Part shown: positions 1 to 64,000 of the stretch, in pieces
How positions within the stretch are numbered: position 1 is the first letter of the stretch
How the letters are laid out: every line of letters begins with the position of its first letter
Origin: a virus
Direction: 5' to 3' (one strand)
Length of the DNA stretch: 64,000 nt
IMG/VR virus record: IMGVR_UViG_3300020462_000003
Coordinates: 10,267-74,266 of that record
Notes under the pieces: generated by a model
The model's input: the letters and a program-made list of their open reading frames with translations, nothing else
What the model was told of the DNA's origin: nothing
Database searches by the model: none
Program-made: the position numbers and the translations under genes

Positions 1-567
1 GAACCCGTAGTTCCAAGGAAGTGCGTACTCACGCCAGCCGTAAGAACCCCCTGTTGCTTGCCAGCCTTTAAGGTGTTCGCGTAAACGTAGAATCTTGGTG
101 CCACTGTCGAAGGTAAGTTTGCCTTCTTCGTTGAATACCCGGAGGCCCCACCGTTCATTGGAGGGGATCACCATATCCATACGCACCACAGCGTATTTCC
201 ATCCAATATGAGGAATGCCTTGATACTGCCCACCGTAAGGAAGATCAAACACATGTTTATACGCGATCTCGAACCCTGACCAGGCACCTGGACTACCGAT
301 AGGCTGGTAGGAATGAACAGCCCCTTGAGGGGAGTCAGGGATCATAACCACCAAGGGTGGCTCGATGGAATTGATTACCGAAGGGAAGTATGCCCGGATC
401 AACATCCCGTAGTAGTAATCGTTGTAGACGTAGAACCCCCTATTAGAGTTGTAGAACAGCCCCTCTGCATAGTGCATCGTGCCCCGTGCTACAACTGAAA
501 GGGTCACATGTTGGTCATCTACAACAATCGACCCTTTGTCATTGTTGATCTGGAATCCGTAACTCAT
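1..567 (-). CDS. tail-tip-associated protein (partial, runs off window start)
   Basis: Own translation: ATG at 567 overlaps the TGA of the upstream gene; MSYGFQINNDKGSIVVDDQH...WGLRVFNEEGKLTFDSG stays open to position 1. The YG..N..G...D repeat is typical of small genes following J-like tail tips. Confidence 0.65.
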   Translation of the reverse strand, partial: MSYGFQINNDKGSIVVDDQHVTLSVVARGTMHYAEGLFYNSNRGFYVYNDYYYGMLIRAYFPSVINSIEPPLVVMIPDSPQGAVHSYQPIGSPGAWSGFEIAYKHVFDLPYGGQYQGIPHIGWKYAVVRMDMVIPSNERWGLRVFNEEGKLTFDSGTKILRLREHLKGWQATGGSYGWREYALPWNYGF

Positions 568-911
568 GACAAGGCCACCAGGACAATATCGCAACTGCAG
601 TCCATCAACCCTGGTCCTGTTTGCGATGAGGGAATGGAGATAGGCTCCAGAACCAGATAGCCATCGTAAGGCGTCACAATAGGAGGGTTGTATCCACGGT
701 GGCCTTCAGGACCTGAATGCCCGTAGCGTGTGCGCGCCTGGACAATGACAGCGTGATTGCTTCTGCATTTAGGAGCAGACACCCAAAGGGCTGAGTTCCG
801 CATACCTGCGTACACCCTGACGATATCGATCACACGCAGCGACAGGAACTCGGAATCGAATACCACCCCACCGTTTTCATTCCAGCATCGAATACCATAA
901 CTCATGCCCAT
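564..911 (-). CDS. small tail-tip-associated protein
   Basis: MSYGIRCWNENGGVVFDS N-terminus; coupled to both neighbours (start may be 905). Confidence 0.6.
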   Translation of the reverse strand: MGMSYGIRCWNENGGVVFDSEFLSLRVIDIVRVYAGMRNSALWVSAPKCRSNHAVIVQARTRYGHSGPEGHRGYNPPIVTPYDGYLVLEPISIPSSQTGPGLMDCSCDIVLVALS

Positions 912-2164
912 AGATCTCCGATTTGAACGCGCAGCCTGCCGCTGCCGTCATACACCTTGGTGGCATTATTGGTATCTACCTTTCGGCCACGACCTGGGGT
1001 TACACCGTTGTTCTCGAAGACCCCCGATCTATCCAACTTCCACCCTGAATAGCCTGGGGAGTAATTGCTTGACTGAATCGCCCCTGACACTTTGGCGAAG
1101 TCCAGCTCCAAATAGTCTGCTTTCAGTTTGCCGTCTTGCACCATGACGGAACCATCGTCTGCACGCAGCTTGGTAAACACCAGGCTCCGTACAACAGCCT
1201 GATCAATAAACACCTCATCGTCCTCAACGATGAAAGGTTTGACTCGATTCTTGGTACGACCTACCCAGAAGCGATCTACGTCGAAACCGGCTTCCACGGA
1301 AGTGCCGTCGTTGTACACACCGAAGCCACCAATCAGACCATTTACGTCGACTTGTGCGGTGTACAGAGCACCGATCTCCTTGACCGTACCGTTCACCGTT
1401 TCGATCTTGGTCTCAAAACGCTGCTGCACTGAGGCAATCTCATCGCCTAGCTGGCTCTGAGCTGTGGTGATCTGCTGGGCCAATGCCCCGTCTCGATTAA
1501 TACGAGTAGCAGTCTCTTCCTGCACGGCTGCAGATACGTTGTTGCTATGAGCCTGGACCGTATTGATTGCGGTAACCAGGGACTCTTCAGCCGTAGCCCT
1601 GGCCACTACCTCTTCCTGCAGCAATGCACGGGAGTGCTCAGTGAAGGCCACCACCTCGTTGTAGGCGACACCTAAGGCGTCGTCATACTCAGCCAACATC
1701 CGCAGCTCTTTATCAATCTCCAACTTATTGGTCTGGATCATCCCGATCTCAGTCTTCAAGGATTGAGCCAGGACACCTGAATCAATCTGATCCGTCAGCA
1801 GCTCTAACATCTGGGTGATGGTGGGCCTGGCTGTAGCAGAGGCCGGGCCAATCATTGGACCTATCGTGCCATTCACGGAGACGATCTGAATCCAGTAGTA
1901 ATACTTGATCAGTGTTGCCGTGGTGGTCCGATCGTAGAAGTAGTTACCTGCGACGATCTTGTGACGTACAGCAGAACTCTCAGCAGGTGCTGTACTTCGA
2001 TAGACAATCACATGTGCAACTGCATGGGGATTGATTGCAGGATAGGTCCACTCAACATCAATCCCCCCGAATGCCGAAGTAGCAGTCAGGATTGAGTTAT
2101 TATCCGGGTCCCCCGGCTTGGGGAAGTTCCCTCCCCCAGTTCCACATACCCATCCTTCAGACAT
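902..2164 (-). CDS. tail tip/host-specificity protein (Fn3-like N-terminus, coiled coil, J-like DUF1983-type C-terminus)
   Basis: VDVNGLIGGFG..PFIV....VFID motif and IQSSNYSPGYSGWKLDRSG...GRLRVQIG ending resemble the lambda J C-terminus. Confidence 0.7.
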   Translation of the reverse strand: MSEGWVCGTGGGNFPKPGDPDNNSILTATSAFGGIDVEWTYPAINPHAVAHVIVYRSTAPAESSAVRHKIVAGNYFYDRTTTATLIKYYYWIQIVSVNGTIGPMIGPASATARPTITQMLELLTDQIDSGVLAQSLKTEIGMIQTNKLEIDKELRMLAEYDDALGVAYNEVVAFTEHSRALLQEEVVARATAEESLVTAINTVQAHSNNVSAAVQEETATRINRDGALAQQITTAQSQLGDEIASVQQRFETKIETVNGTVKEIGALYTAQVDVNGLIGGFGVYNDGTSVEAGFDVDRFWVGRTKNRVKPFIVEDDEVFIDQAVVRSLVFTKLRADDGSVMVQDGKLKADYLELDFAKVSGAIQSSNYSPGYSGWKLDRSGVFENNGVTPGRGRKVDTNNATKVYDGSGRLRVQIGDLWA

Positions 2165-2242
2165 GAGAAGTGCCCTACCAAAGATTCAGTTGGGCCTTAC
2201 TATACGCAACTCCCCTCCACACTACCCAAACAGAGAAGCAAC

Positions 2243-2887
2243 ATGAAAGCCGATTACATTACCCACATGGGTGACGACCTGTTGGTTGTCAATTCCGCTC
2301 GCGTATCGTTCTCGAAAGAGTCGGACTTCGATATCGACGGAAACCTGGATTCCCGTGATCAAAAGTTGATTACTTACCTTGCTGCTCACGGACACTGGAC
2401 ACCCTTTAGCCATCCACAAATCACCCTGCGTGAAACAGTCCCGATCTTCGTGGCCCGTCAGCGTTTCAAGCACATGGTAGGATTCACTTACAACGAAGTG
2501 TCTCGTCGCTACGTGGATGACACTCCAGCCTTCTATGTGCCTGAAGTCTGGCGTAGCCGTCCTGAAGGCAGCATGAAGCAGGGGAGCGGTGAAGCCCACA
2601 AAGATCAAGGCTTCTACACCAAAGCGTACTCGGAACTCATGGACTCGCTACGCGAGTGCTACGAATCCATGATTAAAGATGGTATTGCGCCGGAACAAGC
2701 CCGCATGGTTTTGCCGCAATCCATGATGACCAGTTATTACGTAACTGGCTCTCTCGCAGCCTGGGCACGCGCGTATAAGCAACGCATGGATGCACACGCT
2801 CAAGTTGAAATTCAGGACCTGGCCAAACAGTGGGGAAATGTACTTGAACCCCTGTTCCCAATTTCATGGAAGGCATTGACTCAGTAA
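2243..2887 (+). CDS. thyX: flavin-dependent thymidylate synthase
   Basis: NSARVSF, HWTPFSH, FVARQRFKH, NEVSRRY, PEQARMVLP motifs. Confidence 0.95.
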   Translation: MKADYITHMGDDLLVVNSARVSFSKESDFDIDGNLDSRDQKLITYLAAHGHWTPFSHPQITLRETVPIFVARQRFKHMVGFTYNEVSRRYVDDTPAFYVPEVWRSRPEGSMKQGSGEAHKDQGFYTKAYSELMDSLRECYESMIKDGIAPEQARMVLPQSMMTSYYVTGSLAAWARAYKQRMDAHAQVEIQDLAKQWGNVLEPLFPISWKALTQ

Positions 2888-2933
2888 CTAGCGTAAGTGT
2901 TCTAATACACTCGCTGTAACTCTCCTCACCTTT

Positions 2934-2978
2934 AAGCCAGTGCCCTGAACTTTTCCTGCAGGGCATTGGCTTCTTTTT
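2934..2978 (+). terminator. intrinsic terminator-like hairpin between thyX and nrdB
   Basis: aagccagtgccctg / cagggcattggctt stem followed by ctttttat. Confidence 0.55.
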
Positions 2979-3000
2979 ATCCGCTCTACGAGGTTCCTAT

Positions 3001-4032
3001 ATGTCTTTGGACATTATTCCGCCTGCGTTGAGCCAAATTGAATCCCCAACCGATTCATACGTGGCTCGCTATCCGTGGGCAGCAGAGTTTGCTGTCGAAC
3101 AACAATCCATCTTCTGGCCTGCTGAAGAGTTGGGTGTTGATGAAGACGAAGATGACTTCCGTACCAAACTTACCGACGGTGAGTTGCACGGTGTTCTTTT
3201 CGCCCAATCAATCCTCACTCAGTACGAGCTGATGATCGGTGGCGAGGAACTATGGGGTGGCAAGATCGCCCGCATGTTCCCACGTCCCGAGATCCAGCGG
3301 ATGTGTGCCTGTTTTGCCCACGTCGAGCTGGGTAGCCATGCACCCTTCTACGACCTGGCAAACAAGGTGCTGGGCCGTGCCACCGACGACTTCTACCGTC
3401 AGTGGAAGAGCGACCCGATCCTGGCTGAGCGCATCGCCTTCATCAGCCAATGTGCTGGTAGTGCCAATCCGTTGGAAGTCACTGCAGCCCTCGCCTTCCT
3501 CGAAGGTGCCGTGCTGTTCAGCGTCTTTGGTTACTTCAAGGGTTTCAATGCCCGTGGCCACAACATGATCCCGCACTTCGTGTCCGGTATCGATGGGAGT
3601 GCCAAGGACGAGAACTTCCACTCGATCGCCTCTGCTCGCCTGTTCAACCAGTGCCGTGCAGAACGCATGGAGCTGGGTAACCACACCCCTGCTCACGACG
3701 AAGCGTTGAACCAGGTCATCGACCGGATGAGCCAGACCGTCTACGAGCATGAGCTGCGGATCATCGACCGTATGTTCGAAGTGCCGGGCAACCGCGTGGT
3801 GGCTCAGGACGAGCTGGTGCATTTCCTCAAGGACCGCATCGACGTGGTGCGTAACCGTCTGGGCCGTCCTGCCCAGTTCGACCTGAAGAAAGGCGAGATC
3901 TCCAACTGGTTCTACCAGCAGCTTTCCACCGTGAAGGTGCCTGACTTCTTCGCAGCAACCCAACTGCAGTACACCCGCAACTGGGCCAAGCACAAACTCA
4001 CCTTCCGTAAGGAGCTGGCTCATGGCGTTTGA
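3001..4032 (+). CDS. nrdB: class I ribonucleotide reductase beta subunit
   Basis: Ferritin-like ligands TQYE, ELGSH...Y, LEG, DENFH; C-terminal DFF....QY. Confidence 0.92.
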   Translation: MSLDIIPPALSQIESPTDSYVARYPWAAEFAVEQQSIFWPAEELGVDEDEDDFRTKLTDGELHGVLFAQSILTQYELMIGGEELWGGKIARMFPRPEIQRMCACFAHVELGSHAPFYDLANKVLGRATDDFYRQWKSDPILAERIAFISQCAGSANPLEVTAALAFLEGAVLFSVFGYFKGFNARGHNMIPHFVSGIDGSAKDENFHSIASARLFNQCRAERMELGNHTPAHDEALNQVIDRMSQTVYEHELRIIDRMFEVPGNRVVAQDELVHFLKDRIDVVRNRLGRPAQFDLKKGEISNWFYQQLSTVKVPDFFAATQLQYTRNWAKHKLTFRKELAHGV

Positions 4033-5749
4033 TCCCACTGGTCTGGATGAACAGACCCTGCAGAAATTCGAACAGCTGAGCGTCGAGCGTAAGCGCCTTC
4101 AGGAGATGGGCCACCTGCCGAGCTGGTACACCACGCAAGGCTGGCAAATGTTCAAGAAGAAGTACGCCGTTCCGGAAGAACTGGCTGTACTAGGCCGCCA
4201 TCGGCGTATTGCCTACACCCTGGCTCGACACATGAAAGGCCGTGAGGTGGAGTGGGAAGAGAAGTTCTTCCACGAGATGTGGGATGGCATCCTCAGCCCC
4301 TCCAGCCCTGCCCTGGCCAACACGGGAACCGATCGAGGCATGATGGTCGCCTGCTCTGGGCAAGTGGTCAGCGACAGCGTAAACGGCTTCTACACCGCCT
4401 TGCGTGAGACTGCGCTGCTGTCCAAGTGGGGCTTTGGCACCAGTGCCGACTTCAGCGGTATCCGGGGTCGGGGCATGCCGATCAGCAAAGGCGGTGAAGC
4501 CAGTGGTGCCGTGGAGGTCATCAATGACTTCTTCACGGCAGCGGGCAAGATCAGCCAGGGGGGTGCTCGCCGGGGTTCCATTGGGGCCTACCTGGATATC
4601 GAGCACAGCGATTGGGATGAGGCCTGCGATTCGCTGGCTGCTGAACCCAACGGGAAGAATTATGGCTGGATCATCCGTGATTCGTTCGTGGACAAGCTCG
4701 ACGCAGGCGACAAGGATGCCAACCGTCGCTGGACCAAGGCGCTCTACACCAAGCTGATCACCGGCAAGGGGTACATCTTCTGCCCTGATAAGGCCAACCG
4801 CCACCGTCCGCAGATGTACAAGGACCGGGGCTTGGATATCAAAGCCACCAACCTGTGCTCGGAGATCATGCTGCACAGCTCCGACGACCTGACCTATAGC
4901 TGCATCCTGGCTTCATTGAACCTGGTGCATTGGGACCGCATCAAGAACAGTGAGTCGGTGTTCATCGCAACGGTGTTCCTGGATTGCCTGTGTCAGGAAT
5001 TCATCGAGAAGAGTGCCGGTATTCCAGGTCTGGAGAAGGTCCGTGCGTTCACGATCAAGGGCCGAGCCATCGGTCTGGGTATCATGGGCTTCCACACCTA
5101 CCTGCAGTCGCAGAACATTCCGTACGTGGGTCTTGAAGCACAGTTCCTCTCCACCGAGATCGCCAAGCACCTGCATGACGAATCCCTTCGGGCAAGCCAG
5201 TGGCTGGCACAGGAGTACGGCGAGCCTGAATGGTGCAAGGGTTACGGTGTCCGCAACACACATCGCACAGCCTACGCACCGACCAAGACCACCAGCCTGC
5301 TGATGGGGGGCGTCAGTGAATCCTGGTTCCCAGACCCTGGCATGGTGTTTGATGCGGGTTCATCTGTGGGCGAGCTTCGCCGGATTCCCCCGGTGTTCTA
5401 CGAGCTGATGAAAGCCCGAGGCGTCTACAGCGAAGAGACCGTACAGGACATCATCGATCACCTCGGTTCTGTTCAGCATGTTGACTGGCTGGGTGACCCT
5501 GAAAAGCTGGTGTATCTCAATGCCTTCGAGATGGACCAGCACATCCTGCTGCGTCACTGCTCTCAACGTCAGAAGTGGACTTGCCAAGGTCAGAGCCTGA
5601 ACTTCTACGTACCGGAAGACGGCAGCGAGGATCTGATTGCTGAGCTGATGACCCTGGTGCTGCTCGACGAGAACATCCTGTCTCAGTACTACATCTACTC
5701 GCGCAGCGGTGTGGTCGTGAAGGATGAATGCGTGGCCTGCTCAGCGTGA
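4022..5749 (+). CDS. nrdA: class I ribonucleotide reductase alpha subunit (short, no ATP cone)
   Basis: SPSSPALAN, SQGGARRG, TNLCSE, APT, QYY, C-terminal CVAC. Confidence 0.95.
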   Translation: MAFDPTGLDEQTLQKFEQLSVERKRLQEMGHLPSWYTTQGWQMFKKKYAVPEELAVLGRHRRIAYTLARHMKGREVEWEEKFFHEMWDGILSPSSPALANTGTDRGMMVACSGQVVSDSVNGFYTALRETALLSKWGFGTSADFSGIRGRGMPISKGGEASGAVEVINDFFTAAGKISQGGARRGSIGAYLDIEHSDWDEACDSLAAEPNGKNYGWIIRDSFVDKLDAGDKDANRRWTKALYTKLITGKGYIFCPDKANRHRPQMYKDRGLDIKATNLCSEIMLHSSDDLTYSCILASLNLVHWDRIKNSESVFIATVFLDCLCQEFIEKSAGIPGLEKVRAFTIKGRAIGLGIMGFHTYLQSQNIPYVGLEAQFLSTEIAKHLHDESLRASQWLAQEYGEPEWCKGYGVRNTHRTAYAPTKTTSLLMGGVSESWFPDPGMVFDAGSSVGELRRIPPVFYELMKARGVYSEETVQDIIDHLGSVQHVDWLGDPEKLVYLNAFEMDQHILLRHCSQRQKWTCQGQSLNFYVPEDGSEDLIAELMTLVLLDENILSQYYIYSRSGVVVKDECVACSA

Positions 5750-5818
5750 CAGACGCCCTCACGGGCGTTCGGTGACGAACCAGTAGAAGAGGTTCAGTTA
5801 TGACTTCAAGGAAGAACA

Positions 5819-5889
5819 GGTCACTGCATCGGAGCGCAGCACAAGGCGAGCCTGCGAGCCGACAGTGCGGAGGCGACGTTGCAGTGACC
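5819..5889 (+). repeat. long bulged hairpin, copy A of an inverted pair
   Basis: Outer stem ggtcactgca/tgcagtgacc; contains CGCAGCACAAGGCG (5835-5848) and CAGTGCGGAGG (5863-5873). Confidence 0.8.
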
Positions 5890-6019
5890 ATTCATCGGTA
5901 GTGGCAGTAAGCCACCCTACAGTTGATCCAGATCAAGCAGATTCAGTGACCCCGTTCACTAGAATGCGCGCCCTCTGCTGTACGGGACTTTGAATAAGTC
6001 CTTTCGCTTGTACAACTTT

Positions 6020-6100
6020 CCAATCCTCGACTCGAACCTCCGCACTGGCGGCGCACTCGCTGCGCTCGACGCCTTGTGCTGCGTTCGCGCCTCGGATTGG
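6020..6100 (-). repeat. long bulged hairpin, copy B of an inverted pair
   Basis: Outer stem ccaatcc/ggattgg; reverse complements of the same two blocks at 6070-6083 and 6037-6047. Confidence 0.8.
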
Positions 6101-6169
6101 TGAGGGTTTTTGTGGGGGATCGAGCCTGTGTCTGGCCTGCCGAAGGCACAGGGGAGATCCCCTTTATAT

Positions 6170-6646
6170 ATGCGTCGTTTTCGAGAGGTCATCTTGGACG
6201 CCTACACCAGCACGTACCCGATCGATGAAATGCCCTTGCTCATGGCTCGCTTAGGCAAGGCAAGAACCGATCGGATTCGCTACAGCTCCAGCTACACACA
6301 CCCCCGTCCACCCTCCCCCCGTAACACGGCCAACCCGTTGCTGAGCTTCATGCAACGCTACAAGGCCTACGACGGCAGTCAGGTGGACGACATTATCTTG
6401 GGCATCGCCAGGCTGGATCACCACAGCAAGGCGGGGAAGCACTCCATACCCCTGAGTGTGACCCGGCTCTACAACATCCTGCAGTGCATGGATGTGATCA
6501 ATACCCAGGAGATCCGCTACATGCTTGGCGTGGATACTCGGCAGGCACAGAAGTACCTGAAGGCTATCAAGTTGTGCCTGTTTCATATTCAAAAGCACAT
6601 CGACAAACAACAATACCAGACCTCGCCAGACGAGCCACTGGAATAA
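6170..6646 (+). CDS. hypothetical protein, possible C-terminal helix-turn-helix
   Basis: ORF with phage-like codon usage; NTQEIRYMLGVDTRQAQKYL resembles an HTH; start uncertain (6170 or 6229). Confidence 0.55.
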   Translation: MRRFREVILDAYTSTYPIDEMPLLMARLGKARTDRIRYSSSYTHPRPPSPRNTANPLLSFMQRYKAYDGSQVDDIILGIARLDHHSKAGKHSIPLSVTRLYNILQCMDVINTQEIRYMLGVDTRQAQKYLKAIKLCLFHIQKHIDKQQYQTSPDEPLE

Positions 6647-6696
6647 ACCAACACTTGAAATAAACTGCATGGACGCAATAACCCCAGGAAGTAACC

Positions 6697-7023
6697 ATGC
6701 ACGACCTGCAGCACTGCAAGAGTATCGGCTGTTCCATGAGTTGGCGCAGCGAAGAACTCAACGACTACTGTCCAAGTTGCCGAGATAAGAACGCTGTTCC
6801 GAACTTCGGTCACTTGCACAGTATCGACAACCATCGTGTGAACCACCTCTTCAAGATCAACCATCCCTGTTTGCAGGAAGCAGTCAGCTACCTACTGGAA
6901 TCAGGTAAGGCTACGGATGAGTGGCAAGAAGAGTTGGTGGACAATGCCTTGAAGGCGTTGAACCGCTGGCAGGAAATGATTCAAGAAGACAAACAAGGAG
7001 CTGCCATCCTGGCAGTCGAATGA
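6697..7023 (+). CDS. hypothetical protein (Cys-rich N-terminus)
   Basis: SD agga upstream; coupled to the next gene. Confidence 0.6.
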   Translation: MHDLQHCKSIGCSMSWRSEELNDYCPSCRDKNAVPNFGHLHSIDNHRVNHLFKINHPCLQEAVSYLLESGKATDEWQEELVDNALKALNRWQEMIQEDKQGAAILAVE

Positions 7024-7238
7024 CCATGCTCAACTTACTGCTTTTGCTGGTTCCTCGGTTTACGACTCGGTATTACATCCACCGTATTTCTCGTGGGAGT
7101 AGTAAGCCTAGTAAGTTGACCTTGCTGTATTGCAACTCTCCGAAGTTTATTCAACCCGGTGACCTGGTTCACAAGGTGAGTTACTTCAACCTCTTTGGTT
7201 TCCCGAAGTTCATCAACGTTACGGTGACCCGCCACTGA
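7020..7238 (+). CDS. hypothetical protein
   Basis: ATGA overlap with the previous stop; MTMLNLLLLL... Confidence 0.45.
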   Translation: MTMLNLLLLLVPRFTTRYYIHRISRGSSKPSKLTLLYCNSPKFIQPGDLVHKVSYFNLFGFPKFINVTVTRH

Positions 7239-7275
7239 GTCTGGTGTGTGGGTCGCCTTCATTGAAGGTAGTCCC

Positions 7276-8250
7276 ATGCGTAAGTACCTCAACAACTCCA
7301 ACGTCCCGTTGTCTCTCGCGGTCTTTTTAGCGACAGACAATTATGATCACGACTCCGCCACCATCAGTGCTACCACACTGATCAAACCCCTTCGCCAGAT
7401 CATCCTGGCCTCCCGTGTGCCTCAGGAGCAGGGACTGGTCGATATCTCCGGCATGGTCAGCTCCCGTATGGGCAGTGCGATCCATGACAGCATCGAGCAG
7501 GCCTGGAAACAGCGTCACGTCGAAGCTATGACTGCACTGGGCTATCCGGACAAGGTGATCGCCAAGGTGCGTATCAACCCTGCACCTGAAGAACTGGGTC
7601 CGGGCGTTATCCCGGTCTACCTGGAGCAACGCGCCTATCGAGAAATCGAAGGCCGTACCGTGTCGGGCAAGTTCGACTTTGTGGGCGATGGCCGCGTGGA
7701 GGATTTCAAGTCCACATCGGTGTACACCTACATCAACAACACCAACGATGAGAAGTACAAACTTCAGGGCGGTATCTATCGCTGGTTGAATCCGAAGATC
7801 ATCACGCAAGACACGATGGCTATTCAGTTCATCTTCACTGACTGGAGTCAGGCCCAGGCCAAGAGTTCTGCGAACTACCCTGCCAGCCGAACACTGGAAC
7901 ATGTGTTGCGTCTGCCCTCTCCGCAATTCATCGAAGAATTTATCCGAAACAAGATTCGTAATCTGGATAAGTTCTGGAATGCACCGGAAAATGAGATCCC
8001 GCTTTGTACTGAAGAAGATCTCTGGCGATCTGCCCCACAGTTCAAGTACTACAAGAACCCTGCAAAGACCCAACGCTCAACCAAGAACTTCGACAACAAG
8101 CAAGATGCTTACTTGCAACTGGCCAATGATGGCAATGTCGGCAAAGTGGTTGAAGTGCAAGGTCAGGTTAAGGCATGCCGGTATTGCCCAGGGTTCTACG
8201 CCTGCACCCAGAAAGATAAATACATCGAATCGGGTGAACTTCAGCTTTAA
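7276..8250 (+). CDS. PD-(D/E)xK exonuclease (N4 gp42-like)
   Basis: ISATTLIKP, GSAIH, SGKFD..EDFKS, CRYC.....C; synteny upstream of primase. Confidence 0.8.
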   Translation: MRKYLNNSNVPLSLAVFLATDNYDHDSATISATTLIKPLRQIILASRVPQEQGLVDISGMVSSRMGSAIHDSIEQAWKQRHVEAMTALGYPDKVIAKVRINPAPEELGPGVIPVYLEQRAYREIEGRTVSGKFDFVGDGRVEDFKSTSVYTYINNTNDEKYKLQGGIYRWLNPKIITQDTMAIQFIFTDWSQAQAKSSANYPASRTLEHVLRLPSPQFIEEFIRNKIRNLDKFWNAPENEIPLCTEEDLWRSAPQFKYYKNPAKTQRSTKNFDNKQDAYLQLANDGNVGKVVEVQGQVKACRYCPGFYACTQKDKYIESGELQL

Positions 8251-8268
8251 CCACAACAGGAGTGCTCC

Positions 8269-10410
8269 ATGCTTCCCGTCAATCAGATGCCGTACCACCC
8301 CACGGCAGAACAACTCGTGCAGATCCTTTGCAACCGTACCCAGAACACGGAGCCGTTATTCTTCCGCGTCCTGGTCGGTTACTACTTCGCCGTAGTGGCC
8401 TCGCAGATGCGCTGCATCATCGGCACACCTGACCGTGGGGATATTCCAGTCAACGTCTATGCGTTGAACCTGTCCCCTTCCGGCACCGGCAAGGGCCACT
8501 CCACCAGCATCATCGAGGACGAGGTGATACATCAGTTCCGCGACCGCTTCCTGGAAGAGACCTTTCCCCTGCTGGCTGATCGTAACCTGCCGGTACTGGC
8601 TAACAAGCGTGCCGTGCGCAAGAACAGCGATCCGGATGAGGAGCTGATCCGTGTGCAGAAGGAATTCGAGCAGCTGGGTTCCCTGCTGTTCAGCTTCGAC
8701 TCTGGTACCAGCCCTGCAGTCAAGCAAATGCGCCACAAGCTGCTGATGGCGGATGCCGGTGCAGTGAACCTGGAGATCGACGAGATCGGTTTGAACCTGG
8801 TGGGCAACACCGAGGTGCTGACTGTGTTCCTTGAGCTATACGACAAGGGCAAGGTCAAGACCAAGCTGGTCAAGTCGACTTCCGACAACTCACGCTTCGA
8901 GGAGATCAAGGGCACCACGCCGACCAACATGATGCTCTTCGGTACACCGTCCAAGCTGTTCGACGGTGCGGCCACTGAGCAGGCTCTGTACTCGATGCTG
9001 GATACCGGCTACGCACGTCGCTGCCTGTTTGGCTATCTCAAAGGTGCCAGCAAGAATCTGGATCTGACTCCGGAGGAGGTCTACGACCTGCAAACCAGCC
9101 AGCAGACCAACCAGTTCCTCGAAGAGCTGGCCGATAAGCTGGAACGCCTGGCCGATATCATCAACGCCAACAAGCGTCTGGTGATGAGCCGGGACACCAG
9201 CCTGGAGCTGATCCAGTACAAGCTGCTGTGTGAGAAGCAGGCCGACGCCATGCCTGAGCACGACGAGATCCGCAAGGCCGAGCTGTCACACCGTTACTTC
9301 AAGGCGCTCAAGCTGGCTGGTGCTTATGCCTTTGTGGACGACTCACCTGAGCTGACCCTGAGCCATCTGCACAACGCTATCCGACTGGTGGAGGACAGTG
9401 GCTTTGCCTTTGGGCAGATGCTCTCGCGTGATCGTCCATACGTGAAGCTAGCCAAGTACCTGGCTTCCATCGGCAAGGAAGTGACTCAGGCTGATCTGGT
9501 TGAAGACCTGCCCTACTACAAGGGGTCTGCTAGCCAGAAGCAGGAGATGCTGACGCTCGCCACGGCCTACGGCTACAAGAACAACATCATCATCAAGAAG
9601 GCGTTCAACGACGGCATCGAGTTCCTGCGTGGCGAAAGCCTCAAGGAAACCGACCTGGACAAGATGGTGGTGAGCTATTCCAGCGATATGACCACCGGCT
9701 ACAACAACGAGACGGCACCGTTCGACAAGCTGCACCTGCTGACTCAGGCCCCAGGCATGCACTGGATCAACCATCACCTCAAGGGTGGTTACCGCAACGA
9801 GGACAACGCTGAACCCGGCTTCAACCTGCTGGTTATCGACGTGGACGGCACCTGCAACCTGAACACAGCCAAGCTGCTGCTCAAGGATTACAAGGCGCTG
9901 TACTACACCACCAAGAGCCACACCGACCAGAACCACCGGTATCGCATCATCCTGCCGACCAACTTCGAGTTGAAGATGGATGCCAAGGACTACAAGGAGT
10001 TCTACAACAACGTCCTGCAGTGGCTGCCATTCGATGCTGATCCCTCTGCTGCCCATCGGTGCAAGAAGTGGCTGACCAAACCCGGTCACTACGAATACAC
10101 CGAAGGCGATGTGTTCGATGTTCTGCCCTTCATTCCGAAGACCAGCAAGAACGAAGAGCGCAAGCAACGATTCGACTCGCAACAGTCGCTAGACAACTTG
10201 GAACGCTGGGTCATCAACAATACCGGCGATGGTAACCGCAACAACATGTTGCTGCGTTACGCCATGATTCTCATGGACGCCAACTTCGACTTCGACGGTA
10301 TCCGCTCTCGCGTGGTGTCGTTGAATGACAAGTTGCCAGACAAGTTGGACGAAGTGGAGATCATGAGTTCCATCATGGTCACGGTCGGCAAAGCACTCTC
10401 CAAGCGGTGA
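8269..10410 (+). CDS. DNA primase/replication protein (N4 gp43-like)
   Basis: Walker A SPSGTGKG; IDVD; YTTKSH...HRYRII; C-terminal GNRNNMLLRYA (PriCT-like). Confidence 0.85.
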   Translation: MLPVNQMPYHPTAEQLVQILCNRTQNTEPLFFRVLVGYYFAVVASQMRCIIGTPDRGDIPVNVYALNLSPSGTGKGHSTSIIEDEVIHQFRDRFLEETFPLLADRNLPVLANKRAVRKNSDPDEELIRVQKEFEQLGSLLFSFDSGTSPAVKQMRHKLLMADAGAVNLEIDEIGLNLVGNTEVLTVFLELYDKGKVKTKLVKSTSDNSRFEEIKGTTPTNMMLFGTPSKLFDGAATEQALYSMLDTGYARRCLFGYLKGASKNLDLTPEEVYDLQTSQQTNQFLEELADKLERLADIINANKRLVMSRDTSLELIQYKLLCEKQADAMPEHDEIRKAELSHRYFKALKLAGAYAFVDDSPELTLSHLHNAIRLVEDSGFAFGQMLSRDRPYVKLAKYLASIGKEVTQADLVEDLPYYKGSASQKQEMLTLATAYGYKNNIIIKKAFNDGIEFLRGESLKETDLDKMVVSYSSDMTTGYNNETAPFDKLHLLTQAPGMHWINHHLKGGYRNEDNAEPGFNLLVIDVDGTCNLNTAKLLLKDYKALYYTTKSHTDQNHRYRIILPTNFELKMDAKDYKEFYNNVLQWLPFDADPSAAHRCKKWLTKPGHYEYTEGDVFDVLPFIPKTSKNEERKQRFDSQQSLDNLERWVINNTGDGNRNNMLLRYAMILMDANFDFDGIRSRVVSLNDKLPDKLDEVEIMSSIMVTVGKALSKR

Positions 10411-10523
10411 GTGTGTCCACCTACCCCAAGTTCTCTTGGGGTTCCTTTTCTTATTCAGAAGCCCGGCTAAGTCATGACGACTACATGGACTCACTCGGCT
10501 TCTGTTTATCGGAGATAGCAAAC

Positions 10524-11015
10524 ATGGGTTGCGATATTCATTGGCACTCGGAAACCAAGAAAGATGGCGTCTGGGTGTGTGACCAAGCTGCAAGTTTCAA
10601 GATCAATCCACCTGAGTACGACGGTCAAGGGGAATATCCTGAAATGGATAAATTGCCGGGCCGTACTCGTGACTACTGGTTCTTCGGCCTGCTGAACAAC
10701 GGTGTCCGCACCAACTGGCCGTGGTCGTTCCCGTACACCTGTGACATTCCGTACGACACGTCCAGTGAAGTGAGGGCCATCGTTCAACACTGGGACGAGG
10801 ACGGCCACTCCCAAGGAGTCCGCACCCAGGCCGAACTGATCGCCAAGCTCGAAGAACTGAATCTCGCCCGTGCCCAGCTGCTGATCGCCCCCAGCGAAGA
10901 TGCCTCGATCCACAACGTCGACCACCTGATCGCGCGACTGGAAGAAACCCTGGCCACCCTCGGTGCCACGGACACTCCGGACGATCGCCGCATCGTGTTC
11001 TGGTTCGGCAACTGA
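10524..11015 (+). CDS. conserved phage hypothetical protein
   Basis: MGCDIH...RDYWFFG...GHS...RIVFWF pattern; SD ggaga before ATG 10524 (in-frame GTG at 10407 less likely). Confidence 0.65.
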   Translation: MGCDIHWHSETKKDGVWVCDQAASFKINPPEYDGQGEYPEMDKLPGRTRDYWFFGLLNNGVRTNWPWSFPYTCDIPYDTSSEVRAIVQHWDEDGHSQGVRTQAELIAKLEELNLARAQLLIAPSEDASIHNVDHLIARLEETLATLGATDTPDDRRIVFWFGN

Positions 11016-11065
11016 CCTTCAGGTGCCCTCCGGGCACTTGGCGAATTCCCACCAAGGAGTCTGAA

Positions 11066-11791
11066 ATGACCCAAGTAAACGACCACCTGATCCTGTTGTG
11101 TGGCAAATCGGCGACCGGCAAATCCGCTTCGCTGATGGGCCTGCGAGATCCGGAAGGCGTGATGTACCTGAACTGTGAAGCCGGCAAGAAACTACCGTTC
11201 CGCGCCAAGTTCCGTCAGTACACCATCACCGATCCGCATCAGATCTTCGAAGCCTTCCAAGTGGCCGAGAACGATCCGACCAACCACACCATCGTGGTGG
11301 ACTCGCTGACCTATCTGCTGGATATGTACGAGTCGCTGTTCGTGCTGAACTCAGCCAACTCCATGAAGGCCTGGGGCGACTTTGCCCAGTACTTCAAGCA
11401 GCTCATGCAACAGCATGTAGCCAAGTCCACCAAAAACGTGATCTTCATTGCTCACACCCGCGACACTGTGAACGAATCAGAGATGATTCTGGAAACATGT
11501 GTGCCGGTGAAGGGTGCATTGAAGAACAACGGTATCGAAAGCTACTTCACAGTAGTAATCGCATCGAAGAAAGTTCCACTCAAGAACTTGAAGGACTATT
11601 CTTCGCCGCTGTTGAACATCACTCCGGAAGAAGAGGCACTTGGTTTCAAGTACGTCTTCCAGTGCAAGCTGACCAAAGACACTGTAGGCGAACGCCTGCG
11701 TGGTCCACTTGGTTTGTTCGACACGTCCGAGACGTTCACCGACAACAACCTGCAGGGGATCATCGATCGCCTGCGCAGTTACTACGACTGA
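11066..11791 (+). CDS. AAA/Sak4-like ATPase (N4 gp44-like)
   Basis: GKSATGKS Walker A; IVVDSLT Walker B; IFIAH. Confidence 0.85.
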   Translation: MTQVNDHLILLCGKSATGKSASLMGLRDPEGVMYLNCEAGKKLPFRAKFRQYTITDPHQIFEAFQVAENDPTNHTIVVDSLTYLLDMYESLFVLNSANSMKAWGDFAQYFKQLMQQHVAKSTKNVIFIAHTRDTVNESEMILETCVPVKGALKNNGIESYFTVVIASKKVPLKNLKDYSSPLLNITPEEEALGFKYVFQCKLTKDTVGERLRGPLGLFDTSETFTDNNLQGIIDRLRSYYD

Positions 11792-11853
11792 TTCAACTCT
11801 CCCCAGGCGAATGATCGCCAAGCTCCCACTTAATTCAACAAAGGGTAATTACT

Positions 11854-12600
11854 ATGTCTCTTCTCGCTGCTCTGACTACTACTGATGAAATCGCCACTGC
11901 CAAAGACTCCGTTGGCGGTTCCCGTGTCCGCGACTCTGGCCTGTATCCACTGAAAGTGGCTCTGGCCTATGTCACCAAATCCAGTGGTGGTGCCATGGCA
12001 CTGAATGTCACCTTCAAGGATGACGACGGTGAAGTGCGCCAGCAGTTCTGGATGACTTCCGGCACTGCCAAAGGCGGTCACAACTACTACATCGACAAGC
12101 AGAACCAGAAGCAATACCTGCCTGGTTTCATCCATGCCAATGCCCTGACCCTGCTGACCCTCGGCAAGGAGATCGGCTCGCTGGATACCGAGAAGAAGGT
12201 GATCAACCTGTACTCGGCTGAATCCAAGGCTGAAGTACCAACTCAGGTCGACATGCTGATGGACCTGGTGGGTCAGGAAGTCCTGGTTGGCCTGATCAAG
12301 CAGACCGTCGACAAGAACGTCAAGGATGCTGCAGGCAACTACATTCCGTCCGGTGAAACCCGTGAGGAGAACGAGGTCGACAAGATCTTCCGCCTCAAGG
12401 ACAAGATGACCGAAGCGGAAATCCGTGCGCAGGCTGAACAAGCCAACTTCTTCGCCGTCTGGGAGCAGAAGTGGGCTGGCAAGGTCAAGGACAAGACCAC
12501 CAAGGGTGCCAACACCGGTACTGCTGGTGCTCCACGTCCAGCAGCTGCAGCCGGTGGCAACAGCCGTCCGACCACCAGCCTGTTCGGCGCTCAGGCGTAA
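11854..12600 (+). CDS. ssb: single-stranded DNA-binding protein / late transcription activator (N4 gp45-like)
   Basis: Synteny after gp44; DSVGG, QYLPGF, NEVDKIF motifs; Ala/Pro-rich tail ending SLFG. Confidence 0.8.
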   Translation: MSLLAALTTTDEIATAKDSVGGSRVRDSGLYPLKVALAYVTKSSGGAMALNVTFKDDDGEVRQQFWMTSGTAKGGHNYYIDKQNQKQYLPGFIHANALTLLTLGKEIGSLDTEKKVINLYSAESKAEVPTQVDMLMDLVGQEVLVGLIKQTVDKNVKDAAGNYIPSGETREENEVDKIFRLKDKMTEAEIRAQAEQANFFAVWEQKWAGKVKDKTTKGANTGTAGAPRPAAAAGGNSRPTTSLFGAQA

Positions 12601-12621
12601 CACCCTCCCCGCAACACCCAC

Positions 12622-12646
12622 AAGGGCCGGGCAACTGGCCCTTTTT
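12622..12646 (+). terminator. intrinsic terminator
   Basis: agggccgg gcaa ctggccct followed by tttt. Confidence 0.8.
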
Positions 12647-12668
12647 CATTTCTGCTCACGAGGTGTAC

Positions 12669-12944
12669 ATGAGCGAAACCATCGAGATCAAAACAGCTGA
12701 CCAGTTCGCTACCCTGATCAGTCACTGGCATGCCAACCGCATGGCTCAACTGGGCCAGATGCAACAGGTGCCGGATGAGGTAGAGATCTGTCAGCCAGGC
12801 GAGAACGGCGAAGACGTGCCTATGACTGCCGAACAGCGTGAAGGCTTCAAGGCTGGACTGATCGTGGCCAAGGCCCTGTTCGCTGAGCTGCCCTTCATGG
12901 GCATTTCGGATGAAGAGGAAGCCCCGCTGAGCGCAGCTGGATGA
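12669..12944 (+). CDS. hypothetical protein
   Basis: SD gaggt; MSETIEIK...; ATGA overlap with the next gene. Confidence 0.7.
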   Translation: MSETIEIKTADQFATLISHWHANRMAQLGQMQQVPDEVEICQPGENGEDVPMTAEQREGFKAGLIVAKALFAELPFMGISDEEEAPLSAAG

Positions 12945-13516
12945 GTCTGCTCCAGGTTGTAGGTATGGACCCTTCGTTACGCAACTGGGGCATCGCCAAA
13001 GGCACGTTGACTGTGGGGCTGCATTCCAGCCTCACGATCAGCCACCTGGACGTGATCCAGCCGGTACTTTCCACCGGCAAGCAGGTACGCCAGAACAGCC
13101 TGGATCTGGAGTCTGCCCGTCAGCTCGCAGCACAGGCTCTGGCTGCCGCTCAGGGCGCTCACGCGATCTTCGTCGAGGTGCCGGTCGGTAGCCAGTCCGC
13201 ACGCGCAATGGCCTCTTACGGCATCTGCGTGGGCGTGCTGGGTGCCCTTCGAGCCAGTGGGATTCCCTTCTTCGAGGTCACCCCGAACGAAGTGAAGATG
13301 ATCTCCGTGGGCAAGAAGACGGCCACCAAGAGCGAGATGATCCAGTGGGCGTATGCCCGTCACCCCGAGGCCAAATGGCCCACCTACAAGCAGCACGGAC
13401 AGGACGTGATCAGCGAAGCCAAAGCTGAGCACATGGCCGATGCCGTGGCTGCCATTCACGCTGGCCTGGCCAGCAACCCATTTCAACAAACGCTGCCGTT
13501 CCTACGTGCGGCATGA
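12941..13516 (+). CDS. RuvC-like Holliday junction resolvase
   Basis: VVGMDPSLRNWG, FVEVP, EHMADAVA RNase H-fold acidic motifs. Confidence 0.85.
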   Translation: MSLLQVVGMDPSLRNWGIAKGTLTVGLHSSLTISHLDVIQPVLSTGKQVRQNSLDLESARQLAAQALAAAQGAHAIFVEVPVGSQSARAMASYGICVGVLGALRASGIPFFEVTPNEVKMISVGKKTATKSEMIQWAYARHPEAKWPTYKQHGQDVISEAKAEHMADAVAAIHAGLASNPFQQTLPFLRAA

Positions 13517-13527
13517 GAGGACTCAAC

Positions 13528-13896
13528 ATGCTGATCAAACTGAAACAATCCGAGATCGAAGAAGCCCTACGCGACTTCATCGTCAAGCAAGGCTTCAACC
13601 TCGATCGCAAGACCGTGGACATTTCCTTCACTGCCGGTCGTGGTGATAGCGGCATGACTGCTGACCTGGACATTCATGACGCTGCTGCCGTGAGCGGTGG
13701 TGTATCGGGTGGTGCCCCGTGCAGCCCGGTCTACGAAACCCCGGCTGACACCAGTCCGGTCAACGAGATCGTCGAGCAATCGACTGCTCAGCTGCGTGTG
13801 GTGGACGCCTCGCCAGCTCCGGAAGACGTGCTGCCTGATCCTCAGGAAGAAGAAGAGCCGGTGGTCAGCACCAAGCAAAGCCTGTTCGGCGGCTGA
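13528..13896 (+). CDS. conserved N4-like hypothetical protein
   Basis: LKQSEIEEAL...FTAGRG N-terminus; acidic tail ending SLFGG. Confidence 0.65.
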   Translation: MLIKLKQSEIEEALRDFIVKQGFNLDRKTVDISFTAGRGDSGMTADLDIHDAAAVSGGVSGGAPCSPVYETPADTSPVNEIVEQSTAQLRVVDASPAPEDVLPDPQEEEEPVVSTKQSLFGG

Positions 13897-13898
13897 CC

Positions 13899-14099
13899 AT
13901 GAATGCCCTCAAGGGGATGATCTTCGTGCCACTCGCAATCGTCTTCATGGGGGCGTGTTATGTGAGTAGCATGATCATTGGTTGGCTCTTTGCCATCCTG
14001 ACCACAGTGGGGATCGTCATAGTAATCGTTGCAGTTATCCTGCATGGTCTCTATACGTACATCACCCAATCAGGTAAAAAGCCTCCTCGAAAGCAGTGA
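13899..14099 (+). CDS. small membrane protein
   Basis: Two hydrophobic stretches and a basic tail. Confidence 0.65.
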   Translation: MNALKGMIFVPLAIVFMGACYVSSMIIGWLFAILTTVGIVIVIVAVILHGLYTYITQSGKKPPRKQ

Positions 14100-14108
14100 T
14101 GCTTTCAA

Positions 14109-14173
14109 AGAGTGGTGGGGCGTTCGACGCAAGTCGTCACACCTGACAGCCGGGAATAGACCGGCACCCTTCT
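14109..14173 (+). ncRNA. C4-antisense-like small structured RNA (candidate)
   Basis: cgac-GCAA-gtcg hairpin, ctgaca linker, gccgg-gaataga-ccggc hairpin, imperfect closing stem. Confidence 0.45.
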
Positions 14174-14178
14174 CTATC

Positions 14179-14323
14179 GGGGAGTGTTCTGTCCTGCAGT
14201 TGCCACAGCAGGTCGAGGATGAAACCTACGAACCAAGCAGCCCCTGGCGGTGAGCTTTTGCAGCGTTGGAAGAATGAACGGTGGGCTGTTGAAGAGACCA
14301 CACCTCCGGACAGAACATTCCCC
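14179..14323 (+). ncRNA. unknown ~145-nt structured RNA (candidate)
   Basis: 16-bp closing stem ggggagtgttctgtcc/ggacagaacattcccc with one G-U pair; several internal hairpins. Confidence 0.5.
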
Positions 14324-14333
14324 CATACAGAAT

Positions 14334-14357
14334 AAAGCCCTCCGAAGAGGGCTTTTT
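14334..14357. terminator. bidirectional terminator between convergent middle and late units
   Basis: aaagccctc cgaa gagggcttttt. Confidence 0.85.
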
Positions 14358-14359
14358 CA

Positions 14360-17300
14360 TCACTTGATCAGTGAGCTGATCGCCTGGATAGGCAGGGTTT
14401 CATCCCACGCATCCAGCATCTTGAAGGCCCCTATATCCAGTGGGTTGCCAAACTGGTTGACTGCAGCCGAGTCAATCAGTGTCTGAGCACCGTCCAGGTA
14501 GCCATCAAAGGCCAGCAACATCAGTGCCCGAGCAGGGTTCTCTTTCATGAGATCCATGATCACATGCTGGATACGCAGGTAGTACTTGGTGAAGTACACC
14601 AGACCCATCCTGTTCGCATAGTCGAGCAGTTGGTGTGACGGCTTGTCGTAGTTCACGAATGCACGCGACACCTTCAACACTGCATCTTCGTGGCTCAGTG
14701 GATTCTTCTTCCGTGAAATCAGCTGCTGGTACAGGGTGTACCTCGCCACGAAGTCCGACACCTGAGTGCCCTGGCTCAATACGCGGTACAACGCTGTGTC
14801 ATGCGTAACAAAGGCCACCTTCGCAACAGACTTGAGCGCATCCGGCACACGGTCGGCGTGTTGTTCCAAGCTCTTCACCCAACGTGACTTGTACGAGTAG
14901 TCAGAATCGGCAGTGTCCACGTCCTCAACAATGCTCGACAGCAGTCCTGCTTCGATCAGGGAACGTACCGGGCTTTTAGCCAGTGTGTTCTCCAGTCGAA
15001 GAATCTTCTGCTGCATCTCGCGCACATCCCCTACGACAGCACCCGAAGCCAGTTGCGCCTGCAAGGCTGACAGTTCGCTCTCGTCCTTCCGATAGTCCAA
15101 TACCCCCTGCAATGCCACCCAACTGTTCTTGGCAATGTCCACAACAGGCACGCCACTGAGCCACAACTGCGTGTAGTTACTGACCACGTTCCATAGCAGC
15201 GTCATGCCCGTCTTGACCACCAGAATGTCCTTGACCACCCGGATGACCTCCATCCAGCGATCTTCCCCCCGGCGAATCATCAGTGCTGCACGCTTGGCAC
15301 GATCTTCCAGATCCACACCGGTATGCCCTTCACGCTTGAGCTGCCAGCGAACCATCAGGTCCGTCATCTTGAAGAACATGTCTTCAGAGAAGTTACGCTG
15401 AGCCTCGTCCAGCTCCATGATCTTCGACAGACTGTAGGCCGAGTAACCAAACGTCTGGTCGTAAATGTCGTTACGGACCATCAGGTTGTCCGACCCCCAA
15501 ACATCTCTGAGTGCTTGCTTGGAAGCAGGGGGCAATATCCGCCAGGTTTCACGGATCGATGCGTCCTTACTGTCAGGGCCAAAAGTGATATACGCATCCG
15601 GGTTTTTTGTGTACTCCTGATCGTACTGATCCTTCAAGGCTTCAAAGGCTTTGCGGTTCTGCTGAGTCACATTGCTCTTGTCGAAGATGTTCGACTCCAA
15701 CGCACCTAACAGCAGATCAAAGCTGTTGTTGCGCTCCAGCAGTTGATCCTTCATCTGCTCGCTCATCAGGTAGCGATACCCTGCAGCCTCACCCACGGCA
15801 TTGATCACCGGAGCCATGTAGACCTTGCTGTCCTTGCGTGGATCATAATTCGGGTCGATGGGCTGAGCCTGTACAGCACGGGTGATTGCCCGATTGATTC
15901 GCGCCGCATGCTTGTCAACGTACCCGTTACGCGAATACAAAGGCGCATGCACTTCCGTGCCTTTGTGGTGCTGACCGGTATAGGTCACCACACCCGTCTG
16001 GCGATTAGGCAGTCCTCGATCAGTGAGGCGCAGCAGCACCAGATCCTTGAGTACAACGTCGGTATCGTCCTGTTCCAACGGACCTACCACCTCATACCCC
16101 TGAGCCACCATACGCGCTACTTCAGAAGCCGGAGCGGTGATAATCTCGGTGTGTGGGTTGTACACCTCCGGCAAATACCCTTTCATCATCAGCAACTCAC
16201 TGTCTTTGAACAGCTTCTCTGCCGATTCCTTTTGCATGTGACGGTGCAGTTTGAGAATGACCTCGATACCGTTGCCCTTGTCATCCCGTTCAAGCTCTTT
16301 ACGCATCACCTGGGCGGCCTGCATACGTTGGTTGGCATCGGTGTATTCAAGCGCGTAGAGCGAAACCAGTGGATCGAGCACCTTGGCAATCTCACGGCCT
16401 TCTTCCAGGGAGACCTTGGTGCTGTCCGGCGTATTCAGCCGCAAGGCGATACCCAACGCATTCTGCTGAGTGTTGTAGCCCTTGACCTTTACCGCCATCC
16501 GGTAGGCCAGTTGCTTGACGCCCTGGATATATGCGTCCTTGAACGGGCCACTGAGTTGAGCTTCGTACTGAGCTATAGCCTTGTCACGCGCTGCCTTGTC
16601 AGTCATCAGATCCAGCAGACCGGCACTGTCAAAGGGACCTAGCAGCGATTGCATGTCGGTACGCAAAGCCACCTTGGTGACGGCATCCTTCATTCTCTGA
16701 GTGAGGTATTCACCGTTCTCGGCAAAGCTGTCCAGACTCATTTTGGCGAAGTCGGTCTTGATCTTCATCCGCACCGTTTCCAGGAACTTGGTGCTGAGCA
16801 GTAACAGATCCGCCACCTTGTTGCCTTCACGCATCTCGTTGATCACACCGGCCATAAGACCCAGCTTGCCCTGGTACAGACGATCCCGCAGCACTTTGCC
16901 TGCATCTACCAGCTGCCCTACCTGATCATCGACCGAGGCGGCAGCTATGCTGCTGGCAGCACGCACAAAAGCATTCTTGTGCTGATCCAGCATAGGCGAC
17001 TCCAGTACCCTGAGTACCTGTTGCTTGGCCTTGGTACTCACACCGTCCAGGGCGTCTTCCAGTTGCTCACGGGCCGCACCCACAGGACCTGTACGACGGT
17101 TCTGTTTGCGGTACTCCAGGTCCACCAAACGTCGAGCCAGGACACTCAACTTCTCATCGGCCTGTTGACCGCTGTAGACCTTGAACAGGCGATGCTGCAG
17201 TGCATCCAGCAGTTGTTCCCACAGCCACTGGATGCGTTCCCCCAGCTTCATCTGCGACACCTTGCGTGTGTCTTTATCGGTCTCAAAACTCATCTGGTCA

Positions 17301-20300
17301 TGCAACGGCTCCCAGACCATAGCCAGTGCAGCGAACCGAGCCAGGTACTCAGAACCCTGCCCCTTCGAATTAAAGACGTGATCCCACTGCTGGGTATTCA
17401 GGGCAGTACGGATGTTCGGGTTACGACGAGCCTCCTCGTACAGGCGAACCAGCTGCTTGCGTGTGCCTTGAGCTTCGGCACTGTCCAGCGTCTCCTGGAA
17501 GGTCAACTGAGCCAGCTCCAAGGCAAAGGTCTCTTGCTCATTCAGGCCAATGCCTGCTGTAGCGGTATCAGCAGAGAATGGCAGGATGCCGAGCACCTTG
17601 GCTTGCATGATCTGCGCGATTGGGTCAGTGGCCTGAGTGCTTTGCATCTGCGCCTTCAGCACGCCAAAAGGACCCTGCAACCGTGACATGACCCCACTCA
17701 CCAGGGCTTGCAGACGTGCAGTCTGATCCTGGCTCATCGGCTTGTTGGCCTGAGCCAATGAATCGAACACCTGCAAGGTATCCATCGCAGCCTGCGACGT
17801 GGCTCGTTGACGCAGGGTCAGTCCTGCCTGCTGGTTGCGGGTCACCCCGGCTTCGTAGAACAAACCAGAGGTATTGGTGATCAGTGCCGTCAGTGCCGAG
17901 GCTGCCTGTTCTTTCTCGGTCTTGCTCGATCCATTGAAGAGAATGCCCACCACCGAATCGATGAACTTACGCATCGCCTTGATCAATCCGTTCGGGCCTT
18001 TACGCTGGCTCTCGAAGGTCATCTTGTTCAGCACATCACGCTGAAAGCCCTGGTTGGTCATGCCCCAGGAAATCAACTCATGGACGTTCTCGATGGCCGG
18101 TGCGTAGTTCTGCTGCAGCTGGGCATCCTTGGCAATAAACGCTTCGGCCTGCACACGCAGCAGTTCCAGATCATCAATCAGATCCAGGGCTTCACTCTCA
18201 TGCTCTGGATTGGCTGTGCGTGCAGCCAGTTCTGCTTCGATGGTCTGAGCCAAGGCACCGTGTACCAGCTCATGCAGCACCAGTTCAGGCGTCAGGTTGC
18301 CTACCTGAGAATCGGTGCTACGCAGGTAAATGGTCGGCGTGCCTCCCTCAGTGGTGAACCAGCCCAGCGAGTTGTCTACATCTTCGCCCTTCAGCTCACT
18401 CTTCGGCGTGTTCGGGGTGACGTAGCGGATCTCCAGTCCAGCATCAACCGTGTTGGCCAACATCTTCAACAGCTTGCGGTTGAGGTTCTGTACCCGTCCT
18501 GCAGGCGTGGCCAGCAGTGCCTGTTCAACCAGACCAAAGACTTCCTTGGCTGGCATCACCGGCTTGGCTTTCAGGGCTGCTTCCAGGGGAGACAGCTCTT
18601 GTGTGTCGTCTTCTTCGACGACCTCTTCCTGAGCCTCTGCGGCCTTGCCGGGTTGCATCCCTTTCGCCTTTTCAGCCAGCAGCTCAGCAGCGGCCTGTAC
18701 CTCGGCAGACAACACCGGCTGCAGGGTTTTGAGTTTGGCCTCGATGGCTTCACGATCCTTATCGGTTACCCGGTACACCCCTTTCTCCAGGGTGTACTGA
18801 TCCAGGGTATCCACTTCCATCAACAGGTTGAGTTTGGCCTGGTCAGCGGCGTAGGCACCATACTTGGCTGCATCCAGTACATGCGGAATCAGCCTATCGA
18901 AAGGCACACCTTCCACATCCTTATCGAACGCCTTCTCTATCTGAACGTGGATCTGTCGCAACGCATCCATGTCGAAGGCATCACCTTCGGTCTCGATACG
19001 TTCAGCCAACGCCAGTACGGTACGTTCCAGAGCCTGGTAGGTCTGTTCGGGAATGGAGTAGTTCAGCAACGCCTCGAAGGTGTGTTTGTTCAGGCTGTTG
19101 GCACCCTTGACCATATCTTTGAGTGCCAGCCCCAGAGCGTCATGCACGTTCAAGGCTTCGACCTGTGCGTAGCTGCTCATGGCAATGAAGCTATCCGTAC
19201 TCTGTACGCTTTTAGCCATACCACTGACGCCAGGGTCCTTCATCATTTCGGTCATGGCACGCACCTGCATGCGCGGACGACCATTGAAGGCAATCTGCGA
19301 GGAGTAGCGTGGATCACTGTTCAAGTGTCGCTCGGACTGGGTAGCGAAGACTGCGCCTTCTGTACTGCCTGTCTGAGAGCTGGCCGTATGCAGGCGAGGC
19401 TCGAAGGCTTTCACCCGCTCACGTAACACCTTGGTCTGCTCTGCCGTCAGGTCATGCAGCGGAACACGCACTTCATCCTTATTGCGCTTGAAGGCCATCA
19501 GCCCTGCATCCATCAGCTCCTCTTCGTAGCGGCCACGTTCCAGTGCGTACATCTGGTCGTAGATGGCATACGCCGCCTGCAACGTGTTGTTGATCTGGGT
19601 ACGTGCCGCCATGAAGTCGCCAAGGTTCTCTTGCAGAGATACACGGGTGGCCTTGCCCAGCGAAACCTGGAAAGCACCCTTGAACAGGCTGGCTTGCTTG
19701 TCGGAGAACTCCCACTCCATCCCCTGCTCCAGGGTCATGGTTTCAGGGAGCAGCTGTGATTCCAGGAAGTACTTCTGCTTGCTGCTCATCTTCTTGCCCT
19801 TGGACATGCCCAGGGTCAGCAGCGCATTGATATCCCGAACAATCTGCTCCATCGAGTCAGGGGTCTTGTTCTTCTTGGCAGCCAAGGACTCCATTCGCGC
19901 ATAGACCCGATCCAGGGTCTCTTCCGCCATGGCATCCAGTGCGGTGAACACCGATGAGCCGTACATCAGCCCCGTCAAAGGGGTCTTGACCAGGTTACGC
20001 GCATCCTTGCTCACCGAGCCGTCTTCTGCCCGCAGTACGCCAGTAAACCGGTACAGGGCATCGATACCCCCTAGGCCTATGCTGTAGTCGCGATCAGACC
20101 ATTCTTTAGTGATCTCCTGCATGGAGAACGTCATGTCACTGGCCAGAGTCTGGTACAGGTCAAGATTGCCCAAGGCCTTCCAGGCACCAAAGCCCTTCTC
20201 GTCCATCGACTTCAGCATGAAGCCCCCTTTGGGAGCCAGGTTCTGCGTCATGGCACCGAGCAACCACAGGCTCAGCATCGGGCCGTTGGTCTTGCCGTCC

Positions 20301-23300
20301 ACCTCACCCATCATGTGGGAAGTGAATACCTGCTTACCGGACTCCTTGGCTTGCAGGTAATCGGCCAGACCCAGCAAGGCATCGAAGCTGTGCATCTTCT
20401 CCTTGCCCTTGAGTACACCTGCCAGGATGGCTTCCTGACTTTCAGGCGTTACCGTCTCATTCCAGATTAGGTCACGGATGGCCTGAGCAGCCGCCCGATA
20501 AGTAGGATCGTTCTCGATCGATTCCCACTTGGCCAGGGTGGCTTCGTCACTTTGCTCGTCGGACTTGATGCCCAGGCCTTCCATTACCCGCAGCTGGAAG
20601 TTGATCAGCGATGTGTCGCCTGCACCCTTGCCCATGGATACGTTGGATACCCAACCACCCATGCGGGTGACGAAGCGATGCACCTTACTGGTCTGAGGGT
20701 TGATGCCGTTTTCCTTGAGCATCACACGCTGGTTATTGGACGTGGTAGGCGTCAGATGAAACGGTACATCCAGGGACGCATCGAGCTTGGAGATCTGCTG
20801 GAAGAACTCCATCAGGTGAGCAATCTCACGACGCAGGCCATCGTTCTTCGCTTCCTGGCTCTTGCGGTGAGCCTTGTGAACCTTCGTCTCGTCTACCAAC
20901 ACCACACCTGCGACCTGCTCGAAGACCTCCGGATTGAGTAGGGTCACCACCTGCATGGAATCCGCACGCAGGTAACTGGTTCGCTTGGCGACCTTTTTCA
21001 GGATCTTCCATTGCAGGTCAGGAGTTTTCTGCAGTCCTTTTACATGCGTCTCCGGACGCATCTTCGGTGCGGTGAGTGCGGGAAATTGCACAGCCGACTC
21101 CACCCCGAAGACCTTGTTGAAGGCGCCTTCTGTCTGACGGGCCGACTCAACAATCGACTGAGCTTGCTGGTTCAACTCACCATTTTTCGTAACCAGTCGA
21201 ATGAAGACGTGGTTGCCTGCGTTGTACTCTCGCTTGTCACGGGAAGCATCAACGACAGCTTTATCGGAGACAGTGGATGCTTCAACAATACCCTGCTCTT
21301 CCAGCATGGCCAGCGTGTGAGCACCCAAGGCGATGCGCAGCCGATCATGGCTGTCACTAGGCGCATCTTTCTTCAGACGCAGCCCAAGCGCCTGTATAGC
21401 CATGTCACCCAGTCGATTAACCACCAGGTTACGGGTGGTGCCTACATCCGAGAGCAGGCGCATCAATGCAGGTGGGACAGCCAGATCCTGTTTACGCCCG
21501 ATCTTGGCATTGACGGCTTCTTCGTTATCCAGACGGGGCTTGCCGGAGGCTTCCAGAATCCAGCCATAGGCCGATACCGACAGGGCCGTGGCAATGTTCT
21601 CTTCCAGGTTCAGGTCATCGTCGTGCAGGAACTGCATGAAGTCGTAGGCGAAGGATTCGGTAAGGATCTTTCCTTCCTTGTTCTTCATGCGCTTGAGCTG
21701 GCCCTGAAGAGTGTCCTGCCAGGCTTCGGCTGCAACCACGAAGCGGTTCAGCAAACCATGCTGCTCATCGGTCAGGTCACTGTCGATGAACGACTGGAAC
21801 TTCGCCTTCCCAGACTTGATCTTGCTCATGAAGTCGGTGACCGAAGTCAGTGGCTTCTTGGCATGACGCACCTGCTCGAAGTCTTCGGCAACACGGTTCT
21901 GTGTGAGGTAGTTGGCTGCTTCAAAGGGTTTGCCCGAGGCTTCGGCAAACAGCTTCAGACGCCCATCCACCACCGCCTCTTCAAATAGATCCGGCTGAAC
22001 ATCGTCCTGCTTGTCTGCCAACCCTTCCATCCACTGCAGGATGCCTGCTGCTTCTTCAGCAGCCAGATCCTGATCGGCGGCCAGCTCATCGATCTTGGCG
22101 TCCATGCGTTGCACGAACTCAGGGGAAGCCAGTCGAGCAATACGCGCACGCACAGGGGCAAAGGCTTCACGGATACTGTTCTCGTTGAACATGTCCGTGT
22201 AGAGGTTTTCAGCCGCAGTCTCGCCGTCGTCATCCAGCTCCTGCGGATTGGCATCCAGTAGCTTCTGGCCTTCAAGCAGACGCTCACGCGCATCCAAGTC
22301 GCTGACACGAGCAGCCTGCTCTACGAAATTGGCAGGCACATTTGCTTCAACTTCCTCGGCTACAGATGCAGGGTCCTGAACAGGTTCACTGGTTGGTTGG
22401 GGAATCTCTTGAGGGGCTTCCGCCACCGTAGCTTGAGCAGGTTCGGCAACCGGCTTGGCGATCTCCTGCCGGGGAGTTTCTGCCACAGTTACAGGCTCAG
22501 TCGGTGCAACAACAGCGGGAGCCTGCTTTACTGACGAGGTACGCAGCTTGTACAGCGACTTCATCTCATTCAGCAGCGACTTCAGTGCAGCCGCTTCCTT
22601 ACGGACTTCGTTGATACGGCCTGCCGATGCACGGGTGACTGTGAATCCACCGGCCTCTTTCATAGCCTTCATGCTCAAGGGTTGCGTGACGGGTCCCCAG
22701 TTACCTTCGGCATCCGGCACCACCTGCACACTGCCACCCTTCTTCTGGATGGCATCCAAGGCACTCTTCAGTGCGGTCACCTTCTTGATGTGACTCGCCG
22801 CAAAGTTCTGCAGATCCTTGATCTCTCGACGGGCCGTCACTTCATCCGGTGTAGTGGCGTTCAGGGCAGAAGTGATCCAGGAACGGTACTGCTTCATTCC
22901 CTTGTTCTTGTCCGAACCCAGACGGATCTCGTCGCTCACGGCACCGAAGTCCTTGAGCTGGTTTTCCGCTACACGACTGGCTGACAGGAATCGCAGATGC
23001 TTACGCTGTGCGTCATCCAGTTTGATGGACGGCGAATTAATCAGGTAATCCAGGGTGCTATCGGTCAGCGCCTCAGGGTTACGCATGGACAAGGTGAACG
23101 ACTCGGCAACCGCTTTCTCCAGCACAGTCGGTTCAACAGTATCGGGTGTTTCGATGGCTTGTTTGATAGTGGCCTGAGCGGTCTCAGCTACCTTGCCGGT
23201 TACACGCTGCTCGAACTTACGGGCCGTCTCCAACTGGGTTTCCAGCGTCTCGACCGCAGTCTTGGCACGCTTACGAGAATCTGCATCCGAACGCACGGCA

Positions 23301-25108
23301 ACACGCTTCTCCAGAGCGGTGATGTACTGGGTGTACTCAGCCACCGTTTCCGTGTCAGCAGGGTCTACGGCCGCCAGTTCGGTCTTGCGCTGATCCAGCT
23401 CTGCCTGCATCTCCTGCACCCGTTCAGGGGCGTACTCAGCCAGCGTCGCCTTCTTCTTGTCCAGGGATGCCTGCATATCCCCGACCAGGGATACCAGTTC
23501 CTGACTCTTGGCTTCCTTTTGTTCTGGAGCCAGATCAGCCTTCTCGATGTGACGCATCAGTGCCCGAGCACCCAGCACGGGGTTGTAGGTAGCCGACTCA
23601 GGGTTGACCAGCGCCTCTACGTCACCTGTTTCAGCCGCCTTGTCTGCTGCTTTCTGGGCGTCGTCGTAGCGGGCCAAGGCTTCTTTCTGCTCACGGCTGG
23701 CACCGCCCATGACCGAACCCATGGCAGTACCGGTGACCAGACCCATGGCAGCCGCATTACCTACACCTTCATCGTAGGGACGGTCCAACGCCAGGTTCTG
23801 CAGCACCTGCTCGCCTGAGGATTGGACAGCTTCCTCACCCCCCTCCAGACCTGCAGCGCCTACTGTGCGGGGCACTACCGGTTTGGTGGATGTGCCCAGT
23901 GCGCCTTTAACCAGAGCTTCATCCACGTCACCCAAGCCTGCCTTGTTGGCCAGGCCACCACTGAGACGATTGACCAGCGAACCCATGACGCCTGTACCAC
24001 CGGCAGCAGCAGTCTGCTTGAGTGACAGCAAGCCATCAGCGGTCTGCTGACGGATACCCTCAGCTGCACTGCCTGCCATGACCAGGCCTTCGCCTGCTGC
24101 AGCTGCTACCTTGCTGCCTGCACCTAAGGCCTGCAAACCACGGCCAAACAAACCACCTGCCAGCATGGAGGGGATGGATTCACCCACAGCATGAGGAACA
24201 ACACTGGGGTTGGCTGCGATCTCTTCCATCGTGTCCCAGAAGCCTTCGGCCTGACCGACGTTTTCGTCGGCATACCGCTGTTCCCAAGTCTTCAGGGTGT
24301 CGAGGAATTCACGAGCCTCCTCAGGACGGAAACCGGCTTCTTCGAGCGTCTTGCCTGCATGGCCACCCGACACAATGTCAGCCAGACCCACGGCCATCTC
24401 GGGAACGCTCACAGCACCCTTGACCGCAGTGACAGTACCGTCCTGCGTGGCACGGCGCATCAGACTATTGGTTCGCTCTTCCGTCTCCCCCATACCGGCC
24501 AGCGAATCCCAGTTGGATAGCTGATCGATCTTCTCGGAGAAGCCCCGAGCCTTCAGGGCACGTTCCAGTCGATCCAGGTTAGCGGCACCTTCCCTCGCTG
24601 GCATCTGGGCAGACCCGAACGTCATCTCACGCTGGGACAGCAGATCCATATCGGCATCGGTAGCCTGGTTGGTGCGGTAACGGCCATAGGCTTCTTTGGC
24701 AGCAGCATCCACCGAGGCTTCCTCGGCAAAGGCGTACGCATCCAACGGAGCCTGCAGGACATTACCCCCCAGAGCAGCGGCATCCTTGGCGAAGGACGCC
24801 AACTGGTTGATCACCATGCCTGGATATCCCTCATGATCCAGACCCAACTTACTCACAACACTGTTGGCGTTGGCTTCATCAATGCGACCTTGCCGTTCAC
24901 GAAACCGACGATTACCGTCGATGATCGATGCCGTACGGGTAGCCTCACGCGCTGCCAATGAATTAGGTATCGGCTCCTGGTCCTTCAGCGCACCCAGTAC
25001 TTGACGCTTTAATTCAGTTGCTTGCGCCAGCTTTTCCTTTTTAAGTTCGGTCAAGGAGATAGAGCGTAGTTCTTCTGGGAGTTCTGGAAGTTCTGGGAGC
25101 TGAGCCAT
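14360..25108 (-). CDS. virion-encapsidated RNA polymerase (N4 gp50-like vRNAP)
   Basis: 3582 aa; T7-like motifs EVDGKTNG, RNLVKTPLTGLMYGS, NVHDA; apparently Cys-free. Confidence 0.95.
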   Translation of the reverse strand: MAQLPELPELPEELRSISLTELKKEKLAQATELKRQVLGALKDQEPIPNSLAAREATRTASIIDGNRRFRERQGRIDEANANSVVSKLGLDHEGYPGMVINQLASFAKDAAALGGNVLQAPLDAYAFAEEASVDAAAKEAYGRYRTNQATDADMDLLSQREMTFGSAQMPAREGAANLDRLERALKARGFSEKIDQLSNWDSLAGMGETEERTNSLMRRATQDGTVTAVKGAVSVPEMAVGLADIVSGGHAGKTLEEAGFRPEEAREFLDTLKTWEQRYADENVGQAEGFWDTMEEIAANPSVVPHAVGESIPSMLAGGLFGRGLQALGAGSKVAAAAGEGLVMAGSAAEGIRQQTADGLLSLKQTAAAGGTGVMGSLVNRLSGGLANKAGLGDVDEALVKGALGTSTKPVVPRTVGAAGLEGGEEAVQSSGEQVLQNLALDRPYDEGVGNAAAMGLVTGTAMGSVMGGASREQKEALARYDDAQKAADKAAETGDVEALVNPESATYNPVLGARALMRHIEKADLAPEQKEAKSQELVSLVGDMQASLDKKKATLAEYAPERVQEMQAELDQRKTELAAVDPADTETVAEYTQYITALEKRVAVRSDADSRKRAKTAVETLETQLETARKFEQRVTGKVAETAQATIKQAIETPDTVEPTVLEKAVAESFTLSMRNPEALTDSTLDYLINSPSIKLDDAQRKHLRFLSASRVAENQLKDFGAVSDEIRLGSDKNKGMKQYRSWITSALNATTPDEVTARREIKDLQNFAASHIKKVTALKSALDAIQKKGGSVQVVPDAEGNWGPVTQPLSMKAMKEAGGFTVTRASAGRINEVRKEAAALKSLLNEMKSLYKLRTSSVKQAPAVVAPTEPVTVAETPRQEIAKPVAEPAQATVAEAPQEIPQPTSEPVQDPASVAEEVEANVPANFVEQAARVSDLDARERLLEGQKLLDANPQELDDDGETAAENLYTDMFNENSIREAFAPVRARIARLASPEFVQRMDAKIDELAADQDLAAEEAAGILQWMEGLADKQDDVQPDLFEEAVVDGRLKLFAEASGKPFEAANYLTQNRVAEDFEQVRHAKKPLTSVTDFMSKIKSGKAKFQSFIDSDLTDEQHGLLNRFVVAAEAWQDTLQGQLKRMKNKEGKILTESFAYDFMQFLHDDDLNLEENIATALSVSAYGWILEASGKPRLDNEEAVNAKIGRKQDLAVPPALMRLLSDVGTTRNLVVNRLGDMAIQALGLRLKKDAPSDSHDRLRIALGAHTLAMLEEQGIVEASTVSDKAVVDASRDKREYNAGNHVFIRLVTKNGELNQQAQSIVESARQTEGAFNKVFGVESAVQFPALTAPKMRPETHVKGLQKTPDLQWKILKKVAKRTSYLRADSMQVVTLLNPEVFEQVAGVVLVDETKVHKAHRKSQEAKNDGLRREIAHLMEFFQQISKLDASLDVPFHLTPTTSNNQRVMLKENGINPQTSKVHRFVTRMGGWVSNVSMGKGAGDTSLINFQLRVMEGLGIKSDEQSDEATLAKWESIENDPTYRAAAQAIRDLIWNETVTPESQEAILAGVLKGKEKMHSFDALLGLADYLQAKESGKQVFTSHMMGEVDGKTNGPMLSLWLLGAMTQNLAPKGGFMLKSMDEKGFGAWKALGNLDLYQTLASDMTFSMQEITKEWSDRDYSIGLGGIDALYRFTGVLRAEDGSVSKDARNLVKTPLTGLMYGSSVFTALDAMAEETLDRVYARMESLAAKKNKTPDSMEQIVRDINALLTLGMSKGKKMSSKQKYFLESQLLPETMTLEQGMEWEFSDKQASLFKGAFQVSLGKATRVSLQENLGDFMAARTQINNTLQAAYAIYDQMYALERGRYEEELMDAGLMAFKRNKDEVRVPLHDLTAEQTKVLRERVKAFEPRLHTASSQTGSTEGAVFATQSERHLNSDPRYSSQIAFNGRPRMQVRAMTEMMKDPGVSGMAKSVQSTDSFIAMSSYAQVEALNVHDALGLALKDMVKGANSLNKHTFEALLNYSIPEQTYQALERTVLALAERIETEGDAFDMDALRQIHVQIEKAFDKDVEGVPFDRLIPHVLDAAKYGAYAADQAKLNLLMEVDTLDQYTLEKGVYRVTDKDREAIEAKLKTLQPVLSAEVQAAAELLAEKAKGMQPGKAAEAQEEVVEEDDTQELSPLEAALKAKPVMPAKEVFGLVEQALLATPAGRVQNLNRKLLKMLANTVDAGLEIRYVTPNTPKSELKGEDVDNSLGWFTTEGGTPTIYLRSTDSQVGNLTPELVLHELVHGALAQTIEAELAARTANPEHESEALDLIDDLELLRVQAEAFIAKDAQLQQNYAPAIENVHELISWGMTNQGFQRDVLNKMTFESQRKGPNGLIKAMRKFIDSVVGILFNGSSKTEKEQAASALTALITNTSGLFYEAGVTRNQQAGLTLRQRATSQAAMDTLQVFDSLAQANKPMSQDQTARLQALVSGVMSRLQGPFGVLKAQMQSTQATDPIAQIMQAKVLGILPFSADTATAGIGLNEQETFALELAQLTFQETLDSAEAQGTRKQLVRLYEEARRNPNIRTALNTQQWDHVFNSKGQGSEYLARFAALAMVWEPLHDQMSFETDKDTRKVSQMKLGERIQWLWEQLLDALQHRLFKVYSGQQADEKLSVLARRLVDLEYRKQNRRTGPVGAAREQLEDALDGVSTKAKQQVLRVLESPMLDQHKNAFVRAASSIAAASVDDQVGQLVDAGKVLRDRLYQGKLGLMAGVINEMREGNKVADLLLLSTKFLETVRMKIKTDFAKMSLDSFAENGEYLTQRMKDAVTKVALRTDMQSLLGPFDSAGLLDLMTDKAARDKAIAQYEAQLSGPFKDAYIQGVKQLAYRMAVKVKGYNTQQNALGIALRLNTPDSTKVSLEEGREIAKVLDPLVSLYALEYTDANQRMQAAQVMRKELERDDKGNGIEVILKLHRHMQKESAEKLFKDSELLMMKGYLPEVYNPHTEIITAPASEVARMVAQGYEVVGPLEQDDTDVVLKDLVLLRLTDRGLPNRQTGVVTYTGQHHKGTEVHAPLYSRNGYVDKHAARINRAITRAVQAQPIDPNYDPRKDSKVYMAPVINAVGEAAGYRYLMSEQMKDQLLERNNSFDLLLGALESNIFDKSNVTQQNRKAFEALKDQYDQEYTKNPDAYITFGPDSKDASIRETWRILPPASKQALRDVWGSDNLMVRNDIYDQTFGYSAYSLSKIMELDEAQRNFSEDMFFKMTDLMVRWQLKREGHTGVDLEDRAKRAALMIRRGEDRWMEVIRVVKDILVVKTGMTLLWNVVSNYTQLWLSGVPVVDIAKNSWVALQGVLDYRKDESELSALQAQLASGAVVGDVREMQQKILRLENTLAKSPVRSLIEAGLLSSIVEDVDTADSDYSYKSRWVKSLEQHADRVPDALKSVAKVAFVTHDTALYRVLSQGTQVSDFVARYTLYQQLISRKKNPLSHEDAVLKVSRAFVNYDKPSHQLLDYANRMGLVYFTKYYLRIQHVIMDLMKENPARALMLLAFDGYLDGAQTLIDSAAVNQFGNPLDIGAFKMLDAWDETLPIQAISSLIK

Positions 25109-25119
25109 TACTTATCCTG

Positions 25120-26469
25120 TTACTTAGAGGAAGGCTTTAATGCGTTGCGTATCTTATACCGATCCATGAGTTCCTGGTTCGCAGTATCACGCGCTTTTTG
25201 CGCTTTACTCAGTTGATCTTGATAACTCATGTACTGCACGTACTCGTTATAGACTTTTGGCAAGACTCGTTTGACGTCAGCATCATCAAAGCTGTCATCC
25301 CCTATCCACGCCTCATCAATACCCGCCATCTTTGCGGCAGCCAGAATGACAGGCCCCAAGTTGGCGTCTTTTGGAATATTCAGATCCTTGTTACTACGCA
25401 GTTCCTTCACCAAGTCTTGGAATTGCTTAGACGTGTTGTCCTCTTCCTTAGGCGTCAGTTTAGAGACTTGAGCAATTGCCTCGCTTTCCGACACGTTATC
25501 GTTGACGGCCTGAGAGAACACTGGCTGACTGTCCACATACTTCTGTGCAACAGCAACTTCCGATTCATAAGGGGTCAGTGCCTTAACACGCTCCTCATCC
25601 TGTTCCGGTGTCAGGCCAGTCAACTGACCGTAGCTGCTGGATACCTTCGAGAGCACATTGTTCAGCAAGCCAACAGGGGCGTTACCCAAGTTCTGTGAAA
25701 CAGCACTGCGAACATCAGCCAGCGAACCTCCGTTCTGCATCACCTGATTGGCCGCTATCTCAGCGTTACGCTCATCAAGTGCCCATTGGTGCTGATCTCC
25801 GGTGATGGTCCGACGTTGAGCAGAGTTAGCCTCCATATCCGCCACACGACGCCCTTCAAATCCAAGGCGTGTTCGGGCATTACCGATCTGTTCTACCGTC
25901 TGATGATCGCCCAGTAGTGACCTGCGAATATCTACTAGCCCTTGAGCTGCAGTCGCTTGACCGCGAGTACTCAAGCCTGACTGCCCTAGTTTTTTCTCCA
26001 ACAGATTGAGTTGTGCTTCAACCTGCTTAGGGTCCCCAATATCAATCTGCCTGGCTTCAGCCAGTAGACCATTCAAGATCGGGGCGTCGGAGTTATCCTG
26101 GGCCTGGTTGTTGTAAGCCATCTGATTGGTAGCCTGCTGACGCAGGAAATCCCCTCGGGTATCCAAGGCATTCCGCACAGCCGAACGATCGATCTGAGCA
26201 CCGTACTGGGCACGATCCTGGTCCAGCTGACCGGATGCCTGCAGAGCGGCCATCTCTTCAGGCGTACGGACCTGGCTCAGCCGATCGAGAAAGGCTTGAG
26301 TGTTCTGCTCCTTACCGGAATCCCAGTTGGCTTTCTCCTGGGTCTGGTACTGGGCGAGCACATCCTTCAAACCATCGAACCCGCTGTTCAGTGACCGGCC
26401 TGCCTGATTAAACAGACTGACTGCGCCCCCAGCATTGGGAGCGTCCACATTGCGCCAAGTGATCGCCAT
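25120..26469 (-). CDS. internal virion/ejection protein (N4 gp51-like)
   Basis: MAITWRNV N-terminus; synteny directly upstream of vRNAP. Confidence 0.7.
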   Translation of the reverse strand: MAITWRNVDAPNAGGAVSLFNQAGRSLNSGFDGLKDVLAQYQTQEKANWDSGKEQNTQAFLDRLSQVRTPEEMAALQASGQLDQDRAQYGAQIDRSAVRNALDTRGDFLRQQATNQMAYNNQAQDNSDAPILNGLLAEARQIDIGDPKQVEAQLNLLEKKLGQSGLSTRGQATAAQGLVDIRRSLLGDHQTVEQIGNARTRLGFEGRRVADMEANSAQRRTITGDQHQWALDERNAEIAANQVMQNGGSLADVRSAVSQNLGNAPVGLLNNVLSKVSSSYGQLTGLTPEQDEERVKALTPYESEVAVAQKYVDSQPVFSQAVNDNVSESEAIAQVSKLTPKEEDNTSKQFQDLVKELRSNKDLNIPKDANLGPVILAAAKMAGIDEAWIGDDSFDDADVKRVLPKVYNEYVQYMSYQDQLSKAQKARDTANQELMDRYKIRNALKPSSK

Positions 26470-26472
26470 TGT

Positions 26473-26958
26473 TTAGATCCCATTCTTGTTCATGTAATCA
26501 CCTACCGATTGGTAAGCACCGGAGTTCGCAGCCACACGCGCACGTTGACGATCTTCCAACTGAGCGTTGGTAAGTTTGCGTTGCGCCTCGTAGTTGGTAT
26601 TGAACTGTCGCTTGTTTTCTTTAAGCGCGTCTTTAGCCAGACCGTACTGCTTCATACCCATCCAGGCATTACCCAGTCCTTGAGCCGCACCCAGTGCCAA
26701 GCCGCCCCAGCCTTGTTGCTGAGCGCCTGTAGCCTGATTGGTGTAACCCAACATGGATTGCATGAGAGTTGGGTTCATTACTGCAGTGGTAGGTTGGGCA
26801 GTCGCAGTCGCTGCACTTCCTCCAGCCAATGCTGCATCTAATCCAGCGAGAGGATTAGTGTTATTGGCGACAGGTGAATACCCTCCTACCTGCCCATAGT
26901 TTTGTTGGGGCTGACCTATACCTTGAAAGGCACCGGTAATGTTATCGAAGATGCCCAT
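26473..26958 (-). CDS. internal virion/ejection protein (N4 gp52-like)
   Basis: Gly/Gln-rich; QFNTNYEAQRKLTNAQLEDRQRAR; synteny. Confidence 0.75.
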   Translation of the reverse strand: MGIFDNITGAFQGIGQPQQNYGQVGGYSPVANNTNPLAGLDAALAGGSAATATAQPTTAVMNPTLMQSMLGYTNQATGAQQQGWGGLALGAAQGLGNAWMGMKQYGLAKDALKENKRQFNTNYEAQRKLTNAQLEDRQRARVAANSGAYQSVGDYMNKNGI

Positions 26959-27018
26959 GTCTTAACTCCAGTAGGGACGGAAACACTTGGTAGTGTAGAG
27001 ACAATCATTAAATACGGC

Positions 27019-27045
27019 CAAAAAGAAAGGCTCCCGAAGGAGCCT
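27019..27045 (-). terminator. intrinsic terminator after the lipoprotein gene
   Basis: Minus strand: ggctcc ttcg ggagcc ctttcttttt. Confidence 0.75.
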
Positions 27046-27069
27046 GTCTGTATGACGAAGGGCGTCTTG

Positions 27070-27510
27070 TTAGTTGCACATGGTCACTCCGCCCACAGTG
27101 TTGCAGTAGATGGGCCGAGAGTTATTTATGCCATTCAGTGTGTTCTGGAGTGCTTGTTCACTTCTTTGCACCCCTAGATTGTGTTGATCGATCCTTCCTT
27201 TTTCACCCATTATTTGCGAAGCCACTTGGTTACATACAGCCTTGGGTACATCTGGTGTTATTGCTGCTACCTGACTGACTTCTTTGTTCAATTGGTCAGG
27301 AAAGTAGGAGTACTTACCCAACTCTGCCTGCAGGTACTGCTTACCTAAGGCCCCTGTTGCGGGGTCCATTGCTCCGGATTCGATACACCGGTTGATGCCT
27401 ACCCAGCCTTTGGCAAAAGCCGTATACCGTTGTGAGTCCATTGAAGGGGTTGCTTGTGAGGCGCACCCTGCCAACAGCACTGCCCCTACTATCACCGTAA
27501 TCAATTGCAT
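27070..27510 (-). CDS. putative lipoprotein
   Basis: Hydrophobic signal peptide with lipobox LLAG-C. Confidence 0.75.
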   Translation of the reverse strand: MQLITVIVGAVLLAGCASQATPSMDSQRYTAFAKGWVGINRCIESGAMDPATGALGKQYLQAELGKYSYFPDQLNKEVSQVAAITPDVPKAVCNQVASQIMGEKGRIDQHNLGVQRSEQALQNTLNGINNSRPIYCNTVGGVTMCN

Positions 27511-27575
27511 GCCGTTGCTCTCCCTGGCTATTCAGACACTAGCGTACCTGAATGCCAGCAGATGGCCACCCCCTG

Positions 27576-29798
27576 TTAGGCGACCCCCTCACCCCCTTCC
27601 CAGTCGGATACGGTGTGTTGGAAGGTAGGCAGAGCCAGCGAGTTAGACACGTAGGAGCCAGGTACATCGAGTGTCATCACGCCGATATTTCCGGAGTGGA
27701 CGGTGCGTGAGTACATGTCCTGCGGCAATTCGCCCCATACGATCAAGGGCGTTTCAGCTACAAGTTCAAAAGGATCGATCAGGCTCTGGGTATCCAGCAG
27801 CTTGCGCATCTCCTCCAATTCAGCGACCTGAGTCTCCTTGAACAGCTCGAACTGCTGCAGCTCGTTGTTGTAGTCCTGGATCTGCCCTTGCTGGTGAACA
27901 CTCATGGCAGCCTTGCCCAAGCTGGTTCCCAACTTCACGAACACATTGGCCGTGGCTGATTTCACCGCCTCCACCGAGAGAGCACCTGCTTTGCCGATCG
28001 CCTGGTAACCCCCGTAGGCAATTGCAATGACAGCGATGACCATGGCCCATTCCGCACCGACTGCTTCAGCAAAGAGCTGAATGGCAGCAGAGATTGCAAA
28101 CTGAATGATGATGGTGGCAATGACCGCCATCGCCAGGTACACCGTACCTGCAGCTGCAATAGCCGCCCACATGGCAGCACCACCTGGCGGATAGATCACA
28201 GTCAGCACGATGGACACAATGATCATCACCCACTTGAACCAACCACTTTGATACCACTTGGTCTTGGTGGTGACTCGGGTGTTGAAGATGTTGTGCAACG
28301 ATCTTGTGTACAGGATCTCTTTATCAGGAAGGGAAAAGTGACTGGCCACTGACCGGTCCAGAGGCACCAACAACTTGTCGGAGGAGCCACTGGCAGAGGT
28401 CGAATAGTCTTTCCAGATAGCGTAGGTAGTCTTGAGGCCGTACACCTTAATCTCATCATAGAAGCCGCGTGCCACCTGCTTCTGATAGACGTGGCATCCG
28501 TCTCCCGATCCACCGGCATAGCCACCAACCTTGGCCACCGTTCCGGCTATGCGCTTTCGCGTCATTCCCTGGAAACGCAGAACCATGTGGAACTCCTTGT
28601 CCCGGAGGCTGATGGTTCGGCCTGTGGCTGGGTCATAACCAAGCGAGGATGCCAGGGCATTCAACGCGGACTGCGAGGCACCACTGCTTTGGTGATACAT
28701 CAGGCCGAAGTATTCGTAGAGATACTTACGATCCACCTCGTCTTCGCTGTTGGCTGCTACTGCCATGATGGTCATGGCCTGCTCTACATCATCGATCCCT
28801 GGGTTCTCGTGGATAGCAGTACCAAATTCCACGAAGTCGATCCCGAGGTACTTACACAGTTTGATCGAGGATACGTAAGCAGGATCACCTACTACGTTTT
28901 CGCTGACCCGACTTTGTTGATCGTGCCGGTAATAGATCCAAGGGAAGTATGTGCCCATCTCTGTGAAGGAGGTCTTGTAGATCGTGTCCACAGCCGGGTA
29001 TAGGCCGGACCCTTGCAGGTAACGCCAGTACTTGACCGCACCGCCCACTCGGTAACGAACATGGTGATAATCGCCGTCTTCGTCGGGATGGGTGTCAATA
29101 ACCGGAATGTCGAATGACCCCTGCTGCAGCACTTCATCTTTCAGGTAGACATAGAGAACTCGGACGTAATCCTGAGTCGCTTCCGTATCAACCTGATAAG
29201 GAGATGGCTTCACCAGGGTGTGAAGGGTCTCCGAACCCATAGCGACTCGTTCAGGGGTGTACCCTGCCGATGGAGCGTTGCCCCACACATCGAGCGTTCC
29301 TGGCTCGGCAGCATCGAGGGTGGCCTGCGTGTAGACCGCAATCATGTCCTGCAGGTACACCTTGGCTTCCAGCAGAGCACTGAGTGAGGTGATCTCATTA
29401 CTCGATACATCATACCCATGATCTGCAATCAAGGTCTGCCAGCCCACATGGATGTTGTTCAACGGACCAAAGTGGTAGTAATCCAGGGCGATGGGTTGCC
29501 CTTCGATATCTTCCAGTGTCTGGGTCACCACAACTTTCCCCTGAGTGGGGGAAATGCCGGTTGCCTGAGGAAGCCCGTAGAAGTAATCCCCTCGCTTGGC
29601 GAAGGCGTACATCCGTTCTGCCCGGACAGCCACACTCTCCACCATCTTGTTCAACAGGTGGTTGGAGATCCGATCGCCATCCTTGAGGATGTACTCGATC
29701 ACAGCCGACTTGGCTGATGCAGGTAGCTGGTTGTCCTCCACCATGCGCTGCACTTCGGTGTGTACCGTGGTCTTCTTCTTACTGCTGAACAGCCCCAT
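27576..29798 (-). CDS. structural protein (N4 gp53-like)
   Basis: MGLFSSKKKT start; KWYQSGWF followed by a hydrophobic segment; synteny. Confidence 0.75.
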   Translation of the reverse strand: MGLFSSKKKTTVHTEVQRMVEDNQLPASAKSAVIEYILKDGDRISNHLLNKMVESVAVRAERMYAFAKRGDYFYGLPQATGISPTQGKVVVTQTLEDIEGQPIALDYYHFGPLNNIHVGWQTLIADHGYDVSSNEITSLSALLEAKVYLQDMIAVYTQATLDAAEPGTLDVWGNAPSAGYTPERVAMGSETLHTLVKPSPYQVDTEATQDYVRVLYVYLKDEVLQQGSFDIPVIDTHPDEDGDYHHVRYRVGGAVKYWRYLQGSGLYPAVDTIYKTSFTEMGTYFPWIYYRHDQQSRVSENVVGDPAYVSSIKLCKYLGIDFVEFGTAIHENPGIDDVEQAMTIMAVAANSEDEVDRKYLYEYFGLMYHQSSGASQSALNALASSLGYDPATGRTISLRDKEFHMVLRFQGMTRKRIAGTVAKVGGYAGGSGDGCHVYQKQVARGFYDEIKVYGLKTTYAIWKDYSTSASGSSDKLLVPLDRSVASHFSLPDKEILYTRSLHNIFNTRVTTKTKWYQSGWFKWVMIIVSIVLTVIYPPGGAAMWAAIAAAGTVYLAMAVIATIIIQFAISAAIQLFAEAVGAEWAMVIAVIAIAYGGYQAIGKAGALSVEAVKSATANVFVKLGTSLGKAAMSVHQQGQIQDYNNELQQFELFKETQVAELEEMRKLLDTQSLIDPFELVAETPLIVWGELPQDMYSRTVHSGNIGVMTLDVPGSYVSNSLALPTFQHTVSDWEGGEGVA

Positions 29799-29807
29799 AC
29801 CAGCCTC

Positions 29808-29836
29808 CAAAAAGAAAGGGAGCCATAAGGCTCCCT
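29808..29836 (-). terminator. intrinsic terminator
   Basis: Minus strand: agggagcc ttat ggctccct ttcttttt. Confidence 0.7.
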
Positions 29837-29857
29837 GTTCTCACTACGCCTGTCGAA

Positions 29858-30487
29858 TCAGGCCTTGATACCTGCCAGTAACTTGCTTACTGCACGTCCA
29901 ATCGTGGCGTCGTTGAGCATGTTGGTCGAGTCAGCCACCGTGCCTTCATCCGTGGTTCGACGTACGTTCCAGGTGTCGATCAGGGTCTTGGCGGTCTTCT
30001 GCTCAGCATCCCGCTGGAAGCCATCAGTCTGAGCCTTGTACAGCAGCTTCTGACGGCCCACCACGCTGTCTTCGTCCACACCAGCACCCACGGTCTGGGC
30101 TTTCTCGGTGATCTTCTTCTGAGCCAGCAAGCCCGTCTCTTCAGTGGTCTTCAGGCGCTGTTCCAGCAACAGGTCGTACTCAGCCTTGAGCTTGCACACC
30201 TGTGCTTCGAGCACCCGATTCTCCACCTCGGCATTAAGGATCTGCTGGTTGATCAGACGAACCTCGGCATCCGCCTTGTCCTTCTGCAACAGGAACTGAA
30301 CGGATGTTTCCAGCACTTGGGTCAGCGAACCCAGGTAGACCTGGGCGTACTCCGCACCCTTGATGCGGTTGCGGGAGAACTCCTCATCCAGGTGTGCCCG
30401 GCTGGCTTTCATCAGCACATCGAATACACCAGAACCCGTCAGACGGGCATCGGTCAGGGCAGACAACGGAATCAGTGATGTACTCAT
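29858..30487 (-). CDS. structural protein (N4 gp54-like)
   Basis: GSGVFDVLM...RIKGAEYA; GRQKLLYKAQTDGFQRDAEQK. Confidence 0.75.
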   Translation of the reverse strand: MSTSLIPLSALTDARLTGSGVFDVLMKASRAHLDEEFSRNRIKGAEYAQVYLGSLTQVLETSVQFLLQKDKADAEVRLINQQILNAEVENRVLEAQVCKLKAEYDLLLEQRLKTTEETGLLAQKKITEKAQTVGAGVDEDSVVGRQKLLYKAQTDGFQRDAEQKTAKTLIDTWNVRRTTDEGTVADSTNMLNDATIGRAVSKLLAGIKA

Positions 30488-30508
30488 TGCACGCTCCAGG
30501 TACTTGGG

Positions 30509-31072
30509 TTACAGACCGCCAGCCATGGCCTGACGCTGAGCCAGATCCTTCAGTTCATCCTTGGTCAGTGCAGGCAGCACTTCCACCGCGAACTCACGGA
30601 TCAGCTTGCCCTTGCGGGTCTTGTTACCGCCCGGCAGGGTGATGGTCTGGAACACCTGGCACTGACGCTGGACGATCTGGTTGTAGATGATGCGTGGCAC
30701 ATGCCAGCCGTCATCAGCATTGAACGGAACGTACTTCTTGAAGGTGCCGACCGTGCTGTTGCCTACGGTGAAGATTTCGCCTTCCCATTCCTTCTTGGCG
30801 GGGTTCATACAGGTCACGCGAATACGCACAAGCTCACTGGCTTGCTTCTTCAGGCGCACGCGTTTCTGACCTTCGGTTTCTTTCTCGGCAGACGCTTCGC
30901 TCGAAGAGTCCGCAGCTGGCGCGTCGCCTTCGGCTAGCTTGGCTGCTACCTTCTCGCGCAGCCTGTCCGCTCCAATGGAGGGGTGATAGGAAATGCCCAG
31001 CAGATCAGCACGGGCTTTGAGGGTGGCGAGTTCGTCTTGGACGAGTACTTCTTCTTGATCCAACTCTTGCAT
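30509..31072 (-). CDS. conserved protein (N4 gp55-like)
   Basis: LKARADLLGISYHPSIG; LVRIRVTCMNPAK; synteny after the capsid gene. Confidence 0.75.
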   Translation of the reverse strand: MQELDQEEVLVQDELATLKARADLLGISYHPSIGADRLREKVAAKLAEGDAPAADSSSEASAEKETEGQKRVRLKKQASELVRIRVTCMNPAKKEWEGEIFTVGNSTVGTFKKYVPFNADDGWHVPRIIYNQIVQRQCQVFQTITLPGGNKTRKGKLIREFAVEVLPALTKDELKDLAQRQAMAGGL

Positions 31073-31094
31073 TGCAGATGCTCCGATTGATGAG

Positions 31095-31117
31095 AAAAGG
31101 GGCAGTTGCCTGCCCCT
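31095..31117 (-). terminator. terminator after the major capsid gene
   Basis: Minus strand: aggggcag gcaa ctgcccc tttt. Confidence 0.75.
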
Positions 31118-31132
31118 AGTTACCGCAGTGGA

Positions 31133-32302
31133 TTACAGCTTGGCGGCGGTCTTGATCAGACCGATACGCTCCGGACGCAGGACCATGAAGCCGTAGTACC
31201 ACTTGATCGACATGAAGCCGGTCTCGCCGTACGGGTCGTTGCGGTCAGCGGTCTGCTCACCTGGCTTCTTGTGGTAGATCTTGAACTTCACGGTTTTGCC
31301 ATCAGTCTGGAAACCGATGGTGGTGAAGGACTCGCTACCGATAACCAGCATCGGGAACACGTCGAACTTGTCGCCCGTGGTGTAGTGAGCAGCATCACCC
31401 GCAGCAGCTGCACCCGCACCCGCCCACTTCAGCATTTCCGGAACCACGACGATGCGGAACTGATCGATGGTGCCAATCTCGCCAGTCAGGGTCTGGCCAC
31501 CAGCGGCGTACTTCTCGATGGAGATGAAGGCCGGAGCGTTGTGCAGATCCTTCATGCCTTTCAGCGTCGGGATCAGTTCGGAACCGCAGTACAGAACACG
31601 GGCACCTTGGATGGTCGCGGTATCAACCATACGAGTACCGGTGATCATCTTGGTGTGCTTCGGCGTACGGTTGTTGTCCAGGTCAATGGACAGACGCATC
31701 AGGTCGCCGTAAGAGACCAGATCAGCCGCATCGACTTCCACGTCCTGAGTGGCGTTACCGGCGTAGCGAATCACACCCGCCGAGTTCAGGAGGTCGATCT
31801 GGAGAGCGTCCTCGTTGATCTCGTTGGCACCGTTGATCATCTCGCGGTTGATGTGCTGCATCAGCTCAGCATCGGTGTCGAAGTCCAGGGATTCCTGGGT
31901 GTACTCGTCGAAGAAGCCGAACTTCTCGAACGTGCCTTCGAGTTCCTTACGCTTGAAGCCAACACGGTTCACGCGACCACCGGTCTCGGAGAGAGCGGGT
32001 AGTTTCGCGGTGATGGTGCCCACGTCCTTGCTGGAGCCATACAGGTTACCGTTGGCGATGACCACACCAGCAGCATCGATGCCCTGGTCGTTGATGTTCG
32101 CGTCATCGAGCAGCGGCAGGTAGTGATAACGCTTGATCTTCTTACCCATGTTCTTGGGCATCGAAGTGGTATCAGCCAGCTGACTGAAGTACTGCTCTTT
32201 ACGAGCTTCGATCAGCGCCTGCTTGATGTAGTGGAACGTGTTGAACTGGTTGCCCATCGTCGATGGAGTACCGCCAGCTGGATCGTTGTATTGCATACCC
32301 AT
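31133..32302 (-). CDS. major capsid protein (N4 gp56-like)
   Basis: MPKNMGKKIK, GNLYGSSKD, GGRVNRVG, DPYGETGFMSIKWYYG. Confidence 0.93.
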   Translation of the reverse strand: MGMQYNDPAGGTPSTMGNQFNTFHYIKQALIEARKEQYFSQLADTTSMPKNMGKKIKRYHYLPLLDDANINDQGIDAAGVVIANGNLYGSSKDVGTITAKLPALSETGGRVNRVGFKRKELEGTFEKFGFFDEYTQESLDFDTDAELMQHINREMINGANEINEDALQIDLLNSAGVIRYAGNATQDVEVDAADLVSYGDLMRLSIDLDNNRTPKHTKMITGTRMVDTATIQGARVLYCGSELIPTLKGMKDLHNAPAFISIEKYAAGGQTLTGEIGTIDQFRIVVVPEMLKWAGAGAAAAGDAAHYTTGDKFDVFPMLVIGSESFTTIGFQTDGKTVKFKIYHKKPGEQTADRNDPYGETGFMSIKWYYGFMVLRPERIGLIKTAAKL

Positions 32303-32317
32303 GAGAACACCTCGTCG

Positions 32318-33481
32318 TTACATGTATTTGGGATTACCCAACTTGCTGAACTCTTCATCGCTCAGAGCCAGAGGATTGAACTCAGGCTGCTTGGCGACTG
32401 GAGCCGCAGGTTTTGGTGGGCTGGCAGCTCGCTTCTTGTCACGTAGGTCGGGTTCGGGAGCAACCACCGGTACAGGGACGGGTTCCTTAACGGGTACGGG
32501 TTCAGCCGGTACTTGTTGTTTGAACAAGTTGGCGAATCCATTACGCGCCTGGATAGCGTCACCGACTTGGCGATAAGCCTCGATATCCGACACACCATTC
32601 AAGCGTCCAAACATGCGTTCACGTTCGATCTCGCTACTGATCAGGTCATATACGCCACTGGCCATGTGGTCGTTAATCACTTTCAGAAGTTGGGGATTGT
32701 TCGCAACCACTTGTTTACTGGCAGCATCCCACTTGTTGCTAACGACGCTGACGGTCTTGGAGTACACCGGTGTGTCCTGGATTTCTTCCAGCACCGCGTC
32801 CAAATCCATCTCACGTTCATCGACAGTGTAAGTATTGGGTGCGTACTCATTCGCTTTTTCTACGTCTACATCCAGTGGATCAATACCACTGTCCTTGAGC
32901 AACTTCCCGATTGCGGCTGGGTTCTTTTTATCCAGATCAATCAGGAAGCCAAGTTTCTCTTCACTCAGGAGGTTATTGTTCTCCAGAAGTTTAAGCAATT
33001 TCAAATTCGGTTTCAGAGCAGCCATTTTCTTATTGTAATTGGCGCCCATCTGCATAAGAGCAACTGCATCGTCGACATTATCGACAACCATCTCTTTTCC
33101 GTTCGCCTTGAATGGCGCGAATAGTTTATCGACGATTGCTTTGTGATCGACCGGTTGTACCGGTTCATCTGCTGCCGGTTTGTCCTTGGACTCTTCTGTA
33201 GGTGCAGCTGGGACTTCTGGTTCCTTGCCGCTGACCGGCTCTTCTTCGTCGGTCGTGGTGTCCGGTTCTGGCTTGGGGTCTTGTTCAGTGCCCTGGTCAT
33301 CTTCGTCTTCCTCGGTAACAGGTGCAGCTGCCGGATCAACTACCGGGGCCTGAGGCTCAACAACAGCATTCAGATCCAGCTTGGCAAACTCCTCGTCACT
33401 CATATCGAGCACGTCGGAGTTCAGCTCTTCTTCCTGTTCCTGGTCGAGATCCAGGTCTTCTACATTGTCAGCAAGGCTCAT
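32318..33481 (-). CDS. N4 gp57-like protein (scaffold / 'tape measure' in N4 annotations)
   Basis: Acidic N-terminus; PFKANGK, LMQMGANY; MSDEEF repeated at both ends. Confidence 0.75.
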   Translation of the reverse strand: MSLADNVEDLDLDQEQEEELNSDVLDMSDEEFAKLDLNAVVEPQAPVVDPAAAPVTEEDEDDQGTEQDPKPEPDTTTDEEEPVSGKEPEVPAAPTEESKDKPAADEPVQPVDHKAIVDKLFAPFKANGKEMVVDNVDDAVALMQMGANYNKKMAALKPNLKLLKLLENNNLLSEEKLGFLIDLDKKNPAAIGKLLKDSGIDPLDVDVEKANEYAPNTYTVDEREMDLDAVLEEIQDTPVYSKTVSVVSNKWDAASKQVVANNPQLLKVINDHMASGVYDLISSEIERERMFGRLNGVSDIEAYRQVGDAIQARNGFANLFKQQVPAEPVPVKEPVPVPVVAPEPDLRDKKRAASPPKPAAPVAKQPEFNPLALSDEEFSKLGNPKYM

Positions 33482-33822
33482 TATTCAAGCTCCTCTTGAG
33501 CAAGTTCAGCGCGGAACTCTTCATCCGCTGCGAGTTGTTTGGTGGCTTGTTCGCAGAGGTGTTCCTGCACACGCAAGTAATCACTCAATCCGGAGATGGC
33601 ATCCATCTGTTTGATGATGGAGGCTTGGCTCTCGGCAGACTGCATGTTCGGGTCTGCCCGTAGATGGACAAGACGGACAGCTTCGCGCTCGAAGTAGCCT
33701 TTAAGGATTACTTCCTTGAAGTCCTTGTTAACCAACAGTCGAGCCAGTGCTTTACCCTGCTCAATTGTTTTACGGTTTGAACTGATGGCTGCGTCGAGTT
33801 GTTCAATGTGACCTTGGGACAT
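33481..33822 (-). CDS. N4 gp58-like protein
   Basis: NKDFKEVILKGYF; synteny between portal and gp57. Confidence 0.7.
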   Translation of the reverse strand: MSQGHIEQLDAAISSNRKTIEQGKALARLLVNKDFKEVILKGYFEREAVRLVHLRADPNMQSAESQASIIKQMDAISGLSDYLRVQEHLCEQATKQLAADEEFRAELAQEELE

Positions 33823-33921
33823 ATCTCTACCAGTGCTGTAGTAGTTAATAGGGATTAAACGATGCGGAACATAATACAAATCAACTAGAAAGGCACCACA
33901 GGTGTGGTGCCCTATTAACTA

Positions 33922-36066
33922 CTAGTTAGTTGTCGGCTTCTTCTGCTGAGCTTTCATGTGGTTATCCACCACTTTCAACTGCATCTGTGCCCTGGCTTGT
34001 GCGCCCTGTTTCTGCAAGTCACGTTCCTGTTTCACCCCAGACTCTTGTTCAACGAAGTCCAGGTTCTTCAGGTCAGCATCACTTTGAAGATGGGTGGCTT
34101 TAGCCCCTTCAGTTCCAACTTTGGCACCGGAGAGTTCTGCGTCAGCCTGCAACTTCATAGCCTTCGCCTGAAGTTCCATGACTTCCGCTTCCAACTTAGC
34201 CAGTTCCAGTTCCTGCATACGCTGAGCAATTGGATCAGGCTCAGGCTGGTACTCCTCGATCTGCTTGGCCAGATCAGGCATCTTCCGCAGGCGAGCAATG
34301 TCGGCCAGGATCATGCGACTCATCGCAGGGTCCATGTTGTTGCCCATGGTCTGCAGCATGAAGGCCAGTTCCTGTGCCTTGGCGTTGTCGTCTTCAGCCG
34401 TGGTGATGTTCAGACGCAGGTCGAAGTTACCGGCCAGGTCATCACGGCGAATCTCCACGAAGTCTTCTTCGGTGATCCGCACCACTTCCTGCTCCGAGAG
34501 CCATACCGCATTCATTGAGATGAACTTGCGGGCCACCTTGACCATGCCTGCAGCCAGGCGACGAAGGATGGCCAGCTCACGCTTGGATGCAGCGTCCAAT
34601 GCACCCCGGATACCAGCAGCCACTTCACCCAGAGAAGATCCAGAGATCCCTTGGTTGAATGCCTTCACACCGGTCAGTGATTCAGCCTCGAAGTTCTGCA
34701 GCTGCAGCATGAACTGAGCACTGGCGGGGATCTCCGGGAAGGTGTGCATGAACACGCCCTGGCGAGGATCGACGTTGGCATTGAACTCGTAGTCCTGGCC
34801 CTTCTCGTACTTGCGGCGGTTGGTTACATCGAGCATGTCTTTGCGCATGCCGGTCTGACCATTAGCACCCTTACCGAGAATGTCGATCATGCCGCGAGTC
34901 ACAGCACCGATGATCTTCTGGTTGTCTTCCAGCAGTGAACCATCTGGCTCACCGTAGATGCTCTTGCGCACCGGCAAGTAAGGGACCACAACGAAGGGAA
35001 GTTTCTGATCCGGGAAGGGGTTCTCTTCCATGCGGATAAGGGTGTCGCCTACCCAAGCCACCACAATAGGCCGCACAATCCCAGTACCATCAATATCCCA
35101 AAATCCCCAATATTCATAAACAACAAACTTCTTACGGGGTTCGTCACTGAAGTTGAAATTCTTTGAATACTCGTTGGCCGTTGCATGGTCAGGTTCCCCC
35201 AAGATGGAATTTGAGGTGATATTGATCTGGTCCAGGTTCTTGTACCGATCCCCCTCCTTCTTCAACTGAGCCAGTGAAGATTCAAAGGAGTAGATAACAA
35301 AGCTGGCCTTGTCGATATCGCCCTGACACGTAGGGTCGATCATGACATTGCGGTAGTCGCAGACTTCCACAGTCGGATGGTTCTTGATCACCCGAGTCTT
35401 CTTGACTGGCTTGTGCCCCTTGACCACGGCTTCAACAGGTCGGCCATGTTGTTGGTACAACTGATGCGCCTGCTTAATCTCCGGTTCAACTTCCTGCTCG
35501 TATTGTTCAGGACTTTGCTGAACCATCTGATCCAGGTGCTGCATCATCGGAGCAGCTTCATCGCTGAAGACGTACTCCACATCAGGAACGATGGCGGTGT
35601 ACTCCTCTTCTTCAAAGCTCCAGCCGGTACGGAGTATAACGGTGCCTTCGTCCACTGCTGTTCGCACGAACTCGTCAATGAACGTCACCTTATCGATGCG
35701 CGTATTGAACTGGTTGTTCAGAATCAACTGGTTCTGTTGAGCCGCTTTCTTATCTTCCCAACTGACCGGACGCACACTGAATACATCGTCGGTACTGAGG
35801 AAAGGTTCGCTGAGTGCGGGATACCGCCACTCGGCTTGTTTACGAATGAGCTTGGGTACGATCTTGGAAGAACCTTCCGGCGTCTTGACCTGAGCCTTGC
35901 CGGTAACGTTCAAGTTATCCAGCCATTCACTGATCTGAGAAGTCTTGCTGTCGTGGTAGCTCTTGGCTTCCTGATAGTCCTGCTTCAAATCAAGGATAGA
36001 AGGTTCTTTGGCCCACTTTGTGAGCTTCTTAACTGCGGCAGTTGCTGCCACCAAATTGTCGGCCAT
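33922..36066 (-). CDS. portal protein (N4 gp59-like)
   Basis: KLTKWAKEPS, PKLIRKQAEWRY, YEYWG, EAESLTGVKAF; ~715 aa. Confidence 0.92.
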   Translation of the reverse strand: MADNLVAATAAVKKLTKWAKEPSILDLKQDYQEAKSYHDSKTSQISEWLDNLNVTGKAQVKTPEGSSKIVPKLIRKQAEWRYPALSEPFLSTDDVFSVRPVSWEDKKAAQQNQLILNNQFNTRIDKVTFIDEFVRTAVDEGTVILRTGWSFEEEEYTAIVPDVEYVFSDEAAPMMQHLDQMVQQSPEQYEQEVEPEIKQAHQLYQQHGRPVEAVVKGHKPVKKTRVIKNHPTVEVCDYRNVMIDPTCQGDIDKASFVIYSFESSLAQLKKEGDRYKNLDQINITSNSILGEPDHATANEYSKNFNFSDEPRKKFVVYEYWGFWDIDGTGIVRPIVVAWVGDTLIRMEENPFPDQKLPFVVVPYLPVRKSIYGEPDGSLLEDNQKIIGAVTRGMIDILGKGANGQTGMRKDMLDVTNRRKYEKGQDYEFNANVDPRQGVFMHTFPEIPASAQFMLQLQNFEAESLTGVKAFNQGISGSSLGEVAAGIRGALDAASKRELAILRRLAAGMVKVARKFISMNAVWLSEQEVVRITEEDFVEIRRDDLAGNFDLRLNITTAEDDNAKAQELAFMLQTMGNNMDPAMSRMILADIARLRKMPDLAKQIEEYQPEPDPIAQRMQELELAKLEAEVMELQAKAMKLQADAELSGAKVGTEGAKATHLQSDADLKNLDFVEQESGVKQERDLQKQGAQARAQMQLKVVDNHMKAQQKKPTTN

Positions 36067-36131
36067 ATCAAATCCCGAGGGTGGTAGATACAATGGCCGC
36101 ATCTTAACAACAAACTACTGGAGTACCTGAA

Positions 36132-36557
36132 ATGAATATCCAACCCCTGCACCCCAAATTCAAAGTTCCAACCAAAGGAACTGAACAGGCGGGTGCTTAT
36201 GATCTCTATATGCCTGAACCTGGTCACTGCGAGGGCGACAACTATGAAGTAAAGGTCAACCTGGGTTTCGCTGCCGAACTTCCAGCGGGGCATGTAGCCC
36301 TGCTACTTCCCCGTTCGGGTGTGGGCAGTAAGGTGGGACTGGAACTGAACAATACCTGTGGCGTAATCGATGCTGATTACCGAGGCCCTTGGTTTGCAAC
36401 GCTGCGAACCAAAGACGGTAATTTTTATTCATGGAATGCAGGCGATCGTCTGCTGCAGATGCTGATCGTTCCGGTTGCACAAGTTGAATTCAATGTTGTG
36501 GACGATCTGTCCGAAACTTCCCGTGGCACTGGTGGCCTTGGCTCAACTGGTAAGTGA
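36132..36557 (+). CDS. dut: trimeric dUTPase
   Basis: AGAYDL, PRSG, GVIDADYRG, GDRLLQ, RGTGGLGSTG. Confidence 0.95.
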   Translation: MNIQPLHPKFKVPTKGTEQAGAYDLYMPEPGHCEGDNYEVKVNLGFAAELPAGHVALLLPRSGVGSKVGLELNNTCGVIDADYRGPWFATLRTKDGNFYSWNAGDRLLQMLIVPVAQVEFNVVDDLSETSRGTGGLGSTGK

Positions 36558-36565
36558 GGTGTGCC

Positions 36566-36898
36566 ATGACGTGTGAACTCTTCCGTGTGGACTTCAAACG
36601 CAAGTTCCTCAAAGAGCGGACTACCCTTGGCAAGGATGCCCAGCCCTATGACCCACGGAAGTGTCCCGTCGTCAGCAACATCGTTGACCATGCGATGGTC
36701 ATGTTGAGTGAGGCTCATGAGCAATACGCTGACCCACGGCGTGCTGTGTTCCTGGTGGCCGATCCGCTGCATAACTTCAGTGCTGCCATGTTCGACACGG
36801 AGTTCTTGAGCACCACTGACGCCATCGAAAGTTTGGAAGCCACCCTCAACAAACTGTACGCCCTGCGTGAACACGAAGAGCAAGGAGAACCCGCATGA
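36566..36898 (+). CDS. hypothetical protein
   Basis: SD gaggt; coupled to the next ORF. Confidence 0.6.
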   Translation: MTCELFRVDFKRKFLKERTTLGKDAQPYDPRKCPVVSNIVDHAMVMLSEAHEQYADPRRAVFLVADPLHNFSAAMFDTEFLSTTDAIESLEATLNKLYALREHEEQGEPA

Positions 36899-37257
36899 AG
36901 TTCCGCAAAAAGCCTGTGGCAATTGAAGCGTCCCAGTGGTTCAAGAACGGCGACCACCCTCTTGACTACAGCCGCACACATGACGGACTGGAGAATGGGG
37001 AGCTTCGTCAGTTCCTTCCAGAAGAACGCAAGGCCAACGAGTGGGAAGGCGACATCGTTCGCTATTTCCGCTCACCGGAACTGCCTGGCAAACACGCATG
37101 CCAGCACTGCGGAAAGACAATGCACGAGCATGGTTGGATTGACACGCTTGAAGGGGGGCACATCGTCTGCCCAGGTGACTGGATCATCACTGGTGTGCAG
37201 GGGGAACTCTATCCCTGCAAGCCTGGTATCTTCGCAGCTACCTACGAAGCAGTGTGA
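36895..37257 (+). CDS. conserved phage protein (PGDWI/PGDYG-like family) with CxxC insertion
   Basis: KFRKKPVAIEA...TLEG...PGDWIITGVQGELYPCKPGIF. Confidence 0.75.
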   Translation: MKFRKKPVAIEASQWFKNGDHPLDYSRTHDGLENGELRQFLPEERKANEWEGDIVRYFRSPELPGKHACQHCGKTMHEHGWIDTLEGGHIVCPGDWIITGVQGELYPCKPGIFAATYEAV

Positions 37258-37264
37258 CAGAACA

Positions 37265-37292
37265 AGGCCCCAATCAAGGGGCCTTTTCTTTT
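37265..37292. terminator. terminator between convergent genes
   Basis: aaggcccc aatcaa ggggcctt ttctttt. Confidence 0.7.
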
Positions 37293-38016
37293 ACACCCAG
37301 CCGTTACGGTTGAACCGTGTGTTCCCTTCTCCCACATCCAGGCGATGACCCTGGTTGTCCAGCAGCTGACAGGCTGCCTCGAATTTCGCCGCGTAGTTGT
37401 TCCCCTCATGGAAATTACCACCGGCACCGATCGGGTTCATCACCCGGCTGGCCACGTAGAACAGCAACGCCTCCAGGTGGCTGTATGGCAGATCCACCTC
37501 GATCTCTGCCGGGTCGAACGAGTTGTCCTCCCGGATAAGCTGAGGGTGATTGGCCCGATACACCACATCCACCGTGTCACCTTTCAACAGCTCCGGCAGC
37601 ACCAACGTGTTCATGCTGACGGTGCGCACGTTGAGCGGGTGGCCATACCCCAGGTCACCAGCATTGAGCGCCAGCTCCTGGCCCGTGGCATCGAAGACGC
37701 GCTCGATCTTGAGCAGGTCATCCTCGAACGGCTGCAGCATGGAGTCATGGATGTACTTCTCCACGCCCCACGATTCCATGTTGCTCACAGCATGCTTTCT
37801 GCTGACGGTGTACGTCCGCAGTCCTGGCACCAGGTGCAGGGTGACTCGCCCTTCCTTGAGCAGGAAGCGCTTGTGCAGTTCGGTCAGCCCAAGGTTCACA
37901 TGGGTCAGGATCTCGTTCTGGTTGTCCTTGGTGATGCCCTGCTCCTCAGCACCGCCGATATGGAGCTGGCGTAGCTCGCCGTAGGTCAGGGCCTGGAATA
38001 CTTCAGTTAATTTCAT
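37291..38016 (-). CDS. head-tail adaptor/structural protein (N4 gp67-like)
   Basis: LTYGEL, NLGLTELHKRF, VYRANHP, RFNRNGWV; downstream of terminase. Confidence 0.75.
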   Translation of the reverse strand: MKLTEVFQALTYGELRQLHIGGAEEQGITKDNQNEILTHVNLGLTELHKRFLLKEGRVTLHLVPGLRTYTVSRKHAVSNMESWGVEKYIHDSMLQPFEDDLLKIERVFDATGQELALNAGDLGYGHPLNVRTVSMNTLVLPELLKGDTVDVVYRANHPQLIREDNSFDPAEIEVDLPYSHLEALLFYVASRVMNPIGAGGNFHEGNNYAAKFEAACQLLDNQGHRLDVGEGNTRFNRNGWV

Positions 38017-38025
38017 AGGGGTTCC

Positions 38026-39696
38026 TCAGACAATGTAGGACGACATGCGGTCGCAGGTTTCATCTTCTTCGTCGCCTTCCCACATACCGGTGCCCTCGTT
38101 CTGGTGCAGCCCGGCCTCCTCCGAAGGCTTCCAGGCATGCAGCGAAGCCAGCATGGAGATGGTGTCAATGAAGTCGTCGTGCTTGCTCTTGAAGCCGCCA
38201 GGGGTCGCCAGCTCCAGTTCGTTAATGGCTTCCACCATCTCGGCACTGCGCTTCTTCTCGATGGGGAAGAAGATCTTCCGCGCCTTGAACAACGGCACCA
38301 CGGTGTTGAAGCGAACCAGCTTGTTGGTATTCGGACGGATACCTGGCTTGGAGTCGTTGCCCTCTGAAGCCAGCGAGAAGTAGATGTTGCGGTTCAACAT
38401 CTCGCCCTGAATCCAGGAGACGAAGCCCTGCTGCTGACCCGAGACCTCGATACCTACCTGCTGTGGTCGGTACTGCTGTGCCAGCCGGAACAGGTCATCC
38501 ACGTTCTTGGACATATCCTGCCGCTTGCAGATGCCGTCTACCCACAGCCAGTCACCGGCATTGTTGTAGGCCCAGACACTGATCACGCTGTAGTCGGACT
38601 TCTGCTTCTCACTGGTGGCAAAGTCGGTGGTGATATAGAAGTTGAACCGGCCCCGGTTACGCAGGACAGCATCGACCTTGTACCAACCAATGTCATGGTC
38701 CTGGATCAGCCGGTCTTCGTCCGACATGATCCGCAGCATCAGTTCCTGGTTGAAGGTGTCGACCTTGCCCAGCTTGACCGCATCATCGTACTGCTTCTTC
38801 ACATAGTCGTAGGTGAAGCGATCGGGCCAGCTGCCCCGGAACTCCTCCCGGCTGCAGGGGAACTGCTCGCACACCGGGAACACGTTGACCGCCCACGCTC
38901 CCGACTCCACGGCCTTGTACAGAGGGTCCTTCGCGTTGAAGGGTGTACCTGACCAGACAATGATGTTCTTGGTTGGATGCAGGGCGTAGTTGACCGCCTT
39001 GTATACCGTGTCCTCTACCGCAGAGATCACGGTGGCCGAGCGGGCGTCTTCGTCCGAGATCAAGTCATCGAGCACCGCCAGCTGTGGCCGCTTGCCCATC
39101 TCCTTGGCACCACGGACGCCGGTCTTGGCACCGTAGCCTTTGACGATGAAGATCTTGCCGTCAGCGTTGCGGAACTCCCAGCGGATATCGGTGAAGCGGA
39201 TCTCAGGTACGTACTGCTTCAGGAACTCGGAGTTATCCCAACGGAACTCCAGGTTCTTACGCATGTTCTTCACGCCGTTCTCAATTGAGTCCGACACATA
39301 CAAGGCCAGGTCCACCCGCCCGAAGTTGGGCAGCTCACCGTAGGTGGCGATGTACAGGAACAGGTACTCGCCCATCACAGTGGTCTTGGCGATACCCCGG
39401 TGACACAGGTTGATCACCCGACGCCCACCCTCGGTGAGGGTATCGAGCATCTTGTAATGCACCAGGGGCGTTTTGTTCTCCTCGCCCTGCGCCCCGTTCA
39501 CCAGCTTGATGAAGGTGACGAACTCCAGAGCAAAGTCACTCGGCACATAGCTCGGGTCGACCGTGTAGTCAGTGGCAGCCAGGTACTGCTCCACCTTCCA
39601 CGGTGCCAACGCCTCGGCAACAGGGTCAGCAGCCAACGCACCCGTCACGCCCATGGCCATCCCGGCTATCGCCGAAGCCAGCTTGGTCATGGTCAT
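38026..39696 (-). CDS. terL: terminase large subunit (N4 gp68-like)
   Basis: HRGIAKTT, VLDDL, GTPF, ITTDFA, HDDFIDT. Confidence 0.93.
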   Translation of the reverse strand: MTMTKLASAIAGMAMGVTGALAADPVAEALAPWKVEQYLAATDYTVDPSYVPSDFALEFVTFIKLVNGAQGEENKTPLVHYKMLDTLTEGGRRVINLCHRGIAKTTVMGEYLFLYIATYGELPNFGRVDLALYVSDSIENGVKNMRKNLEFRWDNSEFLKQYVPEIRFTDIRWEFRNADGKIFIVKGYGAKTGVRGAKEMGKRPQLAVLDDLISDEDARSATVISAVEDTVYKAVNYALHPTKNIIVWSGTPFNAKDPLYKAVESGAWAVNVFPVCEQFPCSREEFRGSWPDRFTYDYVKKQYDDAVKLGKVDTFNQELMLRIMSDEDRLIQDHDIGWYKVDAVLRNRGRFNFYITTDFATSEKQKSDYSVISVWAYNNAGDWLWVDGICKRQDMSKNVDDLFRLAQQYRPQQVGIEVSGQQQGFVSWIQGEMLNRNIYFSLASEGNDSKPGIRPNTNKLVRFNTVVPLFKARKIFFPIEKKRSAEMVEAINELELATPGGFKSKHDDFIDTISMLASLHAWKPSEEAGLHQNEGTGMWEGDEEDETCDRMSSYIV

Positions 39697-39779
39697 AGGC
39701 CGATCTCCGATTCAAGCCTGCCTACCACCCATGCCAGGGCAAATGCGCCAATAACAACCAGAGAAAACCAGGCACTCAT
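39693..39779 (-). CDS. 28-aa membrane peptide
   Basis: Own translation MSAWFSLVVIGAFALAWVVGRLESEIGL; overlaps both neighbours. Confidence 0.5.
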   Translation of the reverse strand: MSAWFSLVVIGAFALAWVVGRLESEIGL

Positions 39780-40468
39780 TGCAGGCGCTCCCCTTCAACG
39801 TCGATCACCAGCTTGCTGTGCGCCACCTCCTGGGCATTCATGGCCCCAGCCTCCAGCATCAGCCGCTGCTGGCGAGCGAGAGCCAGGGTGGTCTCACGCA
39901 GAGCCTGGATGGAGCTGTCCTCCTTCACGTTCACGTCCAGCTCGACCTTCTGGGTCTCCGGCATCTTCAGGTGCGTGAGCAGGGAGTTGGCCGCATCACA
40001 ACGCACCTTCTCGCTATTGGCACTCACCATCAGCTCGGCCTGCACATTCAACGCCTTCTGGTACAGGTCCTGGTTCAACACGTAATGCGGAACCAGGGTT
40101 TGCTCGAAGATCAGGTTGACCAACTTGGACTTGTTGTACGCCGAGACATAACTGGCTATGTCCTTGGCAGTCACACCCTGATTGATAAAGCCCTGGTACT
40201 TGGACGGGAAGGTCTTCATGTACGCATCGATGTTGGAACAACCCAACAGCTTGTGACTGACGTACTTCACTGCATCGATGTAGTTGGAGATCTTGAACCG
40301 ACCGTCCGCCATCACCTTGGTGTAACTCAGCAAGTTATCCCGGTACTGCTCGTACATCTCAGGATCAGCCAGTGTCTTGTTGACGGCATCAATCAAGTCC
40401 TGGCTTACCGACTTCTTCACCTTGTCAGGCAAAGCTCGCTGGAATTGTTCAAGAGTAAGTGCGGACAT
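39776..40468 (-). CDS. N4 gp69-like protein (putative small terminase)
   Basis: AVKYVSHKL, SAYNKSKLV, SEKVRCDAANSLLTHLK; upstream of terL. Confidence 0.75.
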   Translation of the reverse strand: MSALTLEQFQRALPDKVKKSVSQDLIDAVNKTLADPEMYEQYRDNLLSYTKVMADGRFKISNYIDAVKYVSHKLLGCSNIDAYMKTFPSKYQGFINQGVTAKDIASYVSAYNKSKLVNLIFEQTLVPHYVLNQDLYQKALNVQAELMVSANSEKVRCDAANSLLTHLKMPETQKVELDVNVKEDSSIQALRETTLALARQQRLMLEAGAMNAQEVAHSKLVIDVEGERLQ

Positions 40469-40708
40469 GAAGGAACCCCTATTCACCATATAGGGTGAAC
40501 ATAGTATGGAGTTGGGACTTAAAGACAAAATCGGAGTGAGTGGAAGTGTACGGAAGGAAAGGTATTTAGCGAAATTGGGTCCTCGGGTTTTGGGAATTTT
40601 TATAATTTGGGTACTGACCTAGTACTTACAGTTTCTTACCTCAAAAACTAAACCACCCCCCCCCATTACTCCGTACACGTATTCACCACCTACCTACCCA
40701 CTACCACC

Positions 40709-40728
40709 AGGCTTCGCCTAAGTATGGA
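40709..40728 (+). promoter_or_regulatory. vRNAP hairpin early promoter 1
   Basis: aggc-TTC-gcct aagtat GGA. Confidence 0.7.
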
Positions 40729-40763
40729 TCAATCTCGATCCTTCCCTGATCAGGAGCTACACC

Positions 40764-40991
40764 ATGTGGGACGCCATCTTCGCCGCTATCACCGCTGCCT
40801 TCCAATCCGTAGGCACCGTATGTCACGCAGCCAACACTGCAGCTGACTCCATCCATGACCTTGCCAAAGTAGGCAAAGTCCACAGCCAAAAGCTCCTGCT
40901 TGAGGCTGAACTCGAATCCGAGGAATCCATCTTCACCATGCGTACATCACTGGACGCCAAGAAGAAACTCCTCATCACGCAACAGCCGTAA
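40764..40991 (+). CDS. early hypothetical protein (first early gene)
   Basis: SD aggag; followed by a terminator. Confidence 0.75.
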   Translation: MWDAIFAAITAAFQSVGTVCHAANTAADSIHDLAKVGKVHSQKLLLEAELESEESIFTMRTSLDAKKKLLITQQP

Positions 40992-40995
40992 CACC

Positions 40996-41024
40996 AGGGA
41001 CCCTTCGGGGTCCCTACCCTTTTT
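40996..41024 (+). terminator. intrinsic terminator
   Basis: agggaccc ttcg gggtccct ... ttttt. Confidence 0.7.
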
Positions 41025-41095
41025 AAAGCACACACCTTTAAAGCACACAAAGAGCACACACCTTAGACAGTGTTATCAGAGATACAGTAGATCAC

Positions 41096-41116
41096 CGGGC
41101 TTCGCCCGAGAGTGGA
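41096..41116 (+). promoter_or_regulatory. vRNAP hairpin early promoter 2
   Basis: cgggc-TTC-gcccg agagt GGA. Confidence 0.75.
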
Positions 41117-41155
41117 ATGAGAGCAGTCAGCTCTCTCAACTCTTTGAGGTGATGT

Positions 41156-41380
41156 ATGTTTCATACTCAGGTCCCTGTCTCTACTGAACTTGATGCCATC
41201 GAGTTCTTCAACACACTCGAAGAGTGTGAGGAATACTGCGAAGGAGTACTCATGTACTCCCTTCCAGAAGAGGATGGATTCTTCATCTGGAAAGGTACGG
41301 AACTGGCATGCACAGTTGCCCGTAATCCTTGGAACAATGAAGTATTCGCTTACCGCGAAAGTAACTTCGATTCCTTCTAA
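41156..41380 (+). CDS. early hypothetical protein (acidic)
   Basis: SD gaggtga. Confidence 0.65.
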   Translation: MFHTQVPVSTELDAIEFFNTLEECEEYCEGVLMYSLPEEDGFFIWKGTELACTVARNPWNNEVFAYRESNFDSF

Positions 41381-41445
41381 TCCCAAACCGATACACACCC
41401 GATAAGTTGCTTGTCGGGTGCATCCTCATGTCTGGAGACAGTGTT

Positions 41446-41622
41446 ATGGACAACTACCATGTTGTTGCCTACTTCGAGTACCACTCCAAGAAGTGTGGTC
41501 TGCATACCTTCGGTGGTATGAGCATGTATCACCTTGCTACTCGTGAACTCTTCGATGCGCGTACTCATTCCATGTACGGGTATCTCGTTTCGCCTGCTTG
41601 CGATACAGACATTCCTTTCTAA
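41446..41622 (+). CDS. early hypothetical protein
   Basis: SD ggag; MDNYHVVAYF...DTDIPF. Confidence 0.55.
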   Translation: MDNYHVVAYFEYHSKKCGLHTFGGMSMYHLATRELFDARTHSMYGYLVSPACDTDIPF

Positions 41623-41635
41623 TTCCGAGGTTCCT

Positions 41636-41782
41636 ATGCAACCCACTGTCTCTCTGCTCATCACCACTGTCCTTGTATTCCAGCTTGTTGTTGTTGGTCT
41701 GATCTTCAACCACAACATGCCCAACTGGTGTGCTACTCCAGAAGTAGGACACAACTACCTGCTTCAACCTTTCTGCAAGTAA
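41636..41782 (+). CDS. early small membrane protein
   Basis: SD gaggt; single transmembrane segment. Confidence 0.55.
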   Translation: MQPTVSLLITTVLVFQLVVVGLIFNHNMPNWCATPEVGHNYLLQPFCK

Positions 41783-41806
41783 TCACACATCTCTTCAGTT
41801 AATCAG

Positions 41807-41828
41807 GCGAACTCCGTTCGCTTGAGGA
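41807..41828 (+). promoter_or_regulatory. vRNAP hairpin early promoter 3
   Basis: gcgaac-TCC-gttcgc ttga GGA. Confidence 0.65.
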
Positions 41829-41855
41829 AGTGAGTTCATCTAAAGGACTTCAGTT

Positions 41856-41939
41856 ATGGACATTCACGACAAACTCACACTGGTATTCAGTGGAGTCAGT
41901 ATTGCCCTTATCTTCGGAAAACTGGGAGGTCTGATATGA
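41856..41939 (+). CDS. 27-aa hydrophobic peptide
   Basis: Own translation MDIHDKLTLVFSGVSIALIFGKLGGLI; SD aagga. Confidence 0.45.
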   Translation: MDIHDKLTLVFSGVSIALIFGKLGGLI

Positions 41940-42106
41940 CCTTCCCTCTTCCCCTGATCGAGGTTGACGAGCATTCCGTCGCCTCGTTGTACATCTGCGA
42001 TGAAGATCAGCTCGTGTCAGTCGATAGCGTGGAAGCCACTCTGGCCCATGCCATCGAGGACTACTACGCAAGCCGTGGCTACTACGTGGCCATCGAGCTG
42101 GCTTGA
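41936..42106 (+). CDS. early hypothetical protein (56 aa)
   Basis: Own translation MTFPLPLIEVDEH...; SD ggaggt. Confidence 0.6.
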   Translation: MTFPLPLIEVDEHSVASLYICDEDQLVSVDSVEATLAHAIEDYYASRGYYVAIELA

Positions 42107-42142
42107 GTCAGCTTCACCTCTTTAAGCGTTCCCATCGTCCAC

Positions 42143-42163
42143 CCGGCTTCGCCGGAGAATGGA
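42143..42163 (+). promoter_or_regulatory. vRNAP hairpin early promoter 4
   Basis: ccggc-TTC-gccgg agaat GGA. Confidence 0.75.
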
Positions 42164-42205
42164 TAGAGCAGCCTGCTCAACACTACCCATGCAAGGAGAT
42201 TCACC

Positions 42206-42478
42206 ATGGCTTTTAATTCCAATGCCCGTAACAACCAGCCTGCTGTTGCCAACGACAACTGGAAGGCTCAAGGATTCATCAACATCTACCTGCCGACACC
42301 GGATGGTGGTCGTCGTAAGATCGGTTCGATCGCTCTGAAGGAATCGAAAGCCTACGAGGCTGCGCTGCTCAAGCGTCTGTCGACTGATCCTCTGGCCATC
42401 CAGAAGATGGCTGAAGCGATCCAGCTGGACTTCCAGCTCGCTGACAAAGAGGTGAAGGAAAACGAACTCGGTTTCTGA
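42206..42478 (+). CDS. ssDNA-binding RNAP II cofactor (N4 gp2 / LUZ7 Drc-like)
   Basis: WKAQGFINIYLP...RRKIGSIAL motif; early-region position. Confidence 0.7.
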   Translation: MAFNSNARNNQPAVANDNWKAQGFINIYLPTPDGGRRKIGSIALKESKAYEAALLKRLSTDPLAIQKMAEAIQLDFQLADKEVKENELGF

Positions 42479-42497
42479 TCCACCTCTGTGGCATCCA

Positions 42498-42532
42498 AGG
42501 CCTGCTTCCCTCAAGGGGGAGTGGGCCTTTTT
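42498..42532 (+). terminator. intrinsic terminator
   Basis: aggcctgcttccc tcaa gggggagtgggcct tttt. Confidence 0.75.
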
Positions 42533-42554
42533 ATTATGCGTCGTTTTCGTCAGA

Positions 42555-42574
42555 CAGCTTCGCTGGAGGATGGA
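42555..42574 (+). promoter_or_regulatory. vRNAP hairpin early promoter 5
   Basis: cagc-TTC-gctg gaggat GGA. Confidence 0.7.
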
Positions 42575-42675
42575 ATCACCTACCTGTGTCGCTGACAGTG
42601 GACTCCCTTCGGGGAAGCACAGGCGATTATCCAGAGCCGTGTTGCACGGGCTTTTTACCCATCAAGGAGTGAACC

Positions 42676-42987
42676 ATGACCACCCTCGAAAAGCTGCAAA
42701 TGCACCTGATCAGCCCTGCCATTCACCAGCACTTGCCGGGACACTTCCATAAGGAAGTTGCTGCGTCTGTGCGTTGTGCTGACGGCACCACAATGTCGGT
42801 GCAAGCCAGTGAGCACGCTTACTGCTCACCGCGTACCAACTTCGGTCCTTATACCCAAGTGGAGGTCTGGCGCTGTGGTGAGGTGCCTGCATGGGCTGAA
42901 TACGGCGATGGTGAAGAACCGTATGCCTACCTTCCCATTGAATTGGTAGTGGAAGAAATAGACCGTCGAGGCGGTTTCGCAAATTGA
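42676..42987 (+). CDS. conserved phage hypothetical protein
   Basis: CADGTTMSVQAS..YCSPR...VEV...YAYLP...RGG; SD aaggag. Confidence 0.7.
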   Translation: MTTLEKLQMHLISPAIHQHLPGHFHKEVAASVRCADGTTMSVQASEHAYCSPRTNFGPYTQVEVWRCGEVPAWAEYGDGEEPYAYLPIELVVEEIDRRGGFAN

Positions 42988-43030
42988 CCAGAAGCCCCGA
43001 TTCAAGGGCTTCGTTGTATCTGGAGTAACC

Positions 43031-43297
43031 ATGAGCCACACCGTTGTAGCCGTCGACAAAACCACCGACACCATCGTCCACATTCAGGTGGAAGATTTGT
43101 CGGACTTCAATGCCCTTGACGCAGCTCACCTGCTGTACGAGCGGCCCAAGCTGGTGCTGTTCATACCCCAGATCCACAAAGACATAGTGCATTCGCACAT
43201 GCGCTATCACCGCAGCCGTGGCTGTGTGAAGCACCGTCTCTGCCATATCACCGATATCCCTGCACGAGTCCGTGCTGCGTTTCTACTTGCCCACTGA
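43031..43297 (+). CDS. early hypothetical protein (shared C-terminal motif)
   Basis: SD ggag; ends DIPARVRAAFLLAH. Confidence 0.7.
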   Translation: MSHTVVAVDKTTDTIVHIQVEDLSDFNALDAAHLLYERPKLVLFIPQIHKDIVHSHMRYHRSRGCVKHRLCHITDIPARVRAAFLLAH

Positions 43298-43309
43298 AAG
43301 GAATCCTCA

Positions 43310-43528
43310 ATGTCCGTATCTGCTCTGCGTTACCTGCACACCCCAACCAACAAAGAACACGCTGTGCGTGTGGCCTCTCTGCATGACGCTCGGGAGATCG
43401 TATCTGCCCTTGATCAGCAGAAGGTTAAGGGCATCCGCATCAGCTACTTCAGTGATTACCACCACTGTGAGGTGATCACTCACCAGTTCACTGATGGCGA
43501 GTTCATCACCACCCGGAAGCGGGTGTGA
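43310..43528 (+). CDS. hypothetical protein
   Basis: SD aagga. Confidence 0.65.
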   Translation: MSVSALRYLHTPTNKEHAVRVASLHDAREIVSALDQQKVKGIRISYFSDYHHCEVITHQFTDGEFITTRKRV

Positions 43529-43791
43529 GCGTCCAGTACCTGTGCCTGAAGCGTGGCGTGCTTCAGCACCACATTGAGCCAGATGAGGATTGGCTGGAAT
43601 TCCCTTCTCGTTACCTCAAGGCCAACCCTCATGCCGCTGTATATCGCAAGCGGCATACAGGTGGACAGTACCTGCGATATGCCTATGACAAGGCCAAACG
43701 TCACCCACGCCAAATGCGTTCGACCGTGATGGAACGTCACGAGCTACCGCCTGAAGTACAGGCAGCCATGCTGCTGCTTGATATCAAATAA
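43525..43791 (+). CDS. early hypothetical protein (shared C-terminal motif)
   Basis: GTGA overlap; ends ELPPEVQAAMLLLDIK. Confidence 0.65.
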   Translation: MSVQYLCLKRGVLQHHIEPDEDWLEFPSRYLKANPHAAVYRKRHTGGQYLRYAYDKAKRHPRQMRSTVMERHELPPEVQAAMLLLDIK

Positions 43792-43805
43792 CCAAGGAGA
43801 GATCC

Positions 43806-44786
43806 ATGTCCCATCCCACTCTGATGCTGCCGTACGACCTGCAGTTGGCCAACGAACACCGGTTCTCCAAGCATCACATCGACCGCTATATCCGCAAGGA
43901 GATAGCAGCCAATGAGTGGATGCAGGCCAAGGTGCAAGAAGGCGTTCAGCTGCTTAATGACTGGCTGTCTGGCCAGTACTACGAATCCAAGATGGCACGA
44001 CTGGAACAGGTCCGTGCCCTTGATCTGGAGGAGTTGGTACTGACCATCTTCACCCAGATCGCCTACTGCCAGCGTGACGAGCTGTTCACTTCGGTGACGG
44101 CTCAGCTGGCAGGCAGACTGCACTTCAGCGAGAAGCGTGAAGGCATCCAGACCATCGCTGAGATGGTGGCTGTGCTGTGTGCGACAGACGTGTTCGATAT
44201 CAACAAGTACAGCAACGCTGCCAGCTTGATGATCCAGAGCCGTATCCCACTCAGTGAGGAGCTGCTGCAGTACATCTACGAATCACGGTTCCTGCCACCC
44301 ATGGTCTGCACACCCAATGTGGTCACGCACAATCATGAGTCAGGCCACCTGACCCACAACGATTCGTTGGTACTGGGCAAAGGCAATCACCATGACGGTG
44401 ACCTCTGTCTGGACGTGATCAACCTGCAGAACCAGATCCCGCTCAAACTGGACTTGGACTTTCTGTGTGCCTTGGAAGAGGAACCCAACAAACCCTTCAC
44501 ACTGGAGAACGTGAAGGACAAGGCCCTTGAGGAAGGGGACGTGCTTACCGATGCCCAAGCCAAGGAGATCCTGCAACAGCAGATCGACAACTGGGACACC
44601 TTCAAGGCCGAGTCCAACGACATGTATATCCTGATGTTGAACCAAGGCAATCGCTTCCACCTGACCAACAAGGTGGACAAGCGAGGGCGTCTGTATGCCA
44701 TCGGTTATCACATCACCACTCAAGGCAGTGCCTTCAAGAAGGCTGTCATTGAGCTGGCTGACGAAGAGATCGTGGAGGGTGTGTGA
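43806..44786 (+). CDS. RNA polymerase II subunit 1 (N4 gp15-like)
   Basis: LPPMVCTP; VDKRGRLY..GYHITTQG (T7-family DxRGR motif). Confidence 0.9.
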   Translation: MSHPTLMLPYDLQLANEHRFSKHHIDRYIRKEIAANEWMQAKVQEGVQLLNDWLSGQYYESKMARLEQVRALDLEELVLTIFTQIAYCQRDELFTSVTAQLAGRLHFSEKREGIQTIAEMVAVLCATDVFDINKYSNAASLMIQSRIPLSEELLQYIYESRFLPPMVCTPNVVTHNHESGHLTHNDSLVLGKGNHHDGDLCLDVINLQNQIPLKLDLDFLCALEEEPNKPFTLENVKDKALEEGDVLTDAQAKEILQQQIDNWDTFKAESNDMYILMLNQGNRFHLTNKVDKRGRLYAIGYHITTQGSAFKKAVIELADEEIVEGV

Positions 44787-44986
44787 AGACGTACGTTGTG
44801 TTCTACGGAACACAGGTGTACGGCGAGTACACCCCAGTCACATGGCCTGATGATCTACCAGATGGTGCTTACGCCATCACGCCGTTCGGTAACTGGATTC
44901 GTATTAATCACGGAATTCACCTGCCTTGTGATCCGGACGATGTACCTGCCGTAGTGAAGACACTAGCCCTAATCTTGGGGCGTTAA
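44783..44986 (+). CDS. hypothetical protein between RNAP II subunits (shared C-terminal motif)
   Basis: GTGA overlap; ends DVPAVVKTLALILGR. Confidence 0.65.
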   Translation: MKTYVVFYGTQVYGEYTPVTWPDDLPDGAYAITPFGNWIRINHGIHLPCDPDDVPAVVKTLALILGR

Positions 44987-45061
44987 ACCCCAACCTAATC
45001 AATCGCTTACCGGTGTGAACAACACCGGGACGGCATCCTATTGCCCAAAGGAATTGAAACC

Positions 45062-46297
45062 ATGATGAAATTCACAGGCTTTGAATACTTGCTGATCGAC
45101 GCTGCCAACAACTTTGGTCTCGACAAGCTCCGCTTCGAAGATCGCATCCAATGGGCACGGGACAACCTTGACCATCTGGAGGACCTACTCGATCAGGCTG
45201 AAACCAAGCCGCTGTACCTCAAGGCTGTGATGGCCATCCGCAAGGCGCAGAACCGTGAACCCACTGGCCACCTCGTGGCTATGGATGCCACCTGCTCCGG
45301 TGTGCAGATCATGTCTGTACTCACTGGCTGCATGGCAGGTGCCAAGGCCACTGGTCTGGTTGATCCTGACCGTCGTGCCGATGCCTACAGTGACCTGAAC
45401 GAGTGCATGAATGGTTTGCTGGGTGGCGGATTCTCCGTACCACGCAAGGACACCAAGCAGGCACTGATGACCAGCTGCTATGGCTCCAAGAAGGTGCCAA
45501 AGGTGCTGTTCGGTGAAGGTACTGAAGAACTCAACGCCTTCTATGAGGCGGTCGAGATCGTGGCACCCGGTGCATGGGAACTGCTGCAGGACCTGTTGGC
45601 CAGCTGGCAGGCCTACTCACTGTGCCATGCGTGGAAGCTGCCTGACGGCTTCGATGCCAAGGTCAAAGTGATGGTTAAGCAGGAGGCTCGTATCGAGGTG
45701 GATGAGCTGGATCACGCCACCTTCACCTACGAGTACTACGTCAACGAGGGTGAGAAGACTGGCCGTGCCAACGTGGCCAATGTCATCCACTCCATCGACG
45801 CCTTCATCCTGCGTGAGTTGCTGCGTCGCTGTAACTACGACTTCAACGTAGTGAGCTATGCCAACGATCTGATCGAGACTGAGCTACTGGAGCGTAATCT
45901 GAATGGCTGGAACCACCCACAAACGGACTCGGATATCGAGTACTTCAGTGCGCAGTTCATGCGCAGTGGCCAAGCCAGTGTGGTGATCCTGCCTTACCTC
46001 AACGAACACAACGTATCCAGTCTGGGAACGTGGCACCTGCAAGTGCTTAAAGGCATCACCAACCAGATGTTGCAATACAACCCCTTCCCGGTGATTACCA
46101 TCCATGACTCGTTCGCGGCTCATGCCAACAACGTCAATTGGGTGCGTCACTGGTACAAGGAGATCCTTGCAGAACTGGCTGACTCGGAAGTCCTCAGCGA
46201 CATTCTGAGCCAGATCCATGGTGTAGCGGGCAACGTGCCCAAGCGCATGCAGAACCTTAGTGCCCTGATTCGCCAGTCCAACTATGCACTCTCCTGA
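45062..46297 (+). CDS. RNA polymerase II subunit 2 (N4 gp16-like)
   Basis: MDATCSG, KQALMTSCYGS, IHSIDA, TIHDSF. Confidence 0.92.
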   Translation: MMKFTGFEYLLIDAANNFGLDKLRFEDRIQWARDNLDHLEDLLDQAETKPLYLKAVMAIRKAQNREPTGHLVAMDATCSGVQIMSVLTGCMAGAKATGLVDPDRRADAYSDLNECMNGLLGGGFSVPRKDTKQALMTSCYGSKKVPKVLFGEGTEELNAFYEAVEIVAPGAWELLQDLLASWQAYSLCHAWKLPDGFDAKVKVMVKQEARIEVDELDHATFTYEYYVNEGEKTGRANVANVIHSIDAFILRELLRRCNYDFNVVSYANDLIETELLERNLNGWNHPQTDSDIEYFSAQFMRSGQASVVILPYLNEHNVSSLGTWHLQVLKGITNQMLQYNPFPVITIHDSFAAHANNVNWVRHWYKEILAELADSEVLSDILSQIHGVAGNVPKRMQNLSALIRQSNYALS

Positions 46298-46340
46298 GTT
46301 GAACAGGTGCGCTCCGCGCACTCGATGAAGCAACTCCTCT

Positions 46341-46370
46341 TGCAGCCCTTCGGGGTTGCATCTTTTTTTT
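46341..46370 (+). terminator. intrinsic terminator
   Basis: tgcagccc ttcg gggttgca tctttttttt. Confidence 0.85.
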
Positions 46371-46517
46371 CCAGCACCCGCACAGCTGAACGAAGACAGT
46401 CATAGAAGTATTGGAGAACTTCTCCAAACTACTAAACCGATATTCTAACTTTCGGAAAGACAGTCATTTCTACCATGTGCTGCCGATAGACAGACTCCCT
46501 CTTTAGGACCCCCTTTA

Positions 46518-46907
46518 ATGACTGTTTGGATTCTCTCTGACAAAGAGCAGGACGAGATTGCTCGTATCTATTCTTTGAAGTTCCACACCATGTATGACCT
46601 GGCCAATAAGTACCAAGTCTCGATTGGAACCATAAGCAAAGTGCTGCGTGAAAAAGGCATCACTGGCAAGGCTCCAGCCATTACTGTTGAGCAAGCCAAC
46701 TTGTTGCAAGTTGCAGATAAGTACTTGATCAACGCCCCCAAGCTGGAAGAGCTTGTTCACATGCCTTCTCTCACTTACCCCAATGTCCAGCGTTACCTGG
46801 AAGGACTGGAACAGGACAGATTGATAACTCTGTTCTCCCGTACTTCCATTGGTAACTGGCTACTCTCCCTACAACCCAAGGAAGAACAACATGTTGAAAG
46901 CAATTGA
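46518..46907 (+). CDS. HTH DNA-binding protein
   Basis: TMYDLANKYQVSIGTISKVL HTH-like segment. Confidence 0.6.
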   Translation: MTVWILSDKEQDEIARIYSLKFHTMYDLANKYQVSIGTISKVLREKGITGKAPAITVEQANLLQVADKYLINAPKLEELVHMPSLTYPNVQRYLEGLEQDRLITLFSRTSIGNWLLSLQPKEEQHVESN

Positions 46908-47085
46908 AGGACGCAAGACCACCCCAGAACACATGAGTCTGTATCCCACTATGGACTCCGTGACTGATGCAATTACCTACATCGAGTCACAAGTTCCAGT
47001 TACCGATCGCAACAAGATGTTCAGTCTGCTGATGATGTACAACAACACATTGTTGGCAGAACTCAATCGCAGTAAAGCAGCGTAA
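46891..47085 (+). CDS. conserved N4-like hypothetical protein
   Basis: SD aagga; LYPTMDS...LLMMYNNTLL. Confidence 0.6.
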   Translation: MLKAIEGRKTTPEHMSLYPTMDSVTDAITYIESQVPVTDRNKMFSLLMMYNNTLLAELNRSKAA

Positions 47086-47096
47086 CAGGGAAGGTT

Positions 47097-47588
47097 ATGG
47101 AAACTAATCCAATCGATTCAATGCTTCCCATCATTGTTGAAGCAGTTCAATCCTGGCGTGGCAAGAACATGGCCAGCTCTTTGACCCAGCAAGTCCATTC
47201 CACACTGGATAAAGAAGCCAAGCAGATTGTTCTAAAACTGTTGGGCTTCGACACGAACTACTCCAGCTACATGTTGGACCACTGTAATGGCCGTTCGGGT
47301 AACTCCACTGCTGGTGATTACATTGCCGGGGTACAAAAAGAAGCTGTTCGTAACTGGTTGGCCTCTGTACCCATGCCTGAACTAACCGATGAGGAACGAA
47401 CAACCCTCAGTGCGTCCATGCGCCAGGAATACATTTCCAAGTTCCGTCGTGAAGTTCTGCAACAAGCCAATAACAAAGCAATCGCTGATGCAAAAGAACT
47501 GGTCAACAAAATCAGCGAATCACTCACCATCGACAGCTACGTCAAGCTGCGCGATCTCATTTCAAGCAAGGAAGAATCCAATGAGTAA
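47097..47588 (+). CDS. hypothetical protein
   Basis: 163-aa ORF in operon context. Confidence 0.7.
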   Translation: METNPIDSMLPIIVEAVQSWRGKNMASSLTQQVHSTLDKEAKQIVLKLLGFDTNYSSYMLDHCNGRSGNSTAGDYIAGVQKEAVRNWLASVPMPELTDEERTTLSASMRQEYISKFRREVLQQANNKAIADAKELVNKISESLTIDSYVKLRDLISSKEESNE

Positions 47589-47679
47589 TCAACACGCACT
47601 TAAAGCCATCAGCCGCATCCTCGATATCTTCCTCAGCTCCGAAGCGCAGATCCGTCCGCACTTCCCACTGATCCAGTAA
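47581..47679 (+). CDS. 32-aa hypothetical protein
   Basis: SD aagga; MSNQHALKAISRIL... Confidence 0.45.
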   Translation: MSNQHALKAISRILDIFLSSEAQIRPHFPLIQ

Positions 47680-47726
47680 GGAATCCCCATGAAATCTCTA
47701 CCAGGCCGGTATAACAGAGGGTCGTC

Positions 47727-47948
47727 ATGAGTGAATACCTCATCACACTCATCCTCGCAGGCTGCTTGATCGCCGCTGCAGTGATCTTCTCAGACCAGAC
47801 AGTAAATCCTGCCCACATTGCCTGGGCGGAGAATTCCTGCAGCTTGAACAGCGGGATACATGAACTCTCGGCAGACAGGGAACAACTCAGCGTTCGTTGC
47901 ATGAATGGTGCTGTGTTCATTGCTGCAAAAAGTGGGGTCAAGCCATGA
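47727..47948 (+). CDS. small exported/membrane protein
   Basis: Hydrophobic N-terminus; C...G...VRC.NG pattern. Confidence 0.6.
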   Translation: MSEYLITLILAGCLIAAAVIFSDQTVNPAHIAWAENSCSLNSGIHELSADREQLSVRCMNGAVFIAAKSGVKP

Positions 47949-48172
47949 GTATCACCGTCTTGGTGGTTTACCTCTGCACATCTGCTGCCATGGACAACTG
48001 TTCCGTCTGGCAAGAAGGCAGCTGGACCGGTGCAGCAGCACCCATCTACTGCACCGTCGAGCGTGATCTGGCTGAAGCCAGCGTCCTGCCCAATCAATTC
48101 ATTCGTTACGAATGTGAAACCGTCGAGACCGAACAGGTCGCGCGCACCCAACACAAAGGAATAAACCAATGA
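47945..48172 (+). CDS. small Cys-containing protein
   Basis: ATGA overlaps on both sides; MSITVLVVYLC... Confidence 0.6.
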   Translation: MSITVLVVYLCTSAAMDNCSVWQEGSWTGAAAPIYCTVERDLAEASVLPNQFIRYECETVETEQVARTQHKGINQ

Positions 48173-48501
48173 AGGTAAAACTCAGCCAAGCACACGACAT
48201 GATCGTGCAGTGCATCAAGGTCGGCCTGGTCCCGATCGTCAAGGGCAGCCCTGCCGTGGGCAAGTCCTCCATCGTTCACCAGATCGCCAAGGAATACGGT
48301 CTCAAGGTCATCGACCTGCGCCTTGCTCAGTGCGACCCAACCGATCTGCTGGGCTTCCCCAACACTGCCAATGGCCGGGGCCGCTATGTACCCATGGAAA
48401 CCTTCCCCATCGAAGGAGATGAGCTTCCGAAGGGCTACGAAGGCTGGCTGTTGTTCATGGATGAGTTCACCAGTGCTCCGCGTGGCGTGCAGGCTGCTGC
48501 T
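48169..48501 (+). CDS. MoxR-like AAA+ ATPase (N4 gp24-like), exon 1
   Basis: GSPAVGKS Walker A; LFMDE Walker B; ends ...VQAAA at the intron. Confidence 0.9.
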
Positions 48502-49384
48502 TAATTTATAGGCATTCACAGAAGAGACTCTGTGTCTAAAGCTACTTAAAACGGGAAACTCTGACTAGCTTATATCTGCTTGCACTTAGTTGTGCTTGTT
48601 TGTAAGCTAAAGACAATCCGTTGCTAAGTAGGAATTGAAATGACTGAAATCTGGAAAGACATTCTTGGATATGAAGAGACTTACGAAGTTTCCAACTTCG
48701 GAGGAATCCGTTCCAAGAGCCGAGTAGTCCCTTGTAAAGGGGGAACTCGTACCGTCAAAGGCCAAATCAGAAAAACCTTTCTGAACAGAAAGGGATATCC
48801 AATTACCACGTTGTGTCAAAACAACAAACTGATGACATTTACTGTTCACCAGTTGGTAGCTCAAGCCTTTATTCCCGGCTTCATCAAAGGAACGGAAATT
48901 AACCATAAGGATGGAAATCCTGGTAACCCTTCCGTAACTAATTTGGAAGTATCCAACCCATCTCATAATCAGCTACATGCTGTGAGGATGGGTCTGGTCC
49001 CTAAACAAGGGATATCCAAATACCGGAACGTGACTTATGTGAGTAACCCTCGGGCGAAATATAAGTGGGCGGGATCGGTACGACATGCAGGCAAATCCGT
49101 CTTTGGATGGAAAACCTTCATGACTGAGGAAGAAGCAGCGCGCCATGTTGACTGGTTGCTTGATTCCATTGGAGACACTGACCGGATTCGGAACTTCCCT
49201 TCAATTCCTTAAATGCCCAACGACTAGTCCGCTATAGGACGTAGGCCCAAGTGGGTCGAAATGGTAGCCCCCCAAACAGGTCAAGCTGTGGGGGTTGATA
49301 TAGTCTGCTCTGCATAGAAATATGCAGCAGTGATGCCTCAGGAACATCACGGGTAAGGCGTAACGCCCCTTACTGAACACAAGG
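48502..49384 (+). mobile_element. group I self-splicing intron (IA2-like) carrying an HNH endonuclease
   Basis: U-G splice site in P1; 9-bp P10; P3 gctac/gtagc; P7 gacta/tagtc; P7.1/P7.2; P9 GAAA loop; terminal G; splicing restores the reading frame. Confidence 0.93.
48640..49212 (+). CDS. intron-encoded HNH homing endonuclease (NUMOD4 + HNH + AP2-like)
   Basis: EIWKDILGYE..YEVSNFG; VHQLVA..INHKDGN..NLE..HN; SKYRNV..W..EEEAA. Confidence 0.9.
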   Translation: MTEIWKDILGYEETYEVSNFGGIRSKSRVVPCKGGTRTVKGQIRKTFLNRKGYPITTLCQNNKLMTFTVHQLVAQAFIPGFIKGTEINHKDGNPGNPSVTNLEVSNPSHNQLHAVRMGLVPKQGISKYRNVTYVSNPRAKYKWAGSVRHAGKSVFGWKTFMTEEEAARHVDWLLDSIGDTDRIRNFPSIP

Positions 49385-50065
49385 TATAAATTAGTCCTGG
49401 ATCGCATGGTCGGTACTCACACCCTGCACAAGAAAGTCGCCATCGTCTGTGCAGGCAACCTGGAGACAGACGGAGCCATCGTCGAAGAGATGAGCACGGC
49501 TCTGGAATCTCGCTTGGTTCACATGGAAGTCACGGTGGACCACAAGGACTGGTGTGAAGGATGGGCCATGCAGAACGGCATCGACCACCGCATCACCAGC
49601 TTCATCAAATTCAAACCAGGGATGCTGTACACCTTCAGCCCTGATCACACCGACTGCACCTACGCCAGCCCCCGAACCTGGGAGTTCGCCAACCGCCTGG
49701 TCAAGGGCAAAGAGATCGGTATCGACGACATTCCTCTGTTGGCTGGAACCATCTCCGAAGGCGTGGCACGCGAGTTTCGAACCTTCACCCAGATCTACAG
49801 CAACCTGCCCACCCTGACCCAGATGATGGAACAGGCCACCACGCTGCCGGTGCCTCAGGAACCCAGCATCCTGTTTGCACTGACCGGTTCGATTGCGCAC
49901 AACGCCAACGATGAGAACGCAGGTCCGCTGATGGACTTCGTGTCCCGTCTGCCGATCGAGTTTCAGGTGGTCACCCTGCGTGAAATGGTACGTCGTAGCC
50001 CTGCCCTGATGAACCACAAGTCCGTCCAGGCGTGGATCACCAAGAACGCGAAGGAGCTGTTCTGA
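49385..50065 (+). CDS. MoxR-like AAA+ ATPase, exon 2
   Basis: YKLVLDRMVG...CAGN...MSTALESR...ASPRTW; spliced product 337 aa. Confidence 0.9.
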   Translation, partial: YKLVLDRMVGTHTLHKKVAIVCAGNLETDGAIVEEMSTALESRLVHMEVTVDHKDWCEGWAMQNGIDHRITSFIKFKPGMLYTFSPDHTDCTYASPRTWEFANRLVKGKEIGIDDIPLLAGTISEGVAREFRTFTQIYSNLPTLTQMMEQATTLPVPQEPSILFALTGSIAHNANDENAGPLMDFVSRLPIEFQVVTLREMVRRSPALMNHKSVQAWITKNAKELF

Positions 50066-50066
50066 C

Positions 50067-50561
50067 ATGGGCGACCGCACCTACGTGTACCTCTATGTGC
50101 CTGCCGAGTTGTTCGAGCAGGCCAAAGAGATCGCCATCAAGTACGACGGTCAACCTGAAGAGGAAAACACTGACGATGATCAGCTTCACTACCTTGGCTT
50201 CGAGGAAGTGAATTACGGGGAGCTGAATTGCATCCGGGAGCTGCAATTAGCAGGCATACCCTATGACATGGACTGGGCTGATGGAGCCAACTACGAAGAG
50301 GGGGTACAGCACTGCCGCTTCACCGAAACAGGGGAACTCTCTCTCAAGGTCGTAATGGGGAGCGATCACAGCATCGATCCCTCCGTACTGGAAGAGGTCA
50401 TCAAAAAGCATAACACCCTCGATGCCGTGAAGGATTTTCTGAAGAAACATAACGAAGTTGTCAATCCACTCCCTTGGGACAACCAAGTCGAGTATGGAAA
50501 GATATACCGCACCAAACAACTAATTGCGGGCAATACAGAACAGTTGACCCTCAACACATAA
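50067..50561 (+). CDS. hypothetical protein (acidic)
   Basis: MGDRT..EEVNYG; SD aaggag. Confidence 0.7.
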   Translation: MGDRTYVYLYVPAELFEQAKEIAIKYDGQPEEENTDDDQLHYLGFEEVNYGELNCIRELQLAGIPYDMDWADGANYEEGVQHCRFTETGELSLKVVMGSDHSIDPSVLEEVIKKHNTLDAVKDFLKKHNEVVNPLPWDNQVEYGKIYRTKQLIAGNTEQLTLNT

Positions 50562-50648
50562 CGACTATTCCGCTAAATACTTAGACGGAACAGCGCTGCC
50601 AAAGTGCAACACACTTAACTCAATCCAAGTAGTAGACAGGTAGTATAA

Positions 50649-50825
50649 ATGCTCGTATTAACCCGCAAGGCAGGTCAGGCAATTCACATCGGCGACAACA
50701 TTGTTGTTCGTATTCTGGGTTATCAGAACGGTCACTTCCGCGTGGGCATTGAAGCCCCCAAGGACATTGATATTCAACGGGACGATATGAAGAATCCAAA
50801 AAAGCCGGAAGTTGTCAGTGAATAG
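50649..50825 (+). CDS. csrA: CsrA/RsmA-family translational regulator
   Basis: Own translation MLVLTRKAGQAIHIGDNIVVRILGYQNGHFRVGIEAPKDIDIQRDDMKNPKKPEVVSE; Arg44 conserved. Confidence 0.9.
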   Translation: MLVLTRKAGQAIHIGDNIVVRILGYQNGHFRVGIEAPKDIDIQRDDMKNPKKPEVVSE

Positions 50826-50976
50826 TTCAGGTACACGGAAACCCAGAATACTTCGCAAGAAGTCTTTTGAAGTAACCCTGAACAGCACCTGCGATATCTG
50901 TGGTCAGCACCGTGGCGGGAGTTCTCCTGTCAGTCACATCAAGTGTTCCAAGATTCGTCAGAATCGTCCGAAGTAA
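50818..50976 (+). CDS. small basic zinc-finger-like protein
   Basis: Own translation ...TCDICGQHRGGSSPVSHIKCSKIRQ; GTG start overlapping csrA. Confidence 0.55.
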   Translation: MNSSGTRKPRILRKKSFEVTLNSTCDICGQHRGGSSPVSHIKCSKIRQNRPK

Positions 50977-51077
50977 CTAATACACAGTTCAATAGTTCAA
51001 CTTGCGGGATAGTTATATCTGCAAGTTGAACTTCTGTTGTCCAGTTAGTTGTAACTCTCTATCAAAGGAAGTTCGTC

Positions 51078-52184
51078 ATGTCATTGCAAGATGCCAACAA
51101 GGCTCTCGATAAAGCCAAGATCGGTCTTATGAGTAAGCCTGATAGTGCTTTCTTTACCACCCTCTGTCTTTCGTTTCGTCATCTGTTTGACGAGACCATT
51201 CCAACTGCGTGTGTGTCCGATACCGAGATCCGGATCAACCCGCAGTTCTTCCTTTCGCTCTCCGATCAAGAGCGGATATTCGTCCTGGTGCATGAGTGCA
51301 TGCACCCTGCCCTGATGCACACCGTGCGTCGAGGGGATCGTGATCCCGTGAAGTGGAACATCGCTGGCGATCACGTCATCAACCTGATGCTGCTGGATCG
51401 TGGCTTCAAGATGCCTGATTGGGTACTCAAGGACCGTCAGTACCAGGGGATGAGTACCCTGCAGGTATACGACCTGTTGCCGGATGATCCCCAAGCACCC
51501 CGCATGCAGGACTTGTCGCCCAGCTCTCAGTCTCCCGAGGAGCAACAACAAACCGAGCAAAACATCACCGATATCGTCATGCGTGCTGCTACGCAGTCGG
51601 CGATGAGTGGAGATACACCAGGCACCATTCCAGGTGATATCCAGATCTTCCTGGATGAATACCTCAACCCCATACTTCCATGGGACAAGTTACTACGGAA
51701 GTTCTTCAATCAGTTCGCCAAGACGGACTACACCTGGAAGCGTCCTAATCGCCGTTTCATGCCTGAGCATATTCTCCCAACACTTTACGGCATCACCCTC
51801 GGTGAAATAGCCGTTGCCGTTGATACGTCTGGTTCCGTCAGTGACGCAGACTTCCATCGCTTCATCAGTGAAGTAAATGGAATCATGAAGAAGTTGAAAC
51901 CCTCACAAATAACCCTGTTGCAGTTTGATACCCGCATCCATAAAAAGGATGTACTCAAAAGTGTATCTGACTTAAATCAGGTCACGTTCCACGGACGTGG
52001 GGGTACGAATGTTTCAGAAGTAATCCAGTGGGCCAGAGACAACAAGCCAGTTGCACTCTTGTTATTCAGCGACGGTGAATTCAGGCATGTAACGCCTGCA
52101 CCGAAGTGTCCGGTATTGTGGGTTATCCACAACAACAAAAAGTTTACTGCCCCCTACGGGAAAGTTATCCACTACAACATCTGA
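51078..52184 (+). CDS. metallopeptidase-like + vWA domain protein (N4 gp25-like)
   Basis: HECMH, WNIAGD..IN, DTSGS MIDAS, GRGGT, FSDG. Confidence 0.88.
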   Translation: MSLQDANKALDKAKIGLMSKPDSAFFTTLCLSFRHLFDETIPTACVSDTEIRINPQFFLSLSDQERIFVLVHECMHPALMHTVRRGDRDPVKWNIAGDHVINLMLLDRGFKMPDWVLKDRQYQGMSTLQVYDLLPDDPQAPRMQDLSPSSQSPEEQQQTEQNITDIVMRAATQSAMSGDTPGTIPGDIQIFLDEYLNPILPWDKLLRKFFNQFAKTDYTWKRPNRRFMPEHILPTLYGITLGEIAVAVDTSGSVSDADFHRFISEVNGIMKKLKPSQITLLQFDTRIHKKDVLKSVSDLNQVTFHGRGGTNVSEVIQWARDNKPVALLLFSDGEFRHVTPAPKCPVLWVIHNNKKFTAPYGKVIHYNI

Positions 52185-52192
52185 GGTGAATC

Positions 52193-52519
52193 ATGGAAGT
52201 TGCTGAAGCACTTAAACAAGTTAAAGCAGCAGGTAAGCGCAACAGCAACTACCTGGTTATCAACCTAAGTTATAACCACCAAATCCTGCTGCCCTACAAC
52301 GAAGGGATGTTATTCGTATCTAGCCTAGAAAAGGCAGAGACTCTTGAAGTCCCTTATTCAAGACCGCCAGTAGTTAAAGGTTTTGAAATGTCATCCATAG
52401 AGTTCCGAGTTATATCGGAGCACGAGTACCACCGACACAAAGTTGCTCAACTGATGGGGGTTTCTCTCGACAGTGTTAATTCACTGGAACCCATACAATC
52501 ACCCAAGGAAGAAGCATGA
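52193..52519 (+). CDS. hypothetical protein
   Basis: SD gaggtga; coupled to the helicase gene. Confidence 0.65.
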   Translation: MEVAEALKQVKAAGKRNSNYLVINLSYNHQILLPYNEGMLFVSSLEKAETLEVPYSRPPVVKGFEMSSIEFRVISEHEYHRHKVAQLMGVSLDSVNSLEPIQSPKEEA

Positions 52520-53763
52520 ACGCACTTACCCTGTCACCCGATCAACAAGCAGGCTATGAGGCCTTCTCCAGTTTTCTGTTGGACCTACATAAGTCTGTGT
52601 TCGTCCTGGCAGGGCATAGTGGCACGGGTAAGAGCACCCTGGTTCGCACCCTGCTGGAGCAGATTGACAACCTCTTCAAGATGGCCCGTCTGATCAACCC
52701 CAACTACCCCGTCTTCGACGTGAAACTCACGGCCACTACCAACAAGGCCTGTGAGGCGCTTCGCCACATCACGGCACGGGAAGTCACCACGATCCAGTCA
52801 GCCTTAGGACTGCGTGTACAGACGGACTACAGCACCAATACCACTCGACTGGTGGTTCGCCAGGGTGCTGATATCGTTCAGAACACCGTGCTGTTTATCG
52901 ATGAAGCCAGCTTCATTGATCGGGATCTGTTACTCACCATTTTCAAGCGTACCGAACGCTGCAAGATCATCTTCATTGGTGACCCTGCTCAGCTGACACC
53001 TGTGAAGAGCGATATCACACCTGTGTTCGAAGCGGGATACGAAGGGGTGCATCTGTCCAAGGTGGTTCGCCAGGCCGAAGGCAACCCGATCATCGAGTTG
53101 TCTACCAAGTTCCGCGAGACGGTCACCTCAGGGGAGTTCTTCAGCTTCCAGCCGGACGGTCACTTCATCCAGCACATGGATCGGGCAGCGTTCGATCAGG
53201 CGATCCTGGCTGAGTTCGGACGCCCTGACTGGCACTACCACGACTCCAAGGTTCTGGGTTGGACTAACAAGTGCGTGGTGGCTTACAACCGGGGCATCCG
53301 GGACTTCATTCAAGGAGATCCGGACTTCCAGATCGGTGACTACGCCGTGTGTAACCACTTCGTTGGGACCAAGGGTTACAGCATCAAAACCGATCAGTTG
53401 GTGCAAATCACCAGTATCAGTGAACCCTCGTTCGAGCTGGGCTTACCAGGCAAGTACTTCCAGGTGGACGGCAACGTCACCAAGTTCATGCCCGACTCAC
53501 TCACTGACAAGAAGGCTCTGGTACGTCAGGCCCAGAACGAAGGCAACGCCATGGCGCTGTACGAGATGGATACCAACTGGATCGATCTGCGTGCAGCCTT
53601 CGCATGCACCATCAATAAAGCCCAAGGCAGCACCTTCCGCAAAGTCTTCATCGACCTCGACGACATTAGAAAATGCACCCTGGGTAGCCAGATTGCACGC
53701 CTGATGTACGTGGGTGTAAGCCGTGCCAGCGAGCAGGTGATCTTCACGGGAGACCTTGTATGA
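52516..53763 (+). CDS. SF1 (Dda/RecD-like) DNA helicase
   Basis: GHSGTGKS, IDEAS, GDPAQL, VVRQ, TINKAQGST, YVGVSRA. Confidence 0.92.
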   Translation: MNALTLSPDQQAGYEAFSSFLLDLHKSVFVLAGHSGTGKSTLVRTLLEQIDNLFKMARLINPNYPVFDVKLTATTNKACEALRHITAREVTTIQSALGLRVQTDYSTNTTRLVVRQGADIVQNTVLFIDEASFIDRDLLLTIFKRTERCKIIFIGDPAQLTPVKSDITPVFEAGYEGVHLSKVVRQAEGNPIIELSTKFRETVTSGEFFSFQPDGHFIQHMDRAAFDQAILAEFGRPDWHYHDSKVLGWTNKCVVAYNRGIRDFIQGDPDFQIGDYAVCNHFVGTKGYSIKTDQLVQITSISEPSFELGLPGKYFQVDGNVTKFMPDSLTDKKALVRQAQNEGNAMALYEMDTNWIDLRAAFACTINKAQGSTFRKVFIDLDDIRKCTLGSQIARLMYVGVSRASEQVIFTGDLV

Positions 53764-53921
53764 GTGGTGCCTTGTACCAGCTTCAAACAACTGCACTTCC
53801 GGGCGAGGTGATGCGTATCAACGGACCTTGGGACACATGGGGCCGCGTGATAAAGCTGCAATCGTCTGGATTCCACTTGATCAGGGGGCTGGGCCACCAG
53901 AAACCAAGGGACGCAAAGTAA
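53760..53921 (+). CDS. 53-aa hypothetical protein
   Basis: Own translation MSGALYQLQTT...; ATGA overlap upstream and TAATG overlap downstream. Confidence 0.55.
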   Translation: MSGALYQLQTTALPGEVMRINGPWDTWGRVIKLQSSGFHLIRGLGHQKPRDAK

Positions 53922-54439
53922 TGGATGAAATCCTGCATGATCCTCGGACCAAGCAGCAGCTCAAGGATGCGATTTACAACCACCTCTACGAGCCGGTGCG
54001 ACGGTCCTACAACATCAAGCTGCGTCAGATCGTACGGGATAACTCCCGAATGCTGCACAGCCCCCACGAATCGTTTACCTACCGTGGCCAGATCTACGCG
54101 ATCGACGCCAAGGCAACGATGCCCCGCAAGATGAACCGGCTGGTTCCAAGCCTGCAGCCCCAGATGGAAGCCTACCTGGCTGAAGTTAAACGGCTGAACG
54201 ACACCGAAGTCCCGTTCGTCATGGGCTTCGTCAACCAGGTGCTGAACGCCTCGAATACCTTCGAGGATTACCTGCGCCTGTTGCCGGAGTCGATCCACGG
54301 ACCCATCCGAGCCATGCAGGCAAGCTGCCCTTGTCGAACGGTCAAACTGACCGAAGAAGACATTCAGGCAATCAGGGAAAAGAACCAGCTTTCGATTGAC
54401 CTGATGAAACAGCGGCAGGTGCTGAACCTGCTGCTGTAG
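53921..54439 (+). CDS. conserved protein between helicase and polymerase (N4 gp38-like)
   Basis: MDEILHDPRTKQ...FTYRG; synteny. Confidence 0.65.
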   Translation: MDEILHDPRTKQQLKDAIYNHLYEPVRRSYNIKLRQIVRDNSRMLHSPHESFTYRGQIYAIDAKATMPRKMNRLVPSLQPQMEAYLAEVKRLNDTEVPFVMGFVNQVLNASNTFEDYLRLLPESIHGPIRAMQASCPCRTVKLTEEDIQAIREKNQLSIDLMKQRQVLNLLL

Positions 54440-54447
54440 GAGACGCT

Positions 54448-57144
54448 ATGCGGCACCTTATCTTCGAGCAGGCCGAGCGTTACGAGATTGCCGTGCTGAC
54501 CAAGGCGGCAGCTTTCAACGAGATGGCTATGCGTAACCACTACATCGAGCCGCTGAACAAGCTCGGTGTGCCCACCCACCGCATGATCGGCTTCACCTTG
54601 GAATACAACGACGCTGGCAAGGTCCCGGTAGCCTTCATCAAGGAGTACCTGGACAAGCTGCTGGTTGCGTTGAACAGCCTGGGGGTGAAGTACCTCTTCT
54701 GCACCGATGCAGCGTATTTCAAGACGCTGACCAAGATGACCAAGGCCGAACCGCACTACGGCTATGTGCTGCCCTGCAAGATCCAGGGATTCGAGCACAT
54801 GCAGGTGGTGCTGGGCCTGAACTACCAGCAGATGGTCTACAACCCCGAGTTGTACCAGAAGCTGGACATGTCGTTGCAGACCCTGGCCGATGCCGTGCAA
54901 GGCAATTACCAACCACTGGGCCACAACATCATTCACTCAGCCCAGTACCCATCCACCTATGACGACATTGCAGCCGCACTCGACTCGCTCCATCAGTACC
55001 CTGAGCTATCGGCAGATATCGAGGCCTTCGGTCTGGCTTTCAACCAGGCCGGTATCGCCTCGATTGGCTTCGCCTGGGACCAGCACAACGGTGTCGCATT
55101 CCTGGTCGACTACATGCCGATGCTGGAGGCCGAGAAGGTCCTCAACCTGCTGCAGATCCCTGACCACAACAAGGGGCTGCATGGCGTTCGCTGCAACAAC
55201 AAGCCCATCAAGCAGCTGCTGCTCAAGTTTCTCACCAGCTACAAGGGCAAGCTGACCTGGCACAACGCCTCTTATGACCTGCGATCGATCATCTACGAAC
55301 TGTGGATGAAAGACTTCCTGGATCAGAAAGGCTTGCTGCTGGGACTGGATATCCTCACCCGATCGTTCGACGACACCAAGGTCATTGCCTACCTGGCCAC
55401 CAACAGCACAGCCGGTAACGTGCTGGGTCTGAAGGCACTGGCTCATGAGTTCGCGGGCAACTGGGCGGTGGAGGAAATCAACAACGTCCTGGCCATCGAG
55501 CCAGCCAAGCTGCTGCAGTACAACCTGGTGGACTGCCTATCGACCAACTACGTCAAGGCCAAGTACTACCCCATCATGGTGGCTGACCAGCAGGAGGGGC
55601 TGTATCACTCGCTGATGCTGCCGAGCCTGAAGGTCATCATCCAGATGGAATTGACCGGCATGCCGATGGAGAAGTCGCGTGTTCAGGAGGCGAAAGCCGA
55701 ACTGGAGCGACTGGAAGCCAGTTACCTCAAAGTCATCATGAGTCACCCACTGATCGCTCCACTGGAAGCGAAGATGACCCACGAGGCCTGGGAGAAGGAC
55801 TTCGAGGATCGCCGTGGTAAGGCGAAAAACCCCGACAAGATCTTTCCCAAGGATCAAAAGACCTTCCCTAAGTCAGTGTTCAACCCCAACTCAGGACCGC
55901 AGCTACAACGTCTGTTGTATCAGGAGATGGGCCTTCCGGTCATCGACCTGACGGACACCAAGCAACCGGCTACCGGTGGCGACACCCTGGAGAAACTGGT
56001 CAACCATGCCAGCAAGCCCGAGGACAAAGCCTTCCTGCAAGCCATGGTCGAGTACACCGGGGTCACCAAGATCCTGTCAGCATTCATCCCAGCGTTTGAA
56101 AAAGCATTGGAGAAGGGTGACGGCAAGGTCTGGCTACATGGTGGCTTCAACCTGGGTGGCACCGTCTCCGGACGACTCAGCTCCAGCAAACCGAACATGC
56201 AACAGATCCCATCGGGGTCGACGTTCGGCAAGCTGATCAAAAGCTGTTTCGCGGCACCCAAGGGCTGGATTTTCGCGGGTGCGGACTTCAACTCGCTGGA
56301 GGACTATATCAGTGCCCTGACAACCAAGGACCCGAACAAGCTCAACGTCTACATCCGAGGCTTCGACGGTCACTGCCTTCGTGCTGCGTACTACTTCCGT
56401 GAGGAATTGGAAGCAGAGGGGCTGATCATCGACCGGGAAGACCCCAAGTCGGTGAACCAGCTCAAGAAGATGGATCATCCTCTTCGCCAGGACTCCAAGG
56501 CACCCACCTTCCTGCTTACCTACGGTGGTACTTACCACGGGATGATGAGCAACCTGGGCTGGCCAGAGGACAAGGCCAAGGCAATCGAAGCCAACTACCA
56601 CGACCTCTACAAGGTGTCGGATGAGTACGTGGCCAAACGGCTGGAGCAGGCTGCCAAAGACGGTTACGTCGAGGTGGCATTCGGACTGCGGGTACGCACC
56701 CCGTTGCTCAAGCAGGTGATCTGGAAAGGCTCGAAGATGCCCTACGAGGCAGCAGCAGAAGGCCGTACCGCAGGCAATGCCCTGGGTCAGTCCTACGGCT
56801 TGCTGAACAACCGGGCAGCGGTTGAGTTCATGCAGAAGGTGTGGAACTCACCCTTCCGCCACGACATTCTGCCGGTGGCGTTGATCCATGACGCTATCTA
56901 CCTGCTGATCCGTGACCGAATCGATGTGGTCACCTGGGCCAACAGGGAATTGATCAAGTCGATGCAGTGGCAGGAGTTGCCGGAGATCCAGCACGACACC
57001 GTGAAACTCGGTGCTGCGTTGGACCTGTTCTACCCGGACTGGGCACACCCCATCACCCTACCCAACGATGCCACGCCTGAGCAGATCCGAGAGGTATGTG
57101 AAAAGGCGTTGGGGGAGTTGGAATCCCACAAGGAGGCTGCATGA
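54448..57144 (+). CDS. family A DNA polymerase (N4 gp39-like)
   Basis: Exo DIE, HNASYD, YNLVD; GTVSGRLSS, GADFNSLE, RQDSKAPTFLLTYG, IHDA. Confidence 0.95.
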   Translation: MRHLIFEQAERYEIAVLTKAAAFNEMAMRNHYIEPLNKLGVPTHRMIGFTLEYNDAGKVPVAFIKEYLDKLLVALNSLGVKYLFCTDAAYFKTLTKMTKAEPHYGYVLPCKIQGFEHMQVVLGLNYQQMVYNPELYQKLDMSLQTLADAVQGNYQPLGHNIIHSAQYPSTYDDIAAALDSLHQYPELSADIEAFGLAFNQAGIASIGFAWDQHNGVAFLVDYMPMLEAEKVLNLLQIPDHNKGLHGVRCNNKPIKQLLLKFLTSYKGKLTWHNASYDLRSIIYELWMKDFLDQKGLLLGLDILTRSFDDTKVIAYLATNSTAGNVLGLKALAHEFAGNWAVEEINNVLAIEPAKLLQYNLVDCLSTNYVKAKYYPIMVADQQEGLYHSLMLPSLKVIIQMELTGMPMEKSRVQEAKAELERLEASYLKVIMSHPLIAPLEAKMTHEAWEKDFEDRRGKAKNPDKIFPKDQKTFPKSVFNPNSGPQLQRLLYQEMGLPVIDLTDTKQPATGGDTLEKLVNHASKPEDKAFLQAMVEYTGVTKILSAFIPAFEKALEKGDGKVWLHGGFNLGGTVSGRLSSSKPNMQQIPSGSTFGKLIKSCFAAPKGWIFAGADFNSLEDYISALTTKDPNKLNVYIRGFDGHCLRAAYYFREELEAEGLIIDREDPKSVNQLKKMDHPLRQDSKAPTFLLTYGGTYHGMMSNLGWPEDKAKAIEANYHDLYKVSDEYVAKRLEQAAKDGYVEVAFGLRVRTPLLKQVIWKGSKMPYEAAAEGRTAGNALGQSYGLLNNRAAVEFMQKVWNSPFRHDILPVALIHDAIYLLIRDRIDVVTWANRELIKSMQWQELPEIQHDTVKLGAALDLFYPDWAHPITLPNDATPEQIREVCEKALGELESHKEAA

Positions 57145-57347
57145 AGAAAGCCTATCTGGCAATCCAATGCACAGCGCCTGACGGTACGGTAGGCACGTTC
57201 TTGTACTCATCAAAAGATGAAACAGGCTACGTGCTTGCTTCACCTGTTATGCCAGGCTGCGTCGAGTTATTCGATTGGTGTAAGGAGAACAACTGGAAGG
57301 CATGCTCAGGTCCTTCTCCGGTTGGTAACTACGTTAAGTACCACTAA
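57141..57347 (+). CDS. hypothetical protein
   Basis: ATGA overlap; SD aggagg. Confidence 0.65.
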   Translation: MKKAYLAIQCTAPDGTVGTFLYSSKDETGYVLASPVMPGCVELFDWCKENNWKACSGPSPVGNYVKYH

Positions 57348-57350
57348 CCA

Positions 57351-57373
57351 GACCCCTCTTCGGAGGGGTTTTT
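57351..57373 (+). terminator. intrinsic terminator
   Basis: gacccctc ttcg gaggggtt ttt. Confidence 0.8.
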
Positions 57374-57389
57374 CATTTCTGGAGCATCT

Positions 57390-57569
57390 ATGAACGGATA
57401 CGTTGCTTTTTACAACGGCCAGCGCCTTGAGGTGTATGCCGATGATCTCTGGTCAGCCAAGCAGCAAGTGGTTGAAAAACTCAAGGTGTCTAAGTCCAAG
57501 CAGCACATGGTTAGCGTGTTGCTAGCTGAAAAGGACAGTCAGCCGGTTGTCCACACACCAGACTTTTGA
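57390..57569 (+). CDS. 59-aa conserved phage hypothetical protein
   Basis: Own translation MNGYVAFYNGQRLEVYADDLWSAKQQ...; SD ggag. Confidence 0.65.
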   Translation: MNGYVAFYNGQRLEVYADDLWSAKQQVVEKLKVSKSKQHMVSVLLAEKDSQPVVHTPDF

Positions 57570-57579
57570 GGATACGTTG

Positions 57580-57834
57580 ATGATCTTCCCCACTCGCATC
57601 AATGGCATCCCCTGCCAGTGCGAGGTTACCCACTACGAACCCACGCTGCCTGGGAGTTTCACCGAACCTCCTCAACCCGAGGAGTTCGAGTTCCGGTTGC
57701 TGGATCGTCGTGGGTATCCAGCACGGTGGTTGGATGCTCATGTAACCCCACAAGTCGAAGACCAGTTGTTCCAGGCGTTCAAGCAACACCTGGATGAACT
57801 GGATCACCCATCCATGGATCAGGAGGTGGCCTGA
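57580..57834 (+). CDS. conserved phage hypothetical protein
   Basis: TRINGIPC...LDRRGYPARWL; SD gagg. Confidence 0.65.
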   Translation: MIFPTRINGIPCQCEVTHYEPTLPGSFTEPPQPEEFEFRLLDRRGYPARWLDAHVTPQVEDQLFQAFKQHLDELDHPSMDQEVA

Positions 57835-58109
57835 TGGCGTACCAGGTTCCAAAGAAAACACTCATCAACCGCTTCGGTATCGACGTTGAATCTCACAGTG
57901 CCAGTTTGCTGATGCACAGGCTGGGCGGCGTCAAACCCACCTACTCCATTTACCACGCAGGGGCTTACCGAGAAGACCTGGGTTACTCCCAAGTGTGGGT
58001 GGACACCCGTTGGACTGAGCAAGAGCTGGAAGCCTGGTTGGATAAATCCAAAGGTATTGATTATGTCGGTATCTGGGTTCGTAAAGAAACCCAGACCATT
58101 GCTGCGTAA
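57834..58109 (+). CDS. hypothetical protein
   Basis: SD aggaggt. Confidence 0.65.
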   Translation: MAYQVPKKTLINRFGIDVESHSASLLMHRLGGVKPTYSIYHAGAYREDLGYSQVWVDTRWTEQELEAWLDKSKGIDYVGIWVRKETQTIAA

Positions 58110-58126
58110 CTTAAAAGGAGTTTGAT

Positions 58127-58558
58127 ATGGGGTATACCCACTACATGGATCAGCTAAAACCTGCTGAGCCAGCAGCTTGGCAGGCAATCTGCGACGACTT
58201 CCGCAAGATGATGGCCACTGCTCTATTGAGCCAGCCACTCCCCATTCAACGAGAAGATGAGGTTGGCGGTCAGCCTTTGGTTGACAGCAAGTACATCATC
58301 TTCAATGGTATCGGTAATAACGGCCATGAAACCATGGTGCTGCAACGTGATGGAGAGGGATTTCAGTTCTGTAAAACAGCCCATAAACCCTACGACCGTG
58401 CAGTTACTGCATTGTTGATTCTGGCCGACTTTCATTCACCTAATACCTGGCTGGTTAAATCTGATGGAGCACCGGATGACTGGCAAGAAGGGTTAGAACT
58501 GGCTCGAACAGTTCAACCGGAATGTAACCTGCCTTCTGGTATTACCTCCTTCATCTAA
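58127..58558 (+). CDS. conserved phage hypothetical protein
   Basis: MGYTHY...FNG...HET...FCKTAHKPYD..V...SDG pattern. Confidence 0.7.
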   Translation: MGYTHYMDQLKPAEPAAWQAICDDFRKMMATALLSQPLPIQREDEVGGQPLVDSKYIIFNGIGNNGHETMVLQRDGEGFQFCKTAHKPYDRAVTALLILADFHSPNTWLVKSDGAPDDWQEGLELARTVQPECNLPSGITSFI

Positions 58559-58603
58559 CTAAGTTGTTGTAATATGCCCTCCAGTTAATTCCGGAGAGTA
58601 CCC

Positions 58604-58810
58604 ATGCACCAACTTCTTGAATATGAAACCGACAACATCATCGTAGGCTCCGGTGAAGTTCCCGCTGTAATGACCAAGACAGGGATTGCCTGGGTACTTC
58701 CAGGCGGCACTGTTACACATAACCGTGAAGTCGCCATCGCCAATGCTGCAACAATGGATCGGATGATTCGACGCAACTTGAGACGTTACAAACGTCGTCT
58801 ATTCAAGTGA
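58604..58810 (+). CDS. hypothetical protein
   Basis: SD ggag; WVLPGG motif. Confidence 0.6.
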   Translation: MHQLLEYETDNIIVGSGEVPAVMTKTGIAWVLPGGTVTHNREVAIANAATMDRMIRRNLRRYKRRLFK

Positions 58811-58878
58811 TGCAATTTGGGAAGTTAACACTGCCCTATTAGAATCCACTCAACCTTTCCTACTGCAGCAGGTGACCT

Positions 58879-59217
58879 ATGCCTTGGCGCAACCAACCCG
58901 ATCTGTATGCGCTTGTATGGGCACTTGTGATCAGTCTCATCAGTGGATTCATTTCCATTGCTCAACGCATTGCCAGAGGCTACCCCTCCTCTAAACTCTG
59001 GATACTCAGTGAATTCTCTGCAGCCGTTCTGGCTGGCTACCTCATGGCAGACGCCTACCCCAAACTTGCACACCAACTTCCAGAATGGGCAACCCTGCCT
59101 ATTATGGTGGCGTTGGCTGCACACATTGGGGGTAGAGCGTTCCAGGGCATAGAGGCTGCACTGTCCAAGCGATACCGCATCACGTTACCCAAACCAGGTG
59201 ATACACCGGGGCTGTAA
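58879..59217 (+). CDS. putative holin (LydA-like)
   Basis: Three hydrophobic segments; AAHIGGRA motif; basic C-terminus. Confidence 0.6.
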   Translation: MPWRNQPDLYALVWALVISLISGFISIAQRIARGYPSSKLWILSEFSAAVLAGYLMADAYPKLAHQLPEWATLPIMVALAAHIGGRAFQGIEAALSKRYRITLPKPGDTPGL

Positions 59218-59232
59218 CCAAAGGAATTAACA

Positions 59233-59254
59233 GACGCCCTTCGGGGCGTTTTTT
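59233..59254 (+). terminator. intrinsic terminator
   Basis: gacgccc ttcg gggcgtt tttt. Confidence 0.85.
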
Positions 59255-59270
59255 ATTGCATGGAGTTCGT

Positions 59271-59507
59271 ATGACCTTCACTCATGAATTTGCTCAGAAC
59301 TGGCTCAGAGCCAAGTTACTGTTGCTTGGTCGTTCCAAAAATGCCTTCGAAGTTCGCCTTCGTTGTAAATCAACCCAGGACGATCTGTTCATGCTCCATG
59401 AACAGGGCGTTCTTGACCTGGATGAATACACCCATGCCCTGAGCCAGGTACTCACATCGCGTGCAGTACGTCTGGCTCAGGTGGCCATCCAGGAGGCTTG
59501 TGTCTAG
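59271..59507 (+). CDS. hypothetical protein
   Basis: SD ggag. Confidence 0.6.
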   Translation: MTFTHEFAQNWLRAKLLLLGRSKNAFEVRLRCKSTQDDLFMLHEQGVLDLDEYTHALSQVLTSRAVRLAQVAIQEACV

Positions 59508-59516
59508 GAGACTGTT

Positions 59517-59825
59517 GTGCCGCTTGAACCCACCGTCCTGGAACGCCTAAAGGCACGTATCCAGGTCAACGAAGATACAGGGTGCTGGGAATGGACCGGC
59601 GAGCTGAACCGTAACGGGTATGGCCGCATCTGGGTTAAAGGCAAGCGCCTGATGGCCCATCGGGTGACCTATGAGCACTTCATCGGCCTGATCGAAGAAG
59701 GCCTGGTGCTGGATCACCTCTGCCGTACCCGTTGCTGCTGCAACCCAGCCCATCTGGACCCTGTAACCGTCCAGGAGAATACCCACCGAGGCAATGCCGT
59801 GCTGTTCCAACGCATAGCAGCCTGA
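59517..59825 (+). CDS. free-standing HNH endonuclease
   Basis: CWEWTG..NGYG..AHR..LDHLC....CCNPAHL...EN. Confidence 0.85.
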   Translation: MPLEPTVLERLKARIQVNEDTGCWEWTGELNRNGYGRIWVKGKRLMAHRVTYEHFIGLIEEGLVLDHLCRTRCCCNPAHLDPVTVQENTHRGNAVLFQRIAA

Positions 59826-59886
59826 CCCCAAAGATCCCTAAAGCCCGCCTAGTGCTGGTTTTTTCATTTCAGCCAAAGGAAAGATC

Positions 59887-62280
59887 ATGCAGGTCTCTCA
59901 GCAAGACGACTTCATCACGCACGCCGTCATCGGCAACCAGGAAACCGTGGAAATGGGCGTAAGCGATGACGCAGCCCTGATGCACATCCTGTCCTCCACC
60001 CTGTACACCCACCCCAAGCTGGCCGTGGTGCGCGAGATCATCTGCAACGGCTGGGATGCACACATCGCTGCGGGCAAGACCAGTACCCCGCTGCAGATCA
60101 CCCTCAGCGAGTCCCAACTGACCGTGCGTGACTTCGGCTTCGGTATCGCCCATGCCGAGATCGGCCCGATCTACGGTGTATACGGCAATTCGACCAAGCG
60201 TGGCGACTCCAAATCCACTGGTGGTTTCGGTCTGGGCAGCAAGGCACCGTTTGCCTACACCGACAACTTCGAGGTGGTGTCGCATCACCTGGGTCAGAAG
60301 ACTGTTTACCGGGTCTCCAAGTCCTCGATGGAGAAAGGTGGCAAGCCCTCGATCAACAAGATCGTGACACTGCCTACCGATGAGACCGGCATCGCCGTGT
60401 CGTTCGGCATCAACCTCAACGATCGCCAGGAGTTCCTGAAGCTGATCCGTGAGGTTCTGGTCCTGGGCGAGATCAAGGCCAGCATCAATGGTGAGGAGCC
60501 TCTGGTCACCCTGCCCCTGTCGACCAGCCCGACTGGCTATGCGATCACCGACTTCCGGGGAACCGTGGGCCAGGAGATCAACCTGCGCTACGGCAACGTG
60601 GTGTATCCGGTGCCCTTCCGCGATGAGTACGGTCCCCAGTACCACCACATCGTCAACGACCTGAAGCGACTCTGGAATAACGCGACCATCACCTTCATGG
60701 CTCCACCGGACAGCATCTCGATTGCCCCCAACCGGGAAGCCATCATTCTGACCGATGCCACGGTAGCCACTGTTAAAGGGCTGCTGGATACCTACGACTA
60801 CAAAGCTACGGAAGTAAGTCAGAAGGTGGTCAAACAGCTGTGCCACGCAGAGCTGAACAAGCAGATCAAACAGGCAAGCGATACCAATTTGTGGCATTGG
60901 ATATTCGACCAAGAACGTCTCGATTGCACCCCTACCTCTCGTGAAACAGAGTATGGGCGGTTCGCTACCCATATCAAGCAGGCGGCTATCTACTCCAACG
61001 CGATCCACATGGGTCCTCGTGTTTCACGCCAACTCATGCTGAAACGAGAAGTCCAGGAACTGCTTCGTCGGGGGTTGGTGTACAAGCCCTTGGTTAAAGC
61101 CGTTCTCAGGAAGCAACTACTCGAAAGGCCTTACTACAAGATCAGGCATGACGCACCCAGCCTCCTGTTCCGGCACCTGCAACTCCCTTTTCAAGAAGCC
61201 CTTAAAAAGGTTCCTGAACTAGAAGGGATCAAGTATCAGGTGTACATGAACAACGGCAGTTTTCATTTCGGGTACTTCGAAAAAACCTACGTCGACATGT
61301 ACCGGAACCATAAGGACCTGGTGCGTATGTTGAGTAAACGTGCGTTGATTGCCCGTAACCAAAAAGAGGCAAATGAGTACTTCCGTAGTCATGCAGCAAC
61401 CCGTAACAATACCTACCTGGTGATGTACGTCGGGGCCAATAAGAAGTCGGACGCCTTGAAGGATGTGGCCACTCAGTTGATTGAGCGATTGGGTTATCCG
61501 GTTGAAGTCCATCTTCCTGAGCGCATCAAGAAAGAGCGCGATCCAACACAATCGGTAAAACAGGCAGTCAAGTGCAAGAAGAAAAAGGGATACTTATCGC
61601 TGGCACATAGTTACAACAGCTTCAACGAAAGTTTCTTGCTCTCAACTGCACGCGAGCACTTCACTGAAGACACCTTGATTGATACCCCTCTTGCATGGGT
61701 GACTCTCAATTCAAAAGGCGATCTTGATTCTCGTTTCGCTCGGTTCAACACATCGACCTCCCGCCTTATCAACAAACACTGGGGCGACAAGATCGCAGTA
61801 GTTACTGCCGTCCAAGCCACCAAACTCAAAGAACAAGGAATCGAGAACGTGACTGACTTCCTCGTCAAGTACGCCGACGAAAAGTTGGCAGCCACTCCGG
61901 ATATCAAGCGTTTTGCAGCGTTTGCTAAGCACGTCAGTGACCGGTATGACGACAACCACAAAATCCTCTTCAACATGTGCTTCCACGAAGACTTGATGAA
62001 GTCACTGGGTTTGCGGTTCCACATCAGTCAGGAAAGTGCTGTGCTGATGAAAGTCTGTCGTGAGATTGACAGCTCCATGAGCCGTTTCGAGAAGTGCAAG
62101 GAAGCGATGAAACACGTCAAGCCTCATCCAAAGGTGAAGACGTGCCTGGATAAGTTGCATGCGTCGCCTTGGGCCGACTTCATCGACTTAAACCATCTAA
62201 GACATAGCCTGGCTGAAACAACTCCAGGCAGTGCTGAGTGTGAGATCCCTTACACCATCCTCCGACACTTACTGAAGTAA
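59887..62280 (+). CDS. rIIA: rIIA-like protein (GHKL ATPase N-terminus)
   Basis: LYTHPKLAVVREIICNGWDA, VRDFGFG, STKR, GGFGLGSK, PNRE. Confidence 0.88.
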   Translation: MQVSQQDDFITHAVIGNQETVEMGVSDDAALMHILSSTLYTHPKLAVVREIICNGWDAHIAAGKTSTPLQITLSESQLTVRDFGFGIAHAEIGPIYGVYGNSTKRGDSKSTGGFGLGSKAPFAYTDNFEVVSHHLGQKTVYRVSKSSMEKGGKPSINKIVTLPTDETGIAVSFGINLNDRQEFLKLIREVLVLGEIKASINGEEPLVTLPLSTSPTGYAITDFRGTVGQEINLRYGNVVYPVPFRDEYGPQYHHIVNDLKRLWNNATITFMAPPDSISIAPNREAIILTDATVATVKGLLDTYDYKATEVSQKVVKQLCHAELNKQIKQASDTNLWHWIFDQERLDCTPTSRETEYGRFATHIKQAAIYSNAIHMGPRVSRQLMLKREVQELLRRGLVYKPLVKAVLRKQLLERPYYKIRHDAPSLLFRHLQLPFQEALKKVPELEGIKYQVYMNNGSFHFGYFEKTYVDMYRNHKDLVRMLSKRALIARNQKEANEYFRSHAATRNNTYLVMYVGANKKSDALKDVATQLIERLGYPVEVHLPERIKKERDPTQSVKQAVKCKKKKGYLSLAHSYNSFNESFLLSTAREHFTEDTLIDTPLAWVTLNSKGDLDSRFARFNTSTSRLINKHWGDKIAVVTAVQATKLKEQGIENVTDFLVKYADEKLAATPDIKRFAAFAKHVSDRYDDNHKILFNMCFHEDLMKSLGLRFHISQESAVLMKVCREIDSSMSRFEKCKEAMKHVKPHPKVKTCLDKLHASPWADFIDLNHLRHSLAETTPGSAECEIPYTILRHLLK

Positions 62281-62290
62281 AGGAACAACC

Positions 62291-63964
62291 ATGACTGAAG
62301 TCATTCGCATCATCGCTGCCGTAGTGGATACCCAGCGACTCACCCTCTACAAAGAAGATGGCACCACCATCCTGGTTCCCCAGGGCGACAGCCGTATCCG
62401 TCCCCTGGTGGATAAGGCAATCCCGGCTCTGGAAACAGATAAGTTCTGCGACCTGACTGCTGAAGATCTCGCCATCAGCAACCACTACAACGAAGCTCAA
62501 GCCGGTATGGGCGGCTTCGTGCAGTTCTTCCGCATGTTCAAGAACACCATCGAGGACATGTTCAACAAGTTCGCTGAGCTGGATGGGGCACCCGCTGCAC
62601 CTGTAGCTCCAGTGGTAGCCGGTGTCCTGGCCCAAACTGCTCACACCCCTACAGCGAGCCAGAACGCTGTATCGGAGATCATGGCTCATGCCACTCCGGT
62701 CAGCTCGCCGTCATTCCACGCCCCTATGGGCGAGGATGAAACCCTGGTAGCCGTGACCTCCTCCGGGGGCATCATCCCTGGCATCGAGAAGATCGACGTT
62801 CAGATCCAGGCAGTGGCCAGCAAACTGGGCAGTGCCGAAGGCGTGAAGAACTTCTTCGAGCGCATCTCCCAGGTCCAGCGTCGTCACTCGGTCCAGGACC
62901 TGCTGACCTTCATGGAGAAAGGCGAACTGCCGATCGCCGATGACGGCACCGTGCTGGTCTACAAGCGCCTGAATTCGACCCAAGAAGAAGGAGTATTCGC
63001 CGACTGCCACTCTGGCAACGTCAAGCAGAAAGTTGGTAGCAGGGTCTTCATGAGCGAGACCTTGGTCGATCCCGATCGCAGTACCGAGTGCTCCAACGGT
63101 CTGCATGTGGCTCGCCGGGACTACCTGAGCAGCTTCAGTGGCAACGTGTGCGTGCTGGCCAAGCTGGCACCGGAAGATGTGATCGCCGTACCTCACCGCG
63201 ATCCACGGAAGCTGCGTGCCAAGGGCTACCACATCATCGCCCGTCTCTCCAAAGAGGATGCCGATCTGGTGTGTAGCAACCAGCCAATGACTGACTCTGT
63301 ACTGCTGGGCAACGCTGCTGCAGGCAACCACGTCGGTGTGCTGGAGACTGTGGAAATCACCGGGCACTACGGTAGCGGGCTGATCATCACCCCGGTTGCC
63401 GAAGCCACTGAAGTGGTCATGGAAGAAACCAAGCAGGCCGTCTCTCTGGACGAACTGCCAGCCGTAGCCAAGGAAGGCTCCAGCGTGGATGCGGGCAAGG
63501 TGGCTAAGCAGGTGGTGACCGAACGTAAGTCAGGTCGTCAGCAGCAAGCCGAAGCCCTCCTCAAGGGTGTGTTGGAAGGCAAGACCGGCAAGGTGCAGAT
63601 CCAGAAGGCCAAGGAACTCCTGACGTTCAAGAAGACCGCCAAGGTCAGCTGGGACAAGCTGGGCATCTCCGAAAGCCAGGTGACCAGCATCACTGCTATC
63701 GCCAACGGTGTCGAGCCTGTGGCCGAAGTGAAGCCGGTGAAAGCCAGCACCATCACCAAGCCCAAGAAGGCTGCTCCGAAGCCTGCCGAGAATGCCGCAA
63801 CGGTCACCACCGGCACTCCCCGCGAGCGCATCCGCAAGATGATCGAAGCAGGCATCAAGGCCAACGCCTCCAACATCGTATCGATCAAGAAGGCAGCCAA
63901 GAAGAGCTGGTCGGCTCTGGGCGTCACCGACGCTGAAGAGAAGCAGATTCTCTCCGCAGCCTAA
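62291..63964 (+). CDS. rIIB: rIIB-like protein
   Basis: LPIADDG..LVYK, VDPDRSTECSNGLHVA, PEDVIAVP; directly follows rIIA. Confidence 0.85.
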   Translation: MTEVIRIIAAVVDTQRLTLYKEDGTTILVPQGDSRIRPLVDKAIPALETDKFCDLTAEDLAISNHYNEAQAGMGGFVQFFRMFKNTIEDMFNKFAELDGAPAAPVAPVVAGVLAQTAHTPTASQNAVSEIMAHATPVSSPSFHAPMGEDETLVAVTSSGGIIPGIEKIDVQIQAVASKLGSAEGVKNFFERISQVQRRHSVQDLLTFMEKGELPIADDGTVLVYKRLNSTQEEGVFADCHSGNVKQKVGSRVFMSETLVDPDRSTECSNGLHVARRDYLSSFSGNVCVLAKLAPEDVIAVPHRDPRKLRAKGYHIIARLSKEDADLVCSNQPMTDSVLLGNAAAGNHVGVLETVEITGHYGSGLIITPVAEATEVVMEETKQAVSLDELPAVAKEGSSVDAGKVAKQVVTERKSGRQQQAEALLKGVLEGKTGKVQIQKAKELLTFKKTAKVSWDKLGISESQVTSITAIANGVEPVAEVKPVKASTITKPKKAAPKPAENAATVTTGTPRERIRKMIEAGIKANASNIVSIKKAAKKSWSALGVTDAEEKQILSAA

Positions 63965-64000
63965 TCATTCTCCGCAAGGACGCGGAACCACCCCCCCCCC

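Follow-up and report, generated by a model that had tools for sequence, protein, structure and literature searches.

Opposite-strand hairpins upstream of the replication genes of N4-like phages form a conserved family of candidate single-strand DNA initiation signals

Introduction

Several described phage and plasmid signals are read from DNA hairpins. The promoters of the N4 virion RNA polymerase (vRNAP) and the hairpin promoters of the related phage LUZ7 are DNA hairpins of one strand, with a GCGNAGC tip closed by a G-N-A triloop. GCGNAGC is the "mini-hairpin DNA" heptamer, which is extraordinarily stable as DNA and occurs at N4 vRNAP promoters as GCGGAGC; related mini-hairpins are GCGAAAGC of the G4 oric and CCGAAGG of RSF1010 ssiA (PMC13037366). 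Hairpins displayed on one strand only have a known mechanism, since N4 SSB melts the non-template hairpin and spares the template-strand hairpin, which is SSB-resistant (PMC4496689). In the IncQ plasmid RSF1010, the signals for the RepB' primase, ssiA and ssiB, are two similar hairpins, one on each complementary strand, and an IncQ ssi spans 40 nt, with nt 7-27 forming a hairpin and a 5' hexamer that is conserved (PMC8567376). The complementary-strand origins of the G4 and phiX174 type and the Frpo promoters of the F plasmid are long, imperfect hairpins of DNA, resistant to SSB, to which a primase or RNA polymerase is recruited, and G4 hairpin I has the GCGAAAGC sequence. To our knowledge, PriA primosome sites (phiX174 n' type) have no sequence consensus. 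Elements of the REP, ERIC and MITE kinds are rod-like imperfect intergenic palindromes that occur in either orientation.

Guinta and colleagues are said to have found in 1986 that N4 DNA replication needs vRNAP. Our literature search returned no description of any replication origin of an N4-like phage, nor of the hairpins reported here, which apparently form a family undescribed so far. We analyzed a 64,000-nt stretch of DNA (the window; bases 10267-74266 of a 74,266-bp virus record) in which an original prediction had placed two long, rod-like hairpins ("rods") on opposite strands of one intergenic gap and had proposed them as an IncQ-like priming or origin element or, alternatively, as structured RNAs that bind the phage CsrA.

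Results

Judged by its genes, the window's virus is an N4-like podovirus: it has an ORF for a 3582-aa virion RNA polymerase and PHROG matches to a gp43-like primase, an exonuclease and a Sak4-like protein (G+C content, ∼54%). The rods occupy the 440-nt gap from nrdA (4022-5749) to gpX (6194-6646), both on the + strand. gpX encodes a conserved HTH-like protein (phrog_3360) and is always the next gene after the rod pair. We set its start at TTG 6194, where the gene calls of relatives begin, and did not use the upstream ATG 6170, which falls within a conserved non-coding motif. Downstream of gpX lies a replication block (7246-11791, + strand) with the exonuclease (7246-8250), the gp43-like primase (8269-10410), an ORF of no assigned function and the Sak4-like annealing protein (11066-11791), the three named products being assigned by PHROG match. 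The gp43-like primase had no sequence match in Pfam, NCBIfam or PDB. A CsrA-family gene is present in the middle-gene region (50649-50786, + strand; PF02599, 66.8 bits). Four + strand copies of a short hairpin motif, CNGGC-TTC-GCCNG (40705-40733, 41093-41121, 42140-42168 and 42551-42579), look by sequence like N4-type early promoters, with GCGAAGC on the template strand. They probably place the left genome end near 40,600, and given that end the rod locus stands ∼53% along the genome. A fifth candidate early-type promoter, GTGC-GCGGAGC-GCAC, follows the RNAP II genes at 46311 (- strand). Contigs from two RNA-library runs split into several short variants at the gpX 3' end (6593-6645), a sign of microdiversity in the population sampled.

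Each of the two regions folds into one rod hairpin, with a common architecture, and the exact blocks that they were predicted to share on opposite strands were located as claimed, CGCAGCACAAGGCG at 5835-5848 (+) and 6070-6083 (-) and CAGTGCGGAGG at 5863-5873 (+) and 6037-6047 (-). The folding energy is -37.8 kcal/mol (z -3.9) for rod A (5819-5889, + strand) and -44.1 kcal/mol (z -4.9) for rod B (6020-6100, - strand). Among 90-nt folds of the 64-kb window, rod B ranks third in stability and rod A about 28th. The most stable such fold, hairpin D (6305-6390, - strand, -47.5 kcal/mol), lies inside the gpX coding region and was rejected as a conserved element, as its outer stem is not kept in the relatives L023, L004 or L006. 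Rod A consists of an outer stem, a GCA/GGAG internal loop, helix H1 (GCAC/GTGC), an AA bulge, a GGC/GCC helix, a GACA bulge, and a tip, GCGAGC-CT-GCGAGC, that in the window's cluster of close relatives is degenerate and without the GCGNAGC heptamer. Rod B repeats the core of rod A on the - strand, and its tip GAGCGCAGCGAG includes the heptamer GCGCAGC (+ strand 6059-6065). The outer stems differ between the two as predicted, GGTCACTGCA/TGCAGTGACC in rod A and CCAATCC/GGATTGG in rod B. Each rod has one or two GGA motifs, at internal-loop or post-helix positions and none in a hairpin loop. The genome holds two rods only, and the motif recurs nowhere else in it.

Other features share the gap. Directly after the ribonucleotide reductase stop codon, a small + strand hairpin (5752-5771; ACGCCC/GGGCGT stem, variable loop) forms the left edge of the conserved non-coding block and is kept even in L004. 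A spacer (5890-6019) separates the rods. Right of rod B, a + strand T5 run (6106-6110) begins two bases past the extended + strand form of that rod, and it is followed on the + strand by hairpin C, an A+T-rich TTTATATA and the 15-mer TATGCGTCGTTTTCG (6115-6183). The 15-mer occurs exactly at two sites, 6163-6183 and 42529-42549, each time after a hairpin plus a T/A-run: one copy precedes gpX and the other, in the early region, comes shortly before the fourth early promoter. More distant relatives also keep variants of it (TATGCGACGTTTT in L048 and L050) ahead of gpX, and its frame does not match that of gpX in L007, which makes it a non-coding signal. An Rfam search of 5000-7000 in evalue mode returned nothing relevant, a tRNA scan returned none, and blastn of the rod gap against a phage collection gave no match. 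No sigma-70-like promoter was found in 5000-7500, and no iterons or DnaA boxes were seen. We rejected a small ORF over rod A (ATG 5801, 33 codons) as non-coding because all L004 substitutions in it are non-synonymous.

We compared the locus across the close cluster, five to six relatives from IMG/VR and metagenomes (L003/L033, L023, L004, L006 and L032). The rods are ∼90-95% identical and the 130-nt spacer is almost unalignable, with the core-to-core distance fixed at 167-172 nt. The four short inverted repeats predicted in the spacer are present in the window, but relatives keep only the palindrome TTGATCCAGATCAA (5923-5936). The view that structure rather than sequence is conserved held up in this cluster: alignment cells pair in 93.8% of cases with both-side changes at 7 pairs, and the covariation score was 0.363 versus 0.193 in shuffles (reached by 0 of 500) and ≤0.07 with slid partners. 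The substitutions in rod A comprise two compensatory Watson-Crick changes, three independent changes that create G.T pairs on the + strand, and one C.A. A long-range A:B duplex of the RNase III type was rejected, as rod A varies in L004 and L032 with no corresponding change in rod B, and each outer stem pairs within its own rod. An invertible promoter (inverton) or other inversion switch was rejected as well, the spacers of six relatives aligning in direct orientation only. Contigs from four RNA-library runs, which are silent on expression, cover the ∼73-kb genome whole in single contigs with flat depth and no inversion joints.

The nucleotide-metabolism cassettes next to the rods differ between genomes with 96-97% primase identity (window 2243-5749 versus L004:28-2984). 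The window has thymidylate synthase and a class Ia nrdB/nrdA pair, and L004 has ThyX and a class II-like reductase; L032 loses homology at the same point as L004. With relatives that carry other reductase cassettes, homology resumes exactly at the reductase stop codon, and thus the rod block travels with the replication module.

Further N4-like genomes were reached via gpX homologues, and the gaps upstream of gpX were scanned. The covariance model built from the close cluster alone matches the position and strand of rod B in L048 (E 0.003) and L050 (E 0.02), and, in the cultured Litunavirus Pa2, also that of rod A (E 0.011). Conservation in relatives, for which the original prediction had proposed a covariance model as the check, thus extends to the cultured Pseudomonas phages LUZ7 and Pa2. 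Rod A (+) followed by rod B (-) upstream of gpX is found in ∼16 genomes (the window cluster, L046/L007, L047, L048, L050, L051, L058-L061, Pa2 and LUZ7), in a near-universal layout of + strand rod, - strand rod, third hairpin with A+T-rich tail, and gpX. On the sense strand, the common plan runs through outer stems, helix H1, an AA bulge, a G-rich helix H2, the tip A-GCGN(N)AGC-G, H2', a bulge ending in CA (NCA) and H1', with GGA following in most rods. H1 takes nine sequences, each perfectly partnered (GCAC, GCACC, GGAC, GTGC, AGGGC, GGGGC, ACCCC, GTGTC and GTGCC); this family-wide covariation rests on an anchored table, as a MAFFT alignment of the wide family put H1 out of register. Most members have the heptamer GCGAAGC, GCGTAGC or GCGCAGC. 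The 12-mer GAGCGCAGCGAG also forms the tips of rod B in L051 and L061 and of both Pa2 rods, and rod B appears to be the ancestral, widely conserved copy; the tips of rod A in LUZ7 and L061 are GAGCGCAGCGAA and GAGCGCAGCGAC, respectively. Taken together, these data establish the rods as a real, conserved family.

A gpX-like gene is present in 294 phage records, of which 290 are Pseudomonas phages, and the window's marine phage may have a pseudomonad or a relative as host. These records include unrelated myoviruses (PAK_P3 and PaP1 groups), where the gene lies beside a helicase or DprA-like gene.

The rods do not extend to all related loci. Scans with the covariance model and the tip motif found none in N4's own replication region, and thus they are not a general Schitoviridae origin; the gpX-like loci of PAK_P3 and PaP1 are without them too. 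Around the site, L049 and L050 are almost the same, but an 89-nt indel leaves L049 without rod B, which is thus dispensable at least in that genome. The indel (L049:2370-2390 versus L050:2285-2385) takes rod B plus a small neighboring hairpin and shows no evident target-site duplication.

This presence/absence polymorphism is what would be expected of selfish or neutral palindromic DNA that does nothing for the phage, be it a hairpin element that duplicates or a hot spot for recombination where two modules meet. The cluster's rod A resembles an inverted, partly decayed copy of B, and the site is the junction at which reductase cassettes are swapped, which would also fit. We nevertheless regard this explanation as very unlikely. 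The rods keep their position, order and orientation even between genomes so divergent that gpX identity falls to about 35-45%, and unpaired bases are conserved along with the helices; the conservation is in the interior of the rods, whereas MITEs conserve their termini. No target-site duplications were seen, and the phage has just two copies. The pattern GCAGCACAAGGCG-N8-30-GTGCGGAGG gave only two chance matches, in Microbacterium, over 185,579 bacterial species genomes; with the outer stems differing between copies, an origin as a host REP or MITE was rejected. Over metagenomes, the same pattern returned close relatives and chance matches in coding regions only (L034/L035, within a 550-aa ORF).

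We then turned to LUZ7, for which transcription has been mapped at the homologous locus. For its orf59/orf60 gap, the ONT-cappable-seq tables have three entries only: a - strand late promoter, PL8, with its TSS at 34978; a + strand middle promoter, PM2, whose TSS at 35273 was also confirmed by primer extension; and T37, a weak terminator at 35304 (bioRxiv 10.1101/2022.03.18.484859). The GCCCCC-TCC-GGGGGC hairpin of PM2 falls inside the third hairpin, and the LUZ7 homologue of the window's hairpin C with its tail contains both PM2 and T37. The published tables, from a single study, contain no TSS or TTS at the LUZ7 rods (35014-35205), and because nothing starts or ends there, the rods sit between divergent promoters and outside both primary transcripts. 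This absence of RNA ends, again in one study, weakens readings of the rods as RNAs, terminators or mRNA promoters. Read-through transcription has been reported on both LUZ7 strands (PMC9163698), and such RNA may cross the rods. The LUZ7 sRNA cluster (orf69/orf70) was rejected as the rod counterpart, as it is a separate locus.

The position of the LUZ7 rods between late PL8 and middle PM2 would suit DNA-level transcriptional elements, that is, extruded hairpins or cruciforms that bind gpX, an ssDNA-binding cofactor of the Drc/gp2 type or a phage RNA polymerase, and that switch or insulate the neighboring middle (gpX operon) and late (tail-fibre) promoters. The early and middle promoters of LUZ7 are themselves hairpins with 3-nt loops (PMC9163698), the tip heptamer is identical to that of early promoters, and the gene always next after the rods encodes an HTH-like protein. 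We consider this explanation unlikely, as no TSS maps to the LUZ7 rods and their tips are flanked by A.G mismatches and internal loops instead of the 5-7 bp stem of known promoters. Moreover, in the window a 3.6-kb thy-nrd cassette stands between the tail-fibre gene and rod A, so control of a divergent late promoter is not the conserved role, and a fold search with gpX gave no significant match.

The motif-bearing strand is the better folder in 28 of 32 rods, with RNA and DNA parameters alike. Together with the G.T-creating substitutions, this bias indicates that rod A is selected on the + strand and rod B on the - strand. A G.U-tolerant bias of this kind suits RNA as well as DNA, and an RNA role would have rod A act in + strand transcripts, as part of the reductase mRNA 3' UTR, and rod B in - strand antisense RNA, as stabilizers, processing sites, terminators or CsrA-binding hairpins. 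The T5 run gives rod B a terminator-like appearance on the + strand, a U-rich tail follows rod A on the - strand, and the reported read-through could supply transcripts of both strands. The U-run-bearing form is, however, the less stable, non-motif strand, no TTS lies at the LUZ7 rods, and rod B would need - strand transcription amid + strand genes, in a region where we found no sigma-70-like promoter. As for CsrA, the original prediction was right that the phage has a homologue, and GGA follows H1' in most rods, but these motifs are few: with one or two per rod, none of them in a hairpin loop, and no Rfam match, the rods do not conform to an sRNA of the CsrB/RsmZ type, which weakens the CsrA alternative. 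The special stability of the tip motif, moreover, belongs to DNA. We judge an RNA role quite unlikely. The fixed orientation, the 28/32 strand bias, the DNA mini-hairpin tips and the absence of LUZ7 RNA ends at the rods support a single-stranded DNA reading, and the rods look more like elements that act as DNA than as RNA. Against this reading, the GCGNAGC heptamer is not enriched genome-wide (38 observed versus about 51 expected).

Discussion

We tentatively favor the reading that the rods are paired single-strand DNA initiation or origin signals with a role at the DNA level, which we hold to be a real possibility though short of an even chance. It builds on their structure, covariation, strand bias, conserved arrangement and tip motif and on the lack of mapped LUZ7 RNA ends. 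As long imperfect palindromes, the rods could extrude, or fold as the duplex opens, and in LUZ7 negative supercoiling from the flanking divergent promoters could drive extrusion; in the window, the genes on either side of the rods both point along the + strand. Each would then present a stable hairpin on one strand, A on the + strand and B on the - strand, displaying the GNA-type mini-hairpin tip GCGN(N)AGC and the conserved unpaired AA bulge, NCA bulge and GGA. The principle would be that of N4 early promoters, in which SSB melts the complementary hairpin and the template-strand hairpin is left for the enzyme. Copying of the hairpin-bearing strands would proceed leftward from A and rightward from B, which makes the pair, geometrically, a divergent start site before the replication genes. 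The enzyme acting at such a replication origin or priming site would be vRNAP, RNAP II or the gp43-like primase, and the neighboring HTH-like gpX perhaps organizes the rod pair.

A bolder version, which we find more doubtful, would make the two rods the origin from which gpX-bearing N4-like phages (Migulavirinae and marine relatives) replicate: extrusion driven by supercoiling would expose on either strand one SSB-resistant hairpin capped by a mini-hairpin, and vRNAP or the gp43-like primase would start divergent leading strands from them. Against an origin, GC skew stays negative from one end of the genome to the other and shows no inflection at the rods, L049 is without rod B, and rod A of the window cluster is without the heptamer. 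The GC skew of the + strand is negative in rightward and leftward transcription blocks alike and AT skew follows gene direction, which suggests that the genome-wide strand asymmetry is not set by transcription. Were the origin reading true, it would explain the old observation that N4-type replication requires the virion RNA polymerase, and the role of hairpin-reading polymerases beyond early transcription is at stake. If the rods are regulatory instead, a virus family already known for hairpin promoters would gain a second class of structured-DNA signal. The rods occur in cultured, genetically tractable Pseudomonas aeruginosa phages (LUZ7, Litunavirus), and the origin question is directly testable there.

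Among known systems, the hairpin promoters of N4 and LUZ7 come from the same virus family and share with the rods the one-strand DNA hairpin and the GCGNAGC tip with its G-N-A triloop. As in N4 promoters, the rod tips have G at the positions that match -10 and -8, and the hairpin of the complementary strand is weaker. The rods differ in being 75-100 nt long and interrupted by bulges and internal loops, where the promoters have a stem of 5-7 bp; they often have a pyrimidine at the center of the loop, and A.G instead of Watson-Crick pairs next to the tip, and they stand mid-genome as an opposite-strand pair. In the window, rod B has the promoter heptamer with its G-N-A loop (GCGCAGC) and rod A has neither. 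The flanking stem of 5-7 bp and the central purine are absent from rod B, whose heptamer has C at its center and 0 extra base pairs beside it, versus 4 in the early promoters. A transcription start 11-15 nt downstream of the hairpin center, as in N4, is found at none of the LUZ7 rods in the published tables.

The original prediction had likened the pair to IncQ ssi sites. The likeness stands in that similar hairpins with two shared blocks occupy complementary strands, as ssiA and ssiB do; the ssiA mini-hairpin CCGAAGG resembles the rod tips, and both pairs give divergent leading-strand geometry (PMC8567376). It fails in length (75-100 versus 40 nt), architecture and sequence, and neither RepB'/RepC/RepA genes nor iterons were seen in the phage. 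Among 72,556 plasmids, blastn returned chance-level matches only (E 0.9 or worse, in coding regions), a search in which a 12-mer is too short to reach significance, and homology to ColE1 or IncQ found no support. A link to PriA would rest on the tip 12-mer, which the original prediction had matched to the ColE1/pBR322 primosome-assembly region.

The G4- and phiX174-type origins and Frpo promoters share with the rods the long imperfect DNA hairpin, but belong to naturally single-stranded genomes or transfer strands, whereas the rods lie in a double-stranded DNA genome and would need extrusion or exposure. REP, ERIC and MITE-like elements share the rod-like intergenic palindrome, but the rods are not repetitive: they number two, keep to a single locus with an invariable order and orientation, and are absent from bacterial genomes.

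Follow-up and report, generated by a model that had tools for sequence, protein, structure and literature searches.

An unclassified phage RNA motif with a replaceable loop, related to the small-RNA locus of the N4-like phage LUZ7

Introduction

N4-like phages form a large and widespread family, and some of its members are in therapeutic use. To our knowledge, almost nothing is known of their RNA biology apart from the three polymerases. The closest described counterpart of the element reported here is a small-RNA locus of phage LUZ7. The space between orf69 and orf70 of this phage shows heavy late transcription and contains many RNAs shorter than 250 nt (Putzeys et al. 2022, PMC9163698, section 3.2.4, Fig. 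8). Three small-RNA candidates, sRNA1–3, were assigned to it, and one abundant small RNA, which lacks its own start site, was interpreted as a processing product (PMC9163698). In LUZ7 and in LIT1, the middle transcripts are reported to extend antisense into late genes (PMC9163698, section 3.2.4). The 2022 report gives no structure, family or function for the LUZ7 hot spot (PMC9163698), and no follow-up literature on the LUZ7 small RNAs was found.

Several systems outside the N4-like phages share parts of the layout described below. The RNase III hairpins of phages (T7 R-sites, lambda sib) and the stems flanking rRNA are, like the present element, irregular duplexes of about two turns within transcribed spacers or 3′ trailers, and the content of their loops is irrelevant to recognition. 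Such sites in phage mRNAs and rRNA stems can stabilize the upstream mRNA or free the enclosed RNA. The stem described here differs from the T7 and lambda sites in that it is a single site per genome and in that its sequence is conserved to a degree that a generic site would not require. The Correia elements of Neisseria and the ERIC elements of enterobacteria are also similar, with a length of about 100–150 nt, conserved inverted ends, a variable core and co-transcription with their neighbors; their RNA forms long hairpins that affect processing and stability. They are, however, multi-copy chromosomal elements, in the case of Correia with target duplications, whereas the present element is single-copy, phage-borne and free of such duplications. 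Y RNAs and vault RNAs likewise combine a partly conserved stem of the 5′ and 3′ ends, containing a bulged base, with a variable middle; the comparison is one of stem layout, and unlike these RNAs the present element has no Rfam match. In phage Littlefix, the equivalent genomic position is occupied by three tRNA genes (Rfam; tRNA-Arg by ARAGORN) together with a spacer that is enclosed by a long stem, whereas the present element has no tRNA-like fold. The species 1 and 2 RNAs of phage T4, stable RNAs from a phage tRNA cluster, may be a further parallel.

Results and Discussion

Genomic context of the element

The DNA analyzed here (the window) is a 64 kb stretch out of a 74,266-bp IMG/VR virus record. 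Its − strand carries a vRNAP gene encoding 3582 aa, which identifies the window as DNA of an uncultured N4-like phage. An identical protein matches the Pfam families PF21894 and PF21867, and the homologues of this vRNAP are those of N4-like phages. On the + strand, an operon heads into the vRNAP gene. It encodes proteins similar to Sak4 and Gam, an SSB of the N4 type, a RuvC-like resolvase, a protein of 127 aa and, last, a hydrophobic one of 66 aa. The vRNAP gene is thus convergent with the replication/recombination (middle) operon, and it is this operon that carries the stem. The 66-aa protein, the product of the last gene, has no PHROG match. Judged by eye, LUZ7 orf72 and LIT1 orf70 are similar to it: they agree with it in size and share the N-terminal xLK and an SW(V/I)FRILG-like core. 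BLASTP reported no match between these proteins.

Organization of the 3′ trailer

Alignments of relatives show that non-coding conservation extends beyond the 145 nt of the initial annotation: the stem belongs to the distal portion of an operon trailer that is conserved over about 285 nt (14076–14362). From 5′ to 3′, the trailer comprises the hairpins P1, P2 and P3, a C/U-rich linker, the P4 stem, a conserved linker and a terminator (Table 1). The alignment includes six sequences, those of the window and of five relatives designated L008, L009, L010, L077 and L093, which are referred to below as the clade.

Table 1. Features of the 3′ trailer and its flanking genes (positions in the window)
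Feature	Position	Strand	Sequence or remark
Last gene of the replication/recombination (middle) operon	13899–14099	+	66-aa hydrophobic protein; from the ORF list
P1 hairpin	14089–14106	+	GAAAGCA-GUGA-UGCUUUC
P2 hairpin	14114–14143	+	GGUGGG...CACACC, inner helix GCGU/ACGC
P3 hairpin	14149–14165	+	GCCGG-GAAUAGA-CCGGC; stem invariant in 6/6 clade members
C/U-rich linker	14166–14178	+	ACCCUUCUCUAUC; invariant in the clade alignment
5′ arm of closing stem P4	14179–14194	+	GGGGAGTGTTCTGTCC; core GGGAGUG-N-UCUG
Variable interior (P4 loop), type A	14195–14307	+	holds the four small hairpins of the initial annotation
3′ arm of closing stem P4	14308–14323	+	GGACAGAACATTCCCC; inverted repeat, covariation
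Conserved 3′ linker	14324–14333	+	CAUACAGAAU; 14325–14332 is the 3′ strand of the outer helix
Bidirectional intrinsic terminator	14334–14357	both	AAAGCCCUC-CGAA-GAGGGCUUUUU; serves the middle operon (+) and the vRNAP gene (−)
vRNAP gene	14360–25108	−	3582 aa

All seven pairs of P1 are kept in the six sequences. One of them shows a double-sided change from A-U to G-C, and another alternates between A-U, G-U and G-C. The stop codon of the 66-aa gene (UGA or UAA) lies in the P1 loop, which reads GUGA or GUAA, in all six clade members. On the − strand, P1 forms a site resembling an intrinsic terminator (14112–14083). Late transcripts leaking past the common terminator would therefore copy the trailer in antisense and stop at P1. 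The P2 hairpin is nearly invariant, with one pair broken in three of the six sequences and the inner helix broken in L010, and it holds no covariation information for this reason. Since the P3 stem does not vary at all, its conservation is uninformative on pairing. Altogether, P1–P3 and the terminator give little covariation information because they are almost invariant, the single double change being that in P1. No match to the Rfam C4 antisense RNA was found in the stretch covering P2 and P3 (14109–14173) at E ≤ 10.

Some relatives differ in detail. An insertion of 45 nt is present right 3′ of P2 in L009 and L077 only, and the trailer of these two has a CUCGU/ACGAG domain and a 13-bp stem. 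In L008 and L010, an 11-bp stem (GAAGTGATCTG/CAGATCACTTC) is located ahead of the vRNAP terminator.

The two linkers that flank P4 contribute to its pairing. Positions 14170–14177 of the C/U-rich linker form the 5′ strand of an outer helix, the partner of which is 14325–14332 in every fold of the six homologues. The C-C mismatches of this outer helix are 14178/14324 and 14174/14328. The 3′ linker reads CAUACAGAAG in most relatives and CAUAUAGAAG in L093. The terminator scores on both strands and is nearly invariant in the six homologues; the bidirectional terminator facing the vRNAP gene, which the initial annotation had noted directly 3′ of the stem, is therefore present.

The closing stem P4

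The two arms of P4 form 16 bp with one G-U pair, which becomes A-C on the − strand. The inverted-repeat search and the folding thus agree with the initial annotation, which had described a closing stem of this length whose lone G-U pair forms only on the + strand. P4 is the top inverted repeat in the 64-kb window and reaches 25 nt at 88% identity (14170–14194/14308–14332). The core of the stem has 13 bp in general and 16 bp here, and together with the outer 8-bp helix and its two 1×1 C-C mismatches the duplex amounts to about 24 bp. The 145-nt element folds with −60.6 kcal/mol (z −3.6), and the z-score is −4.8 when the flanks and the terminator are included. Neither the window nor the complete 74-kb genome contains a second copy of P4. 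A weak second model match, at genome position 9462–9572, was dismissed, as its fold is no better than that of shuffles.

Two ORFs overlap the element, one of 38 aa on the + strand (14219–14335) and one of 50 aa on the − strand (14326–14174). The earlier statement that no credible ORF covers it is in this respect incomplete, yet neither ORF is conserved, and the one on the − strand ends after 7 codons in L008, as read from the aligned relatives. A search of 14076–14333 against Rfam 15, including the C4 antisense RNA, ribozymes, Y RNA and 6S, gave no match at a threshold as permissive as E ≤ 10; such weak hits as there were fell on the terminator. The homologous elements of L008, L009, L077, L015, LUZ7 and LIT1 gave none either. 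ARAGORN detected no tRNA or tmRNA in the window, in line with the initial annotation, and none in eight homologous loci; the tRNA-Arg of Littlefix was the only one detected. Interiors of a tRNA-like or ribozyme type were dismissed on the basis of the ARAGORN and Rfam searches of the element and its homologues. Counted by eye, GGA motifs (CsrA/RsmA type) occur five times in 287 nt, which is the chance expectation. We also take the P4 arm to be partly similar to the class II stop signal of T7, ATCTGTT, and to boxA.

Relatives and spread of the stem motif

The C-terminus of the vRNAP has one close relative (93%, ENA); all others are below 48% identity, and the cultured phages are at 39% or less. 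Scans of IMG/VR and of JGI metagenomes by the vRNAP C-terminus alone gave no relative. The exact 16-mer arm has no match in IMG/VR, and a blastn search of the element against the phage collection detected only terminator look-alikes. Relatives were obtained from an alignment of vRNAP C-termini, which led to 80 IMG/VR loci that were searched by nhmmer and blastn with 14100–14360 as the query. Four of these loci matched, L008, L009, L010 and L077. A 19-mer of the conserved part added L093 from the JGI metagenomes, where five of the seven matches were due to chance. The window and these five loci make up the clade of six.

A scan with the arm motif revealed near-identical perfect stems in LUZ7, LIT1, KPP21, YH30, YH6 and one relative that is uncultured; the stem found in L015 is related to them. 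The motif GGGAGUG-N-UCUG ... CAGA-N-CACUCCC is common to the window, LUZ7, LIT1 and PEV2, and the motif of the 5′ arm is common to L015, LUZ7, LIT1, L068, L099, L100 and L114. In 148 kb, a model built from the clade only recovered LIT1 with an E-value of 0.0066, L099 with 0.007, L100 with 0.067 and LUZ7 with 0.1. With the model of all members, the window scores 136 bits, and no copies beyond L015 and the LUZ7/LIT1 group were found in 78 other N4-like loci. It is likely that the LUZ7/LIT1 stem is homologous to the one described here, a relation that is read from a short motif with modest E-values.

Two further loci, L099 and L100, came from searching IMG/VR for the pattern. The contig of L099 is not N4-like; it carries genes for CI-like repressor, Erf-like and RecE-like proteins, and the stem is in sense orientation to them. 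L099 and L100 have GCATCGG just 5′ of the core, where the window has CTATCGG. No informative PHROG matches were obtained for the neighbors of L114 and L100. The scan of 185,579 species genomes gave eight matches, about half or more of them probably by chance; the match in a Marinobacter MAG also carries the C-rich tail of LIT1. The matches in L063 and L069 were rejected, as they lie inside a membrane-protein gene, and the one-strand matches in L097, L102, L108, L109, L111 and L112 were taken as chance. Long perfect stems with nothing further in support are present in L110, L113 and L115.

Selection on the stem

The stem was aligned in ten sequences over its 13-bp core, and the alignment was compared with controls in which the partner was slid by 1–3 columns and with 500 shuffles. 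The core is paired in 93.8% of the cells, compared with 39–51% in the slid controls. Five of the 13 core pairs change on both sides, a number that none of the 500 shuffles attained, and one pair is found as C-G, A-U and U-A. This shows that the closing stem covaries among its homologues; it is under selection and is maintained by compensatory mutations across N4-like phages.

Six of the 13 core pairs never vary, even across phages that are about 40% identical in their vRNAP C-terminal regions. A bulged A located 3′ of CUCC is recurrent and is found in L008/L010, LUZ7, LIT1, L099 and L100. The invariant pairs and the bulged A indicate sequence-specific recognition, beyond what a generic double-strand RNase needs. 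The length of the duplex is about 24 bp here, 20 perfect bp in L015, 23 bp in L100 and about 17 bp in LUZ7. As modeled, the duplex of the window reaches the length of at least about 20 bp that characterizes RNase III substrates.

The selected form may be RNA or DNA, and two observations bear on this. The core contains six G-U/U-G cells on the operon strand, corresponding to about four independent events, versus one internal A-C. Further sense-strand G-U pairs are found in the inner LIT1 hairpin and, read by eye, one in the outer helix of L015. With respect to the orientation of the neighboring genes, GGGAGUG is the 5′ arm in the clade, in L015, in LUZ7/LIT1 and in L099, that is, in all contexts with a clear direction. 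We regard it as moderately supported that the selected form is RNA transcribed from the + strand; the support is only moderate because the wobble and orientation events are few (about 5–6 versus 2 for the wobble).

The replaceable interior

The interior of P4 does not behave as a conserved fold. Compared with dinucleotide shuffles, its z-score is +0.68 in the window and −0.67, +1.47, −0.10, +0.09, −1.13 and −1.65 in the homologues. The four inner hairpins that had been reported do appear in the minimum-energy fold, but their stability is at chance level and they are not conserved in the relatives. Because the interior folds like shuffles and is swapped between relatives, these hairpins are chance-level features of one loop type. 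Within the clade there are four types of interior, of 119, 90, 64 and 50 nt, which are mutually unrelated in either orientation and differ in length by numbers that are not multiples of three. The interior was also considered as an inverton; this was dismissed, since the types are unrelated in both orientations and no strand-switch joints were found in the runs.

The exchange of the interior is sharply delimited. L008, L009 and L077 are 95–100% identical over more than 1 kb on each side of the stem, yet their interiors are unrelated; by our own count on the aligned arms, their arms differ by about 23%. As judged from these sequences, loop exchange on such backgrounds exceeds neutral drift. Within a type the interiors are identical, at 119 of 119 positions between the window and L093 (type A) and at 90 of 90 in the second case. 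The window and L093 are 94–100% identical in the trailer, 60–80% in the 66-aa gene and 50–65% in the vRNAP gene. The identity of the type A loop despite such diverged neighbors suggests that the loop may be constrained or may have been transferred as a unit. Apart from L093, neither the loci nor the rest of the window nor the phage collection contains a match to the type A interior, and its complementarity to the rest of the genome is not above chance. In a wastewater run, contigs of relatives join position 14192 to 14311 or 14318, with nothing at least 80% alike over the interior, and these junctions are consistent with further loop types. The runs X7 and X8 contain relatives of 85–95% identity on short contigs, none of them at least 80% alike over the interior, as other loop types would also give.

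We take the functional unit to be one long-range RNA helix rather than a multi-stem RNA. The initial annotation, which had proposed a structured non-coding RNA of about 145 nt with several stems, has to be revised accordingly: only the closing helix is conserved, and it is selected in a manner that fits RNA of the + strand, whereas the interior is at chance level and is swapped wholesale, so that a defined multi-stem RNA finds no support.

Relation to the small-RNA locus of LUZ7, LIT1 and PEV2

The LUZ7 stem is located at 42936–43004 of FN422398, within the orf69–orf70 space, and its overlap with the small-RNA locus is at the level of this space only. The block 42901–43018 is the sole one that LIT1 and LUZ7 share in the orf69–orf70 space (83.5%). 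In the PEV2 record, the stretch 43577–43738, which abuts the stem on its 5′ side, is annotated as 'Very strongly transcriptionally expressed'. The LUZ7 locus and the gp67.1 region of PEV2 resemble the locus of the window in several respects. They belong to the same phage family and the same operon, are non-coding and lie less than about 1 kb from the convergent vRNAP gene. The stem of the window, too, occupies non-coding sequence within the replication/recombination operon, in sense orientation and near the convergent vRNAP gene. The stem motif is alike (GGGAGUGCUCUGG / CCAGAGCACUCC against GGGGAGUGUUCUG / CAGAACAUUCCCC), and a similar CACCCUU(U)CU motif is found nearby; the sequence upstream in LUZ7, CACCCUUUCUAGAU, resembles the C/U-rich linker of the trailer.

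The loci also differ. The LUZ7 and LIT1 stems enclose 46 nt, conserved in two genera, and a ribosome-binding site and three further genes lie 3′ of them. In the phage studied here, by contrast, the enclosed sequence is replaceable and 113 nt long, and the terminator comes next. The interior of the Pseudomonas clade, conserved across these two genera, shows structure-keeping changes and a C-rich unpaired stretch. Synteny is loose: the stem is 3′ of the orf72-like gene here, a match made by eye, and 5′ of orf70–72 in LUZ7.

Proposed role of the stem

We propose that the stem is a cis-acting double-stranded hairpin for RNA processing or stability, which yields small RNAs derived from the 3′ trailer and whose loop is replaceable. 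This reading is tentative and we give it a probability of roughly 40%. When the operon is transcribed, the arms would pair and loop out 45–119 nt of weakly constrained sequence. The duplex would then act in cis as a processing or stability module, as the site of an RNase III-type cut, as a barrier to 3′ exonucleases, or as both. The 3′ end of the operon mRNA would be set just ahead of the common terminator, and stable small RNA fragments would remain. In this phage, RNA as the selected form, cleavage or protection, and small RNAs originating from the stem are what we infer. The release by RNase III that the initial annotation considered is plausible given an irregular duplex of about 24 bp.

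Several results speak for the proposed cis-acting hairpin. The helix is selected, as the pairing and the double-sided changes show; wobble pairs and arm orientation favor the sense strand of the operon; and the loop is dispensable both as sequence and as fold. A duplex of about 20–24 bp suits a double-strand RNase. The small RNAs of LUZ7 (PMC9163698) and the PEV2 annotation show expression in relatives, and the clade-only model recovers both LIT1 and L099. Other results fit it less well. For this phage, the region is found in a marine metatranscriptome (runs X1–X4) only as a single identical contig of 33.9 kb, which may be DNA carry-over. The invariant core pairs and the recurrent bulged A are unlike a generic RNase III site, and the wholesale, cassette-like replacement of the loop and the full identity of type A between phages with a diverged 66-aa gene are not expected of it. 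The independent wobble events are few, core and outer helix in LUZ7 together have only about 17 bp, and the link to LUZ7 consists of a short motif with modest E-values.

The features that fit the cis-acting hairpin poorly are those that would be accounted for by a trans-acting or protein-binding small RNA, in which the stem is a platform and the loop a diversifying specificity cassette, for example a decoy, a sponge or an antisense determinant in conflicts of phages with hosts or with one another. Invariant pairs are interleaved with covarying ones, the bulged A recurs, and the loops come in discrete types that are identical within and unrelated between. The conservation of the Pseudomonas interior across two genera and the abundance of small RNAs at the LUZ7 locus (PMC9163698) point in the same direction. 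However, the loops are no more structured than shuffles, the complementarity of type A to the genome is at chance, no partner protein adjoins the stem in all contexts, and there is no similarity to Rfam families. We therefore consider such an RNA doubtful, if still the best of the alternatives. In a more specific form, which seems unlikely to us, the conserved stem would be a handle for a protein, and the loop would be an exchangeable specificity cassette that is kept polymorphic through conflict with the host or with rival phages and moves as a unit between genomes that are otherwise nearly the same. If true, handle and cassette would be an RNA counterpart of the hypervariable immunity and anti-defense loci of phages.

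The stem has recombination genes as neighbors: its operon, at the end of which it lies, includes Sak4-like, SSB, Gam-like and RuvC-like genes, and in L099 it is found just upstream of Erf-like and RecE-like genes. This raises the question of whether the element acts as DNA. A hairpin or cruciform could serve replication or recombination as a priming or loading site or as a resolvase target, its center being cut and repaired. Both arms are conserved as sequence, and the center is hypervariable, as palindrome centers should be. Template switching in quasi-palindromes can also give paired changes without selection on RNA. On the other hand, the wobble pairs favor one strand, the orientation of the arms relative to transcription is constant, 45–119 bp between the arms is a large loop for cruciform extrusion, and the LUZ7 locus is a hot spot of RNA (PMC9163698). 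A role as DNA is thus improbable.

Conserved terminal inverted repeats around a variable core are also typical of selfish or modular palindromes of the MITE, Correia or ERIC type, which spread by recombination or transposition and are tolerated in transcribed spacers. The loose synteny and the occurrence in the non-N4-like contig L099 and in a Marinobacter MAG would agree with such an origin. Each genome, however, has one copy, no target-site duplication is present at the stem ends in the window, L099 or L100, no transposase is associated, and the scan of species genomes gave only the few matches mentioned above. We hold this origin to be quite improbable.

The position of the stem directly 5′ of the bidirectional terminator suggested a regulated stop between the convergent operons, by which the trailer would tune read-through into late-gene antisense RNA and might stop leaking late transcripts. 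Because P1 resembles a terminator on the − strand, the trailer has a stop for late transcripts at each end, and the middle transcripts of LUZ7 and LIT1 are reported to run antisense into late genes (PMC9163698). Inspection also suggests that CCCUUCUC, the invariant linker, might pair with GAAGAGGG in the 3′ half of the terminator. Against the explanation, this alternative pairing shows no covariation, as both partners are invariant. The stems of LUZ7, LIT1 and L099 lie away from a convergent junction and are followed by a ribosome-binding site and genes. Such a stop is accordingly very unlikely to be the function of the stem.

Finally, the overlapping ORFs of 38 and 50 aa, together with a rough expectation of about 0.03 for a 16-bp repeat within 200 nt per 64 kb, might be read as a small protein gene or a chance inverted repeat, but covariation across ten sequences, interior lengths that do not differ by multiples of three and ORFs that are neither conserved nor matched in PHROG leave this explanation hardly any weight.

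Conclusions

The element is an unclassified phage RNA motif that is related to a published, uncharacterized small-RNA locus and has an unusual replaceable loop. The LUZ7 hot spot is now tied to a covarying helix motif that reaches uncultured phages from marine and wastewater samples and, in at least one contig, extends beyond the N4-like phages. The interior, first read as multi-stem, should not be modeled as a conserved fold. A wholesale exchange of the loop among nearly identical genomes is not what a structured RNA usually shows, and would mark either a recombination or repair hot spot at the hairpin or a locus of diversifying selection. The covarying helix provides a concrete, mutable target in a tractable host, P. 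aeruginosa, with the phages LUZ7, LIT1 or PEV2.

Results and discussion

The trailer is a conserved non-coding unit at the 3′ end of the replication and recombination operon. Two of the six trailers, those of the IMG/VR loci L009 (positions 4113-4157) and L077 (at the equivalent place), carry on the - strand a 45-nt insertion, CGTCCGGAAAGCTCGTGTCAGTTGGACGTTAAGCTACAGACGAGA. The insertion is located between the hairpins P2 and P3 and is able to form hairpins of its own. This site adds a further hot spot for indels, the second one within the trailer. Upstream of the trailer, a segment of approximately 550 bp in the locus L008 (L008:4800-5400) is unrelated to its counterparts in L009, L010 and L077 (31-51% identity). 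The flanks on the trailer side of this segment in L008 are 78-100% identical to those three loci. This difference is a gene-sized mosaic swap within the operon that carries the trailer.

In the window, nested long-range inverted repeats consisting of two pairs were also observed at 5832-6086; jointly they rank second in strength among the inverted repeats of the window.

Coordinates of the inverted repeats and of the features in related phages
Feature	Location	Description
Inverted repeat, outer	5832-5848 / 6070-6086	17 nt, 94%
Inverted repeat, inner	5849-5873 / 6037-6061	25 nt, 80%
Un-annotated gap, gp10 to vRNAP gene	L003:3962-4647	Pseudomonas phage Littlefix, MG775260
gp67.1	L116:69-230 = KU948710 43577-43738	Pseudomonas phage PEV2; annotated 53-aa ORF, GTG start

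The phage is present in the marine metatranscriptome runs X1-X4, which derive from one sample, as a 33.9-kb contig with a depth of about 143, identical to the phage across the 2.5 kb compared. The runs represent an RNA library dated five years later than the probable source sample, and the contig may reflect either active infection or DNA carry-over.

A 30-nt stretch of the window comprising P3 and its flanks (14142-14171) matches, at 96.7% identity, a portion of a gene annotated as "hypothetical protein" in the Stenotrophomonas phages BUCT708 and BUCT709 (E = 6e-3); the match is probably due to chance. The stem motif is found together with temperate-type genes, including one for a CI-like repressor, on the IMG/VR contig L099, which is not N4-like.

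In Littlefix, the gap between gp10 and the virion RNA polymerase (vRNAP) gene contains three tRNA genes according to Rfam, one of them with an insert of about 60 nt; tRNA-Arg(TCT) is the sole ARAGORN call. The gap matches no ribozyme family. It also contains a spacer of about 110 nt, closed by a long stem that includes the string CUGAUGAG.

In PEV2, gp67.1 carries the record note "Very strongly transcriptionally expressed". The annotated ORF spans the hairpins immediately 5′ of the stem, and therefore gp67.1 is more likely to be a non-coding RNA than a gene.

Follow-up and report, generated by a model that had tools for sequence, protein, structure and literature searches.

Phage group I introns of subgroup IA2 include those of T4 td (which encodes I-TevI), nrdB and sunY, and of Twort orf142. 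As generally known, td-type introns place P7.1 and P7.2 between P7 and P3', loop an ORF from P6a and break a phage protein-coding gene at a conserved motif. The locus described here shares this layout, while the T4 td intron lies in another host gene and I-TevI is a GIY-YIG enzyme rather than an HNH-AP2 enzyme. The DNA polymerase intron of Bacillus phage SPO1 likewise encodes an HNH enzyme, I-HmuI (1u3e), whose N-terminal part is homologous to that of the nuclease at this locus, although host gene and phage family differ and the AP2-fold C-terminal module belongs to the present nuclease. Two described phages carry a homologous intron at the same site. The record of Klebsiella phage Pylas (NC_049444, gp35/gp36) reads 'ATPase split by intron; HNH homing endonuclease encoded in intron', and in E. 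coli phage Pollock (NC_027381, gp31-gp33) the same-site intron is the second insertion in an ATPase annotated as two ATPase CDS.

The window, the whole 64,000-nt stretch analysed here, is part of a 74,266-bp IMG/VR record of an uncultured N4-like Schitoviridae phage. Megablast of the whole locus returned no match among phage records, and the phage therefore has no close cultured relative. On its sequence features, the locus very probably holds a mobile group I intron of T4-td/IA2 architecture in an N4 gp24-like AAA ATPase gene (Table 1); from the same features we infer catalysis, the activity and target of the nuclease, and the direction of transfer. Homologous introns with an identical boundary occur in Pylas, Pollock, L022 and L023, and that of L024 is offset by 1 nt. 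Pylas and Pollock share with the window the insertion site (...QAAA/YKL, GCTGCT/TATAA; the slash marks the insertion point), all helices and an HNH endonuclease in the P6a loop. Their intron RNAs are about 68% identical to that of the window over 88-93% of the intron, and the Pollock endonuclease (L021) shares 68% amino acid identity. These phages differ in being AT-richer and enterobacterial, with ATPases only about 40-50% identical to that of the window and with a dissimilar P5 extension, P9.1 and P9.2. Anchored P10 spans 9 bp in the window against 3-4 bp in four same-site homologues (3 bp in Pylas and Pollock).

Table 1. Features of the split ATPase gene and its predicted intron (window positions; "comp." gives pairs with compensatory change, and "paired" the share of alignment cells paired).
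Feature	Position	Strand	Details
Exon 1, gp24-like AAA ATPase	48169..48501	+	111 codons; 3' end ...VQAAA; Pfam AAA 18.3 bits
Group I intron	48502..49384	+	883 nt; 45% GC vs ~58% in exons
P1 hairpin	48498..48514	+	exon TGCT (48498-48501) with GGCA (48511-48514); 97% paired
P10 internal guide TAATTTATA	48502..48510	+	exact reverse complement of 49385-49393 (TATAAATTA)
P2 hairpin	48517..48534	+	100% paired; comp. 5/6
P3 5' strand	48541..48545	+	partner 49264-49268; 100% paired; comp. 3/5
P4	48550-48555 with 48617-48622	+	encloses P5; 100% paired; comp. 3/6
P5	48560-48562 with 48611-48613	+	inside P4 (region 48550..48622)
P5a extension, variable	48566-48572 with 48603-48609	+	covariation alignment
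P6	48623-48624 with 49215-49216	+	covariation alignment
P6a	48630-48634 with 49205-49209	+	comp. 5/5
Homing endonuclease ORF, P6a loop	48640..49212	+	573 nt, 190 aa; NUMOD4, I-HmuI-like HNH, predicted C-terminal AP2-fold domain
R element CAACGACTA	49218-49226	+	matches RF00028 consensus
P7	49222-49226 with 49301-49305	+	100% paired; comp. 1/5
P7.1	49227-49240	+	100% paired; comp. 4/4
P7.2	49244-49257	+	100% paired; comp. 4/5
P3'	49264-49268	+	catalytic core 3' half (49222..49305)
P8	49269-49294	+	96% paired; comp. 5/9
S element GATATAGTC	49297-49305	+	matches RF00028 consensus
P9, GAAA loop	49310-49327	+	100% paired
P9.1	49330-49350	+	covariation alignment
P9.2	49353-49373	+	covariation alignment
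Omega G, intron's last base	49384	+	kept in 8/8 aligned introns
Exon 2, ATPase	49385..50065	+	226 codons + stop; start YKLVLDR

An initial sequence-only reading of the window had proposed an 883-nt insert between VQAAA and YKLVLDR, following a U and ending in G, with a U-G pair in P1 and a 9-nt P10 guide. Its coordinates were all correct, and P1 and the guide were exact on re-reading. The last base of exon 1 is T48501, which forms the pair U48501.G48511 at the 5' splice site; a U.G pair is found there in 5/6 homologues. Two further P1 pairs are internal to the intron (48502-48503 with 48509-48510). The first intron codon, TAA, would stop the exon 1 frame in unspliced RNA. Intein and group II intron readings were rejected because the insert opens with this in-frame stop, yielded no reverse transcriptase and has an HNH nuclease as its sole long ORF. 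The Shine-Dalgarno sequence of the endonuclease gene, AGGA, falls within the 5' strand of P6a (region 48623..48634), and a sigma-70 promoter scan of the intron and its vicinity found none.

Covariation was assessed in an alignment of the window with five same-site homologues, including the P3/P7 pseudoknot and P7.1/P7.2. Pairing was found in 96.0% of cells, compared with 35-42% with slid partners, and both-sided compensatory change in 50/84 pairs, where six sequences are few and shared ancestry lies behind some of the covariation counts. For four of five measures, none of 500 shuffles equalled the observed value, and pairing fell to 20-37% when P3/P7 was treated as nested instead of as a pseudoknot. 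Minimum free energy folding of the 3' domain alone recovered P7, P7.1, P7.2, P8 and P9 (z = -2.8). The P3, R/S elements, P7.1/P7.2 and GAAA-capped P9 named in the sequence-only reading are all present, and covariation across the six sequences backs the fold.

The RF00028 search that this reading had advised gave a divided result. The consensus is matched at both R and S, but scanning the whole window against Rfam with the gathering threshold returned nothing, and a permissive scan reached 20.9 bits (E 0.009), under the gathering score of 50, with only the 3' half aligned. We attribute the low score to the 573-nt ORF that occupies the P6a loop. In Pollock, the ORF-bearing homologue falls short too, at 33.5 and 28.9 bits; the intron of the same gene that has no ORF, and that shows the P7-P7.1-P7.2-P3' order of the window, scores 101 bits. 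A second exact GATATAGTC in the window (56302-56310, minus strand) was dismissed as a chance occurrence, lying antisense in an 898-aa ORF with the other core elements absent nearby. The sequence evidence supports the reading that the gp24-like ATPase gene is split by a group I intron that is intact and, by its P7.1/P7.2 layout, of IA2 type.

In the proposed splicing pathway, the intron in the pre-mRNA would fold into P1-P9.2 with the P3/P7 pseudoknot. Exogenous G would attack after U48501, which its U.G pairing anchors in P1, and P10 would align exon 2, so that the free 3' OH of exon 1 could attack after G49384. Ligation at GCT/TAT (...GCTGCT followed by TATAAATTA) would restore an ATPase of 337 aa. 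Splicing is predicted here from sequence, and the RF00028 score lies below threshold, as might be expected of a decayed, splicing-dead intron in an ATPase pseudogene. We consider such decay very improbable, since all core helices are intact in the window, the omega G, U.G pair and R/S elements are conserved, and the endonuclease is untruncated, its catalytic residues invariant. The exons, moreover, are 92-93% identical in nucleotide sequence to their nearest relatives (97% amino acid identity for the whole protein) with an undamaged frame, which argues against a pseudogene.

The intron ORF is, as read from its sequence and a structural model, a full-length, intact I-HmuI-like NUMOD4/HNH nuclease with a predicted AP2-fold DNA-binding domain. 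Pfam identified NUMOD4 (54.6 bits, cut-off 23.4, E 1.3e-14) and HNH_3 (26.3 bits, cut-off 24.8, E 5.8e-6). These matches, with the helices, bear out the earlier proposal of an intact IA2-type intron with an HNH endonuclease just past Walker B. The nuclease matches I-HmuI in sequence (E 5e-12) and in fold (1u3e, E 4e-7, 37% identity, N-terminal 117-130 residues), and N88, H89, N101, N110 and H113 are invariant across six endonuclease homologues. The C-terminal domain was modelled with strands at 131-134, 142-149 and 152-160 and a helix at 163-177, at a pLDDT of only 62-83. Foldseek matched it to 7et4/7et5 with a probability of 1.00 (rmsd 2.0-2.8 A, 30-32% identity) and to 1gcc with one of 0.97. 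The AP2 likeness is known from this fold comparison alone, because Pfam AP2 gave no match in the endonuclease even at E 10 and a PDB sequence search with the C-terminus found nothing. In a mixed infection, the nuclease would act on alleles that lack the intron, cutting or nicking them close to the insertion site, with NUMOD4 and the AP2-fold domain as its DNA-binding modules. Repair from the intron-bearing copy would pass on the intron and, with it, a few exon bases on its flanks.

The interrupted gene encodes Walker A (GSPAVGKS) and Walker B (LLFMDE) in exon 1, and the insertion falls at codon 111/112, 13 codons past the DE of Walker B. The spliced frame reads ...VQAAA/YKLVLDRMVG and aligns without a gap to the intron-less ATPases of PJN101 and S6, which read VQAAS/YKV and VQAPA/YKL. 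The protein matches phrog_1297 'ATPase' (E 4e-124), and Pfam makes it weakly 'MoxR-like', with AAA (18 bits) and AAA_5 (15 bits) both below the family cut-offs. Public relatives, of which the best is 46% identical in amino acid sequence, are named ATPase, MoxR-like or N4 gp24-like. A DUF2201/VWA gene lies downstream (51078-52184).

That the insert is instead a free-standing HNH gene, leaving an ATPase in two parts that are translated separately without splicing, as 'genes in pieces' like mobE in Aeh1 nrdA, has very little chance of being correct. Two ATPase CDS do flank an HNH gene in public records (Pollock, ZC03), an ATG is present at 49406, and the 2017 paper on Pseudomonas phages ZC03/ZC08 handled the HNH endonuclease insertion within the ATPase as a homing endonuclease and did not term it an intron (PMC5418858). 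However, the roughly 310 nt of non-coding flank can be folded into a group I core that is complete and strongly covarying, the insert is bounded by exactly U and G, P1 and P10 are present, and translation from ATG 49406 would miss the conserved YKLVLDR and has no clear ribosome-binding site upstream.

The closest relatives (L009, L010 and L011; 88-92% nucleotide identity) have an uninterrupted ATPase at the site of the window intron. The two closest intron-less alleles (L009 and L011, 92%) read QAAAYKL across it, which is the reading that the sequence-only account had predicted for intron-less homologues. Within 13 nt of the junction the window carries a patch of six silent, AT-enriching differences from L009, L010 and L011, turning GCC/TAC AAG CTC GTG into GCT/TAT AAA TTA GTC; the L009-type site is GCTGCC TACAAGCTCGTG and the spliced window allele GCTGCT TATAAATTAGTC. 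The first four codons of exon 2 (TAT AAA TTA GTC) are atypical of the ATPase gene, in which this TTA is the only one among 30 Leu codons. The six changes give the window copy its -1 U and its 9-bp P10. In this GC-rich lineage, whose ATPases are 88-95% identical in nucleotide sequence, three contigs are intron-less and two, the window and L008, bear introns; each of the two has about six silent AT-enriching changes, only beside its own intron.

Acquisition of the intron looks recent. A fuller history, tentative and rather doubtful as a whole, would have the lineage invaded very recently by introns whose donors were AT-rich. Intron copies would then have recombined, or a single ribozyme core would have been re-targeted to a second site, with the 9-bp P10 of the window as a post-invasion adaptation. 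The L008 stretch P3'-P8-P7'-P9 is identical to that of the window at 64/66 positions, indicating the same ribozyme family, while the two nucleases are only 38% identical. The intron-less, site-C and site-B alleles, which are about 90% identical, provide a clean natural contrast for the study of homing and flank co-conversion.

The IMG/VR contig L008 and ZC03/ZC08 carry their introns at codons 59-60 (inside codon 60 in L008), the ORF-less Pollock intron 1 lies in the Walker A region, and the record of pYD6-A has a join in the same ATPase gene at about codon 215-230. All of these differ from the window in insertion site and guide but belong to its ribozyme family; the 3' 176 nt of the ZC03 intron are 80% identical to the window. 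In Schitoviridae, IA2-type introns with HNH-AP2 nucleases have thus targeted the gp24-like ATPase gene repeatedly, at no fewer than four insertion sites. The sequence-only reading had taken the ATPase gene for a possibly undescribed host site, which has next to no chance of holding: full-text literature searches found no paper that applies the term group I intron to an insertion in the gp24 ATPase (they returned the ZC03/ZC08 endonuclease insertion and, from phage pVa5, a td intron), but Pylas and Pollock share the codon boundary, the former with an annotated HNH-encoding intron, and pYD6-A and the published ZC03/ZC08 insertion involve the same gene. As a mobile element the intron is ordinary: annotations of related phages already place one at this site, and it reveals no new kind of element or mechanism. 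For annotation, the appropriate call is a single ATPase of 337 aa (join 48169-48501 and 49385-50065) rather than two fragments plus an HNH gene. The expectation that automated pipelines would miscall such a gene as two fragments is borne out, and the error shown to be common, by several public records, among them those of Pollock and ZC03, and by two fragment-length PHROG families, phrog_16335 and phrog_21479.

The IMG/VR virus record containing the window is 74,266 bp long, and the gene content of the window is N4-like (Schitoviridae). The gp24-like AAA ATPase matches N4-like and other phage ATPases in 798 phage records, the top ones Schitoviridae, at amino acid identities of 46% or less. Its gene is divided by an 883-nt insert (48502-49384) with a GC content of 0.37-0.50, as against ~0.58-0.61 for the exons. 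Joining 48501 to 49385 yields a 337-aa protein. Two uninterrupted ATPases, from Vibrio phage PJN101 (VQAAS YKVLLDREVG) and Erwinia phage S6 (VQAPA YKLVLDKMVG), align with it across the junction without a gap. A CsrA/RsmA homologue gene lies between the ATPase gene and that of its DUF2201/VWA partner.

Coordinates of the interrupted ATPase gene, its neighbors and related introns (window positions unless a contig or phage record is named: L002, Pollock; L006, ZC03; L008 and L024, IMG/VR contigs)
Feature	Position	Strand	Remarks	Basis
ORF, 111 codons	48169-48504	+	ends ...VQAAA, then TAA	sequence and ORF list
ORF, 190 codons	48640-49212	+	between ATPase exons	sequence and ORF list
ATPase frame resumed	49385-50065	+	starts YKLVLDRMVG	sequence and ORF list
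CsrA/RsmA homologue, 58 aa	50649-50825	+		Pfam CsrA, E 6.9e-19, 68 bits
DUF2201/VWA gene	51078-52184		ATPase partner	
Related intron, ~907 nt	L008:1940-2846		sister-phage ATPase, inside codon 60 (CT/T)	
Homologous intron	L024:2295-3242		one base further 3', T/AT of Tyr codon	
Second Pollock intron, ORF-less group I	L002:779-1131		Walker A region, same ATPase gene	RF00028
ZC03 HNH insertion	L006:1764-2678		codon 59/60 of ATPase	

The sequence-only reading had described a group I intron here, and all of the anatomical elements that it named were found in place. T48501 directly precedes the insert, of which G49384 is the last base. P1 is formed by TGCT (48498-48501) and GGCA (48511-48514) with a U.G pair at the splice site, and the P10 guide at 48502-48510 is reverse-complementary to 49385-49393 at every position. 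P/Q/R/S-type elements, P3 (GCTAC/GTAGC), P7.1, P7.2 and a GAAA-capped P9 are also present. Minimum free energy folding of 49213-49384 alone recovered P7, P7.1, P7.2, P8 and P9 (z = -2.8).

An Rfam scan at the gathering threshold returned no match for the window intron. In a permissive scan, the group I family RF00028 gave 20.9 bits (E 0.009) and aligned the 3' half only, although the R element CAACGACUA, the S element GAUAUAGUC and the P9 GAAA hairpin agree with the family consensus. A low score is expected because a 573-nt ORF occupies a loop of the intron. The homologous ORF-bearing intron of E. coli phage Pollock fails as well (its halves score 33.5 and 28.9 bits). Another intron of that Pollock gene, which has no ORF, reaches 101 bits (E 2.6e-25) and has the P7-P7.1-P7.2-P3' order and P7.2 hairpin form of the window intron. 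Since Rfam was unhelpful on its face, the fold was tested by comparison of homologues.

Blastn and protein-guided searches found homologous introns with the same boundaries in Klebsiella phage Pylas, Pollock and IMG/VR contigs L022 and L023, and one offset by a single base in contig L024. Close to the 5' end of the L024 intron lies an additional ~70-nt insert, and no U.G pair could be drawn at the 5' splice site of this intron. The alignment of these five sequences with the window was scored for a structure of 15 helices (84 pairs) in which P7 and P3 form a pseudoknot. Standard pairs occupy 96.0% of cells, versus 35-42% after a shift of the 3' partners by 1-3 columns, and both sides change in 50 pairs, versus 6-13 in the shifted controls. 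In 500 shuffles, the pairing, the compensatory counts and the covariation score always stayed below those observed. P2, P3, P4, P6, P7, P7.1, P7.2 and P9 are 100% paired, with most positions compensatory, while wrongly nested P3 and P7, an internal control for the pseudoknot, pair in only 20-37%.

The complete covarying core, the exact U and G boundaries and the gap-free spliced protein confirm the observation and support its structural interpretation as a group I intron in the ATPase gene. The ribozyme part is ~310 nt, a typical size for phage IA introns. The T4 td (IA2) type is characterized by P7.1 and P7.2 hairpins lying between P7 and P3', and the window intron is placed with it on this established subgroup knowledge. 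A dead intron, or a non-splicing insertion leaving the gene in pieces, is disfavored by the same core and boundaries; moreover, a conserved motif would be lost, and both exons and the nuclease are intact. A group II intron is unsupported: no reverse transcriptase is encoded in the insert, the one long ORF of which is that of an HNH nuclease, and its RNA matches a group I fold. The first intron codon, an in-frame TAA, rules out an intein.

The suggestion that this host gene and site might be undescribed did not hold, as the Pylas RefSeq record already annotates an ATPase intron at the same codon boundary: gp35, given as a joined CDS, bears the remark "HNH Intron splits the protein ... ATPase split by intron", and gp36 is an "HNH Homing Endonuclease encoded in intron". 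Pollock has the same insertion, recorded as two ATPase CDSs around an HNH gene. Its ORF-less intron is unannotated, and the record shows exon 1 as an 87-nt 'hypothetical protein' CDS. Phage pYD6-A has a join in a third region of the ATPase gene. Pseudomonas phage ZC03 and phage ZC08 carry an HNH insertion at codon 59/60, published in 2017 as a homing endonuclease in a (misnamed) 'ribonucleotide reductase' gene and not recognized as an intron (PMC5418858). This insertion is a group I intron of the same family, and its 3' 176 nt in ZC03 are 80% identical to the window intron; only exon 2 is named 'ATPase' in the ZC03 RefSeq record. We conclude that the window intron is a further member of an intron family that was known and annotated before, and that its site was known too. 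The profiles of PHROG families phrog_16335 and phrog_21479 (lengths 267 and 68) match the ATPase in its N-terminal part alone, and the families look as if built from intron-split ATPase fragments.

In the 190-aa intron product, NUMOD4 (E 1.3e-14) and HNH_3 (E 5.8e-6) score above their Pfam cut-offs. The product also matches HNH PHROGs and is homologous to I-HmuI (1u3e, E 5e-12). Full-length alignments show 61-68% identity to four same-site homologues and 38% to the nuclease of sister contig L008, and N88, H89, D91, G92, N96, N101, N110 and H113 are invariant among all six. In an AlphaFold model (mean pLDDT 75.8), residues 1-117 match the I-HmuI fold (E 4e-7) and the last ~66 residues match plant AP2 domains (7et4/7et5, probability 1.00, rmsd 2.0-2.8 A; 1gcc, probability 0.97); a Pfam AP2 sequence search gave no match. 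The product is therefore of the HNH-AP2 homing endonuclease type, and it is apparently intact. Its Shine-Dalgarno AGGA (48630-48633) falls in the P6a 5' strand (48630-48634), its last codons (within 49205-49212) make up the P6a 3' strand, and its stop codon sits within TAAAT, the conserved internal loop that separates P6a from P6. All five P6a pairs covary. With these signals in P6a and the adjoining loop, ribozyme folding and splicing probably compete with nuclease translation.

Four near relatives of the window ATPase in IMG/VR (L008-L011) share 88-93.5% nucleotide identity with it. L009, L010 and L011 are uninterrupted at the intron site, and L009 and L011 read ...QAAAYKL, as had been anticipated for intron-less homologues. 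The intron-less junction is GCTGCC/TACAAGCTCGTG, compared to GCTGCT/TATAAATTAGTC in the window. The 13 nt thus hold six substitutions, every one of them silent, whereas the gene as a whole diverges by ~8%. These changes supply the required U at -1, allow the first nine bases of exon 2 to pair fully with the guide and bring codons atypical for the gene (GC3 0.75; one TTA among 30 Leu codons). The AT-rich same-site alleles of enterobacterial phages open exon 2 with TATAAG or TATAAA. Anchored P10 spans only 3-4 bp in four of the five same-site homologues, versus 9 bp in the window, so the longer pairing is peculiar to the window copy. These features are most simply read as horizontal transfer of the intron from a donor richer in AT, together with co-conversion of a short stretch of flanking exon, which selection for P1/P10 pairing or nuclease resistance may have sharpened further; the ancestors of this phage lineage probably had no intron at the site. 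The traces of recent homing are neat but not surprising.

The L008 ATPase, 93.5% identical to that of the window, is empty at the window site and has the intron-less flank. Just downstream of its own intron lie about six silent AT-enriching changes, a separate patch. Its nuclease and peripheral helices are far more divergent from the window than the core, in which the P3'-P8-P7'-P9 stretch is identical at 64 of 66 positions (Pylas, 91%). This likeness, two versus six mismatches in a conserved segment, faintly suggests that intron copies have recombined or that a core was re-targeted.
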